Made by a program: the position numbers and the translations under genes. The notes under the pieces were generated by a model. That model did no database searches. It was not told the DNA's origin and was given only the letters and a program-made list of their open reading frames with translations. DNA of 64,000 bases from Cirrosporium novae-zelandiae (Eukaryota): positions 806,001 to 870,000 of the forward strand of contig JAPETS010000001.1 in assembly GCA_026023565.1 (NCBI GenBank). The letters are read 5' to 3'. This document shows positions 1-64,000 of this stretch, one piece after another. Numbering within the stretch: the stretch's first letter is position 1; each line of letters starts with the position of its first letter.

Positions 1-319
1 CTTGAAGAGGGAGACGGAAATTAGGGGCTGCACGATTGTTTACGCCACGCACATATTGGATAATCTCGCAGGATGGCCCACGTATCTTGTTCACATGCAC
101 CTAGGAAAGATAAAGCAATGGGGTCCTATAGAGGAGTTTAACATCAGTTCTTACGAAGACTCGGGGAATAGTCGTCTCGGTCAATTAGTTCTAGGATGGT
201 TAAAGCAAGATTTAGAGGAGCGGGGGCCGCGGCAAGGGCAACAAAATCAAGGGAAAACATATGAGTCGTTGGAAGGAAAGGGAGGGTATGGCCATGAGAA
301 CATTGCGAAGATGAATTAG
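1..319 (+). CDS. CAF16: 3' end of soluble ABC ATPase, CCR4-NOT-associated factor Caf16-like (partial, runs off window start)
   Basis: ORF 2..319 has the ABC H-loop region TIVYATHILDNL followed by WPTYLVHMHLG, as recalled for fungal Caf16 homologues. Confidence 0.75.
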   Translation, partial: LKRETEIRGCTIVYATHILDNLAGWPTYLVHMHLGKIKQWGPIEEFNISSYEDSGNSRLGQLVLGWLKQDLEERGPRQGQQNQGKTYESLEGKGGYGHENIAKMN

Positions 320-386
320 GTTTGGTGAATATTTTATTGCTTTTATTTCTATGATACCCCCCCCCCTAGTTTCAACAACTTAGGTT

Positions 387-2849
387 TCAACAACTCAAAG
401 GGAGTTCGCTTATTTTAAATAACCTCAAGGAGGTATCCTCACTGGCAACTGCCAATTCACCGCTTTCATGCTGTTCCTGTGCTTTTTGTTCCTCCCCATC
501 TGACATCAATACTTGTCTTTCACAAGGCCTCCAGCATAAACTAGTAATAGTTCTTGAAAAGCTATATTTTGCACCAACCCGATATTGTGCTACTTTCTCA
601 AAGTTTTGGGGCACACTCAGCGCATAGATATCAAGCTCCCCAGATTCAAAGCCAACCGCGAGGTGTAAAGTCTGCCTTATAATACGCTGCATGAATGAGA
701 CCGCTGATACCCCTTCCGTTGTGGGTATACTTGTCTTCATGTTAAAATTGTCTCCCTCAGCTCCCCATATTTTTACAGCCTTTTCCCGACCAGCAGTTAC
801 AAAGATACAACCACACTCTTTTGGCGCCCAGTCACAGTCATGGATCATTCGAGTATGAGCCTTGGGGTTTGAACTCCGAAGACTATATTCAAGTGGTTTC
901 CCTTCGACTCGCTGGAAAACTGCCCATTTTCGATCACGTCCCACGCTCAATAATTGGGCATCATCTTCAGAGAAACAAAGGCTTGCAACTGTAAGTGAAT
1001 GAACTGTCAGTACTGGCTTAATTTCTTGCCAGTTCTCGGTGTTGTATAATCGAATGACAGCGTGGTCGATTGAACTTGCTTTACAGGCTGTGGCTACAAC
1101 TCTAAGATCATGACTTGCAGCAATGGCAGAGATCTCGTAACCATGACCATATAGCTTTTCGCATTCTGGCCATAGAGTATGCCTTGCGAGATCGTCCTCT
1201 AGAGGCGGGTGTTGAAGATCAGGGATAGAAGAAGAAGAAGAAGCGGAGGCGGGATTTATAGCATCTCTAGATTCTTCTGCTGTATCTTCAGTTTTATTTT
1301 CGTTTTGTTCCTCATTTTCCGTGGCCTTATTTGACAATCCAAGCACTGGCATACTTGCTGACTCGGGCATTATGCTCTCATCAATTTGTTTCACGCCGCA
1401 AAGCCGTTCCAGCACTTTTGCTATAGGCTTCGGCTCGTCAAAGACTCGAAGGAGCTTTTCATCTGCACCAGAAATGAACTGCCGACTACCAAGTGAAGCT
1501 ATGCAATTCAAATCGTAACCATGAATTTGTGGTCTCGAGAATTCATGCCAGGTAGTTTGGCCATTCCCTATCCATCGAGAATGAAGCCTGGTTGTCTGAT
1601 CAGAGCTGGTAGAAAGGAGATATTCGCCTTTGCTCGACCAAGTGATACCCGTTACTGCTCGTACATGGCCGCTGATACCATTGCGCTGTATCCATCGACC
1701 GGATCCTGTATCGTGGTCCCATAGCCTCCAACTGCCAGTTCGGCTCAGGGATGTTACAGTCTGACCGTTCGGTGACCAGAGGCCGATCCAGAACCCGCCT
1801 GTGCTTCCTGTGGCCGTCGTCGAACCTTTCTGGGCATTTATTTCGCCAAGCCGGGTATCACAGACCCAAATACCAGTATTAGATTTACTCCAGATCGCCA
1901 AAGAGTTATCAGCAGAAGTTGTAAGTAGTCGGAGCTGACCATCTTTAAACCGAGTCCATGCCGAGGTATGTATCCAATCCTCGTGCCCTATCAACAATGC
2001 CTCGAACGTAGCAGCATAGTTGACCTCGGCTACCTGGAACGACTGTAATTTGGCTTCCAATGGCTTAAGGGCCGTTTCTCCAGCCACAGGAGTATAAACT
2101 TTGACCGAGTGTGTAGTATTCCTAGACACTCTCCATAGGCGAATATATTTGTCCTGACTAGCCGAGGCCATGATAAGATCATCATGGGAGTTATCCTCCT
2201 GAGTAATTGCAAGCGAGTTGATCCAGCCTTCATGGCCTTCTAGTGTAGAACTCAGAGAAAATTCAGACTGGTTTTCTCCTATGTTTGAGGTATACAGTTG
2301 TATCCTTTTGTTCGTACCTGCTGCAGCTAGAACAGTAGGTACGGAATCAGGCTGTATGGATTTCTGTAGACTGTTTAGTGCAAGGGCCAGCGGTATAAAA
2401 CGTGGAGTTATGTTTATTTTTTGCACAAGATCGGCCTTAATTTCTGGAGATTGATGAAACTTCCATATAGATATTGTAGCATCAGCAGCACCGACAGCGA
2501 ATATGCTTGCTTGTGGTTCAACTGCAATGATATTTATAGATTTCCGGTGTTCAAGAACAGCCTTGCATGAAAAGTCCAAGGAAGAGATAGAGGAGGCCTG
2601 CCATATTCGTACGCATCGGTCTGCGGAGCCAGTAATGATGATAGGAAAATGAGGGAAAAACCTGACTGCCGTAACCTGATCGCTATGTCCTGAGAATAGA
2701 CGCCGTACACCTTGAGCTGTCAGTGGGTTCCAGAGAGCAACATTCTTATCAGCGCCGAAGGCAAGGAGACCTGAGTCCGCATCCCAATCAGCGGCTGCTG
2801 GGTTTCTGTTGCCGCCAATGCTGATATACTCCGATGCAACTGACACCAT
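387..2849 (-). CDS. ELP2: Elongator complex subunit 2 (WD40 double propeller), intronless
   Basis: 820-aa WD40 ORF with Elp2 motifs LEGHEGWI, ASASQDKYIRLW, EALLIGHEDW, WHEFSRPQIHGYD, TLWPECEKLYGHGYE. Confidence 0.96.
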   Translation of the reverse strand: MVSVASEYISIGGNRNPAAADWDADSGLLAFGADKNVALWNPLTAQGVRRLFSGHSDQVTAVRFFPHFPIIITGSADRCVRIWQASSISSLDFSCKAVLEHRKSINIIAVEPQASIFAVGAADATISIWKFHQSPEIKADLVQKINITPRFIPLALALNSLQKSIQPDSVPTVLAAAGTNKRIQLYTSNIGENQSEFSLSSTLEGHEGWINSLAITQEDNSHDDLIMASASQDKYIRLWRVSRNTTHSVKVYTPVAGETALKPLEAKLQSFQVAEVNYAATFEALLIGHEDWIHTSAWTRFKDGQLRLLTTSADNSLAIWSKSNTGIWVCDTRLGEINAQKGSTTATGSTGGFWIGLWSPNGQTVTSLSRTGSWRLWDHDTGSGRWIQRNGISGHVRAVTGITWSSKGEYLLSTSSDQTTRLHSRWIGNGQTTWHEFSRPQIHGYDLNCIASLGSRQFISGADEKLLRVFDEPKPIAKVLERLCGVKQIDESIMPESASMPVLGLSNKATENEEQNENKTEDTAEESRDAINPASASSSSSIPDLQHPPLEDDLARHTLWPECEKLYGHGYEISAIAASHDLRVVATACKASSIDHAVIRLYNTENWQEIKPVLTVHSLTVASLCFSEDDAQLLSVGRDRKWAVFQRVEGKPLEYSLRSSNPKAHTRMIHDCDWAPKECGCIFVTAGREKAVKIWGAEGDNFNMKTSIPTTEGVSAVSFMQRIIRQTLHLAVGFESGELDIYALSVPQNFEKVAQYRVGAKYSFSRTITSLCWRPCERQVLMSDGEEQKAQEQHESGELAVASEDTSLRLFKISELPLSC

Positions 2850-3099
2850 TGAGAATATTTATTTTAAAGTATTTTCCGCGACGAGAACATGACGGAGACT
2901 CTGACGTTCGTTAGTTAGATGAAAAAAAATTAAGCTTACACCTTATCGATAAGGCACAAATATCAGCGTGCACTGACCATCAAAATTTATTTGCATGTAC
3001 TGTACAGTACATGCTTTAGAAGCTATCGGTTTCCAACTTCATTAGGAACCCTTTATTCCGTATCAACATCTACTAATAAATACCTTGTCAAGATAAAAC

Positions 3100-3524
3100 A
3101 TGGTTTCTAATACCATCGACATTGTAGTCGAATTTACGTACGTCGTCTTGGTCTTATAGACGTGATTCGAACTAAGATTTTTCTAGTGGGGGGCTTGAGA
3201 TGCTCTTTTCAAATGAAAGGAAGCACAAAATTGCTCTCCCAGCGGCAGATAAAGATGGGAAACCTAGCAATATTGCGTTTCTTGTTCGATATTTGTGCGA
3301 GAATCTTATGACAGACGCAAGGAAGGAGCTCTTTGTTATGGATAATACAGTGTAAGATTACATCCTGTTGGATTTACAGCGTATCTGATTTACCATTGTT
3401 TCGCAGGAGGCCAGGCATCCTCGTTCTAATAAACGAAGCAGACTGGGAACTTGAAGGAGAGGCGAATTACGAAATTCAAAAGAATGATGATATACTATTT
3501 GTGTCAACCCTACATGGGGGGTGA
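3100..3524 (+). CDS. URM1: Ubiquitin-related modifier Urm1 (sulfur carrier for tRNA U34 thiolation), 2 introns
   Basis: Spliced reading [28 protein letters not shown]...RKELF...[18 protein letters not shown]...[10 protein letters not shown]; the C-terminal STLHGG is diagnostic. Confidence 0.95.
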
Positions 3525-3724
3525 TTGATTCTTAGTACTCGTTACAATCGAACAGGTCTTACACTCGCTATACGCAACCTATAATGAAGTTGATCAAACG
3601 ACGGATAGGAAGAGCCAATAATCTCTAAGTTTGAGATTTGGGACATTCGCGTCAAGAAATTTTCAAAATCAGATCTAAAAGACCGCTAGTAAGCGTCCGG
3701 TCAATGTCTCATGCATAAAACATT

Positions 3725-6327
3725 TCATTCCAAACCACTTTCGGTCCTCAAGCGTGTTACATCAATATGCTCTTGAACATTCTTTCCGTGCATGGGAGTA
3801 ACAGCACCGGATCTGATCAAAGGACTGCCCAATCCAGGGAATGGCGAAGCAGTTCCACTCGGTGGTACCGGTATCTTTAGATCCTCGGGTGAGCCTGGTA
3901 TGATCTCTTCAGGCACGCCAAGGATTGGAATTCTCGATGCCTCATTCTGATAGCTAGCAGGAATAATCTGAAAAAGAAATATTATCAGTTAATTTTTAAG
4001 GATAAGTTATAAAGTAGATGCGTAACTCTGATTGACTGACCTCTATGATCTCGTTTCGGGGAAATTGCAGGCTAGGAATGTCGCTTGCATGACAAGCCAT
4101 TAAATATCCATAGAGAACTCGTAAGACGCTTTCATGCGCAATGAGAAGCAAATCATTTTTTTCACGTTCAAGTTCCAAGATGATGGGTTCCAATCGCACA
4201 GCAAGATCATGGTATGACTATTGACTCTTTTAGTACAGTTCATCATATGCCTGCTTGCTAGAAAGGGGATCATACTTCTGCTCTTGGGTAGCGGTGATGA
4301 TAGGGATCGGCCTCGTGTTTGGTGACTTCTTCTGGATATTGCGCCCTGATACGTCTTTCTGAAAGCTTTTCGCAGACTCCAGGGTTAAGCTGTCTCATTT
4401 GAGTTCTTTGTCGCACTTTATAACCATTTTCCTCGAAAATTTCCGCTGTTTGTACAGTTCTCCGTCGAGGCGACGTCCAAACCGTTAAGGGCCGTGTGGG
4501 TGTTTCTATTCCACCTCGGCTTACAACAGCTTGATGCTCTTGTTCGCGATGGTTAGTCAAGGCTTCGCACAGCTTACGAGCGTAATCTCGTCCTGCATCC
4601 GATAGGGGAGCATCCACTTTATATGAATCTTCCTCACGCGAAGTTCCAGCCTAAAGCAAGTCAGACAATCCTAGGTAGTCACCAGATGCAGGAAAACATA
4701 CTCGGGCAAAATAGGTTCTTCGAGATTTGATATGTAAATTCAGAAGATAGAAGACAATCCTATGGGATAGATAGCCGAATGAGCAGTTATTCACAGCCAC
4801 CCGTTCACCCGCATTGATTAACTATGTGTTCATTGTTAGATATGTTCTTGTTTTCATTGAAAATGCATTACTTCATGCCTTGATATAATTAAGTTCTGGT
4901 TCTTCCATCGTCTCGAAATGTGGGATCTTGGCCGCGATTCTGGTCAAATAATGCTTGACAGCGTCATCAGGATCCCAGCCGATATACTTTACGTCGAAAT
5001 GTCAGTCAAGATCTATTCCATCACCAAGTGCCTTAGTTCATACATCAGGCGAAGAAATCTTGACGCTTCGAACGTTTTCTTCTATGATTTTCTCATCATC
5101 ACAGTTTGATTCAATGAAGAGCGTCTATGCCTCAATTTGTCAGCTAATTCATGATAATACTGTTTTGGCGTTGAAAGTCTACACATAATGCAAAAACAAA
5201 ATAAGAGCCGCCCTACCTCCACATCATGTTTTGCGAATTCCTTCGCCAATGATCGTCGGCCTGCAGCAAGCCCATTGACAGCATCGTAGATTGCTACTTG
5301 CCCATTCTCAACGTCTAGGAAATGGTATACATCTTCACGGCATTTCCGGAGGATTTTTTGCCTTAGAAGAACCGAAGAGGCAGAAGCTACATGAACGAAA
5401 TGTTAGAACATGCGATATCAAGTGTCTTCAAAGGCAGAAAGGATATGTAGATGACCGCAGGAAAAGAGCAACGGTGTGGAACAAAACCGGATCTGCATTG
5501 GTTTTAGGAATCGGAATAAACTAAACCAAACCCAGCCAATTTGATACTATATTTTGCTGCTCAACTAGATATACGATGCTACTGTGCTTTCAAGCAAAAT
5601 GGGCTAGATTTTAGCTTGCTATAAATTATATTTCTCGACGGAATCCTAAATCGATTCTTAAGGCAAATCTGGCTGAGCTGGGGTTTGGATTGGCCGATTG
5701 GTCATATTTCGACCTGAAGTGTAATTTTAAAAACAGGGTAACATGCTTACCATTTACGAAGAAATAATCATCTGGTACATCTTGGCCTTCCGGCATGGTA
5801 GCCCGTCGATAATCACCTAGATGAAAGACTCGGGTTTTGACACCCAACCTTGAATATTCTATTGGCACACTTATTATTCTCACATGTATGTGGACAGGAT
5901 CACTGACCATCGGAGATACCTGGCCAGCGCGACTGATATATGACTAAGATATATTAGCCCTGACCTTTAGCAGGAATCATCATCTACAGTCATCCAACGT
6001 ACGTTTTCCCCCTAGCAGGTAGGCCAACTGTTGCAATAGCAATCTTTCCGGCATGAAATAATCGACCTGATTCTGTGCTATACAGCTGCGCTGGGGCCAT
6101 CTCAAATCTTTCCGGGAGGTCATGGATTGCATCGACAAAGGTACTGGATTTGCGCCGGAAACGCGGGGAATTCGCCGCCACCTCTGCGGTTCTTTTTTAT
6201 CCGTTAGTATGGGTTCGTAGTATGTGGAAGAGATAGTGGTTCGAAAGTGTGTTGGTAGAGAGGGATAACTATCAGGATGACTAGGGAAGACTAGCAAGAA
6301 CATGAATACATACAGAAGAGTATCCAT
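3725..6327 (-). CDS. Bifunctional 6-phosphofructo-2-kinase/fructose-2,6-bisphosphatase family protein, multi-exon
   Basis: Exon 1 MDTLL joined to TAEVAANSPRFRRKSS; P-loop VGLPARGKT; VFHLGDYRR; histidine-phosphatase-like domain (TVWTSPRRRTVQTA, PYHHRYPRAES, LLLIAHESVLRVLYGY). Confidence 0.92.
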
Positions 6328-7130
6328 CTTAATTCAAAGAAAGCACGGCCAGGATTTCCAACTAGTCACTATGGAAAAGACAGTAAACCTATGTTCAAAT
6401 AATCTAGAAATAGATGCGTGGTTGCCAAGTGCGGATATCGAAGGGGATTGATTGTGTCTGGTCCAGCCGGTCACAAGGGAAGACAGCAGCTTTGGAGGCT
6501 TACTACCAGATTGTTTGAGTTCAGGGAGGGTTAGGAGTGGAGATTTGTAGGGTCAAGAGTCAGCAGAATCAGTATTTGATACTGATGATCATTTCCACAT
6601 CTCTCCTTTCAGTTAAAAGAACTACATTATGTAGATTGACCCAGGGTTCATATTGAATTGCTTTTAAAAAGGCGCATGCCGTGGAACTTAAGAGCGCAAA
6701 AGCGCAAAAAGCGGGCATATCCTCGGGGATTAGGTCCAACCGGGGGGTTATCAATTACGTCATCAAGAATGTGCTTTGTGTGCATCGGGTTTCAAAAGTT
6801 TCTCCGGCTGAACAAACTTCTTCCGTCCTTTTTTCGGCTTCTTCCCTTCACACTCAACGACCGACACCTGGGACACCTTAGGCAAACCACTAAACTACTA
6901 CCTAATAAAATTTGAAGAGGATTGGGAACAAATGAGCTAAACAGCTTGTCAGAATTATTGAACCCCCATATACCCATCAACCTCCGGAGTTCAGCTCGAC
7001 TTCTCCTCTAACCCCCTCACCACTCCTCTCTCTTTAGAGCACCCCCCTACTTGATTGAGCCATTAAGCGTCCGCCATCCTCTTACAGACATTGTTGCTTT
7101 TTCGTCCCAATTCCCAGTCCCATTGCGATA

Positions 7131-8327
7131 ATGGCCGCTGAACAAAGTCCGGCACCTGTACCTCTTTTGCAGAATAATATATTCAGCGCGGCTATACGAG
7201 ATATCTATAATGCCTTTCAACAGCGAAGAGATGCCCTCGGGTTATCCAATCCTGGCACTGTTGAAAACATCTCCCGTGAGGTTCAGAGAGATGTGCTTGT
7301 TACGAATTTCATGTTTCAAGGCCTCCGGGCCGACTTGACGAAAGCCTTTAGCATTTCACCCGTATTCCAAATATCCCACAATCTATCTATGGGTAGCCAG
7401 GCTATGCCGCCATACCAATTCGGTGCTCTTTTTGGGAACCCAAGTGTGCGTTTTGTGTCAATGATCCCTAACGATTGCACCCGATACTGACCGCTTATGC
7501 GCATAGGTATTCCTCCAAGGGGGCATTGATAACGATGGACAGATGAACGGAATATTCAATTACAGATGGACGTCTGCTCTGGTATCCAAATCTCAAATGC
7601 AGCTCGCGCCCGACCAAGCCATGCTGTCTTTTGAAAACGTGTACACTGGCAAAGATTTCTCCGCATCCATCAAGTCCATCAACCCATCTTTGATGGAGGG
7701 TGGTCTTACTGGCCTCTTCATGGCTAGCTACCTACAATCTGTCACACCCAGCCTTGCATTGGGCGTAGATGCTGTGTGGCAACGACAGGGTCTAGATCGA
7801 GGACCAGACACGGCAGTCTCATACAGTGCCAGATACAAGAAAGAAGACTGGATATTAAGCGGTCAATATGCAGCCCAAGGCATTCTTCAAACATCATTCT
7901 GGCGGAGAATCACAGAAAAGGTTGAAGCTGGTGTTGACATGAACCTTCAATTTGCACCGGGCTTGGGACCCAGAGGTGGAGGCATGATGGGCGCGGCGAT
8001 GCAGAAGGAAGGCTCAACTTCAGTGGGAGCTAAATATACGTTCCGAAACTCAACATTTAGAGCTCAGGTGGATTCGACGGGCCGTGTCGGTTGTGTATTG
8101 GAGAGGAGAGTTGCTACCCTGGTTAATTTAACATTTGCGGGCGAAATTGACCAGCCTAAGGTACGTCTATGCATCATCTTGAACATTTTGTCCAGTATTT
8201 CTAACTTCATACACAGAAACAAGCCAAAATAGGCCTAGCAGTCTCCATCGAAGCGGCGGGAGACGACATCCTCGAGCAACAAGAGAAAGCCATGGGGGGT
8301 GACACGCCTACCCCGCCACCATATTAA
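7131..8327 (+). CDS. TOM40: Mitochondrial outer membrane translocase channel Tom40, 2 introns
   Basis: [32 protein letters not shown], beta-barrel strands [12 protein letters not shown] and [10 protein letters not shown]-terminal PPPY*. Confidence 0.95.
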
Positions 8328-8746
8328 ATGCGCTTGCATCACACTAACTAAATCCGAAGTTCGCAGCTTCCGCTAGACAACATCAGCCCCTACTGTTACC
8401 ATTAGCTTCACTATCTAGCTGTGGCTCTGCGGACTCCGGGATAGGAACAAAAAAGTCGTGTCCGTGTCTGAATCTTCTCCCATGGTAACGACTCAAAAAA
8501 CCAAAAAAATATTCCCCATGTTTCGCTCAGAATGTCTTACTACATACACATCCATCCATTCATGTCCACATCCACCTAACTAACTCCTTTTCCTACCTGG
8601 TATTCAAAACCTCCGATCCATAAAAGTTCCCGCATGGTAGGACACATCAGATCAACGGTCATCATCACCATCATTATCGTTGGGTATAGTTTGTTTGGTT
8701 TGAGACCCAGGTTCAAATTCGCGACGCAAGATTTTTTTCCTCCTCA

Positions 8747-8793
8747 ATGTCATGTCATGTCATGTCATCCATCCATCCATCCATCCATCCATC
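8747..8793. repeat. Compound microsatellite (TGTCA)n/(CATC)n
   Basis: tgtcatgtcatgtcatgtcatccatccatccatccatccatccatc read directly. Confidence 0.85.
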
Positions 8794-11700
8794 ATTTTCC
8801 GATTCTGTATAGATGTTTTCACGCAAGAAGCTTCCTTTGAGCGGTTTAACTCTAACCTACTTTTACTGTCTTACTTATGTATGTGCTGGGATTAAATGAG
8901 AATATGGAATATCGGTCGCCCCTTGGGAGGGGTAATTTGAGCAGGGGGGTAAGGGGGGAGAGGGGAAGGAGAGAAAAAAAGAGACTGTTTTTTGAAGATA
9001 CCGGCCGGGTTTTGCACATTGTGACACTAAGGTGAGAGATCTAAAAAAAGGATAGTGCAAATCAGGTCTCAAGAGCGAACAACGACAACAAATAACATGT
9101 ATAAAAGCACTAAATAAATAATGACTTTAAAATTAAAATTCTCCGCTCCTTATTACGGCTAGTCACTTCCCTCTAAGCATTTCCATATATCAGGGAACCT
9201 CCAAAAAGACAGAAAGAATAAATAGAAAAAAGAAAGCATTAATAGGACCAGGCTCAAATACTTTACCCCTCCGAAAACCTTTAACTGATTGCCACCATGA
9301 ACTTCACACGATACATGTCCTCATCCCATCCCATCCCACGCTTTCACCAAGAAGCCTTATCATCGATAAGCAAAGTTCCTGCGATAGTGGAGAAACTCCA
9401 TTGACTGGTTAGCATACCTATCGAGTGAGTGTCCGCCTGTCTGAGTTTGGTTCGTTTTCTGAAAGATGAATTATTGCTATTAGGCGATAAATAACCAGGA
9501 GGGACGAGTGGTGGCTTCCGGTACTGATTATGGGAGTATAGGAGAGGTTGAGGGTTCGAGGATTATAAGGAATAAGAAGTGAAACTCGGGGATGCCGGGA
9601 AGATGTCGGTCTTCCATACTCACCGACCTGGCTAGGAAATTCGCAACTAGAATATAATTCTATCTCCTAGGTATATTTAATTGAGACATCATCCGTCAAC
9701 AGGAGGGAGCGATTACATGACATCGAAATTCTCTCACCTTTTTGCGTCAACTGGATTTGTAGTTGCTGAAGGAGCGTAATCGAGTTTCAGTGTTGAAGAT
9801 CGATAAAAAAGCCCCGTTAAAAACATTCCACGTACCTTGTCGAGAGGTTCTCATGTATATTTCTCAAGTCAGCCTGTTATGAAATGGATACTTCCAAGGT
9901 CCACTGAGGGGAATTCTGAGTCACATCAATGAAGACTTGAGCTGTCCTATAAGCTTGATTGTTTCAAATAAGAACGTTCAGTGTGAATATGCTAAGTTTC
10001 CGGTTCACCGTATCATCCTTTTCTTCTGATATTTCGGAGTTGATGTCAATATGAAGTTTGGGCAGGAGCGGAACAAAAATTGGAAATCAATAGGAAGGTA
10101 TGAAACTGCAGGCACCCCATCTGAATGGATTGGAATTGATATCCATTGGCGGTAATAAGCCGTAACTTTAACACCCCTCGCCTCTTGTTTACTCGTTTCT
10201 TTTGCGGGAAAAACCGTGGCACCAACGTCAGGAACCCGATGGAGCAAGGAAGCAGCAAGCAGTGCCAAGATAAAACAACGAAAACAGAGCGTTGCAGATT
10301 CTTTTTCTTTCTTGTAAGGCTGTGATCATGATGCAGCAAATGTATGAGCGATAAACTACCTTTCTTTTTGGCTTCTCGTAGCTTCCTTGGATTATCTCGG
10401 AGAAGCCGTTTAAGGAGAACCTCGGATGACAAAACTTGGTCCAGTGATAATGTCTGCCCAGGTCACATTGAACATCGACTGCTCACTACGTATGGTGAAA
10501 TTCTTCTTTCTTTCAGAATTTCGACACGATGATGGGACATATTCGCCCTGAACACAAATGACTGGCAATTCTCAAGTAGCTGAAAAATCACTTATACCTA
10601 ATTCTTCCGAAGTATAGAACATAACGCTGGGTGTATCCTGAACAAGGACATGGAGGCCGTAACCTTCTACCAGCTTGTTTTATTTTCCATCTCTTTTCGA
10701 ACTTGTTTCAATTACGTATTAAATCAACCTCCGCTCATTTTCTCAGCCGCAAAGTCTGATATTCGGAAACTTTGTTTGCGAAGTAGACAATCAATGCTGC
10801 CAAATCCTAAATCACCTGCTAAGATTTGCTGAAGCTCTCTTCATCAAGACTTCGTTCTTGGCAGATGGTCAGACATTTTGGCAATATCTTCGGTAGACAA
10901 CGTTCAGCAGCAGATAGAGAACCAGGACTAAGAGGAGCAAATAAAACACTGCAGCTGTCCTCTCTAAAGAGATTAAGATTAACATAAGATCGACAGTCAC
11001 GGGATACCCTAAGACCGATCCAAATGAATGGATCGGTAGGATGAAAACATAACACGTCCATCATATACCGGAGCACAACAACCACTACCCGAATCAACAG
11101 GGAGCATAAGGGACGTTTCCGGTAGTAGTGGTCTTCCTGTTAGCACAGCCTGACTTTTGGAAGGAATATGTTGGAACCCGTGACGTTATTATCAACCGTT
11201 AACGGATTCTGCATACCGTATACTCATATATTCAGAATACATTCAAGTGAGTATGGCGGAAGTTCTCGTGGGGTTAACCTTTTCGTTCAAATGGCTCAAT
11301 CGATAGTCAAAGCCGACTGCTCCTCGAAAAATGTTACGCAAAAGGATCTAGGGATTTTCAATTCGTCTTCAGGGCACACACGTTCGGAGACTTTTGCCGC
11401 AAAAACCAAGACCGTCGTCGTACCATTCTCGGGTTGTTCCACAATAAAACCAAGAGTTTGGGTGCTTCCGGCGGGATCCAAAAACTCAGCATTTCCAGAG
11501 AAAGTGAGATGACTTGTAGCTTTGACAGCAAGATATGGTGAAACGGTGTTAACGGGAGGTTGAAGGTTGGTTTTAAAAATAAAAGGGTTGGAGCGAGAAA
11601 AAAACTGGATGTTAGAGAAAAGAAGGTTACGGATAGGTGAAGATGAGATGATGAGATGGCATTGCCAGCAGAAATGGGCCCCGGGGACGATCGTGCACAC

Positions 11701-14700
11701 GACTTACCGGCATATTTCGATGAGATGTGATCAGCGAAGCTTGTCTGAACTTGAAAGGAAAGTATGTCCATCTGCCTAAGCAACAATGTTCCAGGGGTGG
11801 AACATTTCTAACCCACCCGACGGCCCTTGACTACCTTTGGGAAAAGGGCCATCTCTTCAATAATGTATCCCATACGATCCTCTACAGATTGCATTGCCAT
11901 TCAAGGTAATTGCTCCAGTCATTTTATCTATAAACGGATCTGCAAAGACCACGAGGTGCTCGCTCCATTAAAGGTTTTGAGTTGGCACGAGATGTAGTAA
12001 AGTTATGTTACTTTTATCAAACACTTCAGCATGATAAATTATTGAATAAGGCGAAAGGGTGGAGAAATCTCTGCAGAAGTCCAACAGTATCCACATCTGG
12101 CTTCGCGGTCACTGTCCATTCGGCCATCTGGAAAGTATTATTGTACCTGGGTACCAATTAATAGTTGTTGTACGTTCATTCAGCCCTTAGTGCAAGCTTG
12201 ACCTCAACTGCAGTAAAAACCGGCAACCTGCAGGTGCCTTGGAGCCAGATGAAATCGGCCTAGGGATGGTGCATGAGTTCCCTTCAACGAGTCCGCGACG
12301 AGGACTGGGAATCGGCATCTAGCATTCAAGCTCCTTCCCTTCATCTCGATCTTATCCTATTATTCTGAGTTGTTGGGCCAGACCAAAGTGCTATGCATGC
12401 GGAAGAAACTTAAGTGATACAGACCGTTAGCTCCTATGGGCAGCAGTCGACAAGACCTCGAGTCTCATGTGTTACAACAGTTTCGTCGGTGACAAGTCGA
12501 GCAGTTTGACATGTCCGACTGCTCGAGTCTCTGCCATGTGGACTGAGTGGTGGTTACAGATGAAGCGGGCGTCTGGAACGGTTTCTACTATTGAGAGACA
12601 GTGGACGATGGGAACGGGAAGGAAGGTAAGTCGGGCTGATGCGGTGGACGAACCCGGATGACGTTCCCTTCGTCCCCTTCGTTCCTTGTCTTTGTTGTAC
12701 GTAGACTTCCATCGGGATTAATACCGACGTTGGCTTCAGGTTGGCCAGGAGACCTCGAGAACAAGGAGGTCGAGTACGGCAGTGAGCGTCAATATTGTTG
12801 CGATTCAGTCGCTAATTGCAGCATCGAAAAGTACGGACTGCCTTGTATCTTGTCTCCTCCAACCATGATTCCCGCTAAATCTGGCTGCTTTTAACCAAAA
12901 GACCCGACAGGAGCTTCTGGTGCCGGCTAGACGGTTTTTCTCCCGCGTCTTTCCCTTGGTCAGGTCCTTAGAACCCTAGATTCATCCACATAGGAAAATT
13001 TGATAGGCACAGTAAGGTAGCTGTCAACAATGAATAGTCAGCAGGAGTACCAAAGTTCCAAAGAAAGGCTAGGAACAGGATTTGAATCGATAGCAGTAGC
13101 GGTTAGCAGTTAGGTAACGATGGAAGGGAGAGGGGAGGGGGTATGTTTGGGTGTTTGGGTGTTTGGGAGGCGCCGAGGAGACCGGTATACCAAAGCCTGT
13201 TTAAGAGGTCTGTTGAACTAAATGCTAACTATTCTTTCTTAACGGGTTGGGGGGGTTGATTGGGGGAGGGGGTATTGGGGGGCAAATGTTTGTGTGGATT
13301 GGGCGTCATGGTCACTATTAGGATCGCTGTTATGGTCGCTATCTTGTCCGTGAGAGTGGCTAATTCCAAAAAACTACCATCTCTCTCTCTCAAAACCATC
13401 ATAAACTACCATAAAACTACCCTCAACTACCACTATCTACCATCATAAACTACCATTATCTTGTGCAGTGCCAAGGCGCCTTTGATGAGCCTTGACAAGC
13501 CTTGACGACTTGATCAGACCATCCAACCGTATTGGAGATCAACCACTGACGTCTGCTAGTCTTTCTGCTCAGGTAAAGTCAGGCAAGAAGACCGGACTGA
13601 CTGCTGATCTCGTTCGCATGAATAGTAAATTTTCGGAGAGGGCGCCTGACCAGCTGTGAGTCTGTGACAATGATAATTTGAGCATTTATTTCTATCTGGG
13701 AAAGTGTGTGAAGCGTCAATCGTGGCTGGTAGTTAAAAGCCCCAGCTCTTCTTATGGTGACAAAAGAGGTCGCCTAACCGAACAATGAGATCAGAGAGGA
13801 TGAACCGTGCTGGGGAGGGGAGGGGGTCTTTTGGATTAAAACATAGAGGATATTCATTTAATGAAGATCCTCAATTTCCATCAAAATTGGAGGGAGAATA
13901 ATCATAATCTGACTATCAATCTATCAAGAGCCCATTTGAGCCCCATGAGTCCCCATGAGTCCCGTCAGAGCCCATCACAGTCCATCAGCGACATGACTGT
14001 GGGTTGTGCTCTCACCACAGAGAGATCTGTGCTCCGGCATAGCCCGAACACACACACCCACACACAATACGTAGTTGATGTAGTTACCGAAATAAATAAA
14101 TTTCCCCATTCCTTCAAAATCTTCAAGTTTGACCCAGAATAGAAACCTCAACTTGAAAGACGAGGATTAGAAAACCCCCAAAAAGGTACTTTCAAGGAGG
14201 GAGATATATATATACCATGATAATATTATCAAAAGAGGTAAAACCTAACCTCGTGGTATATTTTATTTTTTACACAACTCGAGACCTTTTGAGTTTGATA
14301 GGAAGGAAATCCTTTCCAATTTCTATGTTTGCCGCAGCTCTATTGCTCGTCAAGGCGTCGACATGCCTGCTCCTAGAGGCAACGTGATCATTTTGGACTC
14401 GGTTTGGAGCCCGGCCCTCATGCAAACCAAGAAGGTTGGGCTGTTCCTACTGGCCAATTGGGCATCAAACAAAAATAATATTGACGATAAAATGCACGTC
14501 AGCCAACCTAAGCTCTTCTAAGCTTGAAGGGGTGTGTAGGCCTGTTAGCCTGAGTGACTGCTAGGAGAGGAGAGGGGGGTGTGTCTGCTGGGGACGGACT
14601 CCAGGATGTGACTATGATGGAGATGATGGGTCTTCAGCAAGGGTTGACGTACCGACTGGCCCAGTATGGCAACAAAGAAGATACCGGCGAGGTACACGAG

Positions 14701-16660
14701 GTACCAATCGGTACGAGTAACCCATCAACCCATAAATCTCCATTTTCTGGGTCGAATGGGTCTCGCAGATAGGGGCTAAAAGTAAAGGTGGGTTAAGTTG
14801 AATGACTCTCTTTGTATTATTGCTGTGTATGTATTCTGTATTGTGTATTCTGTAGACAGTGGTCTGTAGGCATTATAATAAAATTTCCGTGGGACTGGGA
14901 CTGGAAACATTGAAAAGAATTTAACTTATATTATTATTAATTATGTATACAATAATATCCTTGATTGAGTAATTTATTTACTATGTAAGTACTACAAGTA
15001 TGTAGCTGTTGTATTTTGTATCAGATAATGAATGGATGATCTTCCAGTTGATATCATTATTCCTATTATTATTGCTTTCTCCTGTGTCATGACTGGGTGA
15101 CCACTTGGCCACTGCGGTGGTTATTTGCAAATTTCCTTATGCAGCAGCAAGACTTGTTGTGTAGAGAGTGGTAAGAGTAAAAAAAAATGTTTAAACGAGC
15201 CTTGGGTTCTTGACTCCATTGGCTCTACGGCTCTTTGATCGGAGGATGGCCCTTCATTTCGACTTTGACCCCGAGATGGGCTTTTTTGAGTAGCCTCGGT
15301 GCCTAAGGTGCCTAAGATCCCTAGTAGCCCGTCAGAATTAGGCTTGTACAGTAGCCTGTAGCTTTCTCAATTCTCTCTTCTCCTCTCTCTTGGGCCCCCC
15401 TTCTCTCTCTGTTGTCTGCCCTGGCCTGCCCTTCCTTGGTCTCTTTTGAATTTTTTTTTTTGATTTTTTTTACTGCCTCCTAGACCAACTTACGGTATTC
15501 TACTTCCCCCTTTCCCCGCTTTGAACTGTCCCTTCGGCCCTCGTCATGATCAAATCAGCAGCAAATCACCCCCTTAGTGGCGCCTGTCTTTTTGCTCCCA
15601 TGGTGATGACCACTACACTCCAACTATTTCTAACAACTCACCATTCACCATTCACCACTCCTCACTCCTCGCTACTCACCAACTTTCTACCACTCACTTC
15701 ATTCTCTTTGCCCAACTTGCAGCTTTTTGTGAGGGCATGCCCATCCGATTGTCTCAGGCACACAAAAAAAGGGTCGTTTATCATACCTGCAAGCAGAGTT
15801 CAATTAGCTGATCAATCAGTGGAAAATAAAAACAAATAAAAATAAACAGAGAGGTAGGCCATGGAGGAGGTTCTGCTGGAGTTTACAAAAAGTCTCGAAA
15901 AAAATCATTGAGGTCACAACATGTAACAAATACCACAGTACCGTGGTGACCCCGCGGGAAGCATTACCCATTACCCAGCATTACCTAGCAATACCTAGAC
16001 GTAATCCGTAATCCATAATCCCGTAATCCCGTAATCCGCAATCCGTACGCTCGTCACGTAGTAGACACGACTAAGGAAGAACTGCTGTCACTGCACTGGG
16101 TAGAATTTCCCACTATTAACCTCAACCTCCCATCAAGCATGCTGTTGAACATATACCCCGTAAACATTGAATTTGAAGAACCATTGTGCATTTTATGACC
16201 AATTTACCCCCCTTACTCATAAAGAAGGTCCCCGTCATTGTCGCACTCACTGAATTAGGCGGTTATTGTGACGAGCGACTAATTTAGCAGCGCATCCTTG
16301 TGCACATGACCCGACCTACCTTCACCACACCCAAGCACTACGAGCCTCTCCAACCTCCAAGCCAAAGCCAAAGCCAGCAAGATCTACTGCTACTTCATCA
16401 ACTTCTCAAACTCCAAGATCCCTACGTTTCAGCTCTTTCCCCGATTCTTTAGTGGCTGTTGTATCAAAACTTCCAATTGCGCCGCATCAACACAGCCCTC
16501 CGCTCATCCTAGGATTCTCTGCCGACCTCATCGCTCATCGACACCTTTTCCCCAACCTGGACTTCCTCAAACTTCCCCATCAGCTCCTCTGCAGTAGTCC
16601 TCCCTTTTCGCGATAGCAACTATTATACAAGAACCCGCACCACGTTTTGACTCTCCAAAC

Positions 16661-18178
16661 ATGTCACAAAGCCGGGGCTTCTCAAGCCTGCGCATTGGAG
16701 GCGAGTTTTCATACCTTCCCATCCCCCAATGACGAAGCTGATTATGTGGAATAGAGGTCATTAGAGAAAAAGTACAAGATGGATTGACGGGCGAAACAAA
16801 GGAGATGCAATACACCCAATGCAAGATTGTGGGCAATGGGTCTTTCGGGGTTGTATTTCAAACCAAGCTCTCGCCCACTGGCGAAGACGCTGCCATCAAA
16901 AGAGTTCTACAGGATAAACGTTTTAAGGTGAGCAACAACTGAGTATAGATATTTTCACATGCTTTTGCTGCTTTTGCTAAATGGGTGCGCCTTTTGCAGA
17001 ACCGTGAACTACAGATCATGCGCATTGTCCGGCATCCCAATATAGTCGAACTCAAGGCCTTCTATTATTCGAACGGAGAAAGAGTATGTGACCAGCAAAT
17101 CAATGGCACTTGTATAAGGATTCTAACATGTCATTCACCAATAGAAAGATGAGGTGTACCTCAATCTTGTCCTCGAATATGTGCCAGAAACTGTGTACCG
17201 TGCCTCCAGATACTTTAACAAGTTGAAGACCACTATGCCTATTCTTGAAGTCAAACTTTATACCTATCAACTCTTCCGATCCCTCGCCTACATCCATTCA
17301 CGAGGCATATGCCACCGCGATATCAAGCCTCAAAATCTTTTGCTAGATGCCAGCACCGGCATATTGAAGCTGTGCGATTTTGGTAGCGCCAAGATCCTAG
17401 TAGAGAATGAGCCAAATGTGTCGTACATTTGTTCTCGTTACTACAGAGCACCTGAGCTGATCTTCGGTGCCACCAACTACACCACTAAGATTGGTAGGTT
17501 ATCTTTACGACTGTTGTGATTAGTGCCAAAATTAAGCTTATTATCTAGATGTCTGGTCAACCGGCTGTGTGATGGCGGAACTCATGCTAGGGCAGCCTCT
17601 TTTCCCCGGTGAATCCGGAATTGATCAATTGGTTGAAATTATAAAGGTCCTTGGTACTCCTACGAGGGAACAAATCCGTACTATGAATCCAAATTACATG
17701 GAGCACAAATTCCCCCAAATCAAACCTCATCCATTCGCCAAGGTATATCCTCTCTAAGCGACATTTCCAATCAGCGCTAACAACTCCCAGGTTTTCCGCA
17801 AGGCTTCGCCGGAAGCAATTGATCTCATTTCTGCGCTCCTTGAATACACACCAACACAGCGCCTTTCCGCCATTGAAGCTATGTGCCATCCATTCTTTGA
17901 TGAACTCAGAGATCCGACTACCCGCCTACCCGATTCAAGACACCCTAACGGCCCTTCAAGAGACCTACCCAATCTCTTCGATTTTTCAAAGCATGGTAGG
18001 AGTCTCGTATCGCGCCTATACCGACATCTCACTAACCTTTGCAGAACTATCTATTATGCCTAGTTTGAATCATCGCTTGGTGCCTCCGCACGCTCGTCCA
18101 GGTCTTGCCGCCCAGGGCCTCGACATCGATCATTTCGTTCCCCTTAGCAAAGAAGAGATGCAAGCCCATCTCGACTGA
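16661..18178 (+). CDS. GSK3: Glycogen synthase kinase-3 (Rim11/GSK3 family), multi-exon, first intron GC-AG
   Basis: [66 protein letters not shown]. Confidence 0.97.
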
Positions 18179-19185
18179 CGAATTTGCTTCTGGGTATGTA
18201 ACGACTGGGCGAAATCTATTCGTATTCGTGTTTTTCTGTATCGCTTTTCTGGAGTTAAAAGACCATGCATTGGGGCGGCTGTTCCCTTTCTCCTAACCCT
18301 GTGGCATTCTCAGAAAGATTCCTCTCGGACTGTTGTGAGGATTCGGTCGAAAAAAACCTTGTCTATTCTTCTCAAAAGCCCTGGCCTGGTGGGAAATTTG
18401 TGGGCAGCAAAACTAGGGTTGGGTCCATGGTGTTTTCATGGCAGCTGCCTAAGCAGCGAATACCAGACAAGTGATGGTTGGGTCCGGTGTGTGGGATGAA
18501 CGGCTGGGAACACGCTGGATGGGACAGTGGGAAAGAAGTGAGATAACGATTATGGAATTGTGGAACGAACTCGATACAACTGCGCATTGCTGTCTTGAGG
18601 TAGCATACCCTATGTCTGCTTTTATGCTCGGGTATCCGGGATACTCTTTGGAGCAGTAGGGGCAGCAATCTCATCTCTTCAAACCTTTCCCACGTCTTCA
18701 ACATGTTTTATGAGTCTGGATGACTTTCGAACCTTGCGCAGCCGGTTTAGAGGTGGCTTCATTTAATGCAAATCTCTTACACTAAGTAGAGTAGTAGAGC
18801 ACGGGCAAAATTAATTGACTTGCCCGCAAGGAGAGGAGAGTGGTAGAGAAGCGGACCGAATATTGTTAGAAAAAATATGCTTGTAATGACACTTGTGATC
18901 AATCTAAACAAATTATTTACAAAAGCAGAAAACTAGCCAATCTACGAGATAGCTGAGATGACGAAGTGATAGGAATGAGCAAAGAGATTTGTGTAGCTCG
19001 AAGCTGTCTTGATTTGAGTCTTGACAGGGGGAGGAGAGCTTCAGGCCAATCACGCTACAAAGCTTGACACGTCCCTAAGACCTTTCAACATTTGATGCGA
19101 TGCGCCGCTCTCACTTCCATTTAAATCTCACGCTAACAGTTAACAATATCACCACACCAATATATTGAAGAACCAGCTCTTCGTT

Positions 19186-21969
19186 ATGACTGATTACGAC
19201 CGAAGAAATGGTGGTTCACGTGGAGGGTATAACAGGAAGCGGCGATACAGAGGTATGTTCCATCTACCAACCCTTCATTCGCGTTATTGGCTCTTACTTA
19301 GCGCGCAGCAGATGAAGATGATTACGACCGACGTCCGCAACGCCGAAGATACGAAGAACCTCTTCCTGTTAAAGTCAGGAAGCAGCTATTGGCTGTCGCA
19401 GAATCAGTAAAGCTTTGGAATTCCCTAGAAGAGCCGAATAGATTGCTAACTTGGGTCATAGCCACTACATAAAGTGGAAGACGACATCAGCAACATTGCA
19501 AAGACTGTAGCTGAGAACGCAGACCAGGCAGAAGTGAAATCAAGTTTCATCGATCTCGTTATACAAGTGTTCGTCTTCCTATTTTAAGAGGATAGGCACA
19601 CCATACCTAACCTTGTCGGGCAGGATCATTGAACAACCTCTAAAAATTCCTTTTGTTGCTGGTATAATCCTTCAGCTTAATACCCAGAAGCCAGAAATTG
19701 TCGCCGAGATCCTCGACCGGGCCGGTCAAGCAGTGCAAGCATATATGGAAATTGGATCATGGAAGGAATTGAAACTCGTGCTCAGGTTTCTAGGATGTCT
19801 TCAAGGCTTGTTCGAGGGGGAGGGCATCTTTGCTACGATGGAGGAGTTGTTTTCTAGAGCGGTTGAACTACAAACTTCATCCTCGGAAGATGTGAGATTG
19901 TCCATGGCTCCCAATCTAATGGAACACTGCTAACACTGCTCGTGAGCTAGTCGCTTGGATTAGAGATTGTGAAAGTAATTCTCTTGACCATTCCTTATGT
20001 CATGAGCTCTTCCGCCAAAGGATTTGAATCGCATGCAGAAGCCTTGCTCGAAAAGACTGATATCATCGCATCTATTCCACACGCCTTAGAACCCCTCGTG
20101 GACCCATACCCCGGCGATGGCGAAAATACCAAGGAGCCACAAAGTGTTATTAGCCTTCTCCAGAAGCAACTTCAGCATGAGTCTGCCCAAGATTGGGAGC
20201 TTGCATGTCTTCCCCGGGTTTGGAAACCCCAAGAAGATACGGCTGAGGACCAATTGGCATCCGCGACGAAGCATTCTTTCCCTACGATCAACGTCCCGAA
20301 TCCTGTTGTTCCTGGTCCCAGAGCAATTTTCCCCGAGATCTACATATCTGTATACTTAGATCAAGAGGTTGAAACAGTCCCTCCAGTGACGGATATAGCG
20401 TCTTCCTTAATCCGAGACTCTCTGGTCGATACCATCGACATCCTCGACTACAATCGCAACGTGACTGCAAAATTCCTCATTGACATTGATTGCTATTTCT
20501 CAAGCAACGTTTTCGTCAAGCGAGCAACACCCTTTGACAAGCTCCGAGATGTGAGTGATGACCGATCCACTTGGAAGCCAGAAGATGTCGCCGTCGATGC
20601 AGTTTTCTCCGAGCTTTTCAAGCTCCCCAACCCTGAGCATAAATTAGTCTACTATCACTCGGTCCTCACCGAAGCCTGTAAAATTGCCCCCGCCGCAATT
20701 GCCCCCAGTCTAGGGAGGGCCATTCGATATCTGTACAAGAATATAGATATGATGGATCTGGAACTCAACTTCCGTTTTTTGGACTGGTTCGCTCATCATT
20801 TAAGCAACTTCGGGTTCACCTGGAAATGGACAGAATGGACAGAGGATATTAAACTCCCAAATCTGCATCCCAAGAAGGCATTCATGATAGGCGCTTTAGA
20901 CAAGGAAGTTCGGCTTAGTTTCGCGCAGCGGATCCGAGGGACTTTGCCAGAAGAATATCATCCGCTTATTACAGAGGACATGGAGAAGGATCAGCCCGAT
21001 TTTAAATATGATGATGACAGTAAGTCCCCCTCATCTCGACCCCGATCCGACCAAAACATCTCCCATATTACCCTCTTTCTAATCAGTATTATAGGCACCC
21101 CATACTCAGCCCAAACTCGAGAAATATGTACTTTGGTTCGCAAAAAATCTTCCGATTCAGCTATCACTCCTCTCCTTACGGAGATCGCCTCTTTAGCGAC
21201 ATCCCACGGGATCTCGGACCCTCTCGTCCCCTCTACCGACGCCTACGTGACCTCGATTTGCAACGTAGGTTCCAAATCTCTCTCTCACGTCCTCTCCTGT
21301 ATCGAGCGCTGCAAGGACCGTCTTCTAGCAATCGGTCCCCAAAGTGAAGGCGCGCGGAAACAAATAATCCAGAGCGTCATGGAGTACTGGAAGGACGTTA
21401 ACCCGGGCACGGGCGTTAACATCGTGGACAAACTACTCAACTACACTATTCTAACCCCCCGCAGCGTCATCGAGTGGGCCCTTGTAGACTATGTCGACGG
21501 CGGCAGATCCCTCAGCAAGAGCTACGTTTTTGAAATGGTCAGCGCGACCGTAGGAAAAGTTACAGGCCGCGTCCGGCAGATCGTCATGGCCCGGAACCGG
21601 ATCGGCTTACCGCCAAGCCAGGTCGTCATGCTAGAGGAAACCCTGAAGCGCGAGCGTGATGAAATGCGCGACTTGATCAAGAGCATCGAGGATGCGGTCG
21701 GCAGCGTGGAGAATGGGTTGCTGCCATCGCAAGCGCTCGCTGAGGGCGAGCTAGATGACGAAGATGTGAGACTTGTGAGGTGGTGGGGTACCAAATGGGG
21801 AAGCGTATTCAAGAGGAAGGGGTCTGTAGAGGAGGCTTGGTTGATTGAAAGGGAAGAGGAGAGAAAGAGAGCTGAGGTAAGATTGAAGGAGGAGGCGAAT
21901 GATGGCATCCTAGGTTTAGGAGGGGATGAGAAGATGGACAATGGACCGAAGATTCAGGATATCGAGTAA
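19186..21969 (+). CDS. CBC1: Nuclear cap-binding complex large subunit Cbp80 (MIF4G-like), multi-exon
   Basis: N-terminal NLS NRKRRYR; EQPLKIPFVA; WKPEDVAVDAVFSELF; FLDWFAHHLSNFGFTWKWTEW; KEVRLSFAQRIRGTLP. Confidence 0.93.
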
Positions 21970-23035
21970 GACGTCTAGTCTAGCCTTCTAGAAGTAGCCT
22001 GGACGTAGAAAGGAAAGGGGAGAGAGGAAGGACGTCAGGATCTGGATTCTCGGGGATCAAAGGTAAAGAGAGAAAAAAGAAAAAGAAAAAAGAATGAGCG
22101 AATAGCGAAGACGGAGAAAGGAAGGAAGGGGTTTTTTTTTCCTGCACTTTGTTCCTGTCTATCTATTTAATCTGGCAGTCCAATATGCCTCTCTCCCTCT
22201 CAAGAGAAATTCCTACGTTTTTTTTTGTTAGGATAAAAAAGGCTTGCTTAGCTGGGGTGTTTCTTTTTTCTTTTTTCTTTTTTCTTTTTTCTTTTTCACT
22301 TTTTTGTGTTAGTATGTACGGTATTTGATTCTCAACCCTACACACACACACATATTTATATATATACAAACAATGAGGATAAGGAGGGTTTATTATATCA
22401 GCTAAAAATAAGCGTTTTACATCATGTTAAGCAAAAACAACTGGAATATACCATATTTTTTTTACCCCTTTTCTACATTTTATAAACCCTAACACTAAAG
22501 CCGCTTGCTTTAACAACCAAAACCAATAATTTGATTTGAGTAGAGAAATTTTTATATTCATATTTTTTTTTCTATTTTTGTCAAAAAAATCCGTCTATGA
22601 ACAAGAACAGCACAAGAACAATTTTTAATTTGGCTGGCCATTTTTTTGTTTGCCCACCCTGGTCCGGGGATCTTTCCGACGGATATATGGATCTTCCCCC
22701 CTTTCAGGGTTGATAATCCCCCCCATCATGATCCCCAATGATGTAATGTGTTATCCGGAATCAATTTCTTGTTTCCATCATCACCACACAACACACAACA
22801 CGACTCAAGGAAGCAAAAAAAAGAACACACAAAAATGAGTCTCCCCCAAGATTCTTGGCCAGGACTCCTTCAAAACTCCACACATCCCTTACCAAACCCT
22901 ACCCTATTATAGGTAGTGGTAGATAAAAATGAACCAAAACCCAATACATGATTATCGTTAATTTCAACGTCGACACTTCTTTCTTTGCAGAAACGCAATA
23001 TCAGTTTTTCGTTCATTGTTTGTCAATCAATTCAT

Positions 23036-24195
23036 TTACTGGGTCTTTTTTGCAGCCTCTCCCTTCTCGTTAAGGTATTCTCTGTCGTCGCTACCCTCCA
23101 CTTCCTTGAGGATGGTTTCCATCTCATTGACTTGTCTCTGCCACTCCTGCCTTCCCATCTTAGTCTCCTTCTTGAAAAGCTCGATGTTGGGTTGGCGGTA
23201 GCTTCCTCCGATTCTATCCCAGAGAGTCGTAAATTGCCCGTAGTTGTAGTTGAAGTATAGATGGTGCATGGTGTGGCACGCGGCACCATTAATGACGGGG
23301 GAGGTGGCAACATATTCGCCATCGTGGATCATGACAGTCCAAATGTTGATGAAGGCAAAGAGAGCAATGTAGGCAAACTTCTGAAGGGGGAAGATAAACG
23401 GGAAGGCATGGTATGGGAAGGCCTGCGACCATCCGTCGACAGGGTGAAAGGCATGGCTGGCATATGGAGAAGGCATGATCCACTTATGGTGGGGCTTATG
23501 CAGGTACTTGTAGATAAGGCGGTGGTGTAGCCAGCGATGGATCCAGTAGATGCAGAAATCAGTGAACATGATGAAGAGTGGGAACTGTAGGAAATTGTAG
23601 GCCGAGAACGGGGCATCCTTTGGCGAGTCATAGAGTTTGGAGTATCCGCGGATCTCAGCCAGCATGAACGGAACCGTGAGAACGGACATGATAGGCATAG
23701 CTTTCATGGTGACAACTATTTCCTGTCGAATCTGGTGGTTCAGGTACTTGGGGTGTTTGAAAGTGGCCTTGTCGAAGATAAAGATGTACGAGAAGGAGGC
23801 GAAGGTGTAATAGATCACTAGACCGAATAGCCTATTTGCGCATCATGATCAGCTCCCTGTGTGCTGAGCTTGGAAAATAATCACAATTAGGGACATTGAA
23901 CTCACCAGATGATCAGGAACAGACTAGTAGCTTGTCTGTAAATATTATCTCTCGCCCATATGCTTGAGTAGCCCAGGTCCCCGGGAGGAAATTGAAGCAA
24001 CTCATATTCCGTCGCTGGCTTGTAGACATATGAGGGGTGATAAGCAGTTGGTGACTCGTGGATACCAGACAGTGTAGTGTTGGTGGATCCAGTATTAAGA
24101 TTTGAGAATATGTCCGTGGCTGAAGCGGCGGGGAGGAGAGCTGCATAAAATCGATCGCCCAGAAAGGCGTCGAATACTTCTACAACAACATCCAT
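23036..24195 (-). CDS. ERG3: C-5 sterol desaturase, 1 intron
   Basis: His boxes HRWLHH, HKPHH, HTMHH; YFNYNYGQFTTLWDR; N-terminal MDVVVEVFD and WARDNIYRQ. Confidence 0.96.
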
Positions 24196-24572
24196 GACAA
24201 TAGGTATCTATCCGTAAGTCTTGTCTATGTGAATATTGATGAGGGGAGTAGAAGTTCCTAGCAATTCAAGAATGCATAGGAATTGAGATGAGTTTTTTTC
24301 TTTTCTTTAGGTATATGGAGAAGAGATATTAGGTTGAGTAAACACAACCACCAGTTCCTAACCGAATCACAACTTGTTCGGGGAGGAACTTCCAAGAGAA
24401 GAGAGGGTGAATTCAATTGAAAGATGAGAGGGGATAGGGGGAAAACAGAAGCAAAAGAATGTCGTGGTTCAGGTGGTGGTAGAGTAGGTATATATTAATA
24501 CAAGGGAATCCAAGGGAGTGGGCGGAGGGTGTGTATTTCGCGCTATGCCGGCGTCTTCAGGCGGAATGCGTG

Positions 24573-24582
24573 GTGGGTTGAT
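24573..24582 (-). promoter_or_regulatory. Possible sterol regulatory element (SRE-like) upstream of ERG3
   Basis: ATCAACCCAC on the minus strand, one mismatch to SRE1 ATCACCCCAC, about 380 bp upstream of the ERG3 ATG; short motif, could be chance. Confidence 0.25.
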
Positions 24583-26187
24583 CGGTGGTAGAAAAGATCC
24601 GGTGTGGGAATATCGAATGATGTTGATATGACTATCGCATAATCAATTGTGAACAAGGCTCTTCAGACATCTCTTAGATTTTCTGTTTGGTCTCCAGATG
24701 CCTTTTGTTGACCATCCATGTTTTTAATTGGCTAGAGCTTTATGGATTGACATTGAACCCTGACATTTGTTGTTCGGAGCCGATGGAATTATGAAGTCTT
24801 TTTGCCGCTTGCTGCCGAAATTTTGGTGGTGAAATGGTAATTTCGACTCCCCCGGGAGACAACATCTCCGGGACTCGACCATGATCCCACTATCGATGCC
24901 TTGATGCCTGAATCAATTAATTATCATATATTAGTCTGCCTGAGGCATTAGTCACATCCTCTCCAACTCCTTCCATCGATGCCTAGAACTAATATTCATA
25001 CCCAAGTAATTGTCATTGTCATTGTTGTCAGTCAAATGTCATCTCTCCCTTTTCCCCCTAATCATAAACCATCTACCATGACCCATAGAAAATAACGTCC
25101 CATTGGCTCTTCAGGTTCTATTCCTTTGCTAGTCGTCCTTCAATAATTTTTAAAAAGAGTACAAAAGAGCCTATATAAAGAAGCTCAAGGTTGAATTCCA
25201 TCTAAGAGGAGCCCATCAAACTGAAATATCTCTACTCCCAACGTCCAAAGACGAAAATCCTGTGAGGTCATCATGTCGCCCTCTCCTGCATCACTCCTGC
25301 AGCTACCTCCTCTACCAAAACCTTGTCCGACCTCCAAGTACCTCGTACCCTTAATCCTCCAAGATTATCGGTTCTAACCTTCTCCCTTCAAAACTACGTG
25401 TAGATAAATATTCCCTAAGGGGAAAGAAAAACCTGATACCTGATCTCCAATCCAAACCCCCTTCCCTTAGATGTTTGAGGTGCAGCCTAGTTGAACGATG
25501 TACCCCCTTGGCTGCAGATAGATTCCCTGGACAGACCTGCCGTATCGTGCAAATTCTGTATTGTGCCTTCATACGTACATCAATGGTTCCAGATTATATC
25601 AACCATTTATCACGCCCCACAAGTACAAAAACAGGATATGAAAAAGAGAACCCATCAAACACCGCTGTTCAGTTCCTAACTGATTCAACACCTACTTTAA
25701 TAAGCCCATCTTAACCATCCACGCCCATGCAAGTCCAGCTAGCATTCCTGCCCACCTATCCTTTATTCTTTTCCCACACGCGCCGTCTTTTCCCAAAATC
25801 CAAGTCTCATTTTGCAAGTCCAAATATCCCGTCTCTATCCTTTTTCTTCTCCTCCCCAATACAGAGCAAAAATAGGAAGTATTCAAACAAAGGAGAGCAG
25901 AGACCTACAATCCCTGGGTTCATTACTGATGCAAAGCATTTAATACTGCAGCCCTGTGGAAAAAATTATCGAGGTCTCGCTCATGTTAGTTTAGAGAAGC
26001 CGCTCTCAACGCCGCATTTAAAAACAAATATTTTTTTCTCTCTTTATTTTCTTTCTTTCTCAACTTCTTTTAATATCACTTTTGGGGTCGAGTACTTTCC
26101 CAACTTTTGAATCCATGGAACGGTTATGGGTTTTGTGTTGCGTGTAAGAGTGAACATTGGTAGCTTGGTGGTTGTATTGCCTATAGC

Positions 26188-27830
26188 TTAGAACATTTTT
26201 CTCTCCGCGAATGCAAAATCCTGGTCATCGGATTCCGAGGAGCCACTTGCTACACTGTTGAACCTGCTGAAGTCCACACTTCCATCCAATGCTGAAGGCG
26301 AGGTTGACTCATCACCGTCAGGAGGATTGCCGTTGGCTAGTTCGTCCTTGATTGCCGAGAGGTCGTTATTGTCGTCATTGCTGCTATCCTGTCGTTGTGA
26401 GACCGTGGAAATACGGCGATCCTTCCCACGGCCCTTGATCCCTTTATTACTATTCTTATACAGGGTAGCAAAATACTCCCATAGTTCCTTGTCCCGTGCT
26501 GATACTGTGTCACCTTCGCGCATGCTAGCAAACTTGAAAGTAAGGCGCTGCAGGGTCGCTGCGTGAAATTTGTTCTGATGCGACTATGATTGGGGTGTTA
26601 GAAGTATGGTTAGGGCTATTCACGGTCAGAAAAATGAAAGGTCACCTTAAGATTGCCCAATTGGGTGAACTGTTTCCCGCAATTATCAAGCTTGCAGGTG
26701 AAAGGTTTGAACTGCTCATGAACGATCCGATGAGCACGAACGTTACCGCGTTGTGCGAAGCGTTTGCCGCAGGCTTCGCAGGAATAAGGGCGTTCACCTG
26801 TGTGACGACGTTCATGGGTCTACCGCATGCTTATTAGCAGTAGGTTCCTTCTACCTTTAAGTTAAAGGGATATTTACCCTGAGATTTCCTAGCTGAGAAA
26901 ATCGCTGTCCACAAGAAGGCTCTCGACAGAGCTGAGAGTGAACGTAAATTACGTCAGTTCAATCTAGATCTCGGATATAGTCTTGAGCAGAAAATCGGCC
27001 AAACGTACAAATGGCTTATCTCCCGTATGCGCACGCATGTGAATCTCCAGGTGTGTCTTCTGATAGAAACTCTTCCCACAGCTGGTGAATGTACAATGAT
27101 GCTTCTTTCGACCTGTTTCGTTTTGCGGTTGCGGTTGCGGTTGCGATTGCGATTGTGATTGTGATTGTGATTGTGATTGTGATTGTGGTTGTGGTTGTGA
27201 TTGTGGTTGTGGTTGCGGTTGCGGTTGCGGTTGCGGTTGCGGTTGCGGTGGGACGGCGCTGTTTTGACTTGCTCGGCCATTTAGATCGAGAGAGGCAATA
27301 TGGGCTGGCGGTATCATCGTCATAGGCGGTGTATTCGTCGGTTGTTTCCTGGGTTTGGTTTTAGCTTGAATCGCTTTCATTAAAGTATCGACTTCAGTGC
27401 TAAACTGGGCTTCCTGAGGGATCGGCGGTTCTCCCAAGTCAGATACTTGGTGGTAAGTACCCTGTTGCACAGGGGCCGAGTGAACAGAAGAAAGGCTATC
27501 GTGTTTGATAGGCAGACTTCGGGACATTTGAACAGCTGCGTTCTTAGCCTCGGAGACCTGTGGAACGCCGCCCATGACGTTGGGGGGGTTGAAGAGAGCA
27601 GATGGTTCCACTAAGGACTGATAACCTGTGACGGCTGAATTGTACCAGCCTGCCATGTTGGGTGTATTCGCGAACATGAAGTTAGCTTTCGGGTAAGCTG
27701 TCGGGGGGAAGCCTAGTGGAATCTGCATCGGTGTGTTGGAGAGATAGGATATGCCCGGATCGAGGTCCAAAGCGGTCATTCTCCGCAAGGCGTAAGAGCT
27801 CATGGGGTGGTGAGCCATGTCGAAGGCCAT
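26188..27830 (-). CDS. AZF1: C2H2 zinc-finger transcription factor, Azf1-like (4 fingers), multi-exon; start codon approximate
   Basis: [31 protein letters not shown] fingers and the conserved tail [23 protein letters not shown]. Confidence 0.88.
27124..27249. repeat. Coding hexamer repeat (CCGCAA/CCACAA/TCACAA)n encoding a (PQ)n(SQ)n tract in Azf1
   Basis: About 21 hexamer units read directly; translates as PQPQ...SQSQ...PQPQ. Confidence 0.9.
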
Positions 27831-30132
27831 TGGGCTAACGACTTCCACCTCCGCTGGTGGGTTATTGATGTTTTGAACTGAGGTGTCTCGACGGTGGTGT
27901 TCGGAGAAAAAAAAGGTATTTCTGGAACTCGATAACTCCCAAGATCAAGAGTGCTCACGGTGACCGCAGCCGTGAGACGACCTGAGATTTGATGCCTGAC
28001 ATGTAAAACGTGACCGGTGCACTAGTGGAGAGGAAAAGGTGTTTGAGTGAGACGAGCAAAGCAATGAAGCAACAGCCAGTTGTCAATGAAGCAAAATATT
28101 CGGTGATCGAGCAGAAGCAAGCAGCAGTATATGAAAGGCGAATGAGACGATATCACAAAAAGGGTCAAGTCAGGGTGTTGCACAGGAAGTTAAAAGAAGC
28201 TCTCAAAGCTCAAATGTAAAAGCATGGATCCGAATATTGAGAGCGGCTTCCTGGCCCGTCCCGATGGTAGAGGAAGCCCGGATCCTTATACGCCACAAGA
28301 GGTCTTACGCCGGAGAAAAAAAATAAGATGAAGTAACGATGTTTTGTCGCGCCAAACAAACTTGAGTCCTGAAAGTCAGGGCCATTGCATAATATAACTC
28401 GAGGATCCAAGACAGATCAGGAAGGGCTTGGACACAGCGAGATCGAAGTCATGGTAGAGGCCGACTGTTTAGCTGCTCCAAGCAAGCAGAACGCTGTAAG
28501 AACCTGCAGCGGGTGGCAAAATGAAGGTCGATAGCCGGTTGGTCTTTGCAGATTCACCCAAAAGCTTTTTCGCCAATGGAGAGGTTCTAGCCCACCTGAG
28601 TTGAAATGTGAGAAAAGGGGACCCCCAATGGAGACGGGATGATGAGATATGTCTGGTACCGGTTGGCGAGCTTTTTGCATGGATTCTTTTGGGGGAGGGG
28701 AGGGGGGTATCAGGCTACGAAGCAAAAAAGGATTAACAGGAGTGAGAGAAAGACAGATCAAAGGGTAAGGTAGCTATGGGGGTCCAAGGTCTAAGGTCTT
28801 GGGTCGTTTTCTTAGTTTTCTGGCCTGTTCGGGTTTCGGGCACTGGTCCACAAGAGTAGCCAGTAAATGAGGCGTTGGCATTTTGGAACATCCAACCATC
28901 ATCAATCAACCCAACCAGTACCGTTCACCACTTTTTTGCGCCGGTCGAGTGCCAAAACGCCATGCCCGTGGGGGGGGGTCGGTTGGGGGAACAATATTTT
29001 GATCAAATGTATTGAGTATGTAATGAATGGTGGGGATCACACTCTCTCACCGGCCACTGCCCAACATGCTTATCGGATTTTGATAAGATGTCTGGATATT
29101 CCGAACTTTGATGTTCGTTGCTAATAGTGCTGGATAGTGTTAGAAACATTCAAGCCTTTAGTGCCCGAGGTCGACACATCTCCTCAGTGCACCCCCCCGC
29201 CTCCTCTCCCCCCTCCATGTCCCATGCCCCCATCGGAAGCTACCAGTCGATCATGATTTAATCAAGCAAAAGATCTTCACTACAAGAAAGAATTACAATT
29301 TCTGGGTAAATGATTTTGACTCTGGAGAGGAACGATACACCTCAAATCTTTGTCACTCGATCACTAGATTTTCCATCTTGAAGAACATGGAACACAAAAC
29401 TAGCACGACGAATCGCACTTGGACGCGGCATCCTAGTTCCAGGTGCAGCAGTGTACAGCTTGGCTTGACGAGGCGCCGACACAAGGACGATGGACCTTTA
29501 CCAAATGCAGCTAATATGACGATTATGGGGGGTCAATATGAACCGAAGATTAAGATCTCAGATCGTATCGAGTACATGGAGGATGTTCGATGAAGGAAAG
29601 TAGATGGGTCAGTCCGAAAGGTAGCTGAGTCTTCTTCTTCAACAATCATCATCAATAGCGGTAGCAGTAGCAACGTATCTAAATGTTCATAGCTTCTTGT
29701 CTGGGTCATCTGAACCTGGATGCTGGGGCCGAAGCCGAGGCAGGCGGGGATAACGGGGTCGCACAAGCTACGAGATTGTGAGGCTTCAAAGATGTCTAAG
29801 AGGCTTGAAAGTTTAGAGGCTACGAGGCAACCAGAGGCAATAAAAGGCAACGAGGCTGGCAAGTTGCCAGGATTAGGGGAGTTATTACATGTAGTCTTTA
29901 ATGCCGAATGCTGGTAAATCTTTATGCTTAGGCCCTTGGAACTGGAAGACGGATGAGGATTGACACTCACTCAGTAGCTGTCAAAAAAACATGCCCACGT
30001 GCCTCTAAAAACGGTTATGACTTCTTGAGTGAAGGGGTGTTTGTGTATAGTTGTATAGTTTTTGAATAGATGCAATTGAAAATGAAAAGGATATTATTTG
30101 GTCCAGAGATAAATAGTTAGGCAGCAATAAGG

Positions 30133-30203
30133 TATCCTATCCTATCCTATCCTATCCTACCTGACCTTGACCTGTCCTGACCTGTCCTCTCCTGTCCTGC
30201 CCT
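30133..30203. repeat. Pentamer microsatellite (TATCC)n degenerating into (CCTGA/CCTGT)n
   Basis: tatcctatcctatcctatcctatcctacctgaccttgacctgtcctga read directly. Confidence 0.75.
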
Positions 30204-31835
30204 GTACTATACAGTAGTTATAAAGTTTAATGAACCTATTTATCCTACATAGTACATATCTCTTGGGCACAGATGACCTATGACTATGACAGATTAGGAA
30301 AAGAAAAAAAAAGAGAGAAAGAGACAAAGGCGGACGGTGAAGACGGTGAAGTTTGTTGTGAATTACAAATGCAAATGTACTCTTGTACAGTACATGTACC
30401 TTGAACCTTCATGAAGAGATCCACCTTGTGCAACAAAGCCACCGTCTGATCGTCAAATCAACAAGAAAAATAAAACCTGGGGAACACAGTCAAACTCGAT
30501 TAGCTACGTGGTACAGATTTGATCCATCTATTATCCTTCCCGTATCCATTAACCTACCATCCTCCTCCTGATACAGAACATACAGAACACCTGCGCCGGT
30601 TACTTACTCGGTCCATTTCCCCCATCAAATTTCGACATCTCCATCATCTGTTTTAATTTGGTGTAGCCCCTGGGCAGTGACAGCGGAGAGAGGGTTTTCT
30701 GAGCTAATATGCTTATGGGATTACTGTAAGCTGATGAGGGGTGGGCAGCTTTGATCCCACAGTGCCCAACATTAACCTTTATACACAAAGATGGGGGCGA
30801 TGGGGGATGAGGGCCCATGAAAGGTGGAGGAGAGACTCACAAGGGGAGAGACACAGGAAAGAAAAGGGCACTGCTCGGCGCTGTGATGCAAGCAGTAAAG
30901 TTTACTTAATAAAGCCTGCCCGCACCTTATAACATCCTTGAACCTAGAGATCTTGGGGCAGGGGCGGCACGAAACAAGTCTTTCGACGTATAATACTCTA
31001 TTGGGCCATGCCCTCCTACTCTCCTGCACTTCATCCTGTGAAAATTCATTTCTTTCCTCCCCCTTATTCCATCAACTACTCATCACCCCATCCATCAATC
31101 CGTCACCCATGATCCCTCGATACTGACCTGTGATCTGTCAGTCCAAATTTGGTTCAATGATAAATAAAGTATAAAATAGAATAGATCATGGTTTCAGGTA
31201 GGACATGCCAATCAACAGGTCATTTCAGGGCACATGTACAAGACAACAGACATCATGGATCTGAAACAAGCCAACACTTTTGACGTCTTGTCTACCGCTT
31301 AAAGACTTCACCATCTAAGGACAACTTGGTCCCTCGTGAGAGTCGCCATGACTCCCATGTCCCTCACCCTCATCCATCCCCCCCAACACACACACACACT
31401 CTCTCTCTCTCTTTCATTAATCTAGGGACTCCGCGAGGAAGACCCTGGCGTGGTTGATGTCAGTTAGGTATTTGGAATATGTAGCCTTCATTTTTTTTTG
31501 CTCCTTGGATAACAATAACAACCAGACATCCTTCATTTCATGCCCACCATTGTAATAGCTTAAGTATAAGCAATGCTACAACGTAAAAAATCAGAGATTG
31601 ACGCCGCCCATGCCTCAATTCTCTTTTCGCCACCCCGCCAGTCTCCCTCTCAAAGGTAATAGGTGATAATAAATCATTTCGTCGGTGTCTACCACACAGA
31701 AAATGATATCCACCAGCTATCCTTCCTCATGTAAACCATTTATCTCCACCGCTCTGATAATATGCGAAAGAGACCTGTGTGTATGCTCTTTGCAAACATA
31801 TCTATAGGAGAGAGCCTAAGCATATCGCACCAGAA

Positions 31836-34167
31836 TCATCTGGGCCTTTGCCCGAAGACAGCATAACTAGACAATTATTAGTACAAAAACTATGCATATC
31901 ATTTACACATAAACATACTTCCAAATCCGAGCTTTCATATCTCCACTTCCCGTCGCAAAGAGCCGTCCGGCGGGACTTGGTGCAACAGAAATAACGGAGT
32001 TTTTATGGCCCTGGAGCATTGCGTGGGCGATTCCCGTCTTCGGATCCCAGAACTGGACACCTCGATCCTTGGAACCACTAAGAACCCAGTCACCATCAGG
32101 GGTGAGCGCAACACTCAGGACAAAGTCCTTATGGCCCTCAAAGGTTCTGATGCATTTAGTGCCTCTGGACGGTGGGAGACTACTGCCGACAAGTCGGCTG
32201 CCTCCTGAGAGCTCCCACATTTTAATGGTACGATCTAGACTACCGCTAACGATCTCACGTCCATTTGGTGCAAATGCTACCGAATAGACACTGTCCTTAT
32301 GTCCATCTGGGCCTTCGAGTCGTTCGACTAGGGCGCCCGTTTGGGCATCCCAAACTCTAACGCTTCGGTCGAGAGATCCTGCTGCGACATAATTGCCATC
32401 TGGTGATACTGCAACGGTAGTTACACCGTCCTCGATAGTCAACTGAAGAATGTTACGGCCTGACTCAATATCCCATAGGCGAACGGTGTGATCCCCACTA
32501 CCAGATGCAATATGACGTCCAGTCATTGAAAAGTCCAGAGAATAAATGTCTTGATCATGACCAGAGAAAGTATGACGAATGGTCTTTGAAGCAATATCCC
32601 ATACCTAGTAAGGTTAGCTCCTGTTTGCGCTACCTGATCGTGCTCGCTGATACGATTTGGGGTCACTTACCCTTATCAAGTGATCCTCCGCACCAGTGGC
32701 TAGATATTTTCCGTCTGGGCTGAAACAAACACTTCGGATGTACAAGTCTCCGCCATCTGTTCGAGCACTATCATCCTGCAGGATTGCGACTTTGTTCCCG
32801 GTTCTGACATCGAAAATCTGAGCTGAGAAATTGCAGCCAGTGGCAACAAATTTTCCATCATAGCTGAACCTTACACAGCAAACAACACTCTCGTGCGCCA
32901 ATGTATGTACTAAATCAATGTCAAGCACGCGAGCATATTGAGGATTGAAAACCGCGTGCCAGTCAGCACCCTCCTTCTTATAAAATGGTTCGAGTGCCTC
33001 AAGGTCATAATCGGCGAGCTTGTTGCCGAAATTAGGGACTGAAGGATGATGCTCATTTGATGTGGGCGGGCGAACGACGTGAGGAGAGGCAGTTGCGTCA
33101 ACATATGAAGGCTGCGTCTGCTGCGGCGTTTGCGGGCCTGGAGGACCTGGAGGGCCACGATTGTTTAGGCCTTTTCCGGGGCCAGGAGAAGCAGTGGATG
33201 GCGGTGGAGGCTGAGAAGCATAGCCTATTGAATCGAGAATCAGCATTATTGTACGCAAGTTATTATCAATTCATGTCGCATTGTTGCTGACAGCATAAAA
33301 TATTAAACACAGTACTGAAACGCGCTCGTCTAAGATTGGCGTGAGAGCAAAGACCTGACAGGAATTCATATGTTGTAGACATCATCCTAGTCTGAACCTC
33401 TTATTTTGTTCCATGTTGCTGGCCTTTACATCAAACCAGACACAGAATTCAATGCTCTCAAGTACCAATCTTAAATTTATGACTTACGCACTAAGGGTGA
33501 AAAATAATGTGAAGTCGTACCATTAACAGCAGGGCCCGGTTGATATCCTTGATATGGTTGCTGTGGTTGAGGAGGTTGCTGTGGACCTGGTCCTGGCGGT
33601 GGTTGAGCCATTGGATGCTGTGGAGGTTGCTGTGACTCTGGAGGAGGTGCCAAGCCTGGGCCTCCTTGTCCACCTGGTGCCATTATTCCTCCAAAGAGAG
33701 TACCTTGACCATGACCAACTGCAGGGGGTGGGGGCTGAGAGGGACCTCCAGGATGTTGACCAGGAGCTCCCAAATGAGATGGCATTGGTGGACCACCACG
33801 AGCTTCCAGTTCTCGATGAAGACGAGCGATTTCCTCATCATATCTAACATGTTCAACCATTAACTTCTGAATATCACTAGAACATTCGGCATAAGAGGAA
33901 AGGTGGTACACACTGTTTCTTAATGTTGATTTGCGCCTGCTCTAAGTCAAATAGTTTGCGCCTCACCATCTCCATCTCCTGAATCTGAGCACTAACTATA
34001 GAAAGGGATTAGTAATTGACGCAGCAAACATGTATCATCAACATACTTGTATGCTCATATTCGGCACCTGAACGAGACTGATTCTCGAATTCAGCTCTGA
34101 TCTGATCCAGGAGTTCGGTAAGACGATTATTGGGAGCGGCGACCATGCCGCGATGAGGATTATACAT
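31836..34167 (-). CDS. TUP1: General transcriptional co-repressor Tup1/Rco-1/RcoA, multi-exon
   Basis: N-terminal [32 protein letters not shown] repeats [57 protein letters not shown]. Confidence 0.96.
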
Positions 34168-36557
34168 AACGGGTGAAAACCGCGGTAGACCACGATATTT
34201 ATTTGGGCGGCTTGACGACAACAGGTATTCTGGTGATAAATTTGTGCGCGCGCACGATGATGATGAGGAGAGGTAAAAGCTTCAGCGTGAAAGAGCCTCA
34301 GGAAGCTAAGGTGGTTTGACGAAACTCCGAGACACCGCGATTATTTGACGAGAGAGACTGGAGACTGTGGCTGAAGGAACTTCCTAGCTCGATGAGACCG
34401 AGACTAGTAGCCAGTAGCACCAGTAATAAACTCGTAGAGATGTGTGTCGAGGTTGCTTGGTCGATGGCGAAAGTTATGGAGTAGTAGAGTATAGGAGTAT
34501 TAAGTAGTGAGAAAGTAGCGATGAAGGATGAGAAGGAAGGACGAAGATGGCAGGAACAAGAAAAGCTTGTTGGCAAGCGAAGCGTGAGTAAGTGAGCACC
34601 CAGAAGCGATGGGAAAGATGCTCTGGCTCCTGCTGTCGATGTGCCTGCGGAGCCGTTAAGTTCTCGGCACAGCAGATGGAAAGATTGAGCGGATGATTCG
34701 CGTGATACTAAGCCAAGTCTGTAGAAGTAGCCTCGCTCTGGCTAGGACTGGAGTTTAATAAGATAAAAAATAAAAAAAATACACCGTGGAGGCCTAGTTC
34801 AGCTTATAGAGTTAACCTAAGGACCCCTGAATAATACTTTGATAGATAGTCGGATACTCAAGGAACTACCAGATAAACGCTTTTCTATTTTATTTTTTTT
34901 ATTTTACTGAAGTGCGTACTTATTATTATTATTTGGGTGAAACTAGAATAAAGTACCTCAATCAATGTACCGATTGTACCGATAACATGGGGGGGATGAG
35001 GGAGTGCTCGGGGCGTTTAAATCAACCAATCACTAATCAAAATGCCAGGGAAGGAAACCACTAGTTTGTTTTGTTGCTCAGGTTCAAGTTCAGCTGCTGC
35101 TTGCCGGGGTTGCTGCTTTTCTAGATTGAATCTAAAAGGTTTCTTCTAGGGGGCCAAGGGAAGCGGATAGCTACTAATAACCTGGTATGGAAGGTGATGG
35201 TGGAGCACTGGAGATAAATATTGTGATGCACAGGGCACTGAAGGGGGGGTTGTCAAAGGACTAATGTTTTAGTTGATGGATCAGTGGATCAATATTCTCT
35301 ATATTTCCGGTTCAAGGCTTTCTGTGGTATGATTTGGTGGTGTATAATACGATATGGTATGATGGAAGTGTTGATTCGTTGATTTGTTTACTTGTTTATT
35401 AATTAATTATGAATGATGGAATTATGTACTGTGTAGTTAAGGTAAATAATACTTACCTATGTAGGTAGGTCCATGTATGTAAGGACTTGGTAAAGTTGGA
35501 AGTTGGGCTGAATGGAGTTAGTGACTAAGGTAAGGTTTAAAGCACATGGGACAGGTCGGGCTTTTTGGCAGCAGAAGCCGTGGCATCCAAGTTCCTAAAC
35601 CCTACAGGACTACAATATGAGGTCCGTGCTTCAGCCGGTCGCCGTCGGATTAACCGGGATTATTCAAAGTTTGGCTTCGCTTCATCATTGAAACCACTGG
35701 AAGGAATGAAAATGTGGGTCTGGCCAATGTGGGATACCATGGTCTGTGCGATGCCCTAGTTACTTACCTACTGTCCAACCCAAAAGCGTCACAAACAACC
35801 CGAACAGCATAACTCGCAAGTCGCCGTTGATTTCTCTCTACTAGTTATCCATCCATTCACCAAATAATTAACACCTATACCCCTTCATGACTCGTTATAT
35901 AGCATTCATATTTACATCATCCCTCGTTGGTAAAAGGTACCAAGATACTATTTGTCAATCATATCCTTTTCTTTCCCTCGTGATAGCAGCCAGACCCAAG
36001 CCTTCCAATAAAACTAGCCCAAAATCATTTCATATCATTACTTGCTTTATCCATTATGACACTGGTGTTCTTCCGGAGAGTTTTTTACTACTCGTTACCC
36101 CACATTTCCAGCTGAATTGACTTGGATTCGGTCGAACTATATTTGATCTCCTCATAGGAGTGGAACGTTGAGGGGCCTCCCGGCTCTTTGGAACTGAAGA
36201 TACCTGTAGCGACTTGGAAATTTCATTCTACTGCCAGTAGTTTATTGTGCTACCAATGAAGAGGGTTGTTTGTATCAAGTGGATTTTTCGGTCAATGCAA
36301 TTGCATAGAGATCATCAAATATCCCTAATACACCAGCATCTTCTTTTCTCAGAGATGTCGTAGTAATCTATTGAAGACGGGGAACAACCAGTAAAGACTA
36401 CCTTCGACTGCTAAAAACTTGTGCATAGAAGGGCCTAGATCGTTAAAAAACTGCAGCAGCTCATCAGAATTATATCTGTACATACCTATATATAGGTGTA
36501 CATATTTTTATTACGACCCATAAACCCCCAAAAAAGTATCAAATTACCAGTTCTTGA

Positions 36558-36639
36558 TGCTCCCGACGGGACTCGAACCCGTGCCTCGAGCAGACCAGAT
36601 AAATGGGAAGCTCGAATTCTACCCCTGAACTACGGAAGC
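36558..36639 (-). tRNA. tRNA-Gly(CCC) with 11-nt canonical intron (36593-36603)
   Basis: GCTTCCG TA GTTC AGGGGTA GAAT T CGAGC TT CCC A [TTTATCTGGTC] T GCTCG AGGC ACGGG TTCGAGT CCCGT CGGGAGC A; all stems pair; T6 terminator (A6 at 36530-36535). Confidence 0.93.
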
Positions 36640-37948
36640 TACATTTATTGAATCATATGAACGTAATAGAAGTTTATGATCATTTGAACATTAGATGGTA
36701 AGCGAGGTCTACAGCAAAAGAACCAGTTGAAATTTTCCGAAAGATAGCAATTTATCAAGGTAGCTCTCTAGCCCTATTTTTTAGCCATATATCGTTATAG
36801 CTGTAAAAGTCATCCTACACTTTCAAAGGCTATTAAACCGAAATTTTAGTTTTCATATATGAATATTATCAACCATCATTACTACCAAAGCTGTGTTAAC
36901 TTCTACCAAGCCTTTCTTCTCTATAATTATATATACTCCATCTCTTTTCCCTATCTCTTAAGGCATGTGTTTTTTATCATGTGCCTTCTGTCTTTATATA
37001 ATCGATCGGGTTTAGCTAATCGGAACAGGACATGGCATATGATTTGTTAACTAGCTGGCGGGAATCACCATTGAAAGGAAGTAAATCAAAGATAGCTAAC
37101 ATCCTTATGAATGGCTGGCCAAAGCTTCTATCAAATGGCGCAGCCAATTTGTCTTGAGGAGAGCAGTCAACCACTAATTTTATCCGGCAGATGCTAGTCT
37201 AAATTTGCTACCGCAGAGTCCAGTTACCCACAATTGCTCGAGTAGAAACAGAAAAGTGCACAGACGCCATCGTTTGCATGATCTTCAGGATTAAATCGAA
37301 AGAGGTCAATGGGCTAATGCTCTTCACCGATGGCTATTCAGAGATTTCTCTCTCAAATATTCATTAACAATCCTGTTGAAACCTTTGGCTTCCAAGTCGA
37401 CTTAGCTAGGACTTTGTGTGGTCTCCAAGCATGCAGCTAGAGGGGTATAGAGCGCAGTTAAGAGAAAAGAAAAAGTACTGGCCTCCATATTAAAAACATT
37501 TTCCCTAAAATTGTTATATTTCTGCATGGGAGCATCAACAAAGTAACGATATTATCAGCTACTATAATAAGGTAACGGGAGATCTGAATCATCGTATTCT
37601 CTAACTTCTGAAATATTGAACTATGATATATCCTATCGGGTTCTACGTTGAAAAAGGTTGAAATCATGCCCACGTTGTATAAGAGAGCCCAAGAGGGTTG
37701 CTTCATCGTTTCACAAACCCCAAAGGATATTTGAAACATATCTTGTTCATGGGCTTGGGAATATATTTTATAATCCATACAAAAAGCAGACTTGCATGAG
37801 ATATTTAAGGAAATCCCAAGTGTCTAGACTATCCACTTTGTGTGAGGAAGAGGTCCTGGTGGTGGGCGTGGAGGCTTGAGACATAGAGCTCGTGAGCTCC
37901 TCTCAGGATGTGAGGTGCACTGGTAAGTCTTAGACCTCGTTCCTTATA

Positions 37949-38148
37949 TCCTAGACTGGTCACCAATGGCTATCGCTAGTAGGGGTGTTAATGTAGGGGG
38001 TCTGATTGACCCAATGACAAGATCTTGAGGCTCAATATGATTCAACAAAGAAGTTGATGCCTGAGTCTGCCTGAAAATAGTTATCTGACCTATCATAATC
38101 CTTACATAACATCCCTACTAGCGATAGCCATCGGTGGCCAGTCTAGGA
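37949..38148. mobile_element. MITE-like foldback element, about 200 bp, with about 49-bp terminal inverted repeats
   Basis: Left arm tcctagactggtcaccaatggctatcgctagtaggggtgttaatgtagg (37949-37997) versus reverse complement of right arm tcctagactggccaccgatggctatcgctagtagggatgttatgtaagg (38100-38148); non-coding interior. Confidence 0.7.
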
Positions 38149-39659
38149 GATTCTTTCGCAACTACATTTCCCAGCATACACAACTTCGAAGTGATTTATA
38201 TCTCTAGGTGGCTTGTATCTCTAGTGCGCCGTGGGACTTGATGATGATAATAATTCATTTTATTGTTCATATGTCACCTTCAGGTTATGGCGGACATACG
38301 CGTCGTGGGACTTAACATAGACAGAACTTGGCCATTTCCGTTTAGGAAGAGGTTACTGCATAAAATGCCAGAAACCAAGTAGAATTTATAGTTTTAATTG
38401 AACCAAAATAATCAAACAGCATATACTTCCAAACTTCGGCGGACTACTTAAGCATGACAAATAGCATACGACTCTCCTATTTACAGATGCACAACTCAGT
38501 AGGCTTACCGACTACGTTGGAGATACCGAACCACCCTCAAAAGCCATCGCTTGGGAGAGTACGGCAGAAACATTAAAAGTATAAAGGCTACAACAGGTGC
38601 TTTAGGCTTATGGTTTCTGACACTGATTTATTCATCGTTCCACGTTTTCCAACTCTGGAAACTTGAGTTCTTTTAGCAATGTGGGGTCAAATATTGTAGT
38701 TTCTTTTTACAAAGGTTAGACGGACTTGACTAGGGGTGCAATCATATAAATTATAAAGACCCAAACAACGAAATCTTTTCAGACAAGCTAAAGTAGGAAT
38801 GTGATGGTATTACGAAAAACTGAACTCTATTTTATCAAACTATGGCAAAAGCCCCTCCATCTTTCTGTGGGGGTATCTACGAACTAAAGACATATGTCCA
38901 GATCGGAGCCTTCCTCTGCCTTCCCAGTTAAGATCTGGTTTACCTGCTTTGCCACGGGATGCAGAGGATTTGAACAACTGGATCCATGAAACTAAGGAGC
39001 TATTTTACAATGTCGCACATAACATGCTGTTTTGTAGCCGGGAGGTTTAGTAGAAAGGAGAAGGCTTGAAAGAAGGATATGGTTTGGAAGAAGGAGGAGG
39101 TTTGTAACAAGAAGAAGGCAAAATCTAGGTTGATCGGCATTTCATGGCTGGCTGATCTAGTTGCTTCAAAGAAGGCGATGCGATACTGTAAGACCGTACA
39201 GGTAGCTATAAACTGTAGAGAGAGGTGTGCCATTTTTCAACGTTAAACCATTCATATTTTCATCCTTTCTTGCTAAAAGGGCTGGTAAAAGTATTGATTC
39301 TATTGGCATTGACGTCCCTAGCGCATGAAACGGGGCTGAGGAAACATAAATATCAAGAAAATGACTATTTGGTGTTTTGCTTGTCACAGCCTATCCGGTT
39401 TCACGCTTCCTCAATAAAATAAACATACTAATCTGGTAGCACATACCATTGGTCTCAATTCTTATTGTAGATAGTGATTGAAACATTTCCCATAAGTTCC
39501 TTGTATGGTATACTCCTCTCCTATTCAAAATGTACTGGACCTCTTAAAAAGACCAATATCTAGTGCTCTATCAGTCATACCCATTTGTAGGTATTCATCA
39601 CATATCTCAAATCCTAAAAGTATATTTCACAATATCCTCTTGTAATGTCATTGAAGTCG

Positions 39660-39821
39660 GGGGGATTGGCGCAATGGTAGCGCGTGGTAAGGGCATTGAA
39701 AAAAATACAAAATCCCGATTCACCGTTTCTAACAAATAACAGGCTCTCCTACTTTCGCTAGTTAATAGCAGAAAATATATTGGATAAGCCAAGGCTGTGG
39801 GTTCGAGTCCCATGTTCCTCG
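39660..39821 (+). tRNA. tRNA-Arg(CCU) interrupted by a 56-nt spliceosomal-type intron (39687-39742) in the anticodon stem and a 34-nt canonical intron (39752-39785)
   Basis: Mature 72 nt: GGGGGAT TG GCGC AATGGTA GCGC G TG|GCT CT CCT A|A AGCCA AGGCT GTGGG TTCGAGT CCCAT GTTCCTC G; anticodon stem TGGCT/AGCCA forms only after GT-AG removal; acceptor stem has three G.U pairs. Confidence 0.85.
39687..39742 (+). other. Spliceosomal-type (U2) intron inside tRNA-Arg(CCU), between bases 28 and 29
   Basis: Donor GTAAGG, branch point TTCTAAC (39727-39733), acceptor AACAG; size matches the window's mRNA introns. Confidence 0.82.
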
Positions 39822-39832
39822 GTTCATAATAA

Positions 39833-39838
39833 TTTTTT
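39833..39838 (+). terminator. Pol III terminator (T6) of tRNA-Arg
   Basis: TTTTTT starting 12 nt after the discriminator base. Confidence 0.7.
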
Positions 39839-40148
39839 GTGGGGTGGAGACGGAAATAGGAACTAGGGATTGGATAGATGGCGGAGAATAATATATCTAT
39901 ATCATTCCTTCATGCAGGTGGCAATCCTGACGAGTATGAGATAGGGAAGCCAATTGAAATAGAGATGGCTGACATTATTCACCGAATAATTAAGGCAAAG
40001 ATAAAAAACAAAGAAGAAAAACAATGCAATCGTGAAAGGATGAACAGTATTCATTAGCAATATATGCATCTATACACCATTAGCATCAAGGAACAATCTA
40101 TCCCTCCCAATACCTGCTAGAGTCCCACTTTTCTATTATGAAACACAA

Positions 40149-41239
40149 TTAAGCCCTTCTCCCTAGAAATTCTCTTACATTCTCATAGACCAAGAATGTA
40201 ACCCACGTACTAGGCAGCACTCTCACGAGACTTGGTCCCAAACCCTTATAAAATCCCCTCATACCCTCTATTCTCCAAACTTGTCCCAATACATCTAAGC
40301 TACCTTTATAGAGCGTGCTTGCATCGTAGATCTGCAATCTAGCTCGGACAACTTGGTATGGATATGTTATGGAGCTCGCGAAGATCTTGGAAACCGCCGA
40401 GATGAGGAGGGTATCTGTGTTGGTGAGAATTTGGGAGACCTCTACGGACGTGAGAGCCTTTCCATCAGAAGCATGAGTCAGGTGAACACGTGATCGCGCG
40501 CGCCATTCTTTCAAGCGTTCGTAGGCCATGAATTGAAAAGCACCATGACTGTTCCCGATCAAGCTGGGTGTTAAGCCTCTATAAAAGCCCCTCACTCCCT
40601 CTGCACGATACAATTGCTTTCCACCGTCCCACATGGAATGATAGGCCCCCGGCGCCAATGCACCAGTAGACAGCATTCTCGTTTTAAGCACCCATATTGG
40701 ATTCGTCAAGACTGTTGTAATCCCTCCTGCACAGGCAGAGGCTAGAAAGTATTGAGGGGCGGAAAGCGCACTGGTCCTGCTGGAATTTCGTTCTTCAACA
40801 TCCTCTCCATGGTTATTATTGGCATGTCGCAAGTTGTAATTAGATATCAGAGTCTTGCATTCGCCGTAGGAGAAGAAAAAAAATCCCCAAGCAACTGTGT
40901 TGCCAACCAGGCTCGGAACAAGACCACGATAGAATGCGAGAAGGTAGCCTTCATTAAGGAAAACAGACCGAGCGATTTGGAAGGCGGAACCAAGACGCGA
41001 GGAGGTGGAGGTGCGATTGACTATTCCAAAGGTTAATGATTTATAATGCGAGAGGGTATATCTTTACGGGAAAAGCACGACGATTGAGTAACTAGGGATA
41101 GGTCCTGGATAGAATGGATACCTTGTAAACGAGTCTTTATTATATCAAGGGGATGGACGACTAGAGTGGAGGCGACACCGGCGCTGACGCCAGCTATGGA
41201 TTCGGTGACCGCGGGGGAAAGCTCATAGTTATTGGGCAT
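40149..41239 (-). CDS. FLX1: Mitochondrial FAD/folate carrier (SLC25A32/Flx1-like), 1 intron
   Basis: Three carrier motifs HPLDIIKTRLQ, NPIWVLKTRM, YPYQVVRARLQ; GFYRGLTPSL; FMAYERLK. Confidence 0.8.
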
Positions 41240-42373
41240 GGACTCGGATGCTTGTTGAAGCCTAGAGTAGATAATGGGTGGTAGTGGCTAATATAAATAT
41301 ATAAAAAGGAACTGAATAAGTAGGGAGGCAAAAATACAAGTAGCAGTTTAAGTAATAGAGAACCTCTGAACGGCTACAAAAGGCTAACGCGACTAATTTA
41401 CTATAGGCCTCGACAACTATACCCAGGGAATATCATTATTTTCTGGGTATTTTACAGTCTCTTCAAAATGATAGAAGTACAGTGCACCGAATATATTTCA
41501 TCCGGATAACTCGTCACTAGACTTGGCGCCGTCCCATGCGCTCGACACTACTGCCCCCATAATCATGAATGGCAAACAAATAAGGCTCTGGACCTTATCC
41601 CGAATTTTCTGGATGTGTATTTTATTCGTTATTTTTAGATTTGAAATCGACGAGGATAAATGTATCGGTCGTAGGAATTCTCTATGCAAGAGGAGAGATC
41701 AATCTAGAATTGTTAGTTTTATTCTTCATAGCAGCAACAATCTTGTTAAACATCCTAGTACCTGATCAAAGGAGGCTTTGGTTCACTCCGAGTATATCCT
41801 GCACACAATTAGCAATGCATCTTAACTATAAATGTACAAAGTTTGCATACCAAGGTAGATAATGAGAGGCAGATATCCGCTGCTGCCGGTTAGTTCTTTG
41901 CGTTTCCGGAAGAGACATAGTAAATGTAATATCGAAATGCATACTAATGAACTGCAAATCTCGAGATATCAATTATCCTGGAGATGCGCTCCTGTATGTA
42001 GATCAGTAAACTAGAATTGAGGGCGTGAAATGGGAGGTTTAACCTTGGTCTCTTCTGATAGTTGGAATCGCATAATTGCTGATGGTTTTTTATGTGAAAG
42101 ACTATTGAATTCCCGATTCCAGAAAGCTCAGAGATTATCAACGGTAGTGAGGGAGAAAAGAAGGCGTAGCTCGTGAAACTGTTCGTCAATGAAGCTGCCC
42201 ACTCAAGTCTGGGGAGCTTCAAATATTTTGTCGGAGACGAACAAACAAAGCAAACAGCGTTTTCCAGTTATCTTCTGGTGACCTCAACACCAATAGCTTC
42301 TATAGCTTTCGGATCCAACACTTTACTTTAACACAACAATCGCTTTATACCATAATACACAATTCAATTCGTT

Positions 42374-43542
42374 ATGTCAGGCGCAAGGCACTGGTACGCT
42401 CTTTACACCCCCAATTCCAGAATGTTATCACTTAAATCAGTATTTTTAGGGAACAAGACAAGGAAGCAACCGTCTATATCGGCAACCTTGATGAACGAGT
42501 AACAGATAGCCTGGTATGGGAATTGATGCTTCAAGCCGGCCGAATCGTCAACGTCCATCTACCAAAAGACCGCGTCACACAAACCCATCAAGGTTATGGT
42601 TTTGTTGAGTTCATCAGTGAAGAAGATGCTGAGTATGCAGCTCGAATTATGAACCAAGTGAGGTTGTACGGAAAGCCAATCAGGGTGAACAAGGCAAGCG
42701 CGGATAAGCAGAAGACAGTGGAGGTGGGAGCAGAGTTGTTTATTGGGAATTTGGACCCGATGGTTACGGAACAGACACTCTATGATACATTTAGTCGGTT
42801 TGGGAGTCTAGTTTCTGCGCCAAAGGTATTTAATTATAAACCTTCAACGATTGGAAATAGGCAGACAGCTAACACGAATAAGATTGCAAGAGACGACGCG
42901 AATCTATCCAAGGGTTATGGCTTTGTATCTTACTCGAACTTCGAAGCTTCCGACGACGCTATCGCAAACATGAATGGGCAATACTTGATGAACAAAGAAA
43001 TATCAGTCCAGTACGCCTACAAGAAAGACGGAAAAGGAGAACGACACGGTGATGAAGCAGAAAGAATGTTGGCAGCGCAGGCAAGAAAACATAATGTTGC
43101 ACCAGCACCACAAATCGCTCCACCACTCACTGCAGCACCTCCACCTATGGCACCAACGCCCATGCTCGATGGTAATGTGGCTTCGGCAATGGCTACACCT
43201 CCAGCAGGTTTCATGAATGGGAGACCCCCAAATTTTCAGAACGTACCTCCACCACCACAACGGCCGACTGGGCCACCAACGTCCACTCTGGCAGCACCAC
43301 CATCAGGTCTGCCCGCAAGACCCCCCCCTTCACAGGCTGGATATGGAGGACCCCAGGGGTTTATACCTCCTGGATTTAATGCGCCACCACCCGCTGGATT
43401 TCCTCCTTCTACCGTGCCTTCAAACGGAATGGCACCACCGCCTGGATTCGGACCGCCGCCTGGATTTGCGGCCCCCCCTGGTGGTGTTCCACCAGGGCTA
43501 CCACCTGGGTTTCAGCCACAGGCGTATGGGAGGACGAGATGA
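42374..43542 (+). CDS. HSH49: Splicing factor 3B subunit 4 (Hsh49/SAP49), two RRMs plus Pro-rich tail, 2 introns
   Basis: [81 protein letters not shown]. Confidence 0.96.
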
Positions 43543-44223
43543 GCCGTGGACGAAATTTGAAATGAGTATAGAAGCATGACTAAAGAAGAGGAAATGCCTC
43601 TCCGATACTGGAATCAAGAGACTTGAAGCTGCAATAAGCAGGTGAGACTAAACTTGATATGTTTCTTGGATTTACAATGACTCTTTTACTGGTAGTTTTC
43701 GCGTGAGGAATCGTGGGTGGTTGAAAAGAGCTGGAGGTACCATTCACATCCTAGGATTGTGAGGTAGTTACAGGACAGGCTACCACACAATGAGAGTGTA
43801 TAGAAATTAAAGAAATATTGGGTATCAGCTACATGAAACAAATAGTTTCCAAACAGTAACTATCCCAAAACCTGTTCATGAAATTTTGGTGGAAAGTAAA
43901 ATTCGTTAATCAAAAACATTAAATATTCCATTTATGGCGTTTAGTTCCTTTGTTGAAAATACAGTCTCACCTAATTACATGTATCTATAAGTCGAATTCC
44001 AAAGGCTACTGATATTGCCCACCTAGCTTCTCCACCTTCCCGTACATTTCTCTTGTCTCCAAACCTCCGTTTCGACCACCATTCTCCGCACTCAAGCCGA
44101 ATAGCTGCACCCACTACTCCCAATGCCAATAAGCATATCTCTTCTACTTCATACATACCTAACCAATTAATCATAAAACCCACGTCCTGTATCCACCTCT
44201 CGATCCCTGTAACCGCGCAAATC

Positions 44224-45402
44224 ATGTCCTTCGAGACCCTCACCCCTCCATACAATGCTTCCGACCCAACAGCCCGCTTCCTTTCCTCCTCCTGTCTTGA
44301 CCTCCTCCTAATTGAGCTCGTCCCCCTCGCACAACGTCTCGCTGCCTCAGTCTCCAACCCAACTCCACCCCACGCGCCTAATAGTACCACATCCATAAAG
44401 AACAGACCAAGTAGCTCTGGCGCAGGTAGAGGTTCCAGCAGCGATGGAGTAAGAGGGAGTGGTGAAGGAACAAGAAGTTCTGCTGCTGTTGGAGGAGGCG
44501 CGGGGAGTACTGCGACGAGCGGGGTGAGTGGTGCAGGAGGATTGGATGAGGAGGACGAGCGGGAGCAGGTGTTTTTGAAATTGGAGGGATTGGGGTACAG
44601 GGTTGGGTTGGGGTTGGTTGAGAGGTGTGTATGCAGTAGTCTCTTTTTCTTCCACTGTGGCCTTTGGGATTGAAGAGAAGCGGAGGGAGACCATTTTGTC
44701 TCGCTCAACGTACGAGGTCTACATGCACGCGGGGGTGATTGATGAGTGCTCCAGAAGAGGAAGGACGTGCAGCTATAGACACATTTACAGTGCTACTCAT
44801 CTAAACTACATAGCTGACACGAACCTCTCGTTTTCACTTAGATTCTCTCGCGATCGCCCCCGCTTCACCGAACAACTCGATGTGATAAAATTTCTCTGCA
44901 AGGATCTCTGGACCTTGGTATTCAGGAAACAGATCGATAACTTAAAGACGAACCATCGGGTATGATATATACTATAATGCCCCTCTCCCCACGTCTCTAC
45001 CCATAGCCCCCGTCTCATTGTTACAGGGTGGCCAGCCCGATTGGCTAATATCTATATCTACAGGGCACCTATGTTCTCACTGACCACACATTCCGACCTT
45101 TCTCCCGCATGAGCCTCTCAAAACGCGAGGAAGCTGTTGCGAAAGCACAACCGGTATTGCCATTTCGTTCTTTATGCCTTACTATCCCACCCTCCTCTTT
45201 CCAAAGACGTCCCATACCCACAGACAAACCGGTACACTAATGTGTTTCTGCCCATTCACAGTATCTCTGGTTCCCCTGCGGCGTCATCCGTGGGGCTTTA
45301 GCAAGCATGGGAATAGAAGCACAGGTACAAGCAGAAACGCAAGAACTACCCGGGGCGACTTTTCAAATACGGACAATTACCACGGTTGGGCAAAAGTCAT
45401 GA
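44224..45402 (+). CDS. TRS33: TRAPP complex subunit Trs33 (Bet3 family), 3 introns
   Basis: [70 protein letters not shown]. Confidence 0.92.
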
Positions 45403-46041
45403 CCTTCACACGTTGGTAGGGGTGCAAAGAGCGAATAGATAACCATAATATATGACATGTTAGCGGCATTCTGGAGAGGCGTTGGGGTTGACTTGGAAGG
45501 GCAAGGGATGACAAAGGAAAATGGTACTAGACAGCCGAATGTCCAAAAGAGCAGAGAGGCGTCAGTGAATTGTATGTATGCTATGATATCAGCTTCTATA
45601 GGATACAGGCAGACGGATTTAACAATCAAAAAATGGACAAGCCTTGCAACGCAACAACTCCAAGCTCTGGGTCTCTCCACGCCCTGGGAGTCCTTGTCAA
45701 CCGACCCTGAATTCATTCCCAGCTCGCCATTGATCCGTCCATCGTTCCACCGAAAGCAATACAAAGCAGAGTACAATTCATCAAAGCCTAATACACAGAT
45801 AATGAATGTCGATTAGTCAAAGTTCATGGCTCATCATGCTTGAGTTTCATAAGTAAGTATCTCTCCTGCTTTCTATTCCACGGCATCATATAGTAATGGT
45901 GTGGTTTTGTTGAAATTGTTATGGTCGTCGTGATTTATTCAGATCAGACCCTTTGAGGGAGGCACATTTGTTTTAGAAGACGTTCGATCAAGATCAGGAC
46001 AGGAAATTAGCGCACACTAGAATAGGTGCGATGTCATTAAC

Positions 46042-47425
46042 TCACTTAGCAGCTGGGGGGTTCTGGGCAAATTGAACGCCCTTCTCAATATTTCCCTTTA
46101 GGCCTGGGTAGCAGGCGCTAAGCAGTTTCTTTTCGTAATCATTGGCATTTTTAACCATGTTGATTGCTTGCTCGACACCGTTGGGCTGGGAAATATTAAT
46201 ATGGGAACATAGGCATTAGTCGAAGGAATTAACATACACCGAGGACTACAGGGACCGAGAAGTACTCGCAGCCAGTGGTCTGTGCGATTGGCTTGCCTCC
46301 TGGAACGCCAGGAAGGTAGACAAACGAAGGTTCAACGATATTGGCTTCGCCTTGTGCAGCACTGATCAGCTTGGTAGCAAAGCTAAAATAGTTAGCATGT
46401 GAAAAATCGAATTTTGAGTTCAAGAGAAAGATACCGATAACCAGCCCAAGCCATTGAAAGAGTAGCTGATCCAGCTCCCTCCTTGGCCTTGACGACCTCG
46501 TCACCACCGAACTGTACACCTGTAAATGATATTATTAGCAACAAGTTTAAGAATTTTATGAGCGTAATTATTCTTACGGTTGACAAGGGCATCTAGCTTA
46601 TCGGCTGGAATATCGACTGGGGGCTTGGCTTGGCTGAATAGAGGCACGATTGTCTCCCCAGAGTGTCCACCAATTACTGGGACAATTGTTGCTGTTGGGT
46701 CACTTCTTCCAGCAATGTCGGCAACAAAGGTTTCAGCTCGGACGACATCTAAAGTTGTCACGCCAAAAACTTTCCGGGGATCATAAACACCAGCTTCTTT
46801 GAGAACCTCGGCAGCAACAGGTACAGTCGAGTTGACAGGATTGGATATTACAAGAACAAATGCCTTAGGACAGTGTTGGGCAACGCCGGTGATGAGAGTT
46901 CTAACAATTCCCGCATTGACTTTGAAGAGATCATCACGAGTCATTCCAGGTTTGCCTATGAGGGATATTAGCTACCCTTGCCGAGGTGCCGAGTAGAAGC
47001 AGCGGAGTATTCACGTGGAATGCCAGCAGGGATAACAACAATATCAGCACCAGTCAAGGCTTGCTTGAGGCCATCGTCTTTAGGAAGGAAGCCAACGATT
47101 TTCTAAATTGAGTCAGCCTATCCTGCTGATGAGAAATTTAGGAGGAAGCCCATTACCGCTGGAGATGAAATGTGAGAAAGATCAGCTGCAACGCCTGGGG
47201 TATTGACAACATCATATAGAGCAAGTTCATTGATTTGAGAGCAAGTCTTTAGAAGAAGGGACAATGGCTAAGGATAAGAATAATGTTAATAGGAGTTCTT
47301 GATTAAGAGGGAGTTTGGCTCAGAGATTTACCTGGCCAATGCCTCCAGCAGCACCGAGTACAGCTATCACGCCATTAGTGTCATTCAATGCTGGATAGAC
47401 ATGTTTAAAGCTTACCAGCTTTCAT
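46042..47425 (-). CDS. MDH: NAD-malate dehydrogenase without mitochondrial presequence (cytosolic/peroxisomal type), many short exons
   Basis: [81 protein letters not shown]. Confidence 0.94.
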
Positions 47426-48024
47426 TTTGATAAGTATAAGATGAAGGGAGAAGGTTTTTAAGAATAAAGAGTAGAAAACGGAGATTGAGTGGAGATGAGA
47501 GAGAAAGAAGAGAGATGAAGAACTTTACGAGAGAAGGAAATTGGGCGGAGGGGATGGGCGAGATCCTAATAGTCTGTAAATACTCCTACCTTACGATTAC
47601 CCCTCTACGTCAGCTCTCCTAACCCCGTGCACCTTGGAAGTCTCGAACCATAATATCAACATTTTCATCCCCATTAATTCAAGAACCACCACAAAATCGC
47701 GGGGTTTGTTTACTGGGACTTAAATGGGTCCATTTCCCCGGATGTAACTAAAATCTAGAATAAAATAGGCTTGATATCAACTAGATGCGTTCGTTGGAGA
47801 GAAAGCTTCACGAGCCAGCGATTAATTTTCGTGAGCTTCCGATTCGTACTCGCCAGTTTTAATGGTAAGGAACCTGTATTCTGTGTATTTGAAGCTATCC
47901 TCTCCTCAGAATCATCTCCGCTCTTCCGTCACCGGATATTCTAATATCCACCCCATTCATCATTGGTCATCCGATACCACGGCCAGTATATCCCAAACAT
48001 GTGAGACAGCACTCCAATAAAGAG

Positions 48025-48180
48025 GCTCCTATAGCTCAGTTGGTAGAGCGCAGCACTAGTACTACCAAAGTACTTCACCGGAGTAGCAATGCTGAGGTCT
48101 TCAGGTAAGAGTTTCTCGCCTCTTCATAGGTTTATTCAACCTTCTAACATTTGCAATTAGTTCAAATCTGAATGGGAGCA
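48025..48180 (+). tRNA. tRNA-Thr(AGU) with a 27-nt canonical intron (48062-48088) and a 56-nt spliceosomal-type intron (48105-48160) between G53 and T54
   Basis: Mature 73 nt: GCTCCTA TA GCTC AGTTGGTA GAGC G CAGCA CT AGT A|A TGCTG AGGTC TTCAG|TTCAAAT CTGAA TGGGAGC A; T-stem TTCAG/CTGAA with a 7-nt loop forms exactly after GT-AG removal. Confidence 0.9.
48105..48160 (+). other. Spliceosomal-type (U2) intron inside tRNA-Thr(AGU)
   Basis: CAG|GTAAGA donor, TTCTAAC branch point (48142-48148), TTAG acceptor. Confidence 0.87.
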
Positions 48181-48188
48181 TTCAATTA

Positions 48189-48193
48189 TTTTT
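48189..48193 (+). terminator. Pol III terminator (T5) of tRNA-Thr
   Basis: TTTTT starting 9 nt after the discriminator base. Confidence 0.65.
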
Positions 48194-48613
48194 GGCCTAT
48201 TAGACTTCCAATTTGCATTTATTGAGAGTGGCTTTGCCATCTCCCGGTTTTGTCCATCAGCAAGTTTGTTTATTTTCTATATAATTTCGACCGCTACATG
48301 CATGTGAATCCTTTGATTTCAGTTGTATCAAGTTATTTTTTTGGTAAGATATACACAGTAATAGACCTCCAGGTAAAAGTTCTCTGCATTTTCGAAAAGC
48401 CAAATATCTCGGACAGGTTATTCGGTACTTTCCACTGAGGGATTTTGTTTCGATTCTTGTTCTCATAGCTATCCCTTGAAGAGATATTTACCTCGGTATG
48501 TCTCTAAGCTAGCGATTCTTGCATGATGCCCGCTCGAGATAATCTCAGATCTAGCACTTCTTCGTGTCCCTCCATAACCGTACCCGAAGCCTGTTCGTAT
48601 CATTCCGAATTCC

Positions 48614-49327
48614 TTAAGCATCCTTCTCAGCAGCCCTCCTTGCCTTGGCGCCCCTCAACTTCCTTTCTGGGTCTTCCTTCTGTGGTCGCTGCGATTTGAG
48701 GATAGCACTTACACGTCCAACGGCGGCCTGGCGGAGGTCTGGACGGTAACTATTTTTCGCGACGTAGGACGAGACACCCTTGTAGATCCTATTTCCAATG
48801 TTGTCAGTCCTTATCCTCGGTTGAATAGGAGCTTCGGTGAGAGAAATATACTCACTTTCGGTTTGACTTGTTGGGGCCCAAGGAAACAACGTTTCTGTTC
48901 TCTTTGGGCTGACTCGATTTGGCTTCCCTCTTTGTGGTCAAGACAATGCCACCCTTATCACCCGGTTGGACTCCGACGGCCTGATATTAACCTAGGGATC
49001 AGTATATAATCTCGAGCTTAGGGCGTGAATTAAACTGGGATTAGTGTACCTTAAGGCTTGAGGTTCCGTCGTACTGTAGTCTAGGTTAGCCTATATTTAA
49101 ACAATTGATAATTAAAAATACCTTCCGAGAGTGCTTGTTCATGACATTGAGAGGATCTCGAGAGAACTGTACACCTCCACCCTGTCTCTTCTTGACGAGG
49201 TAGCAGTTCTGGGTACCTAATATGGGTCAGTTCCTCATTATCAAGCATACAATTCTTCTTTAGCCAAATACAACATACGGGTGATTTCCCAGACCAAGTC
49301 TGAAGAAGCGTTTGAGAGAGTGGCCAT
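48614..49327 (-). CDS. RPL28: 60S ribosomal protein eL28 (L28e), multi-exon
   Basis: MATLSNASSDLVWEIT, NCYLVKKR, FSRDPLNVMNKHSRKY, SYRPDLRQAAVGRVSAI. Confidence 0.9.
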
Positions 49328-49769
49328 TTTTGTTATGTTCTGATGTGCTGCTGCTATCTTCCCAAGAGCACTGAATAATTAAAGTGATTGTGCGAACTTT
49401 CGAGATATTCTAATTCCGAAAATAGCAAAATAAACGAAATGTGTGGCTTGTGTAGTTGGTGGCTGAGTGATACAAGGCCCTTAATTAGTGCCTTGGTGTT
49501 CTCGGATCAAAACACCCCGCTGTTTCCGGTTGATGGATGGGCAGCGTCAGATGCAATGGTAATGACGGCCGCGTGGACTTGGTGGGCGTCTTCTTCTTCC
49601 TCTTCTTCTTGGTTGATAAATACAAAATACAATGAAATAATTGATGACTCTCATACTCTATAGAGCTTTTGACCTACAACACAACTCTACATTATACCTC
49701 ACACTTTCCTTTAATTACAATAATCCACTTTTCTTTGCAATTTCAACCAATTTACCACTTCTTTGAAAC

Positions 49770-50196
49770 ATGGCGTACCTTCTTTACAGCGTCTCCTTCA
49801 TCGCTCTCATAATTGGGACTAGTAAGTCGTAGGTTCCTAGTTGTGGAAGTGCCCCCCTGCTAATTACTCGGATTAGTCCTCTACCTATCACGCTCCCGCT
49901 GGCTTCCTTTACTTCCAGTTCCAAATACCATCTATCAACGTATCCCCAACACCTTTTTTGACGATGTGGAAGCTGGTCTCCATTCGGAAGATTTTAATCT
50001 AGCCGGAAACATCACCTCTGGTGATACACGTGCAGGTCTCGATGAAAGAGGAAAAAGAGAAGTACAACGTATCATGAAGAAGAAGCATGTAGGCTTCGAC
50101 GAGGCACGACGGTTGTATATGGAAGATGGATTCAAGAAGAATGGTATCGCTGCCGACGGATTACCTAAGGATCCCAAATTTGTCTCGTTTTCATAA
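49770..50196 (+). CDS. Small conserved fungal membrane protein (UPF0357/DUF2015-like), 1 intron
   Basis: Hydrophobic N-terminus; FFDDVEAGLHSEDFNLAGNI..GDTRAGLD; FDEARR; IAADGLPKDPKFVSFS*. Confidence 0.8.
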
Positions 50197-51555
50197 GGGG
50201 CATCGCATTAGCTGGGAATATGTCTGTGCCATAGGTATTGGTTCCAGCTACTTCGGCTATGGAAACTGTTGGATACCATTTTTCATGAGCGGCTGAAGCG
50301 TGGAGTTTGGGACTGGTTTGATTTGAAGTTCTCGAATATATCCATTCGTTTGTGTTAGCTTCCCTTATTATGAAATTTTTTGGTTGAATATTTACCCTTG
50401 TCATCAGTCAACCAAAGAATACAAGCACTAGTTGTATCCTAGTTTTGGATATTTGATACCGATGCATATATATATAGTTTCTGTGAAGATGCCCCAACCC
50501 ACGCCCTATTAGTTTTGGCTGATACGTTCCAAGCTATAAAGCAATAGTGTGACAGAACATTTGAAATCACAAAATCCATTTTGCTTTGGGACATTTCCAA
50601 GATGACATGTGCCGAAGTCGGCCTCCATCAAGGCTTAGAATTCGTTCTAGATATTTATTTGATTTAATGTTCATCCATATGTCAATGACCTGTTATAATT
50701 CTAACTACCTAGGTATCCAACCGCCAATCCTCCGTCCAGGGAAATGTTACTCTTCAACGGTTATTTTTGTATATTTCAATGTCATAGGGGTAACGTCTTC
50801 TACATCTCTAGACTATTTACTATTTTTTGGTATTGCCCTCTAGTTGATGGATAGGTTCTTGTGCTTTTTCACCTTTGCTCTTTCCATAGGCTGTAGTGCA
50901 GAGTTACACGTTCGAGAACCGATCCTGTTGACTGCTCAGCATCCGCTTTTCGATCCCTTATCTTTTCGATTTATACTATTTAAGGCTGTAGGAATATAAA
51001 TGCAAATACGAAAAAAGAAAAGAAAAAGACCATAGTTCCATTTAAGTAGATAAGTGTATCACCCTTCTTAATCATAGAACCTGTAACCATTCTTCAAGAG
51101 TAGGGGAGACTCTTGTGATATCTAGTCGTCTTATAAAGATGACCGAGATTGCTGTCAGTCACAGGGAGGATGTAACTCAGTAATAAGGTTTATTTCTTTG
51201 ATACACGGAGTTAAGTAGTGCGTGCTAGCAAATGCTAATATCAATACCTTGAATATTCCATGTACAACCCCTAGCGAATATATACAAGGGGGGATATTCT
51301 CGGGTAAGGCTAGACCAACCGACCCAAGAGTTTATAAACATAAACATCATATTATATATATCATTTAAACAACAAGCTAAATTATATCTTTCCAGTCATA
51401 ACCATAGGTATAAGCTGTAGTTACACCAATGACCTATTTGATGACACCTTCCCCAACGTGATGATAAAAACAAGAATACACATCATTATGATGCTTATAA
51501 TTTCCCTACCCATTATTTTGGCCTAAATACCTTTTTCCAAGGCTCTCCCTATAAA

Positions 51556-53451
51556 CTATCGAAATCCTTCGCCCTTATCTGACCCGGTAGTAGAAGATGG
51601 GTGGTCTTTTAGTGCTTTCCCCCATACATTCTCGAACTCGAGTTCAGTGCCACACTCCCCGCCTCCAACGGGGATGTTTGGTATACTAATGAGGCTTTCT
51701 TCCCCTCTTACAGCCATTTCGGTTGTTTTACCCTTGTTGCTTGGATCGTTGCTCTTCCCCGAGTCTGGCGACGATGGCGCAAAAGCGTAGGACTCTCCGT
51801 TACCGCAATTAGATCCAGGGCTCTCAAACTCGAAATTGCTACTATACACCACGGCAGCAAAAGCCTCTAGGTCTCTCACGCTTTCGATTGCTTGAAGGTA
51901 TTCGTTTGGTGGAGTGTCAGTGCCGATGGCGTGTGCCTGTCTTGTCATTACTGCTAAGATGTTGGCGAGTTTTGTCTTAGCTACTTTACGCTCCTCTTCT
52001 GTGACGTAGCTATCTGGAAGTTCGGAAACGCGGTAGTCCGTAGGGCCAGAGCCAAAGGGATCGATTTCAAATGCCGAGGGTGTGGATACGGAAGGCGCTG
52101 GTGTAGGTGGTGGCAGTTTGAATGCCTGAGTGGCGAGTTTTTGATCTACGAGGACGGAGAAGGAGGAGTCGAGGAGGAGGGTTAGCACATGGCTAAAGGG
52201 AGGGGAGTCGATGAGGTCAGAGGTTTCGTCTAGGAGACGGCGGAGGGAGGCTGGCGAGGAATGGGGTTGGGACGGGAAATCAAGGCCAGTTGGTTGAGAA
52301 AATGACATTCCTGATTCCTGGAGGACAAGATCTTCTTGGTCGCGCGGGGGTAGTATGAAGGAGAGCCATTTTTTAGATCTGCGTTAGAAGATGTTAATAA
52401 ATGTTGGCATATCCCAAGATTATTGTTTGTCAATACCTTCTTTCCTCTTCTGTGACACCCTCGACCCGTTTCCTGACCTCAATAGTCAACTCTGATAATC
52501 TTAAAAGCGTGATATCCTCTCTTGGACTTCTCGGCCCAAAAACCTCCTTCACCGCTGCCTCAACCTGTTCCCGGATTTCTCTCCAGCCACGATGTAATAA
52601 CCACCAGCTAAATGTTAGATAGCGACGGTTTGTCTCAAAATCATTCCCAAAAGCTTGTTCGAGGTTGTCATCATCATGGTTTTCAAGACTAATGGTAGAA
52701 TCGTCAGGGCGGCGCGAGGCTAGAGAAACGACACTGGAAAGATAGTTTCGTCGGCCGAGGAGGTTGAGTTGAATACGTGTAAGAAGCGTGAGGAGGGTGA
52801 GTGTGTATATTAATGTGAATGCGCGGGTGATGGCTGTTGAGTAATCAGATACACAATCTCAACCAAGAGGTTCCTTCTGGGAACATACAGCTGATCTTCA
52901 GTTCATTCCACAACTGAACCTTGCTTTTCCTCGGTTTCATTTGACTGGGCTCGGCCGTTGAATCTTGAATTTGACTTGCATGGATATAGCTTTCGCTTTG
53001 GAAGCTAGCCAGACTTCGCCCATCATCATCAATGGCACTTGGCGGACCAGAGCTTATCTCGGATGGTGCAAATTCGGAAGTAGTTGTAGTTCCTCGTGCT
53101 TTCTCAGCCTTTTTCTGCTGCAGCTCATGGGTGATCTGTTCAACGGGTAGAGCCTCTAGAATATTTTCGGCAGCAGTTGGGAGGAGGGCCAGGACAGTAT
53201 AGGTGCAATCGGTCTGGTTCTGTTCAAACCTCCTTCGCAAGCTGCGTATGTTGTGGTCAGAGAAGCCTCCTAGGATGTCGGAGTAGGACGAACTTCTCTT
53301 TTGCAATCCTATCACTACTCATACGCTCACGAGCTTCAGTAAACTTTGAAACAACATATTGAGTTGCGACATAGCCAACTCCTAAAACACCAAAACCAAT
53401 TGCAAAGTTGGTCCGATTGCGTCGGAGCCATCGTCTGGTGGCAGAAATCAT
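51556..53451 (-). CDS. PEX3: Peroxin Pex3, multi-exon
   Basis: RRWLRRNRTNFAIGFGVLGVGY, RIAKE.LRRRFEQNQTDCTYTVLALLP, LWNELKI, IQLNLLGRRNYL, LLDETSDLIDSP. Confidence 0.93.
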
Positions 53452-54084
53452 TTTGGGAGGGGAGAAGTCATCAGTCGCATAGTGACCATGAGTACAAAAT
53501 AAGGGAGTAGGATGTCACGTTGAAGTGTATTGTATGCAATAATTAGTTAGAGTTCTGCCTTTTGTTGCGTGTGATGCTGTGTAGATTGTTTGGTACTTAG
53601 CTACCGAACAAGGTATCCTCGGCTCGCAGCTCTACTGAGTATGTGACCTCACTCGCTCAGATGGGCTCAGATACGGGGGGCTGGAAGGGATTGACCGGGG
53701 ACCAAAGCCAGACCAACGGGGGGCAACAGGGGCCAAAGGGGCCGATTAAGGGGGGGATGTAGAGCCAGGAAAGTAGTTGAAAATTACAGGGTTCAAAATC
53801 ATTCATGCCCAATAATTCCAATTACCAACCAATCAAAATTCATATTTCTTCAAGCCACCCCACGCCGAATCGTCAGAGACTTTATTGTAATAGAGGGGTA
53901 ACAATTTCTATTCACTTTCATTCACATTCCTTTTGCCATACCTTTCATTCAAATGTGCCATGTGCGGAATTACCAATTTTTCTCTCATATCCACCTTTTC
54001 ACCTTCCTGTAACTATCCAGTCAATATCTACTCTTTTCGGAAAACCTCTCTGTTGACGCTCAATGTTGGGTGTCAAAAGTTAAC

Positions 54085-54921
54085 ATGGATCAACGAGGGC
54101 CCCACGAATACATAGTGGAAGTGTTCGCAGATCCAACGTGCGTTAAAGATGTTGTCAAAGGTAAGCCATAACCTCCATAGAAACCATCTCTCGGTTTTAT
54201 ATAACAAAATTTCAAGGTATTCTTCACACAATCTTCTTTCACCGCTATTTTCCACCACTGCGTCCAAAGTCCATCGATATCCTCGATCTCACTCTTCCCC
54301 TGGTTGACGATGCTGAACTGGAGACTCTGATCGATGCACGTACGACAACCTTAATTCGAATGCTATCATCGACAAATTCCCCAAACAGCAGTGTACGTGG
54401 GCGCATTGCTGTACAACTTTTCGAGAAGCGACGGCGAAAAGCCGGTGGATGGAATCTAGGATTTGGCGGCTTAGGTCAGAAAGCAGAAGAGGAAATCTGC
54501 TGGGAAATATGGAGTGTTGATGTAACACTCGCCACTCCTAAAACAGAAACAGGTCCGTTTGATTGTCGTCCTACTTATCTTCATGCAGTACTTTGTCAGT
54601 TGGGTCGGAATTATGCTATTTATATGCATTCAGTTAGAGTTCACCTGGAGACCTATAATCTAAATGATTCATGCAATGTTACCAAGCCTTATGGCAGCGC
54701 ACGACATAATGAATATCAGCTAACTCTCAATAGAGCGCATCAAAGTACGAAAAGCAATGGAAATGATGTTACAAAAGGCCGTCTTCAAAATAATTACCAT
54801 TGTCAACAACGACAAAGATCATATCCCACCTATTACCACCAGCGAGACAAATCCATTCCCCTATCGAATTGTCCTGAATCCTAAATCGCAAGGATGGAAT
54901 GGCCGATTAGGTCTCCACTAG
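54085..54921 (+). CDS. ATG101: Autophagy-related protein 101, 2 introns
   Basis: Spliced MDQRGPHEYIVEVFADPTCVKDVVKGILHTIFFHRYF, VQLFEKRRRK, EEEICWEIW, KDHIPPITTSETNPFPYRI. Confidence 0.88.
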
Positions 54922-55569
54922 TAATGAAACATAGGATTACTAGGTCATTAGCATTTACTGCTTCACTAGTAGCAAGACTACTTGAGAAACCTTCACTTCT
55001 CGACGTTTGTACAGGCGATGCCTAGAAGGAAAATAATGTTTGGAGAGGAACCTAATTTTCGATCCAACCAAACATATGCACCCAATATATTGAAGTCGCA
55101 ACGAAGAATGAGCGAATGGCTTTGTGCGTGATCTGAAGTGCTAAATACTAATTCCCAAGGTTATATACTACATCTGGGACTGTATAATGGTTGGATCTGG
55201 GATGGAGTTCTGGGAAAACTGGATAGATACCATTTGTCATGTGATACGTATGGAATGCCGACATCAACGACCCGTGTACTCTAAATACGCATCTTGGTGG
55301 AACTATGAAAGCATCGTTGTTTGTGCGATAAAAAGGCATAATAAACCTTGCGCGCTATACTTCCAAAAATCTATTCGCGACCACGCCAAAACCCTCCCCC
55401 CGGAACTACTTATATTCGAACTCCCCTGCCTACCAAATAAGGACATATCGTCTTTGTACCACGAGCTGTGGAACAATTAGACGTGGTCGAAGCATGCTCA
55501 CCGATTTCATGCTAGAACCTCCGATGAGACTAACTCAGGATACCGTTATTCTCTCGAGCTCTGAACATC

Positions 55570-56483
55570 TTATGTAGAGTGAAGCTTGCTAGCTTGTTCA
55601 GCCTGCGCTCGCAGGTTGGCGGATGTAGAGCCGGATTGAAAAAATCGAGAAAATATTGGTTGGAGGAAGGAGCGGAACATGATTTGGGCGCCACTATGAA
55701 GAAGTTAATAATAGGCTTGACTTTATAGTCGGAAATGCGTACGCAGTCTGGGGAAGAGCCATCCAGAGGACAAGGCAGAACTTGAAGGTGTAGTAGAATG
55801 CTATAAATTGATTAGCAATGAAAAACAGGTGCAAATTTCTATCATGTTCAGGAGACATACGGAACCAGTAGACAGCATTAACACCACTCTCAAAGACACT
55901 CAGGAAGGCATAAGTCACCCAGTACTATATATCAAATATTAGCGATCGATATCTTTAAACAAAACTAGCAAGTTATTGCTATCAACATACGGTGAGCCAC
56001 TGAGTATCATCTGTCTTGCCGGAACTGAAAAGAGCTTCCAGCGAGTAATATCCCGGAAGGACAAAACCAGCGAAGTTTACAAGAAACTGGCCGCCGATGT
56101 TGAAAAACACCAAGAAGAAGTATACACCAACGATGCCGAGGCAGACATAAACCTTTGGGACGGAGGTTTGTTTCTCAAAGTTATTGAGTGCAGGATATTT
56201 GGAAAGCTATAGTTGACGTGTTAGCATGTGAAAATATCTCAAACATCATCTTCCATCAAAGTGCGCCAAGGGCCACGAAAGTCTGTGTGACTAGAGTATC
56301 TAGGAGATGCTCTACAGGGGAATGGAGATGTCATCTGGCTTGGCAGTTATGATCTTAGATGTATATTCTCCCTTGTCTCAAGTGGAAAGAGGAGTAACCA
56401 CATGGAAAGATAGTAAAAAGCAATGAGCATACCTCCTTATCAAGCTGGTTGATGTTATGCTGGACACGGTCTTGGAACGACAT
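55570..56483 (-). CDS. YOP1: Yop1/REEP (TB2/DP1/HVA22) ER-shaping protein, multi-exon
   Basis: MSFQDRVQHNINQLDKE, YPALNNFEKQTSVPKVY, PGYYSLEAL, DDTQWLTYWVTYAFLSVFE, FKFCLVLWMALPQT. Confidence 0.92.
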
Positions 56484-59201
56484 ATTGGCTGATGGATAGC
56501 GGGAATCTAAGTAGGTATTCGGTTGTTGTACTGTGGTAGTTTGTTATAGGAATAGCTAGTCGGTGAATAGTTGAGGGGAGAAATGGAAGAGGATGAATTT
56601 AGAAGAGGAATTCGAAGAAACGATGACGATGCAAATACGGTTGGTTGTGGGCAAAGTAAATGAAAGTATGTAGGAAGCCTGGACCGACGTAATGTCAAGT
56701 GAGTGGGCAGAGATCGAATGGCACAAATGGGGGTTGGAGGAGGGCTCAAGTCAAGGCAGTTGGTGGCAGGATGTTGGCTGCAAGGGAAGGTTTGCCTTGT
56801 TCCATTTATGGTTTAGCCTCTTTTCTTTTTTTGTAAGCCACCCTTGTTTATGCGAACCACCGTCCACCAACCACGAATCATGAAGCTGGAATTTTATACA
56901 GTTATAATAGTATTACTAGTACTAGATAAGCCTTTGTCTATCCTTCCCCTTATTTTATATCACGACCCTTTCTTCTTCCAATTCACACTTTCACACAGCT
57001 ACTACTAGTTAGTTAACTCTATTCTTAATGTCTGTGGTAGGATCAATGGTCTGACTGGAATTAACCGTTCTTACCTTTCATCTCTATCTTTTCTTCTATC
57101 TCATATATTATTTGAAATCTTCTATCATTTTTTTAAAGAGGTAGGCCATTGAAGCACTGCGGAAAGAACAAAATAGAAAGGTACAAGGAAGAAGATCATA
57201 AAACCAGCGATGGGTGATCAACAAGCAGGAAAAGAGACATCAGGGTTGATGATCTGAAAAATATGAAGGGGATTGCAGGATAATCCTAGATGATCCAAGC
57301 AATATGTCGAAGGATGAAACATAGTCCACACTCATGGTTATTGGGGACAAAATTAAGAAACTATGAATTTGTGTTAGCAAAAATAGGAATCACAAACACC
57401 AGTATGAAAAGATTGATGAGTTCTCAAGACCAGTTCAAATGGTTACATAGTACTCATGCTGCCGCGATTATATAAAACACGGCATTGAATATTAACCTTT
57501 CCAACCAGTGATTCACTAATTGTTACCTATTTCCTTCCTAACATTATTTTCCCTGTCTCTTTTGTATCCAGCTACCCCTTTATTTATCTGTCCTATCCAA
57601 TACCATCAACCAACCTTAATCTTCCTAGCTTTTCGAAGGTTACTTAATTACCTCGTCTCGGTCATAACATCGTTATGTACATGTACCCTCTACATGCCTG
57701 TGCACGTCCAATAATCTCCACTATTCCCTACCGATCACCTTCGATGGTCGTCCCAGAGCCGTGTGTTGTGTGTTTTAAATTGTGCTGGGAGATAATTTTC
57801 TCAGTATCAGAGATGGTGTCCGAGATATGGGCTGACAAGGTGTCCATCTTTGTTTATGTATTCATAGCGTTAGCTTATATCATGCTACTGGATATAAGTG
57901 TTAGATATAGGTAAAGGATTTAAGAGGACCCCTTATGGAAGATGAAGGTATGGAGGGCTATATATATATATCCCCATACTCCTCAGTTTGAGAAGCGAGA
58001 TCATTAGATTTGAGCCTTGGTCTTGGAATTTGGTCATAATGGTGATGGATCGCGAGGTTTAAGATCTGAGTTACCTACTTTTTACATATGCTGCAGCAGT
58101 ATTGTTACGGATGCCAAGCCACATACACGTGACACTATATGATTTTAGGTCACATGACTCACCCTCTATAGAGCTCTCTGAGTTCGCACCTTGGCTTCTA
58201 GATCTAAGTCAATATATCCGCACCAGTTATACCCCTAGATAAGAGCTTCACTGAGCCTATATCCTAAGCGTTGTAACAAATATCATACGACTCCAACGTA
58301 TGTACAGGTTACTTCGTATAAAGGTACTTTGCATGAAATGGCCAGCGATAATATGTTGATCAATAACGACTTACACATGCTGAGGACTAGGCTTATGCGT
58401 CTAGGATTAAGATTGCTAGGCTGAGCTGTCAATAGTACATCATGTCGTGCCTATGATAAGTCTAGTATATTGATGTGTTCATGTTTCATCAGGAAATAGT
58501 AGCCATCAATGTTGAGCGCTCTCTTCCATTTAACTACCGAAGTTATCAACTGTATTCAAAAGCAATAAAATTCACCGATTTGTACTGAAGAGGCGTGAGA
58601 GCAAAAAAAGGGCAATGGCTTCTCGTATGAATGATGATTGAAGAGATTCAATAGTAAGAAAAAAAAACATTCCTACAATAGTATTTTAAGCCATATTCAA
58701 CACTGTCGATATCAGAATAAAATGGTTAAGTTAATATGGCTGGAGAAAGGGGGGAGATATTCTGCTGAGAAGAAAGAAAAAGAGACCAAAGTTATTGTAC
58801 TGTACATTACTTCTGTATAATAAAATATGACACCTGAAAGCGGTAAGGCTGGTTAGTTGTTATCTAATTATGGTTTAGCGTGGCAATCCTTGTTCTTTTT
58901 CCACCGGAAAATGTAAGTTGCGTTCGGATGTTCCCACAGTAACTAACATTTGTTTACCAACCACCAACAACCAGCAAATATCATCGTTGACAGCGACTTA
59001 GGCAATTGTCGCCAGGGCGTCGGCCTTGTTGCAGAAGTACTAATTCTTATCTTAGCCAGTTCTACCAGAAAGTCGAAAGGCGTTGTGCCAATCTACGGTG
59101 TGGATCATAGGCTCCCTCATAACAATTTGGCATCCAGCCTCCCACAAAGGCTGTAACAGTCAACACAATCATTTCGATTGTGAAGAAGTCGAACAGTGAG
59201 G

Positions 59202-61801
59202 ATGGAACGGTCGAATAGCAATAGTGGAGCTAGTGAGTTTATGAAAATCCTCCATCTCCCATTTGGGCAGATTGTTGCCCAGGCAATATAGACCCGGCTT
59301 CTGACACGATCATCTTAGGCCGGCAGTCCGTAGTAGCACCTTCCCGACCATCGCGTTCGAGGTCAAATACAGCAAATTCGATAAATGCTCGACCAAAGTC
59401 AAGGGCATCGACGACAAGTATCCAGTCTGCTGGCTCGAAATTTGCGCTGCCGCCGCAAAGAGGCCAGGAAAATGTTGTATATCACCAGCAATTTACACAT
59501 CCTCCCATGCCAGCTGACGCCGGTAACATGAATATTCAGCATATGCCTACAATGCAAAATATGCAGGGCCAATATTATGTTGATCCAGCATTGCAACCGG
59601 TTCCCCCTAATCAAGCCAATCGAGGAATGACATTCCAACCCCTACGCAGCTATGATCAGAACTTATCAGTACAATACAGCGCACTGCAAGGATACAGCCG
59701 CGTGCAAGCTCCAGGCCAAGATAATTTTCGAGAAGAAACAACCGCCGTCGTTAAAAAGGTCAAGAAAGGCTCTGCGTCTAGTATTGCTAACGACAATGAG
59801 TTGCGACGATTGCATCGGGAGAACCAAGGAAGGTCATTGAAAGATGTGGCTCGTCAAGTGCTCGAGTATGACCGAGGTCCAAAATCGGAGAAGATGAAAC
59901 AAATTTTCGCAATGCTTTGGTAAGGCTTTTGCAGCAGCAAGGGTGGATTTGAACTAACGACGTGACAGGCTGGAATCGGTTTGTAAAAGACAAAATAACT
60001 CTTCTGTACCTCGAAATCGAGTATTTTCACACTATGCGAATCGATGTGGAACAGAGAGAGTATCCCCATTAAACCCGGCTTCTTTTGGGAAATTGGTACG
60101 CATAATCTTCCCTGGAATTCACACTCGACGACTTGGTGTGAGAGGCGAGTCCAAATATCATTACGTGGACCTTACTTTAGAGGAAGACCAACAAGACTTG
60201 ATAGCAGCTCAGAAAGCACGAGCTACTGCATGGGATCAAGCATTCTCCACACAACAAGGCCAATCTGGTAGAAGGTAGTTCCCTTTAATTTTACCTGTCT
60301 TATTTGCCATGTTTGCTAAATCTCTCCCATCAGCAGTGTTAGCGGCGTATCTCAACTTCCAGCTGATACCTCACTGTTTCCATCTCCTAGTGACTCATTC
60401 CATAATAATCAACACCGGCCTAACCCACAGAGTCTACCGCTTGTAGCTGTGTCTTATGGGGTGTTTTCAGCGCCCTTGAGCCCCGGTTCTGTCTTTAATG
60501 TTTCACCAACAAGTGTCATTAAACGGCCTCTGAAGTTTTCCATGGCTGAAGAGCTCCCTTTCAGCAACGACCCTATTGAACTACCTAACATTCATAACTT
60601 TGTTCCATCTGGAACTGATCGCGACACTGCAGAATCTCTCAACGCCCTGTATCGCTCACATGTCGTATCTGTCATTGACTGCCTTCGCTTCTGCAAAGAA
60701 AAGCAGCTCTTCCAACACTACGTTTCGTTTCATGGCACATTGACTGTCCCTGTGCAGAAGCTGCTCTCAGAAGAAACTTTAGCTCCCTGGATCAAGGCCT
60801 GTGACTGGTTAATGTATCAGAACATGATCAGATGTGTAGGACCACTTACCCTTCAGGTGCTTCCAGCTCCCGTCTTGTCAATTCTCAAGGCAATCTCTGA
60901 GCATTTGACACCCCATATTGCCACAACTTTCCGCAATCTTCCACCCCACGTTGTGACTGCAAAACTTGAGCCAGCAACTATATTCGCCAGGCTTGTAACC
61001 CGTCTTCTTAGGGTCAACGAGTTGTCTCATAATGCCGCAAACCTTCTCTGTCATGATGCAAACCGCAACCAGATGTGGAAAGATTGGGTTATGCATGTCA
61101 AGCCGACATTGATTGTCGAGTCTTCGGTGCCAATTTGTGGTTTTAGCCAAGTACTGGACATTCTTACACGTGAAATACGCGTTCTATTGACACCTCTTGA
61201 AGACACAACCTTCATGACCGAATCTGGAATTTACACTGGAGAGCCAAATTCAAATCCGTTACCACAAATAAATCCTTTGGAAAGTCACCTCGACCGTTGG
61301 AGTACTTTCCTCACTTCACTCCCTTCACGATTTCCCGGCCTGGCTGAACACCCCAAGCTCGTAATCAACTGTATCAATAATGTGGGTTCTGCCGTAATCC
61401 GAGACATAACCTTAGGTCAAGGACAGAGTTTTGGATATTGGTGGGTTCTCAAAGCGTGGATCGACGAGATGATGCAGTGGTTGGCAGAAAAAGGAGGCTT
61501 TATGGACTACTCGACTGGACCATGCAGACCTAATCCTGTTTCCGCATCACTAACTATGGACATCACGACCGACAATGCATTTGGTTCACGACCACAAACA
61601 GCTGCTAGTCACCACACCGAAGGCGAGGTTGAAATTGATTTTTCTCTTCCTTCCACAGCAGGTGACCACAAGCTCCAGCTATCAGATTTGCAGAACGGCA
61701 ATCATGATGACAGTGCAATCAGTTTGGGAGAGGACTTCAAGGCAGAATGGGGAGCAAATATTCCTTCTGACCCAAATGCTGAGGATGTTGTTGTGCGGTA
61801 G
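59202..61801 (+). CDS. RFX1: RFX-family winged-helix transcription factor (CPCR1/RfxA/Sak1-like), multi-exon
   Basis: RPKSRASTTSIQS; SEKMKQIFAMLW; VPRNRVFSHYANRC; LNPASFGKLVRIIFPGIHTRRLGVRGESKYHY (RFX DNA-binding domain). Confidence 0.92.
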
Positions 61802-62861
61802 GAACGGATAGAAAAGAGAGGATACGATAATAGTGGGGAGAGTATCCTACTTAATTTCATTCAGACCATCATTTTCACGTTACAAACGGGTCACGATTTA
61901 TATGAAGGCATACGACTGTGACGATAGCAAAATAGGAGGTTGGGTTTACATTTTCAGGAATAGGACTAGGGATAAGGCAGGTTTCTACTATGATGAAGAT
62001 ACAAAATCATCACCTAGGAAACGGAAATGGTATCTATTTCAATGGATTCGGGGAAAGGTGTATTGGCAATGCGAATGGCCAGACGGCCTCGTGGCGGTAT
62101 TGTGCTTTTATCTATCAGCTAAATGGGTAGTTTGCTTGTGAGATTGGATACGTGTGTGTGAATATGCAAGCATGGTGACTTTATTCTATGATCGCTTGAG
62201 GGGCTTGTTCGTGTTGTATACGTCAAGGTGCTTGATAGCAGGATTAGGCGAGGAGGATTGAAACAAACCATAGACGCTTTTAGAGGGAATGAACACAATC
62301 TATGAGGCATATGCGTTGTCCTTAGGATCCTTTTCTATAAGCGTACTCACACCAGCTTTTTAAAATTTCTCCATTATCCTATAGTTTATATGGCAACTGA
62401 CTTTAAACTCTAGAAATAGATATTTCCCCCCTTCACATGTCCGCTCCCCTACTCTTTACATAGTTCAAAGTAGAACGAGTAATGATCATGCATATCATGT
62501 ACTTACAATCGTCCAACTTCACAAAATCCAAGTATATAACTTAGCTAGCTCGTCGGTACTCATCCATCCCGCTTACATGTCATATGACCATCCATCATAT
62601 CCCTAAGCGTCGCGATCATTCATGAAAATCATAATACTCGTTTTTTATTTTTTCTTCCTTTCATCCGAATAGAAAATAGTGGTTTCCAACGGCTTGGGCT
62701 CCTAGACGCCACACAAAAATGCCAATCAATGATATTAAATTGAATTTTTATTTCTTTCTATATTTTCTTCTTCCACCACTCTCTCCCTAGGGCACCAAAT
62801 CATCCTCTCTCTTTTGCTCAATGGTATCCAGCTTAGCATGGAGCATACTTAGGCTAGATAG

Positions 62862-64000
62862 TTATTTGAATTCTGACTTAGGAAAATATCTTGGGCCTGC
62901 GAATCCATGGACCATGACGCTCTGGATGTCGATATTGGAGTCGCGAGCTGGGGACCACATTTTTAAGAGAATGAAGCGGGCTGAGCTATACATTCATCCG
63001 TACTGTTAGAGTCATAACTTTTTTGTTTCTCTGATTGGTGGGGTAGAAGCTATTCTATTCAAACTTACAGTGGTGGGTCAAACTTAATGTTAATCATGCT
63101 CTTATCCTTCTCGATAAAGAATCTCGCATTCGGACTCATGACTTCGAGTTCAGTTTTGCTGTTATTGGCGGGATCACTAGGGCCTGAGCCTGAACCCCTC
63201 ATAGGTGGCGCGCTCAACTCAATCCTACTTGGCGTAGAGCGCCTTGAGATGGGAAGGAGACGTGGACGATGAAAGCTCCGTGGGTATTGTTCTTGTTCTT
63301 CTTCGTCGGAGGAGTCGCAATTGGAATCTGGGTCACGACTTGAAGAGGCAGTAACTGTTACTTGGACTTGTGGGGTTGGGTCTGGGGGTAGATTTCGGTG
63401 GACGGTTGCGGTTGGGAGGCGCCGGCTCCGGCGTACTCTGTGGATAGGGTGTTGAGACGGAGGGTCGCCTTCCGGATCGGAGTCGGAAGAAGTAGATTTA
63501 TCATCATCGTCATCCTCGCGGGCATCGCCATCCGAGTCCGAGGTATGACCGTATAGCTCGTACGGGTCGTATGGATCAATCATGCGATGGTGGGGAGACT
63601 GTGGATATTGTAAAGTGGTGAGGTCGTAAAGGGGATCGTGATCGGATTCAGATCCAGATTCAGAATCTCTATTCTCGTCGCGGCCATTTTCTCCCTCTCC
63701 CTCTCCTTCTCCTTCGTTGTTGTCGTCCTCGTCCTCGTCAGAGACATATTCATACATATTACCGGAGTTATAGGGAGGCCCCTGGCGGGGCCGTGAGGGA
63801 CGGAGAGTAGAGTGGTTTTGATTGTGACGGGAACATTTTCGTGATTTGCGCGGGGAACTATAATGGATTTCGTAGCGAGCAGTGCGATCGAGGAGTTCAT
63901 CGGAGGTCATGGAGACAAACACCATACCTTCCTGGACACTATAGTAGAGTGTTAGTGTGATGGTATACAAAGATTAGTGCGAAGCACATACGGCGCAGAA
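62862..64000 (-). CDS. 3' part of conserved hypothetical fungal protein with acidic low-complexity middle (runs off window end)
   Basis: Exons VQEGMVFVSMTSDELLDRTARYEIHYS ... PNARFFIEKDKSMINIKFDPP | ARFILLKMWSP..DSNIDIQSVMVHGFAGPRYFP; splice signals flank the exons. Confidence 0.7.

Follow-up and report, generated by a model that had tools for sequence, protein, structure and literature searches.

Candidate spliceosomal introns at non-canonical positions in tRNA genes of an ascomycete

Background

Can a nuclear tRNA gene harbor, besides its canonical intron, a second intron of the type that the spliceosome removes from pre-mRNAs? This question is raised by a locus at positions 39660-39821 (+ strand) of a 64-kb stretch of DNA (hereafter the window, by which we mean the whole stretch at its full length), where a GT-AG segment lies inside the anticodon stem of what otherwise reads as a tRNA-Arg(CCU) gene. 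The presence of mRNA-type introns in non-coding RNA genes is already known. [quoted passage not shown] Such introns have also been described in fungal U6, U2, U5, U1, U3 and rRNA genes (PMC5855946, PMC5832005), and the spliceosomal introns of ascomycete nuclear rRNA genes are a further case (Bhattacharya et al. 2000, cited in PMC6652019, PMC5855946). However, tRNA is absent from the list of non-coding RNAs hosting spliceosomal introns in a 2018 review (PMC5855946), and textbooks and recent reviews place spliceosomal and tRNA introns in classes that are unrelated and have different substrates (PMC12530127). Among the papers listed in our searches of the open full-text literature, none describes spliceosomal introns in tRNA genes.

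Results and discussion

The tRNA genes of the window

By its sequence, the window belongs to the nuclear genome of an ascomycete. One of its open frames, of 823 aa at 387-2858 (-), was identified as Elongator protein 2, whose nearest clusters are from ascomycetes, and open frames of the window are interrupted by short GT...CTRAY...AG introns. A gene at 42436-43542 (+) appears to encode a two-RRM, proline-rich protein resembling the splicing factor SF3b4/Hsh49; this gene and that of Elongator protein 2 are probably coincidental neighbors.

The default tRNA finder returned no tRNA in the whole window, and Rfam at the gathering score returned two, namely, a tRNA-Gly(CCC) with 55.3 bits and a 156-nt match at 48025-48180 with 35.6 bits. 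The Rfam tRNA model (RF00005) has no match to the Arg gene, either at the gathering score or at E<=10, and none at E<=10 to its two relatives L001 and L002 described below, as is expected since these genes are split. A canonical intron is present in all three tRNA genes of the window, and two of them carry an additional, ectopic insert. The third is the following:

36558-36639 (-): tRNA-Gly(CCC) gene with only an 11-nt canonical intron, the sole tRNA gene of the window lacking an ectopic intron

No further candidate in the window emerged from 9,695 single GT..AG deletions. When we scanned the window for T-arm hairpins, four of the 11 hairpins found were followed by a T-run, corresponding to the three known genes and to a site at 6791, where none of the tools calls a tRNA. 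A U6-like match at 39975-40074, just downstream of the Arg gene, was judged to be a chance match (14.1 bits, E 1.3).

Two putative introns of different types in the tRNA-Arg(CCU) gene

Our analysis supports the reading of 39660-39821 (+) as a tRNA-Arg(CCU) gene that would contain a canonical intron at 37/38 and a spliceosomal-type intron at 28/29, with the following parts:

39660-39686 (+): exon 1, positions 1-28 (acceptor 5' strand, A box, D arm and two anticodon-stem bases)
39660-39666 (+): acceptor 5' strand, by direct reading
39667-39677 (+): A box, by direct reading
ending at 39684 (+): D arm, by direct reading
39685-39686 (+): anticodon-stem bases 1-2 (TG), by direct reading
39687-39742 (+): 56-nt spliceosomal-type intron at position 28/29, with a GTAAGG start, TTCTAAC and a CAG end
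39743-39751 (+): 9-nt middle exon (last three bases of the stem 5' strand, C32, U33, anticodon CCT, A37)
39752-39785 (+): 34-nt canonical intron at site 37/38, with the G at -3 pairing with C32
39786-39821 (+): exon 3 (A38, anticodon stem 3' strand, variable loop, T arm, acceptor 3' strand, G73)
39800-39810 (+): perfect B box, by direct reading
39833-39838 (+): T6 run resembling a Pol III terminator, 12 nt 3' of the gene

The original prediction, which placed a 56-nt GT-AG segment inside the anticodon stem, matches the DNA base for base at 39687-39742, and ARAGORN agrees on the spliced DNA: removing this segment in silico yielded an Arg(CCT) call with a canonical i(37,34) intron and five Watson-Crick pairs in the anticodon stem. 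The gene ends given by ARAGORN with introns allowed are the same as those of the direct reading (39660-39821), by which the branch A, lying within TTCTAAC, is 10 nt from the 3' end of the 28/29 insert. The other elements of that prediction, i.e., a second, canonical intron of 34 nt after A37 with the C32:G(-3) pair kept, and a B box with a T6 terminator, are also present at 39752-39785, 39800-39810 and 39833-39838, respectively. The predicted tRNA-Arg(CCU) identity was recovered as well, since the CCT loop is complete at 39743-39751 and Arg(CCT) is what ARAGORN calls after in silico splicing.

A tRNA-Thr(AGU) gene with an insert in the T arm

A second gene with an ectopic intron, which was not part of the original prediction, is the tRNA-Thr(AGU) gene at 48025-48180 (+):

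48025-48061 (+): exon 1, positions 1-37
48062-48088 (+): 27-nt canonical intron at 37/38, with the G at -3 opposite C32
48089-48104 (+): exon 2 (A38, anticodon stem 3' strand, variable loop, T-stem 5' strand to position 53)
48105-48160 (+): 56-nt spliceosomal-type intron exactly at 53/54, with GTAAGA, TTCTAAC 13 nt from the end, and TAG
48161-48180 (+): exon 3 (T loop, T-stem 3' strand, acceptor 3' strand, A73)
48189-48193 (+): T5 run 3' of the gene, by direct reading

The Rfam alignment of 48025-48180 shows a long insertion ahead of the T loop. When the 56-nt segment is removed in silico, the T stem is fully paired and the T loop is normal. The intron ends in the same two bases as the upstream exon, and this keeps the B box whole at the DNA level. 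ARAGORN labeled the spliced gene as Ala(AGC), which we rejected, as this label needs the other intron to be at 32/33, while the canonical 37/38 placement gives AGT. Moreover, alanine tRNAs have a G:U pair at 3:70, whereas this pair is U:A here. A pattern search for relatives with a 53/54 insert gave no match in the genome-contig and viral-contig collections.

Two other features were seen in the flanks. About 50 nt upstream of the Thr gene, at 47929-47975 (+), there is a match to the histone 3' stem-loop family that reaches 20.5 bits (E 0.0032 in a 401-nt search) and thus stays below the family's gathering score of 34. In addition, a TATA-like, GTATA-containing motif can be seen by eye at ~39616-39626 and ~47981-47991, about 38-40 nt upstream of the Arg and Thr genes, respectively.

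Related tRNA-Arg(CCU) genes in metagenome contigs

We searched metagenome contigs with a pattern in which 14 exon 1 bases and the 9-base middle exon were fixed, with 40-70 bases of any content between them. This search returned two loci, L001 (on a 73.6-kb record) and L002, both of which are Arg(CCU) genes with an insert at 28/29; the same pattern had no match in the genome-contig and viral-contig collections. The inserts are:

L001, insert at 28/29: 56 nt, GTATGT, CTAAC 13 nt from the 3' end, AAG
L002, insert at 28/29: 55 nt, GTCAGT, CTAAC 12 nt from the 3' end, AAG
L002, locus coordinates 736-688 (-): insert at 4/5 in the acceptor stem, 49 nt, GTACGT, TTCTAAC 11 nt from the end, CAG

The acceptor stem of L002 seems to be broken until four G residues located 49 nt upstream are joined to it. 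With both units removed, L002 forms a perfect cloverleaf whose acceptor strand is that of the window gene, whereas removal of only one leaves a distorted stem. A GTATA-containing, TATA-like motif is visible by eye ~70 nt upstream of this gene.

The insert bodies and canonical introns of L001 and L002 do not align with those of the window gene, and no synteny with the window was found within 600 nt on either side of the two loci. Since the flanks are thus unrelated, the orthology of L001 and L002 with the window gene rests on the tRNA alone. However, while the intron bodies have diverged, the signals at 28/29 (GT, G at +5, CTAAC and AG) are kept in all three genes.

Splice signals of the five inserts

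The five inserts (49-56 nt in length) share a set of signals. GT and a G at +5 are found in each of them (GTAAGG, GTAAGA, GTATGT, GTCAGT and GTACGT), as is an exact CTAAC, with the branch A located 10, 13, 13, 11 and 12 nt from the end (range 10-13). All five end in AG, three as CAG, TAG and CAG, and two, those of L001 and L002 at 28/29, as AAG; the latter is a departure from the more usual YAG and counts against a spliceosomal reading. Removal of exactly the GT...AG segment rebuilt a clean cloverleaf in every case (the inserts of Arg, Thr and L001, and both of L002). For comparison, we collected the introns that join open reading frames in the window (seven loci, defined by open frames rather than by homology or RNA), which are 49-74 nt long, start with GTRNGN, and have CTRAY 9-21 nt from the end. 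The Arg insert matches these coding introns in its length and 5' site as well as in the motif and distance of its branch site, and all five inserts are within the range that the coding introns span. The ectopic inserts of the window, at 56 nt, are also longer than its three canonical introns (11-34 nt), and the ectopic sites are 4/5, 28/29 and 53/54, the canonical 37/38 position being occupied only by the other intron of each gene.

To see how often such a combination occurs, we counted segments with GT, G at +5, CTAAC 7-21 nt from the end and AG over the whole window on both strands, and found 26 among 2,046,320 segments of 45-60 nt, a count that includes real coding introns. The occurrence of five such inserts at structure-restoring positions by chance is excluded, even with two to three equivalent cut registers per site. 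In a deletion control covering all 256 pairs of boundary dinucleotides (2,710,827 deletions), tRNA calls were obtained only at the three tRNA loci, and the 39 rows classed as "other" also have coordinates within these loci; this control cannot rank registers or single out GT-AG within a locus, as ARAGORN is permissive there. Therefore, the case for GT-AG rests on the signal count and on strict readings of the structure.

We considered the avoidance of T-runs in the ectopic introns as a possible signature of Pol III transcription. However, this is uninformative, as T5 is also absent from 20 coding-type introns, while 7.8% of random 56-mers contain it. We found no other introner-type copies of the inserts in the 64-kb window, and the Arg and Thr inserts resemble each other only in their signals. 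Taken together, the 5' site, branch motif, 3' site and length support the assignment of the ectopic inserts to the U2-type GT-AG class of putative spliceosomal introns.

Conservation of the tRNA structure

The in silico mature Arg sequences of the window gene, L001 and L002 are 72 nt each, and all 63 stem cells (63/63) are paired. They vary at 5 of the 72 positions, four of which constitute two compensatory pairs, 3:70 (G:C to A:T) and 50:64 (T:A to A:T), and the remaining one is located in the variable loop. All three genes retain the C32:G(-3) pair along with the B box and a T5-T6 run. The original prediction had cautioned that three G.U pairs in the acceptor stem and one in the T-stem might reflect partial decay. 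These pairs do exist, but the same ones are found in both relatives; being identical in the three Arg genes, they are a family trait rather than decay. The Arg genes thus look as if they have been selected as tRNAs, with a pattern that resembles purifying selection on a working tRNA; if so, the inserts must be removed accurately.

The sequence is confirmed by contigs of run X1, from which the DNA of the window probably comes. One 7,840-nt contig covers 38113-45952 without a difference from the window, and none of the contigs of this run joins across the Arg introns. In runs X2 and X3, which are from other organisms of the same study, Arg(CCU)- or Arg(UCU)-like genes lack the stem intron and have a short canonical intron or none, so the stem intron is lineage-limited. 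Contigs of run X1 end or overlap inside the Gly (36604-36630) and Thr (48033-48052) genes, and not inside the Arg gene, which suggests that parts of the Gly and Thr genes are common to paralogues and that the Arg gene is not. Such observations hint weakly that a near-identical paralogue of the Arg gene is lacking, which contigs cannot prove. The region at ~37945-38300 is a repeat, with a mean word depth of ~12,500 in the contigs of run X1 against ~362 around it, and with many loose ends on both sides.

A possible order of processing

Judging from the genes, we consider it likely that nuclear tRNA genes in a lineage of ascomycetes gained true spliceosomal introns (U2-type, GT-AG) at non-canonical positions and are functional. 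Transcription would most likely be by Pol III, given that the genes preserve both boxes (A and B) as well as a T5-T6 run. The spliceosome would then recognize the 5' site, CTAAC and AG, and excise the ectopic intron inside the nucleus, much as happens with U6 of S. pombe. The anticodon stem or T arm, and then the cloverleaf, could form only after the ectopic intron is gone. Subsequently, the tRNA splicing endonuclease and ligase would remove the 37/38 intron, presumably together with end processing and CCA addition. The eukaryotic tRNA endonuclease measures its cut sites from the folded body, and the spliceosome would have to act first because the anticodon stem or T arm cannot form with the ectopic intron in place. 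In this scheme, the supply of Arg(CCU) and Thr(AGU) would depend on two unrelated splicing machineries acting in order.

Alternative explanations

ARAGORN, when run with -i so that a single intron is allowed, reads the Arg locus as a tRNA-Ser(GGA) with one 90-nt intron at 31/32, a call that arises since the program models one intron only. We see virtually no chance that this is right, as the model has an A:A mismatch in the anticodon stem, U37, and an intron at a non-canonical site, lacks the long variable arm that serine tRNAs have, and takes no account of the CCT anticodon loop, which is complete at 39743-39751 and has the same sequence in L001 and L002. A different possibility is that the tRNA splicing endonuclease removes the inserts as non-canonical tRNA introns by way of a bulge-helix-bulge fold, their GT-AG appearance being incidental; sites such as 29/30 and 53/54 are indeed described for non-canonical introns of archaea, and some algae have non-canonical introns as well (PMC4090602). 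To evaluate this, we coded the fold in a script of our own, with both junctions in 3-nt bulges, a 4-bp helix between them and flanking helices. None of the five inserts forms the helix-bulge-helix-bulge-helix arrangement around its junctions (random site pairs, 0.75%), and the 4-bp central helix alone appears in only one of the five, against 21% of random site pairs. Moreover, in the three Arg genes the exon partner is constant but the introns begin differently, and the features that are kept, namely, GT, G at +5, CTAAC at 10-13 nt and AG, are meaningless to the tRNA endonuclease. This explanation is therefore very improbable.

The genes might instead be dead or dying, with intron- or introner-like elements having settled in redundant copies while intact paralogues supply the cell. 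Eukaryotic tRNA genes with insertions in their arms are usually taken as pseudogenes (PMC4090602), and the Arg gene is invisible to the Rfam tRNA model. Yet the same site is filled in three genes whose introns are beyond alignment and whose exons differ at only five of 72 positions, four of them compensatory; the splice signals, C32:G(-3), B box and terminator are all kept; and the inserts are not repeats within the window. The failure of any X1 contig to join across the introns points weakly in the same direction, as the same comparison detected intron-free relatives in X2 and X3. We hence regard decay as quite improbable. It is also conceivable, though unlikely, that the introns are the same and that the precursors are made by RNA polymerase II (Pol II), alone or in a longer non-coding transcript, in which case they would be spliced co-transcriptionally like an mRNA, the tRNA would be cut out by RNase P and RNase Z, and the A and B boxes and T-run would be relics or have another role. 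Efficient splicing is normally coupled to Pol II, and Pol III transcripts are poor splicing substrates in general. Furthermore, L002 has its 4/5 intron upstream of the A box, with a first exon of 4 nt and ~57 nt between base 1 and the A box; as the usual Pol III start is measured from the A box, the start would, by this rule, fall inside the intron and exon 1 would be lost, which is an argument against the Pol III pathway. On the other hand, all five tRNA genes (the three of the window, L001 and L002) keep good A and B boxes and a T5-T6 run within ~25 nt of the 3' end, and the last bases of the Thr intron preserve the B box in the DNA. U6 of S. pombe, moreover, is a Pol III product that can be spliced (PMC5855946). 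We thus retain working tRNA genes with spliceosomal introns, most likely transcribed by Pol III, as the preferred reading.

Comparison with known systems

With fungal U6, these tRNA genes share a short non-coding RNA as host, Pol III promoter elements, and canonical 5', branch and 3' sites in introns that are otherwise unconserved, vary in position and can be several per gene. However, as the host is a tRNA, the explanation of U6 introns by reverse splicing next to the active site is inapplicable, and the tRNA also carries an endonuclease-type intron. The introns of ascomycete rRNA and of fungal U3, U1, U2 and U5 are likewise lineage-limited GT-AG introns with fungal branch motifs in abundant structural hosts other than mRNA, although rRNA is made by Pol I and is a host of far greater size.

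In Cyanidioschyzon merolae, nucleomorphs and archaea, tRNA genes are also split at the acceptor stem, the anticodon stem and 53/54, can have as many as three introns each, and escape standard finders (PMC4090602, PMC3978253). Their introns are of the bulge-helix-bulge type and are substrates of the tRNA endonuclease, with many of them being very short, whereas here that fold is formed by none of the five inserts and the spliceosomal signals are conserved. The canonical eukaryotic tRNA intron (37/38, C32:G(-3)) is present in each gene too, while the ectopic introns are located elsewhere, are longer (in the window), and contain splice and branch motifs. What would be new here is that tRNAs form a class of hosts, and that a single 72-nt RNA requires two splicing systems.

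Implications

On balance, we lean towards a broader reading, in which the tRNA genes of an ascomycete lineage have been colonized by spliceosomal introns at a large scale, so that part of its tRNA pool would be made only via the spliceosome; the gene sequences pointing to it are two of the three tRNA genes of the window, at least three positions, and up to two such introns per gene beyond the normal one. If this is true, the rare tRNA that decodes AGG would be among the tRNAs made only via the spliceosome, the introns would constitute a third class of eukaryotic tRNA intron, and the genes would be an example from nature in which the spliceosome routinely processes Pol III transcripts. The standard tRNA annotation of such genomes would then be systematically incomplete: covariance-model finders would be shown to miss such genes silently, and some of the "missing isoacceptors" of fungi may be annotation artefacts. 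The finding would also bear on the origin of introns, for example, by reverse splicing into abundant RNAs, and it would provide a natural system in which the spliceosome acts on very short, uncapped and highly structured Pol III transcripts, or else one in which tRNAs are made by Pol II. Finally, a tRNA that needs both machineries would tie the translation capacity of the cell directly to the activity of its spliceosome.

Follow-up and report, generated by a model that had tools for sequence, protein, structure and literature searches.

Putative spliceosomal introns in tRNA-Arg(CCT) and tRNA-Thr(AGT) genes of Cirrosporium novae-zelandiae, and same-site introns in metagenomic tRNA-Arg(CCT) genes

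Introns of the mRNA type have been described in several structured non-coding RNA genes of fungi. According to the accessible part of one report (PMC5855946), they occur in the U6 genes of fission yeast and other fungi, which are transcribed by Pol III, in the U1, U2 and U5 snRNA genes of Rhodotorula and in ascomycete rRNA genes, and reverse splicing has been put forward as the source of such introns. The candidate introns described here resemble those of the snRNA and rRNA genes in being short, in being of the GT-AG type with a fungal branch site and in interrupting a structured non-coding RNA gene, and the U6 case offers a further likeness in that its gene is read by Pol III. Unlike in the snRNA cases, the host here is a tRNA, which stands outside the spliceosome and has a splicing pathway of its own, and both kinds of intron are found in one gene.

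A second set of comparable genes comprises the disrupted tRNA genes of archaea and Cyanidioschyzon merolae, in which BHB introns are found at non-canonical positions or several to a gene (PMC3978253, accessible text). These genes are like the present ones in being split outside position 37/38, in carrying up to three introns and in being missed by standard finders. However, BHB introns are defined by their fold and are cut by the tRNA endonuclease, whereas here no BHB is found and it is the signals of spliceosomal introns that are conserved. As far as the accessible text of a review goes (PMC12530127), nuclear tRNA introns, which lie at position 37/38 and are removed by the endonuclease, and spliceosomal introns, which belong to Pol II transcripts, are treated as unrelated systems; the accessible text of a broad review of tRNA introns (PMC4090602) mentions the spliceosome zero times. 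Textbook accounts likewise keep the two kinds of intron apart. Our literature search returned no paper describing introns of the spliceosomal type within tRNA genes. In 1990, Kohrer, Vogel and Domdey (EMBO J) reportedly engineered a yeast tRNA gene with an actin pre-mRNA intron, which is said to have been spliced by the mRNA pathway. That construct is like the genes considered here in that a tRNA precursor made by Pol III would carry a spliceosomal intron, and it would show the route to be feasible; it was artificial and used the 37/38 site, whereas the introns here are natural, conserved and located at positions 4/5, 28/29 and 53/54.

The whole stretch of DNA that was analyzed (64 kb of C. 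novae-zelandiae, hereafter the window) contains three tRNA genes, Gly(CCC), Arg(CCT) and Thr(AGT), the features of which are listed in Table 1. The initial annotation had reported that two of the three are interrupted by 56-nt segments with GTAAG donors and TTCTAAC branch points, at tRNA positions 28/29 and 53/54, respectively. Both statements were confirmed: excision of the segments gave clean cloverleaves, and Gly(CCC) has a canonical intron only, of 11 nt.

Table 1. Features of the tRNA loci in the window
Feature	Position	Strand	Calls and signals
tRNA-Gly(CCC), ordinary comparison gene	36558..36639	-	Rfam 55.3 bits, ARAGORN
tRNA-Arg(CCT) gene, three exons	39660..39821 (39660-39686, 39743-39751, 39786-39821)	+	ARAGORN after excision
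Spliceosomal-type intron, 56 nt, tRNA position 28/29	39687..39742	+	donor GTAAGG, branch TTCTAAC, acceptor CAG
Canonical tRNA intron, 34 nt, position 37/38 of tRNA-Arg(CCT)	39752..39785	+	ARAGORN, excised sequence
T6 run, Pol III terminator-like, 12 nt past discriminator base of Arg(CCT)	39833..39838	+	
tRNA-Thr(AGT) gene, three exons	48025..48180 (48025-48061, 48089-48104, 48161-48180)	+	ARAGORN, fully spliced
Canonical tRNA intron, 27 nt, position 37/38 of tRNA-Thr(AGT)	48062..48088	+	
Spliceosomal-type intron, 56 nt, tRNA position 53/54	48105..48160	+	donor GTAAGA, branch TTCTAAC, acceptor TAG
T5 run, Pol III terminator-like, 9 nt past discriminator base of Thr(AGT)	48189..48193	+	

The 28/29 segment of the Arg(CCT) gene splits the anticodon stem, and its branch A lies 10 nt from the 3' end. 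When this segment was excised by a script, ARAGORN called tRNA-Arg(CCT) with the 37/38 intron; with both introns removed, the remaining 72 nt formed a clean cloverleaf and were again called Arg(CCT). The unspliced DNA gave no match to Rfam. ARAGORN read the unspliced sequence as Ser(GGA) containing an intron of 90 nt, a call that was rejected on account of mismatched stems or a non-canonical intron place. Among the pieces listed at 80% likeness for window positions 36400-48300, those of the probable source span the tRNA loci without a joint, and one of its contigs runs unbroken through the Arg gene of the window, which is a weak hint that there is no identical second copy of the Arg 3' exon; the two other sets compared come from distant organisms.

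In the Thr(AGT) gene, the 53/54 segment falls between the T stem and the T loop, with its branch A 13 nt from the 3' end; the AG at its 3' end and the next exon form a contiguous B-box-like sequence that is kept in the DNA. Excision of this segment led ARAGORN to report Ala(AGC) with an intron at 32/33. We rejected this call and preferred Thr(AGT) because pair 3:70 is T-A and not the G:U of Ala, and because 37/38 is the eukaryotic intron position. With the intron set at 37/38, the fully spliced sequence of 73 nt gave a clean cloverleaf that ARAGORN called Thr(AGT). The calls of Ala(AGC) or SeC for the Thr gene were likewise discarded, as they involved mismatched stems or non-canonical intron places. 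In Rfam, the unspliced DNA scored 35.6 bits; the segment was aligned as a long insertion and two pairs of the T stem were non-standard. The DNA still passed the tRNA threshold, because the last bases of the intron mimic four of the five T-stem pairs. The Thr cloverleaf is that of a single sequence.

We scanned metagenomes with a pattern consisting of the Arg exons separated by a GT...AG segment of 40-70 nt, in which the branch motif was not required, and obtained three further Arg(CCT) genes from uncultured organisms (L001, L002 and L003). These metagenomic genes with same-site introns are new. All three are interrupted at 28/29, as in the window, by an intron of 47-56 nt that has a GTNNGT donor and the A of CTAAC 11-13 nt from the 3' end; each gene also has a canonical intron at 37/38 and is followed by a T5 run. 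Neither the interiors of these introns nor the regions flanking the genes are related to those of the window, and no synteny with the window was detected, the tRNA exons alone giving a match. When the four Arg tRNAs were spliced and compared, standard pairs filled 84 of 84 stem cells, and 8 of the 21 pairs were changed on both sides in a compensatory manner, three of these in the anticodon stem that is split by the intron. L003 contains an additional 49-nt intron (GTACGT...TTCTAAC...CAG) at acceptor position 4/5, the removal of which rebuilds the acceptor stem exactly. The suggestion that the phenomenon extends beyond one genome was thus borne out by the three metagenomic genes, and a third site was added in L003.

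The same Arg pattern gave 0 matches in a collection of prokaryote genomes. The 28/29 intron is not universal, as a further organism of the same study has an Arg(CCT)-like gene that lacks it. Since it is common to four diverged organisms, the 28/29 intron of Arg is probably old. Separate gains had been proposed for the two introns of the window; this proposal holds for the different sites, but the Arg intron is shared among the four organisms. For the Thr 53/54 intron, one metagenome pattern yielded 0 matches to an orthologue, a result that the exon anchors chosen may explain.

Taken over the window and the metagenomic genes, six such introns were available (four at 28/29 and one each at 53/54 and 4/5). 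None is at 37/38, and each gene that bears one also has a separate intron at that position. All six begin with GTNNGN (GTAAGG, GTAAGA, GTATGT, GTCAGT, GTACGT and GTCAGT), the exon base before the 5' splice site being G in five cases; all six end in AG and contain CTAAC, its A lying 10-13 nt from the 3' end. They are 47-56 nt long, and the likely mRNA introns of the window, which are 14 heuristic calls (score of at least 3 and length of at most 90 nt) from 45 candidates, range from 49 to 83 nt with a median of about 61 nt. Both window segments do measure exactly 56 nt, as had been pointed out, but this is the usual intron length and is uninformative. The optimal CTAAC is present in 6/6 tRNA-gene introns compared with 7/14 likely mRNA introns, an excess that is only a hint because the scoring favored CTAAC.

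The longest T run in either window segment is three, in agreement with the initial annotation, which had ascribed the lack of longer runs to selection against Pol III terminators. This explanation found no support. T4 is lacking in 9 of the 14 likely mRNA introns and T5 in all 14, so that the comparison of T runs with mRNA introns, as run in the window, showed no distinction; moreover, T4 runs occur twice in the L001 intron and once in one of the two L003 introns.

We also determined how often segments of this kind occur. With an intron-like segment defined as 40-70 nt starting with GTNNG, carrying CTAAC 8-16 nt from its end and ending in AG, 23 of the 3,964,590 combinations of start and length that the two strands of the window offer qualified (5.8e-6). 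The excise-and-rescan check that had been proposed was carried out on the window and the three metagenomic loci: among 836 excisions of GT..CTRAY..AG segments, a tRNA across the junction appeared only at the known loci. All five fully spliced sequences were called as tRNAs by ARAGORN. At default settings ARAGORN returned 0 genes, and Rfam missed all four Arg genes and gave Thr a false T stem, consistent with the earlier expectation that such genes are missed or mis-called by standard finders.

We consider it very probable that these are real spliceosomal introns in functional genes. The fuller reading, in which Arg-CCT and Thr-AGT are functional nuclear tRNA genes with genuine U2-type GT-AG introns in addition to their 37/38 introns, appears probable. 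Counting against it are the 0 matches for the Thr 53/54 intron, the Arg(CCT)-like gene that lacks the 28/29 intron, the Rfam score of the unspliced Thr DNA and the 4/5 intron of L003, discussed below; in addition, AGG codons are readable in principle by another Arg tRNA, so that loss of the Arg(CCT) gene might be tolerated. Dead tRNA pseudogenes with inserts that are merely intron-like would account for the failure of standard finders to give a call; however, such decay is very unlikely in view of the intact stem pairs and the eight compensatory pairs in four diverged Arg genes, the donor, CTAAC and AG kept in 6/6 inserts despite differing interiors, the terminator runs kept in 5/5 genes and the chance frequency of such segments given above. 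The inserts could instead be non-canonical BHB introns, which the tRNA splicing endonuclease would cut, like those of Cyanidioschyzon or archaea, where non-canonical positions and several introns in one tRNA gene are known (PMC3978253, accessible text). In a BHB register that we derived ourselves from the known geometry of yeast pre-tRNA, however, just 1-2 of the 4 central-helix pairs form in each of the six introns, and the BHB motif was absent at all six; since a BHB intron would have no reason to keep GT, CTAAC at 10-13 nt and AG, we regard this origin as even less probable than decay. Inserts recently derived from a mobile family of introns (introner-like elements), spliced or not, would fit the three different insertion sites in tRNA genes and the equal length (56 nt) of three of the six inserts. 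Against such copying, the interiors of the two window introns are unrelated, as had been claimed, with 357 of 500 interior shuffles reaching the observed alignment score; neither intron has a further copy within the 64-kb window; and the Arg site is common to four organisms with unrelated interiors. Of all the alternatives, recent copying seems the least probable.

The remaining alternative accepts spliceosomal introns and working genes, but places them in a Pol II precursor that begins at an upstream start, RNase P and RNase Z freeing the tRNA from a spliced non-coding transcript. The additional intron of L003 speaks for this alternative, as it ends 3 nt before the A box, so that transcription would have to begin over 56 nt upstream of that box. 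A TFIIIC-directed Pol III start is placed from the A box, and ordinary A-box-guided initiation would not begin so far upstream. The usual start would therefore fall inside the 4/5 intron and the first exon would be lost, so that Pol II, or an upstream start of an unusual kind, would accommodate this intron better. Spliceosomal introns also normally reside in Pol II transcripts, according to the accessible text of PMC12530127. However, a run of T5 or longer is found within 20 nt downstream of the 3' end in 5/5 genes, compared with a background of 2.6% of 20-nt windows in this DNA, and would have no role for Pol II; no such run occurs inside any of the five precursors; and fission-yeast U6 is a Pol III transcript that can be spliced (PMC5855946, accessible text). 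On balance, a Pol II precursor appears unlikely. The runs directly after all five genes fit Pol III, and the A and B box regions of the window Arg and Thr genes are intact in the DNA as judged by eye against an unscored consensus. If the spliceosomal introns are real, we somewhat favor Pol III over Pol II.

With Pol III as the preferred polymerase, transcription of the precursor would most likely be directed by the internal A and B boxes and end at the T5-T6 run that closely follows the gene. Before splicing, the precursor would be unable to fold the cloverleaf, since its anticodon stem (Arg) or T arm (Thr) is interrupted. The spliceosome would recognize GUAAG, UUCUAAC and AG, and the 56-nt intron would leave as a lariat in the nucleus. 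The joined RNA would then fold like a normal intron-containing pre-tRNA, from which the tRNA splicing endonuclease and ligase would take out the 37/38 intron. Processing by RNase P and RNase Z and the addition of CCA would complete the tRNA. Splicing itself, the order of these steps and the polymerase are what we infer from the sequences, which themselves show the signals and their positions, the rebuilt tRNAs, the conservation with covariation and the terminator runs. Because the interruption recurs at an identical position in three further organisms, all uncultured, the messenger-RNA splicing machinery is probably needed to make the Arg and Thr tRNAs.

A broader proposal can be put forward tentatively, and with slightly more doubt than belief: in an entire fungal clade, at least one of the tRNAs (Arg-CCU, the gene for which may be the only one) may be made from a Pol III transcript that must pass through the spliceosome before tRNA splicing, and tRNA genes of this clade would have taken up spliceosomal introns at no fewer than three sites (4/5, 28/29 and 53/54). 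If true, this would form a natural bridge between two intron systems that are held to be separate, and reveal a hidden class of tRNA genes omitted by standard annotation. Conserved spliceosomal introns in tRNA genes would show that the spliceosome services tRNA precursors in nature, and would tie tRNA supply to splicing capacity. Such genes would allow the need of splicing for coupling to Pol II to be tested cleanly in a natural setting, and would offer fresh cases of intron gain in structured RNAs. Counts of fungal tRNA genes would be incomplete because standard finders skip such genes.

As for the surroundings of the window genes, no same-strand ORF of at least 80 aa overlaps the Arg or the Thr gene, and the neighboring genes are on the minus strand. 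The comparison gene, Gly(CCC), is followed by a T6 run 23 nt downstream.

The window looks like fungal nuclear DNA, with protein genes carrying short GT-AG introns and ordinary eukaryotic genes that include those for a mitochondrial carrier, an RRM protein and malate dehydrogenase. It contains three tRNA genes, none of which was called by ARAGORN in default mode (0/3). Once the inserts listed below were excised by script and the ordinary introns at 37/38 removed, two of these genes yielded tRNAs of 72 nt and 73 nt, which ARAGORN called as Arg(CCT) and Thr(AGT), respectively. The initial annotation, which had described two 56-nt segments with GTAAG donors and TTCTAAC motifs at tRNA positions 28/29 and 53/54, was thus accurate as judged by sequence reading, excision and ARAGORN. 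An alternative ARAGORN call for the Thr locus, Ala(AGC), was rejected; it would require an intron at 32/33 and is contradicted by the T-A pair at 3:70.

Coordinates and signals of the tRNA genes and their inserts (window numbering unless a metagenome contig, L001 to L003, is named)
Feature	Location	Strand	Length (nt)	Start	Branch point (distance of A from end)	End	Remarks
tRNA-Gly(CCC)	36558-36639	-					Rfam, 55.3 bits
tRNA-Arg(CCT), split	39660-39821	+					ARAGORN after script excision of insert; 34-nt intron at 37/38
Arg insert, 28/29	39687-39742	+	56	GTAAGG	TTCTAAC (10 nt)	CAG	
tRNA-Thr(AGT), split	48025-48180	+					Script excision of insert; 27-nt intron at 37/38
Thr insert, 53/54	48105-48160	+	56	GTAAGA	TTCTAAC (13 nt)	TAG	
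Arg 28/29 intron	L001		56	GTATGT	CTAAC (13 nt)	AG	37-nt intron at 37/38
Arg 28/29 intron	L002		47	GTCAGT	CTAAC (11 nt)	AG	25-nt intron at 37/38
Arg 28/29 intron	L003		55	GTCAGT	CTAAC (12 nt)	AG	28-nt intron at 37/38
Extra intron, 4/5	L003 1082-1130	-	49	GTACGT	TTCTAAC	CAG	

Unspliced, the Arg gene had no Rfam match and the Thr gene matched weakly (35.6 bits). The final five bases of the Thr intron pair with the 3΄ strand of the T-stem at four of five positions (48156-48180), and because the intron end mimics T-stem pairing in this way, the unspliced Thr gene still clears the Rfam threshold, aligned as a tRNA that contains a long insertion.

To find relatives, metagenome contigs were searched with an Arg pattern specifying only the D-arm, GT, 36-66 free bases, AG and the anticodon loop. 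Three contigs matched, and in all three the Arg(CCT) gene is interrupted by an intron at 28/29, the site used in the window. Their similarity to the window is confined to the exons, with no match in intron interiors or gene flanks, and neither Rfam nor default ARAGORN found a tRNA in any of them. The same pattern gave zero matches in a prokaryote genome collection, as did a Thr exon pattern in the metagenome contigs. The gene on L003 has a further intron between positions 4 and 5. Once it is removed, the 4-nt first exon meets the rest of the gene and the acceptor stem is restored exactly; so short a first exon bears on where transcription begins. Contigs of X2, a sequencing run from a distant organism, contain an Arg(CCT)-like gene whose sole intron is canonical and 16 nt long, and the 28/29 intron is therefore not universal. 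In these contigs, aligned to 39685-39786, Arg(CCT)- and Arg(TCT)-like genes have common D and T arms, and both carry short canonical introns in place of one at 28/29.

Two kinds of splicing machinery were considered for the six inserts. Introns of the bulge-helix-bulge (BHB) type require the end of the upstream exon to pair with the intron end in a fixed register. When the terminal bases of that exon were compared with the last intron bases, in a register derived from known pre-tRNA geometry, only one or two of four pairs formed in each insert. Moreover, it is established that the usual site-finding of the eukaryotic endonuclease does not apply to inserts outside 37/38. What all six have kept is exactly the set of three spliceosomal signals, spaced as in fungi; the remaining sequence has drifted. 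Given these signals, the poor BHB pairing and the positions, we predict from sequence that the inserts are probably spliceosomal introns. Segments of 40-70 nt with a GTNNG start, CTAAC 8-16 nt from the end and an AG end account for 23 of 3,964,590 (start, length) pairs on both strands of the window. When every GT..CTRAY..AG candidate in the window and the three contigs was removed in turn and ARAGORN rerun (n = 836), a tRNA spanning the junction appeared at the split-gene loci already described and at no others.

The possibility that these loci are pseudogenes was weighed against the four spliced Arg tRNAs, which differ from one another at between 2 and 20 of their 72 positions. Standard pairs occupy all 84 stem cells (21 pairs in four sequences). 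At eight pairs both partners have changed, and three of these pairs belong to the anticodon stem split by the intron. Such a pattern is hard to reconcile with pseudogenes. Because pairing is kept across the four, the RNA without the insert is the one that matters in each lineage. For Thr, represented by a single sequence, the case rests on perfect restoration of the tRNA together with the intron signals.

In yeast, the mRNA pathway reportedly spliced a tRNA gene engineered to contain an actin intron (EMBO J, 1990). Our full-text literature search, with subscription journals and supplements outside its coverage, found no report of spliceosomal introns in tRNA genes. A review of U6 lists spliceosomal introns for U6, U2, U5, U1 and rRNA genes and does not list tRNA genes (PMC5855946), a 2025 paper treats the three types of nuclear intron as unrelated to one another (PMC12530127), a review on tRNA genes that are disrupted deals with BHB introns (PMC3978253), spliceosomal introns of tRNA genes do not come up in a paper on direct repeats flanking introns (PMC11782384), and a broad tRNA-intron review has zero occurrences of 'spliceosom' (PMC4090602). 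The introns described here resemble those of other structured non-coding RNA genes in kind, but differ in that the tRNA host keeps its own tRNA intron.

If the introns are real, Pol III is the somewhat better supported polymerase. A run of five or six Ts lies within 20 nt past the discriminator base in all five split genes (offsets 12, 2, 13, 2 and 9), compared with T5 or longer in 2.6% of 20-nt stretches of window DNA, and no such run occurs inside the precursors. No same-strand reading frame of at least 80 aa overlaps the Arg or Thr gene of the window, and the neighbouring genes are on the opposite strand. In the Thr DNA, the intron-final AG and the next exon form a contiguous B-box-like sequence. 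A spliced Pol III transcript has a precedent in fission yeast U6 (PMC5855946). The L003 gene points the other way: its 4/5 intron stops three bases short of the A box, so that the usual A-box-placed start would fall inside the intron, and the gene needs either Pol II or a start at an unusual site upstream. By eye, AGTATAT was seen some 35-40 nt ahead of the mature 5΄ end in both window split genes (39620-39630 and 47985-47995), possibly as a TATA-like element that places the Pol III start.

The observation of the initial annotation was accordingly confirmed and extended, and its interpretation is partly supported. The two window introns are unrelated to each other, as it had claimed (their interior alignment score was reached by 357 of 500 interior shuffles), and neither has further copies within the 64-kb window. 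Its proposal of separate gains holds for the three different sites. The Arg 28/29 intron, however, is common to four organisms whose tRNAs differ at up to 20 of 72 positions; this intron is more likely old and inherited than the product of repeated insertion at a favoured site. The two window introns do lack T4, but this feature, taken as a sign of selection, does not distinguish them: among 14 likely mRNA introns of the window (score ≥3 and length ≤90 nt, from 45 heuristic candidates), nine are likewise free of T4, and T5 is absent from all 14. T4 runs occur twice in the L001 intron and once in the first intron of L003. A length of 56 nt, common to both window introns, is typical (49-83 nt in the 14 likely mRNA introns, 47-56 nt in the six tRNA-gene introns).

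Two other elements of the window were observed. A 206-bp element at 37946-38151, with 45-nt terminal inverted repeats that are 91% complementary, resembles a miniature inverted-repeat transposable element present in many copies; contigs of X1, the probable source run of the window and from the same study as X2, pile up there at approximately 35 times single-copy depth. The minus strand at 26964-27944 has a reading frame in which a long dipeptide repeat (proline/glutamine and serine/glutamine) adjoins a C2H2 zinc-finger-like end.

Follow-up and report, generated by a model that had tools for sequence, protein, structure and literature searches.

Can a nuclear tRNA depend on the spliceosome for its maturation? 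This question is raised by a tRNA-Thr(AGU) gene at positions 48025–48180 of the forward strand of a 64-kb stretch of DNA, hereafter termed the window, from Cirrosporium novae-zelandiae, a fungus placed in the Xylobotryomycetes (Pezizomycotina). The T arm of this gene is split by 56 nucleotides that carry the full set of signals of an mRNA intron. Passages of a 2023 review on tRNA (PMC10275265) locate the introns of eukaryotic tRNAs at the canonical position 37/38 and contrast their removal by a protein endonuclease with the action of the spliceosome. The 56-nt insertions described here are found elsewhere, between positions 53 and 54 of tRNA-Thr and between positions 28 and 29 of a tRNA-Arg(CCU). 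We consider it probable, at roughly 0.6, that both are true U2-type introns, which would be removed by the spliceosome from nuclear pre-tRNAs of a Pezizomycotina fungus.

Architecture of the interrupted tRNA-Thr gene

As read from the sequence, the 5' strand of the acceptor stem begins at 48025 and is followed by a standard D arm and an anticodon arm containing C32, T33, the anticodon AGT (48058–48060) and A37 (48061). Directly after A37 resides a 27-nt intron of the canonical 37/38 type, as processed by TSEN (48062–48088, forward strand), whose G at position −3 faces C32. Positions 38–53 (48089–48104) end in TTCAG, where the gene is interrupted between G53 and T54 by the 56-nt spliceosomal-type intron (48105–48160, forward strand), and residues T54 to A73 follow at 48161–48180. 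A run of five T, resembling a Pol III terminator, starts 9 nt past A73 (48189–48193, forward strand). The insertion displays a 5' site of the sequence CAG/GTAAGA, with the slash marking the border of the exon, a branch site TTCTAAC at 48142–48148, whose branch A is located 13 nt from the 3' end, and a 3' site TTAG/, and it is devoid of T4 runs. Random 56-mers from the window carry such splice signals at a frequency of 1.45e-4 under a loose and 2.5e-5 under a strict definition, and it is thus very unlikely that the signals of the tRNA insertions have arisen by chance.

The effect of the insertion on the recognition of the gene is reflected in the behaviour of two tRNA finders. With both introns in place, the Rfam model RF00005 assigns a score of 35.6 bits to 48025–48180 (gathering score 29), in an alignment where an imperfect T stem of 4/5 pairs draws on the 3'-terminal bases of the insertion. 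ARAGORN does not call a gene at the locus while the insertion is present, and once the 56 nucleotides are removed in silico it recovers a cloverleaf of 73 nt whose T arm consists of the stem TTCAG/CTGAA and the loop TTCAAAT. Since exon 1 and the insertion both have AG as their last two bases, the boundary is ambiguous by 2 nt, with a single register conforming to GT-AG. The terminal AG of the intron recreates positions 52–53 ahead of TTCAAATC, which therefore leaves a B-box-like sequence intact. ARAGORN also offered, after removal, a reading as Ala(AGC) with a small intron at 32/33, which is ruled out by pair 3:70 being T-A and not G-U. As this pair is accompanied by small introns directly following CTAGTA in 31 of 106 parsed homologues among the matches listed in a metagenome scan (see below), the assignment as Thr(AGU) with a 37/38 intron stands; its 5' half is common to 98 Thr(AGT) genes called by ARAGORN among the same matches.

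The splice signals of the host are illustrated by a malate dehydrogenase gene on the reverse strand (46040–47425), whose eight-exon model yields an uninterrupted open reading frame of 330 amino acids. Its seven mRNA introns are 52–64 nt long and start with GTAAGC, GTAAAT, GTAATG, GTGAAT, GTAAGA, GTATCT and GTATGT; they contain CTAAC- or CTAAT-like branch sites, end in YAG and include a T5 run in one of the seven cases. Judged by length and signals, the insertion in tRNA-Thr is indistinguishable from these mRNA introns of its host. The tRNA gene is located about 600 nt upstream of the malate dehydrogenase gene in divergent orientation, and no recognisable host gene surrounds it. Elsewhere in the window, an open reading frame of 672 amino acids corresponds to a nuclear cap-binding protein; it is 96% identical to a protein assigned to Cirrosporium novae-zelandiae, with the following matches being about 60–65% identical.

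These results agree to the base with a preliminary description of the locus, which had reported a tRNA-Thr(AGU) gene interrupted between G53 and T54, the length and signals of the insertion, an ordinary intron after base 37 with C32 opposite G(−3), now measured at 27 nt, and a T5 terminator. Its prediction that exact excision from GT to AG would restore the T stem and loop is borne out by the ARAGORN cloverleaf, obtained by comparing, as it had proposed, the output of a tRNA finder before and after removal, and the U2-type signals that it had recognised are matched by the neighbouring malate dehydrogenase introns, one of which shares the start GTAAGA.

Interrupted tRNA genes in the window and in metagenomes

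The interruption is not confined to tRNA-Thr. In a screen where each segment of 35–150 nt with the pattern GT/GC, branch site and AG was deleted in turn and the remainder rescanned with ARAGORN (12,295 candidates in 326 kb), the tRNA-Thr gene was found again and a second interrupted gene, tRNA-Arg(CCU), was uncovered at 39660–39821 of the forward strand, which folds into a 72-nt cloverleaf after removal. Its spliceosomal-type intron, likewise of 56 nt (39687–39742, forward strand), splits the anticodon stem and contains the 5' site GTG/GTAAGG, a branch site TTCTAAC at 39727–39733 with 10 nt following the branch A, and the 3' end AACAG/. The gene also carries a canonical 37/38 intron of 34 nt, defined by ARAGORN (39752–39785, forward strand), and a terminator-like T6 run begins 12 nt after its end (39833–39838, forward strand). 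In the search of the window with Rfam, tRNA-Arg(CCU) was missed outright even at E-values up to 1, and plain ARAGORN miscalls it as a tRNA-Ser with a 90-nt intron. Following in-silico removal, both genes provide a complete cloverleaf with the invariant bases in place as read, and a motif scan identifies A and B boxes in either of them. Further matches to these box motifs at about 17.47, 3.17, 59.95 and 6.89 kb are not tRNAs. The third tRNA gene, tRNA-Gly(CCC) on the reverse strand (36558–36639; ARAGORN; Rfam 55.3 bits), is ordinary with a small 37/38 intron as its sole interruption, and neither Rfam at E-values up to 1 nor a double-deletion screen found additional tRNA genes in the window. A spliceosomal-type insertion is thus present in two of three tRNA genes within 64 kb.

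Related genes were sought in metagenomes. A scan for the exact exons of tRNA-Thr separated by a gap of 40–70 nt at 53/54 had no matches. A second scan relied on the 5' half of the gene only, covering positions 8–37 with the bases of the anticodon stem left free, and is as a consequence of its pattern blind to introns within this region while leaving the rest of the gene unselected. It returned at least 118 loci, 106 of which, among the 118 listed, parse fully and comprise at least 57 distinct gene sequences. The remaining 12 are accounted for by contig ends, mismatches in the acceptor stem and the loci L083 and L086, where a long unknown sequence follows position 37, and L023, which is described below.

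Spliceosomal-type insertions were identified in 10 of the 118 listed loci, corresponding to at least 8 distinct genes with 9 introns at five positions. Among the matches listed, these insertions have a length of 51–62 nt, GT-AG or GC-AG ends and a branch point, and they are found at the sites 6/7, 46/47, 53/54, 61/62 and 63/64. The position 53/54 of the window gene recurs in L008, L017, L029, L034 and in the equivalent loci L030, L057 and L063, whereas L042 is interrupted at 61/62 and L046 at 46/47. L023 contains two insertions, one at 6/7 starting with GTAAGC and one at 63/64 starting with GCAAGT, and the removal of both results in a 73-nt cloverleaf of Thr(AGT). In all seven distinct parsed genes among the matches listed that show extra 3' length outside of 37/38, this length consists of a GT–branch–AG insertion of 51–62 nt, and in the interrupted metagenome genes the cloverleaf was restored by in-silico removal in the single- and double-deletion screens. 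The over-long parses of L038 and L078 were not counted, as they stem from 37/38 introns placed in the wrong register, and six calls of the single-deletion screen are false positives, with the junction located at the ends of intact genes (L011, L024, L094, L104) or with adjacent tRNAs (L050, L085).

Where loci could be typed, the same class of intron, as judged from its sequence, is present in tRNA-Thr genes of Dothideomycetes. The contig of L046 is Capnodiales-like, with an AP-2 alpha protein that is 92–93% identical to those of Rachicladosporium, Cryoendolithus and Cladosporium, and that of L034 originates from a Dothideomycete for whose RPC82 the nearest named relatives show about 50% identity. 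We tentatively suggest that a considerable fraction of the nuclear tRNA genes might harbour spliceosomal introns in some lineages of Pezizomycotina, among them Xylobotryomycetes and several Dothideomycetes, at many positions and sometimes two per gene, although we would not yet give this generalisation even odds. The comparison with orthologous loci, by which the preliminary description had hoped to follow the window gene itself, did not succeed, since none of the matches listed in the second scan shares the flanks of the window locus and consequently no orthologue was found among them.

Proposed splicing and its alternatives

The two window introns and the nine from the matches listed constitute a set of 11, distributed over six positions, with all three splice signals kept in each of them. 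Ten start with GT and one, at 63/64 of L023, with GC; the starts of the two window introns, GTAAGA and GTAAGG, fit the U2-type 5' site GTRNGN. The last CTRAY-like motif leaves 10–17 nt to the 3' end in 10 of the 11 introns, the exception being L029, where it leaves 3 nt and where a TATTAAT further upstream was read by eye. The 3' end is YAG in ten cases and AAG in L034, and the last exon base preceding the intron is G in nine. At 53/54, all six distinct introns from the window and the matches listed end in AG and recreate G53 ahead of the T loop. A run of at least four T is found within 45 nt downstream in 10/11 genes, with the contig of L034 ending 6 nt past the gene, and T runs also follow the ordinary tRNA-Gly of the window. 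Within an intron, TTTT would risk termination by Pol III. It occurs in none of the 11 introns compared to 2.8 expected from shuffles preserving composition, a difference that is marginal (P = 0.029).

In the process that we propose, the gene would be transcribed, most likely by Pol III, under the control of its usual internal A and B boxes, which the insertions do not disrupt, with the T run downstream as the end point. In the resulting precursor the interrupted arm could not form, so that it would not yet be a substrate of RNase P and RNase Z. The spliceosome would then recognise the 5' site, the branch site and the 3' site and join the exons exactly, and this spliceosomal step would be followed by the trimming of the ends and by the removal of the 37/38 intron, for which the endonuclease and ligase of tRNA splicing would be responsible. 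The introns probably originated by exact insertion, which might have occurred by reverse splicing into an abundant RNA with subsequent reverse transcription and recombination, or alternatively by intron transposition. Target duplications at the insertion sites of tRNA-Thr, tRNA-Arg and the orthologous locus represented by L030 do not exceed 2 nt.

The main competing explanation, which we regard as rather unlikely, would accept the insertions as real spliceosomal-type introns but consider the interrupted copies as silent or useless casualties of intron gain, tolerated through the multi-copy nature of tRNA families. Part of the evidence that bears on it comes from a locus where presence and absence of the intron can be compared. 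L030, L057 and L063, which are 99.98–100% identical over 4,030 nt, all carry a 55-nt intron at 53/54. Since L028 and L064 share both flanks with them, at 70–81% identity, the five represent orthologous loci, of which L028 is intron-less and L064 contains a 7-nt 37/38 intron alone. The spliceosomal-type intron is thus found in one species and absent in two, and its insertion is exact, with all 73 exon bases being identical across the five loci. As intron-less twins with identical exons exist in this best-sampled family, the interrupted copies may be redundant, and the identity of the exons could stem from gene conversion by intact paralogues instead of selection on the interrupted copies. For such conversion, however, the 3' exon offers little length, at 20 nt.

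The reading as casualties draws further strength from individual genes. Splicing of L008 would yield an unusual T loop, TCCGAAT, whose C at position 55 has the appearance of decay. The intron at 6/7 of L023 conflicts with the usual placement of the start site, since a Pol III start positioned by the A box would fall inside the intron, with the consequent loss of exon 1. The affiliation of the L046 contig with Capnodiales-like fungi places it in a group for which van der Burgt and colleagues reportedly described, in 2012, that introner-like elements had recently given rise to new introns. Finally, the absence from Pol III transcripts of the cap, which assists in recruiting the spliceosome, counts against the proposed splicing.

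Several observations speak against useless copies. tRNA genes offer a tiny target for insertion, yet they are hit in two of three cases among the window genes and in 10 of 118 listed Thr loci, with L023 being hit twice. The exons have been conserved while the introns have changed: in an alignment of 64 columns, the introns of L029 and L030 agree at 39 (P = 0.012, moderately significant) with 73/73 exon bases identical, and those of L008 and L034 share 41 of 63 columns (a score reached in 0 of 2,000 shuffles) with 68/73 exon bases identical. Homologous introns have thus diverged by about 35–39%, yet exons can be found in perfect condition, the 20-nt 3' exon included. Between L008 and L034, pair 52:62, whose two halves reside on opposite sides of the intron, has undergone a compensatory change. 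The retention of the three splice signals and the absence of T4 runs in 11/11 introns also count against silent genes. Collectively, these comparative signs, as far as sequences can convey them, favour maintained and spliced genes over decay, in line with the impression of the preliminary description that the locus looks maintained, which is now backed by the contrast between exons and introns, by the presence and absence of the intron at an orthologous locus and by the lack of T4 runs. Its broader proposal of a spliceosomal intron in a tRNA gene is supported in part, with the signals, the recurrence in tRNA-Arg and in 10 of 118 listed loci and the comparison of homologues in its favour, whereas the act of splicing itself is kept here as the proposal described above.

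A different possibility, and in our view a quite improbable one, would retain function and splicing but have the precursor begin as part of a longer RNA, made by Pol II or from a start directed by an upstream TATA element; RNase P and RNase Z would then release the tRNA, with the internal promoters abandoned. L023, whose first exon measures 6 nt, would require a start well upstream of the A box, the normal coupling of splicing is to Pol II, and TATA-like motifs were noticed by eye 30–45 nt upstream of several interrupted genes. However, the sequences of the A and B boxes have either stayed intact or are recreated, T runs follow shortly downstream as in the ordinary tRNA-Gly, T4 runs are absent from the introns, and tRNA-Thr lies outside any recognisable host gene, at its distance of about 600 nt from the divergent malate dehydrogenase gene.

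It appears extremely improbable to us that the insertions are removed by other means, be it through self-splicing or through cleavage of a bulge-helix-bulge (BHB) motif by the tRNA endonuclease, or that they are retained as an oversized variable region. Such readings could point to the substitute T stem of 4/5 pairs that the final five nucleotides of the tRNA-Thr insertion form in the Rfam alignment, and to the precedent of ectopic BHB introns, which occur in tRNAs of Archaea, Cyanidioschyzon merolae and nucleomorphs. However, conservation of this substitute stem was not seen by eye in either L017 or L030, a length of 51–62 nt is far below that of group I and II introns, and there would be no explanation for the complete set of spliceosomal signals. 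The BHB consists of two 3-nt bulges carrying the cut sites, separated by a helix of 4 bp. Its four central pairs were found in 0/11 introns in nine registers, the best result being three, although the test is weak for eukaryotes because both canonical introns used as controls also reach 3/4 pairs at most. Group I and II introns depend on a conserved catalytic core of hundreds of nucleotides, and a search of the window did not detect any of their Rfam families even at E-values up to 1.

Relation to known introns and consequences for tRNA genes

The presence of spliceosomal introns in genes that do not encode mRNAs is already known, and it is the tRNA that would be the new host. In the portions of a 2018 review on U6 snRNA that concern this subject (PMC5855946), mRNA-type introns are described in U6 of several fungi including Schizosaccharomyces pombe, as well as in U1, U2 and U5 of Rhodotorula. 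Within the same portions, the genes listed as hosts comprise those of U6, U2, U5 and U1 snRNA and of rRNA, with tRNA genes not appearing in this list, and the determinants of intron insertion into non-coding RNAs are called unclear. The introns of U6 resemble those in tRNA genes by combining GT-AG ends and a branch site with a small structured non-coding RNA, which in case of U6 is made by Pol III, and these portions also characterise them as exact, lineage-specific insertions of non-conserved sequence, for which reverse splicing is discussed as origin (PMC5855946). The U6 RNA differs in being part of the spliceosome, the usual explanation for its being targeted, which does not apply to tRNA, and the interrupted tRNA genes of the window additionally keep a tRNA-type intron, unlike the genes of U6. 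A second parallel is provided by the spliceosomal introns in rRNA genes of lichen-forming and other ascomycetes (Bhattacharya et al., 2000, as cited in the consulted portions of PMC5855946), which similarly concern an abundant non-mRNA gene of Pezizomycotina transcribed by a polymerase other than Pol II. In contrast to tRNA, their host is a very large RNA made by Pol I with other rules of position. A third comparison is offered by the ectopic tRNA introns of Cyanidioschyzon, as presented in parts of PMC3978253. Ectopic BHB introns interrupt tRNA genes outside of 37/38, sometimes several times, and are missed by standard finders, as observed here, but their excision relies on the tRNA endonuclease acting at a BHB, and they are devoid of GT-AG and branch signals, whereas the introns of this study carry the full spliceosomal set.

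With respect to feasibility, Koehrer, Vogel and Domdey (EMBO J, 1990) are said to have found that a pre-mRNA intron inserted into a yeast pre-tRNA made by Pol III is spliced by the mRNA pathway. Although such a construct would be artificial, it would make the proposed mechanism feasible.

In the full-text literature that was searched, whose coverage leaves out most subscription journals, we found no description of spliceosomal introns in tRNA genes, which agrees with the suspicion voiced in the preliminary description. If the proposed reading is true, such introns would add a third route to the removal of introns from tRNAs and widen the range of known spliceosome substrates. If, beyond that, the generalisation to a considerable fraction of the tRNA genes in such lineages holds, the spliceosome would in these fungi become an obligatory enzyme of tRNA maturation acting on Pol III transcripts, introns would have been seeded by reverse splicing into tRNAs, and the supply of tRNA would be coupled to spliceosome activity.

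A further consequence, under the same premise, would be a systematic under-counting of tRNA genes by standard finders in such genomes. ARAGORN has missed or miscalled both interrupted genes of the window and all ten interrupted loci listed in the metagenome scan (seven without a call and three with a wrong one), and Rfam assigns 33–44 bits to interrupted Thr genes compared to 54–64 bits for their intron-less orthologues. Since interrupted genes are missed, miscalled or scored low by these tools, the tRNA sets of such genomes are probably incomplete.

The interrupted genes would also be suited for studies of intron gain, as their insertions are exact, an orthologous site without the intron is available for comparison and 53/54 represents a hot spot. 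Introners and introner-like elements of Dothideomycetes and algae are described in protein-coding genes, where they are present in many near-identical copies, with target-site duplications in the transposon type. Such elements stand for a recent gain of spliceosomal introns, and Dothideomycetes are also the fungal class of several metagenome loci. The two window introns, as compared within the 64 kb of the window, lack significant overall likeness (z = −0.43), which does not support their being copies of one mobile family, and their target duplications are of at most 2 nt. What the two introns do share is a local motif close to the branch site, ATTCANC..TTCTAACA, a pattern that was derived from these two introns themselves.

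The T arm and a probable branch-site context in the window

In the tRNA-Thr(AGU) gene of the window, the final five bases of the 56-nt insertion between positions 53 and 54 (ATTAG) have the potential to form four of five pairs with the 3' strand of the T-stem (48156–48173, + strand), so that a substitute T arm would be conceivable in the unspliced RNA. This substitute arm is adopted in the Rfam alignment of the gene, and a comparison by eye indicates that it is not kept in L017 or L030, two metagenome loci carrying an intron at the same site. The motif TTCTAACA is found 9 times in the whole window compared to 2.8 expected from shuffles, an excess that probably reflects its role as a favoured branch-site context of the introns of this organism.

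Interrupted Thr genes in the metagenome

The metagenome Thr gene L008, which also bears an intron at 53/54, acquires upon in-silico splicing the T loop TCCGAAT with a C at position 55. Since this position is universally occupied by T in tRNAs, the intron-bearing copy may be in decay. Two spliceosomal-type introns interrupt the tRNA-Thr(AGT) gene of L023 (about 1940–2110 in tRNA orientation, minus strand), the first following position 6 and leaving a first exon of just 6 nt, the second residing at 63/64 with GC-AG borders. As the A box is located about 56 nt downstream of the first exon, the arrangement is difficult to square with the usual placement of the Pol III start.

Related loci and other Thr families

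The intron-less Thr gene of L028 and L064, the orthologous loci without the 53/54 intron, is accompanied by an inverted second tRNA-Thr-like copy at a distance of about 90 nt. This copy spans 2000–2071 on the + strand of L028 (Rfam score 38.5 bits), in L064 it is contained in the matching region, and in the alignment it is not visible in the intron-bearing L030.

A Thr(AGT) family with the acceptor strand TCCCGTT and T1-A72 as first pair includes L011, L035, L038, L045 and L105 among its members. Long introns at 37/38 (13–42 nt) are frequent in this family, and among the matches listed none of its parsed genes contains a spliceosomal-type insertion.

L083 and L086 each contain the 5' half of a Thr(AGT) gene, and no 3' half can be recognised in the more than 300 nt that remain downstream before the available sequence ends. 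Either a 37/38 intron of great length or disruption of the gene could account for this. At its start, the insert in L086 is similar to the 42-nt intron of L038. Finally, the acceptor of L047 combines a 5' strand from one Thr family with a 3' strand from another, leaving both strands unpaired, and the locus has the appearance of a pseudogene of chimeric or recombinant origin.

Follow-up and report, generated by a model that had tools for sequence, protein, structure and literature searches.

Predicted spliceosomal introns in fungal tRNA genes: a tRNA-Thr(AGU) gene of Cirrosporium novae-zelandiae interrupted within its B box

We analysed a 64-kb stretch of the genome of Cirrosporium novae-zelandiae (contig C1:806001-870000, hereafter the window) and the whole assembly (label G000, 31.4 Mb), and found a recurrent class of spliceosomal-type introns in fungal tRNA genes, which is probably functional. 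A fragment of a cap-binding protein has its best relatives at about 70% identity, the few with a name being from filamentous ascomycetes, and the organism is accordingly taken to belong to the Pezizomycotina. The tRNA-Thr(AGU) gene of the window (Table 1) is quite probably a working Pol III gene of a filamentous ascomycete with an mRNA-type intron between positions 53 and 54 of the mature tRNA (53/54). The sequence-only reading of the window had concentrated on the promoter of this gene, in which the 3' splice site was said to restore an interrupted B box; we consider the class of introns a larger result than this promoter point. The tRNA position numbering and the isoacceptor identity elements used throughout are general knowledge.

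Table 1. Features of the two interrupted tRNA genes of the window (window coordinates)
Feature	Coordinates	Strand	Basis
tRNA-Thr(AGU) gene, two introns, 73-nt mature cloverleaf	48025..48180	+	Rfam RF00005; ARAGORN after removal of the GT-AG insert
Exon 1, tRNA positions 1-37; anticodon AGT at 48058-48060	48025..48061	+	identical in paralog L056
A box (positions 8-19), intact	48032..48043	+	
Canonical endonuclease-type tRNA intron at 37/38, 27 nt	48062..48088	+	placed by the 7-nt anticodon loop
Exon 2, positions 38-53, last bases C51-A52-G53	48089..48104	+	sequence, paralog L056
Spliceosomal-type intron at 53/54, 56 nt, longest T run 3	48105..48160	+	donor GTAAGA, branch CTAAC, acceptor TAG
Branch-site motif CTAAC	48144..48148	+	
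B box in DNA: acceptor AG (48159-48160) and positions 54-62	48159..48169	+	identical to mature 52-62
Exon 3, positions 54-73	48161..48180	+	sequence, paralog L056
T5 run, likely Pol III terminator	48189..48193	+	
tRNA-Arg(CCU) gene, canonical and GT-AG intron, both boxes intact	39660..39821	+	
Spliceosomal-type intron at 28/29 of the Arg(CCU) gene, 56 nt, outside the B box	39687..39742	+	

The Rfam model RF00005 gave two tRNA matches in the 64-kb window, one of them at 48025-48180 (35.6 bits), and ARAGORN called no tRNA gene in the window. When the 56-nt insert of the Thr gene was taken out in a script, a T stem with 5/5 pairs and an ARAGORN tRNA call were obtained, although in this call the canonical intron was misplaced and the anticodon was consequently miscalled. 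With the gene left unspliced, ARAGORN found no tRNA with introns of up to 60 nt, and a relaxed run alone forced one, which was miscalled. Freed of both inserts, the cloverleaf has -24.2 kcal/mol as compared with an MFE of -25.9 kcal/mol (a gap within 1.7 kcal/mol), and the cloverleaf and conserved residues of a functional cytosolic tRNA gene are present. The canonical 37/38 intron is absent from the metagenome Thr(AGU) genes, which are uninterrupted at that point.

The 56-nt insert splits the T stem and thus lies away from 37/38 in the anticodon loop, where an endonuclease-type intron would be. Its donor (GTAAGA, and GTAAGC in the paralog described below) fits the fungal donor consensus, while the branch A lies 13 nt before the intron end, within the fungal range of 6-36 nt to a YAG acceptor, here TAG (donor patterns and range from PMC5832005; articles given by PMC number are cited from the parts of their text that were available). 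The Thr intron measures 56 nt, and the mRNA-like control introns of the genome, which were picked by motif within 45-75 nt, measure 46-68 nt. From its donor, branch and acceptor signals, we infer that the insert is a major (GT-AG) spliceosomal-type intron, and we predict that it is spliced. A paralog of the gene (L056, contig C41) carries an insert at the identical 53/54 site; all 73 of its 73 exon bases are the same, whereas the two introns and the flanking sequences differ outside the splice signals. As the paralog keeps the same site with identical exons, the insert is not a chance occurrence, and the Thr exons appear to be under purifying selection.

To survey the genome, we used Rfam together with patterns for the A box, the B box and anticodons, and the tRNA-like matches were examined, so that all counts are lower bounds. 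This yielded at least 97 uninterrupted nuclear tRNA genes under a strict filter and at least 8 tRNA genes with 9 GT-AG inserts in total, located at 13/14 (Asn), 28/29 (Arg(CCU)), 33/34 (Arg(UCU)), 45/46 (Trp, twice), 53/54 (Thr, twice) and both 53/54 and 63/64 (Val(CAC)). ARAGORN called a tRNA in 8/8 of these genes after removal of the inserts and in 2/8 before. Just two nuclear Trp(CCA) genes were found (L054 and L055, contig C39), and each carries a GT-AG intron at 45/46; tRNA arms were recognized by eye in 2 of 52 matches of a Trp arm pattern, and five other matches of the Trp anticodon motif in the genome were not tRNAs. Since both Trp genes found are interrupted, introns of this class are probably removed from the RNA, unless the assembly misses a Trp copy. 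Uninterrupted Thr(AGU) genes (L041 and L042), on the other hand, are present, which makes the interrupted Thr copy dispensable in principle.

Several of the genome loci have features of their own. In each of the two Trp genes, a further perfect match to the B box extends across the 3' end into the trailer. The Asn gene (L136, C44:299260-299760) has a 51-nt intron with an AAG acceptor and one acceptor-stem mismatch, and the 96-nt intron of Arg(UCU) (L051, C1:1745596 onward), immediately 5' of the anticodon, is pyrimidine-rich yet holds no T run above 4. Two U6 copies lie in tandem on the minus strand (L291/L292, C63:774500-775100); one has a 52-nt GT-AG intron directly 5' of the ACAGAGA box, and its neighbour has no intron, a variant 5' stem and, upstream, a B-box match in inverted orientation. 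An ordinary tRNA-Gly(CCC) with a short canonical intron only lies at 36558-36639 of the window, minus strand. Besides, we noted dispersed elements of one family, about 250 nt long, that carry motifs resembling the B box and have T-rich ends (L141, L148, L154, L155, L161), possibly a SINE or other Pol III RNA; tRNA-like loci with good acceptor, D and T arms and without a regular 7-nt anticodon loop (L061, L120, L338); further odd tRNA-like loci (L060, L152); a Ser 3' half lacking a 5' half within 1 kb (L030, C42:581243-581330) and 5' halves for which no T arm was found (L167, L343), all probably truncated pseudogenes; and C54 instead of T54 in all three Tyr genes found (L295, L296, L316). Contigs C35 and C47 give the same matches at near-equal coordinates, indicating a contig duplicated in the assembly.

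Whether 53/54 is a recurrent site had been posed alongside the sequence-only reading, and the answer is yes: the site is used in the Thr paralog, in Val(CAC) (L053) and in at least 47 metagenome loci. The metagenome search used one pattern fixed at 53/54 that demanded intact positions 54-61 and matched at least 120 loci. Among the 120 listed, 47 are fungal-type tRNA genes with a 53/54 intron, of which 35 are supported by ARAGORN after removing one or two inserts and 12 were judged by eye. The remaining 73 were discarded as chance or bacterial matches, including L179, L196 and L217, which are ARAGORN-positive and were set aside as tandem bacterial-type tRNAs. Among the matches listed, the 47 loci yield 36 different introns (50-69 nt), spread over 14 isoacceptors that could be named and one of unknown identity, the names being our own reading where ARAGORN misplaced the canonical intron. 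Across isoacceptors the introns could not be aligned (best score 6 among the first 32 introns compared), which suggests many separate gains at this position. The recurrence of 53/54 is therefore shown on the sequences compared, whereas its status as a hot spot is unquantified, given that the pattern itself demanded intact 54-61.

The metagenome 53/54 genes carry further introns at 10/11, 11/12, 30/31, 45/46, 61/62 and 62/63. A second intron at 61/62, 62/63 or 63/64 sets the B-box core apart as a small exon (8, 9 or 10 nt), and in L053 (C37:330656 onward), L188, L258, L189 and L280 the T loop is flanked on both sides by GT-AG introns. Two Pro genes (L172 and L189) contain three GT-AG introns and one canonical intron each, another Pro gene (L230) has a GT-AG intron nested in the canonical tRNA intron, and a Cys gene (L274) has a GC-AG intron at 30/31. 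A genome search for a branch site, acceptor and B box in succession returned 51 matches, as compared with 71 for a control pattern; it recovered the three known 53/54 introns, and the 18 further matches inspected were not tRNA genes. A loose B-box pattern matched too often for its matches to be listed, and the 53/54 pattern gave one match in viral contigs, not a tRNA.

With regard to the promoter, the sequence-only reading had placed the intron within the B box, after an exon ending in C51-A52-G53, and had claimed that the intron-terminal AG leaves the box unchanged and merely displaced by 56 nt. Both the sequence and a script confirmed this: every letter of DNA 48159-48169 agrees with mature positions 52-62, and the insert at 48105-48160 is 56 nt long. 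It had also been argued that the acceptor supplies the same two bases, and here the two have to be separated. The match at G53, the one that matters for the promoter, follows of necessity, since a GT-AG intron always has G as its last base and G53 is conserved in the T stem. At A52 the agreement is incidental to this gene: among the 97 uninterrupted genes position 52 is G in 68, A in 13, T in 10 and C in 6 (other columns of this base table being partly fixed by the strict filter), which makes the match in the Thr gene a coincidence of about 1 in 7, and with 31 of the 36 other 53/54 introns the DNA has A in place of G52.

The B box is read by TFIIIC. Yeast TFIIIC protects and contacts G53, and the B box governs its binding, which is not lost when the A box is mutated, according to the available text of PMC11724288 (B-box consensus as given in PMC3395662). 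Because the acceptor G coincides with this contacted base, it likely doubles as a promoter base in the Thr gene; of the double role as promoter element and splice acceptor that had been assigned to the whole AG, the G may thus keep its part, while A52 loses it, as the 31/36 changed bases indicate.

The restored B box had further been offered as the explanation of why such an insertion is viable. The intact B box agrees with this, but regeneration is an automatic property of the 53/54 junction and not a separate adaptation, and introns at 11/12 (two genes) and at 13/14, in the Asn gene, interrupt the A box without any rebuilding. The persistence of these A-box-breaking introns means that survival does not generally require regeneration. 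Rebuilding of the A box by a 10/11 intron (T8-R9-G10 through a TAG end) was considered and rejected, as the single case seen, in L172, ends in AAG. Interruption of the A box and never of the B-box core fits B-box dominance. Among independent events in the genome, 0/7 introns fall in the B-box core, for which we calculate a chance of ~0.49, so that filtering of intron position by the promoter is put forward as a hypothesis.

The distances from the start of the A box to the start of the B box are, as had been claimed, 127 nt for the Thr gene and 133 nt for the Arg(CCU) gene. An A box and a B box of a type II Pol III promoter are present in the DNA of the Thr gene (48032-48043 and 48159-48169), with an A-B linker of 115 bp, which is longer than in all 97 uninterrupted genes (31-94 bp) and outside the 31-93 bp of yeast tRNA genes (PMC11724288, in part) that serves as the linker criterion for this promoter type. 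The claim that TFIIIC tolerates such spacing consequently has to lean on the precedent of SNR6 of S. cerevisiae, which works with an A-B distance of about 200 bp (PMC5855946, in part), and not on the ordinary range of tRNA genes.

The GT-AG introns of these tRNA genes are poor in T runs. In 45 intron clusters, pooled from unknown genomes and partly curated by eye, runs of T≥4 were found in 3 as compared with 11.7 expected (shuffle test, P 0.0004), and runs of T≥5 in none as compared with 3.95 expected (P 0.011). A runs in the same clusters were not depleted (12 vs 12.7 expected), nor were T runs in 24 motif-selected mRNA-like introns of the genome (5 vs 5.6 expected); a simple count gave T≥5 in 1 of 15 mRNA-like control introns. 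The Thr gene has no internal oligo-T terminator and is followed by the T5 run at 48189-48193. Together with this T5 run, the depletion of T runs supports that Pol III would read through these introns.

We propose that TFIIIC would bind a B box completed, as G53, by the last base of the intron, and that Pol III would transcribe across the T-poor intron up to the T5 terminator. The spliceosome would then remove the 56-nt T-arm intron first and so rebuild the T arm, and only thereafter would end-trimming and the tRNA endonuclease act. One G would have two roles, as promoter base in the DNA and as acceptor base in the RNA. In this scheme, 53/54 would be the innermost harmless site 5' of the B-box core, with 61/62 as its 3' counterpart; such a promoter-safe site, combined with a splice-friendly G at the exon end, is probably why many tRNA families gained introns there. 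We put forward, with middling confidence, that these genes form an undescribed class of Pol III tRNA genes in filamentous ascomycetes which need both the spliceosome and the tRNA endonuclease, that the B box filters their intron sites, namely 53/54, where the acceptor G is the TFIIIC-contacted G53, and 61/62 to 63/64, where the core is left as a microexon of 8-10 nt, and that all cytosolic Trp decoding here is spliceosome-dependent.

A possible alternative, to which we give clearly less credence, accepts that the Thr gene is live and spliced, and attributes the recurrence of 53/54 to a splice-site or insertion preference or to spread by conversion, promoter rescue being a by-product without any filtering. 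Proto-splice-site and conversion routes are among those listed in the available text of PMC2891723, and the Thr exon ends in CAG, a donor-type ending. An exon-end G is frequent elsewhere too (10/11, 28/29, 30/31, 45/46), the positions 30/31, 11/12, 62/63 and 45/46 also recur, broken A boxes are tolerated, and regeneration at 53/54 is logically forced. However, introns also follow C or T (11/12, 13/14, 33/34, 61/62, 62/63, 63/64), so that a G end is not required; the introns cannot be aligned across isoacceptors; and none was seen inside 54-61, even at G57/A58 (G57 in 79/97), where in the metagenome set the pattern demanded intact 54-61. That the interrupted copies are pseudogenes, with the tRNA supplied by uninterrupted paralogs, is unlikely: such paralogs exist for Thr(AGU), Val(CAC), Arg(UCU), Arg(CCU) and Asn, and the Val and Asn copies have one stem mismatch each, but the Thr paralog has identical exons and diverged introns, the T stem of the Thr gene is compensated (5/5), both Trp genes found are interrupted, and the introns are depleted in T runs.

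Transcription by Pol II as a capped precursor, with the B box irrelevant and the conserved motif a T loop only, would agree with spliceosomes normally working on Pol II transcripts, and the long linker and the A-box-broken relatives would suit an unneeded promoter. We consider it quite unlikely, as the T5 terminator lies right behind the Thr gene, T-run depletion is specific to tRNA-gene introns, spliceosomes act on Pol III U6 (PMC5855946, in part) and on Pol I rRNA (PMC8527467, in part), and no plus-strand reading frame above 143 aa occurs within 47000-52000. Finally, the last five intron bases, which are common to both Thr copies, pair 4/5 with positions 61-65, and a retained insert might thereby re-form the T stem in a tRNA-like RNA whose extra arm would be very long. 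This is very improbable, given that four pairs with the 3' T-stem strand were reached by 1 of the 32 other 53/54 introns tested, that the exonic T stem pairs 5/5, and that donor and branch signals are conserved while the rest of the insert is not. Under the preferred reading of a spliced Pol III transcript, the same pairing could mask the acceptor in the Thr precursor, and it is not general.

The closest precedent is the intron-bearing fungal U6. Introns of mRNA type are known in fungal U6 genes, e.g., in S. pombe (Tani and Ohshima 1989, Frendewey 1990 and Canzler 2016, as cited in PMC5855946, in part). Both are Pol III genes with an A/B-box promoter and a GT-AG intron, which is removed by the spliceosome in U6 and predicted to be so in the Thr gene, and in both the intron contributes to the B box. 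On the other hand, the S. pombe U6 B block lies inside the intron (PMC5855946), while the Thr B box is exonic T-loop sequence with only its first two bases from the acceptor, and the Thr intron sits in a tRNA gene which contains an endonuclease-type intron as well. Like SNR6 (PMC5855946), the Thr gene has a long A-B distance and a dominant B box, although in SNR6 the B block is found downstream of the gene, and in the Thr gene it is intragenic, with a linker of 115 bp. Spliceosomal introns in ascomycete rDNA (Bhattacharya 2000, as cited in PMC8527467, in part) and in fungal U3 snoRNA (PMC5832005) are likewise GT-AG introns of about 55 nt or longer, with a branch site and clustered positions in a structured non-coding RNA; no internal promoter is at stake in these hosts. 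The available text of PMC5832005 lists U3 and U6 as the sole structured small RNAs which are often interrupted.

Among canonical eukaryotic tRNA introns, which also lengthen the A-B linker, the Thr intron at 48062-48088 can be counted; the 53/54 intron, in contrast, is located away from the anticodon loop, interrupts the T arm and has the signals of a spliceosomal intron. In the available text of two reviews (PMC10275265, PMC13149111), tRNA splicing is described as spliceosome-independent, and our full-text literature search, which covered main texts and few subscription papers, returned no report of a tRNA gene with a spliceosomal intron.

Genes of this kind would be missed or miscalled by tRNA finders, as with ARAGORN, which found none in the window. 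The common coordinate frame of tRNAs makes repeated gains at numbered positions a test of insertion preference versus selection for intron positions, and the internal promoter gives a sharp prediction, namely that no introns should occur inside 54-61. The use of one G as acceptor and promoter base is neat, but it is an automatic consequence of the position. Overall, a requirement of tRNA genes for both machineries would tie the supply of tRNA to mRNA splicing, and if this holds, Trp decoding in the cytosol of C. novae-zelandiae would depend entirely on the spliceosome.
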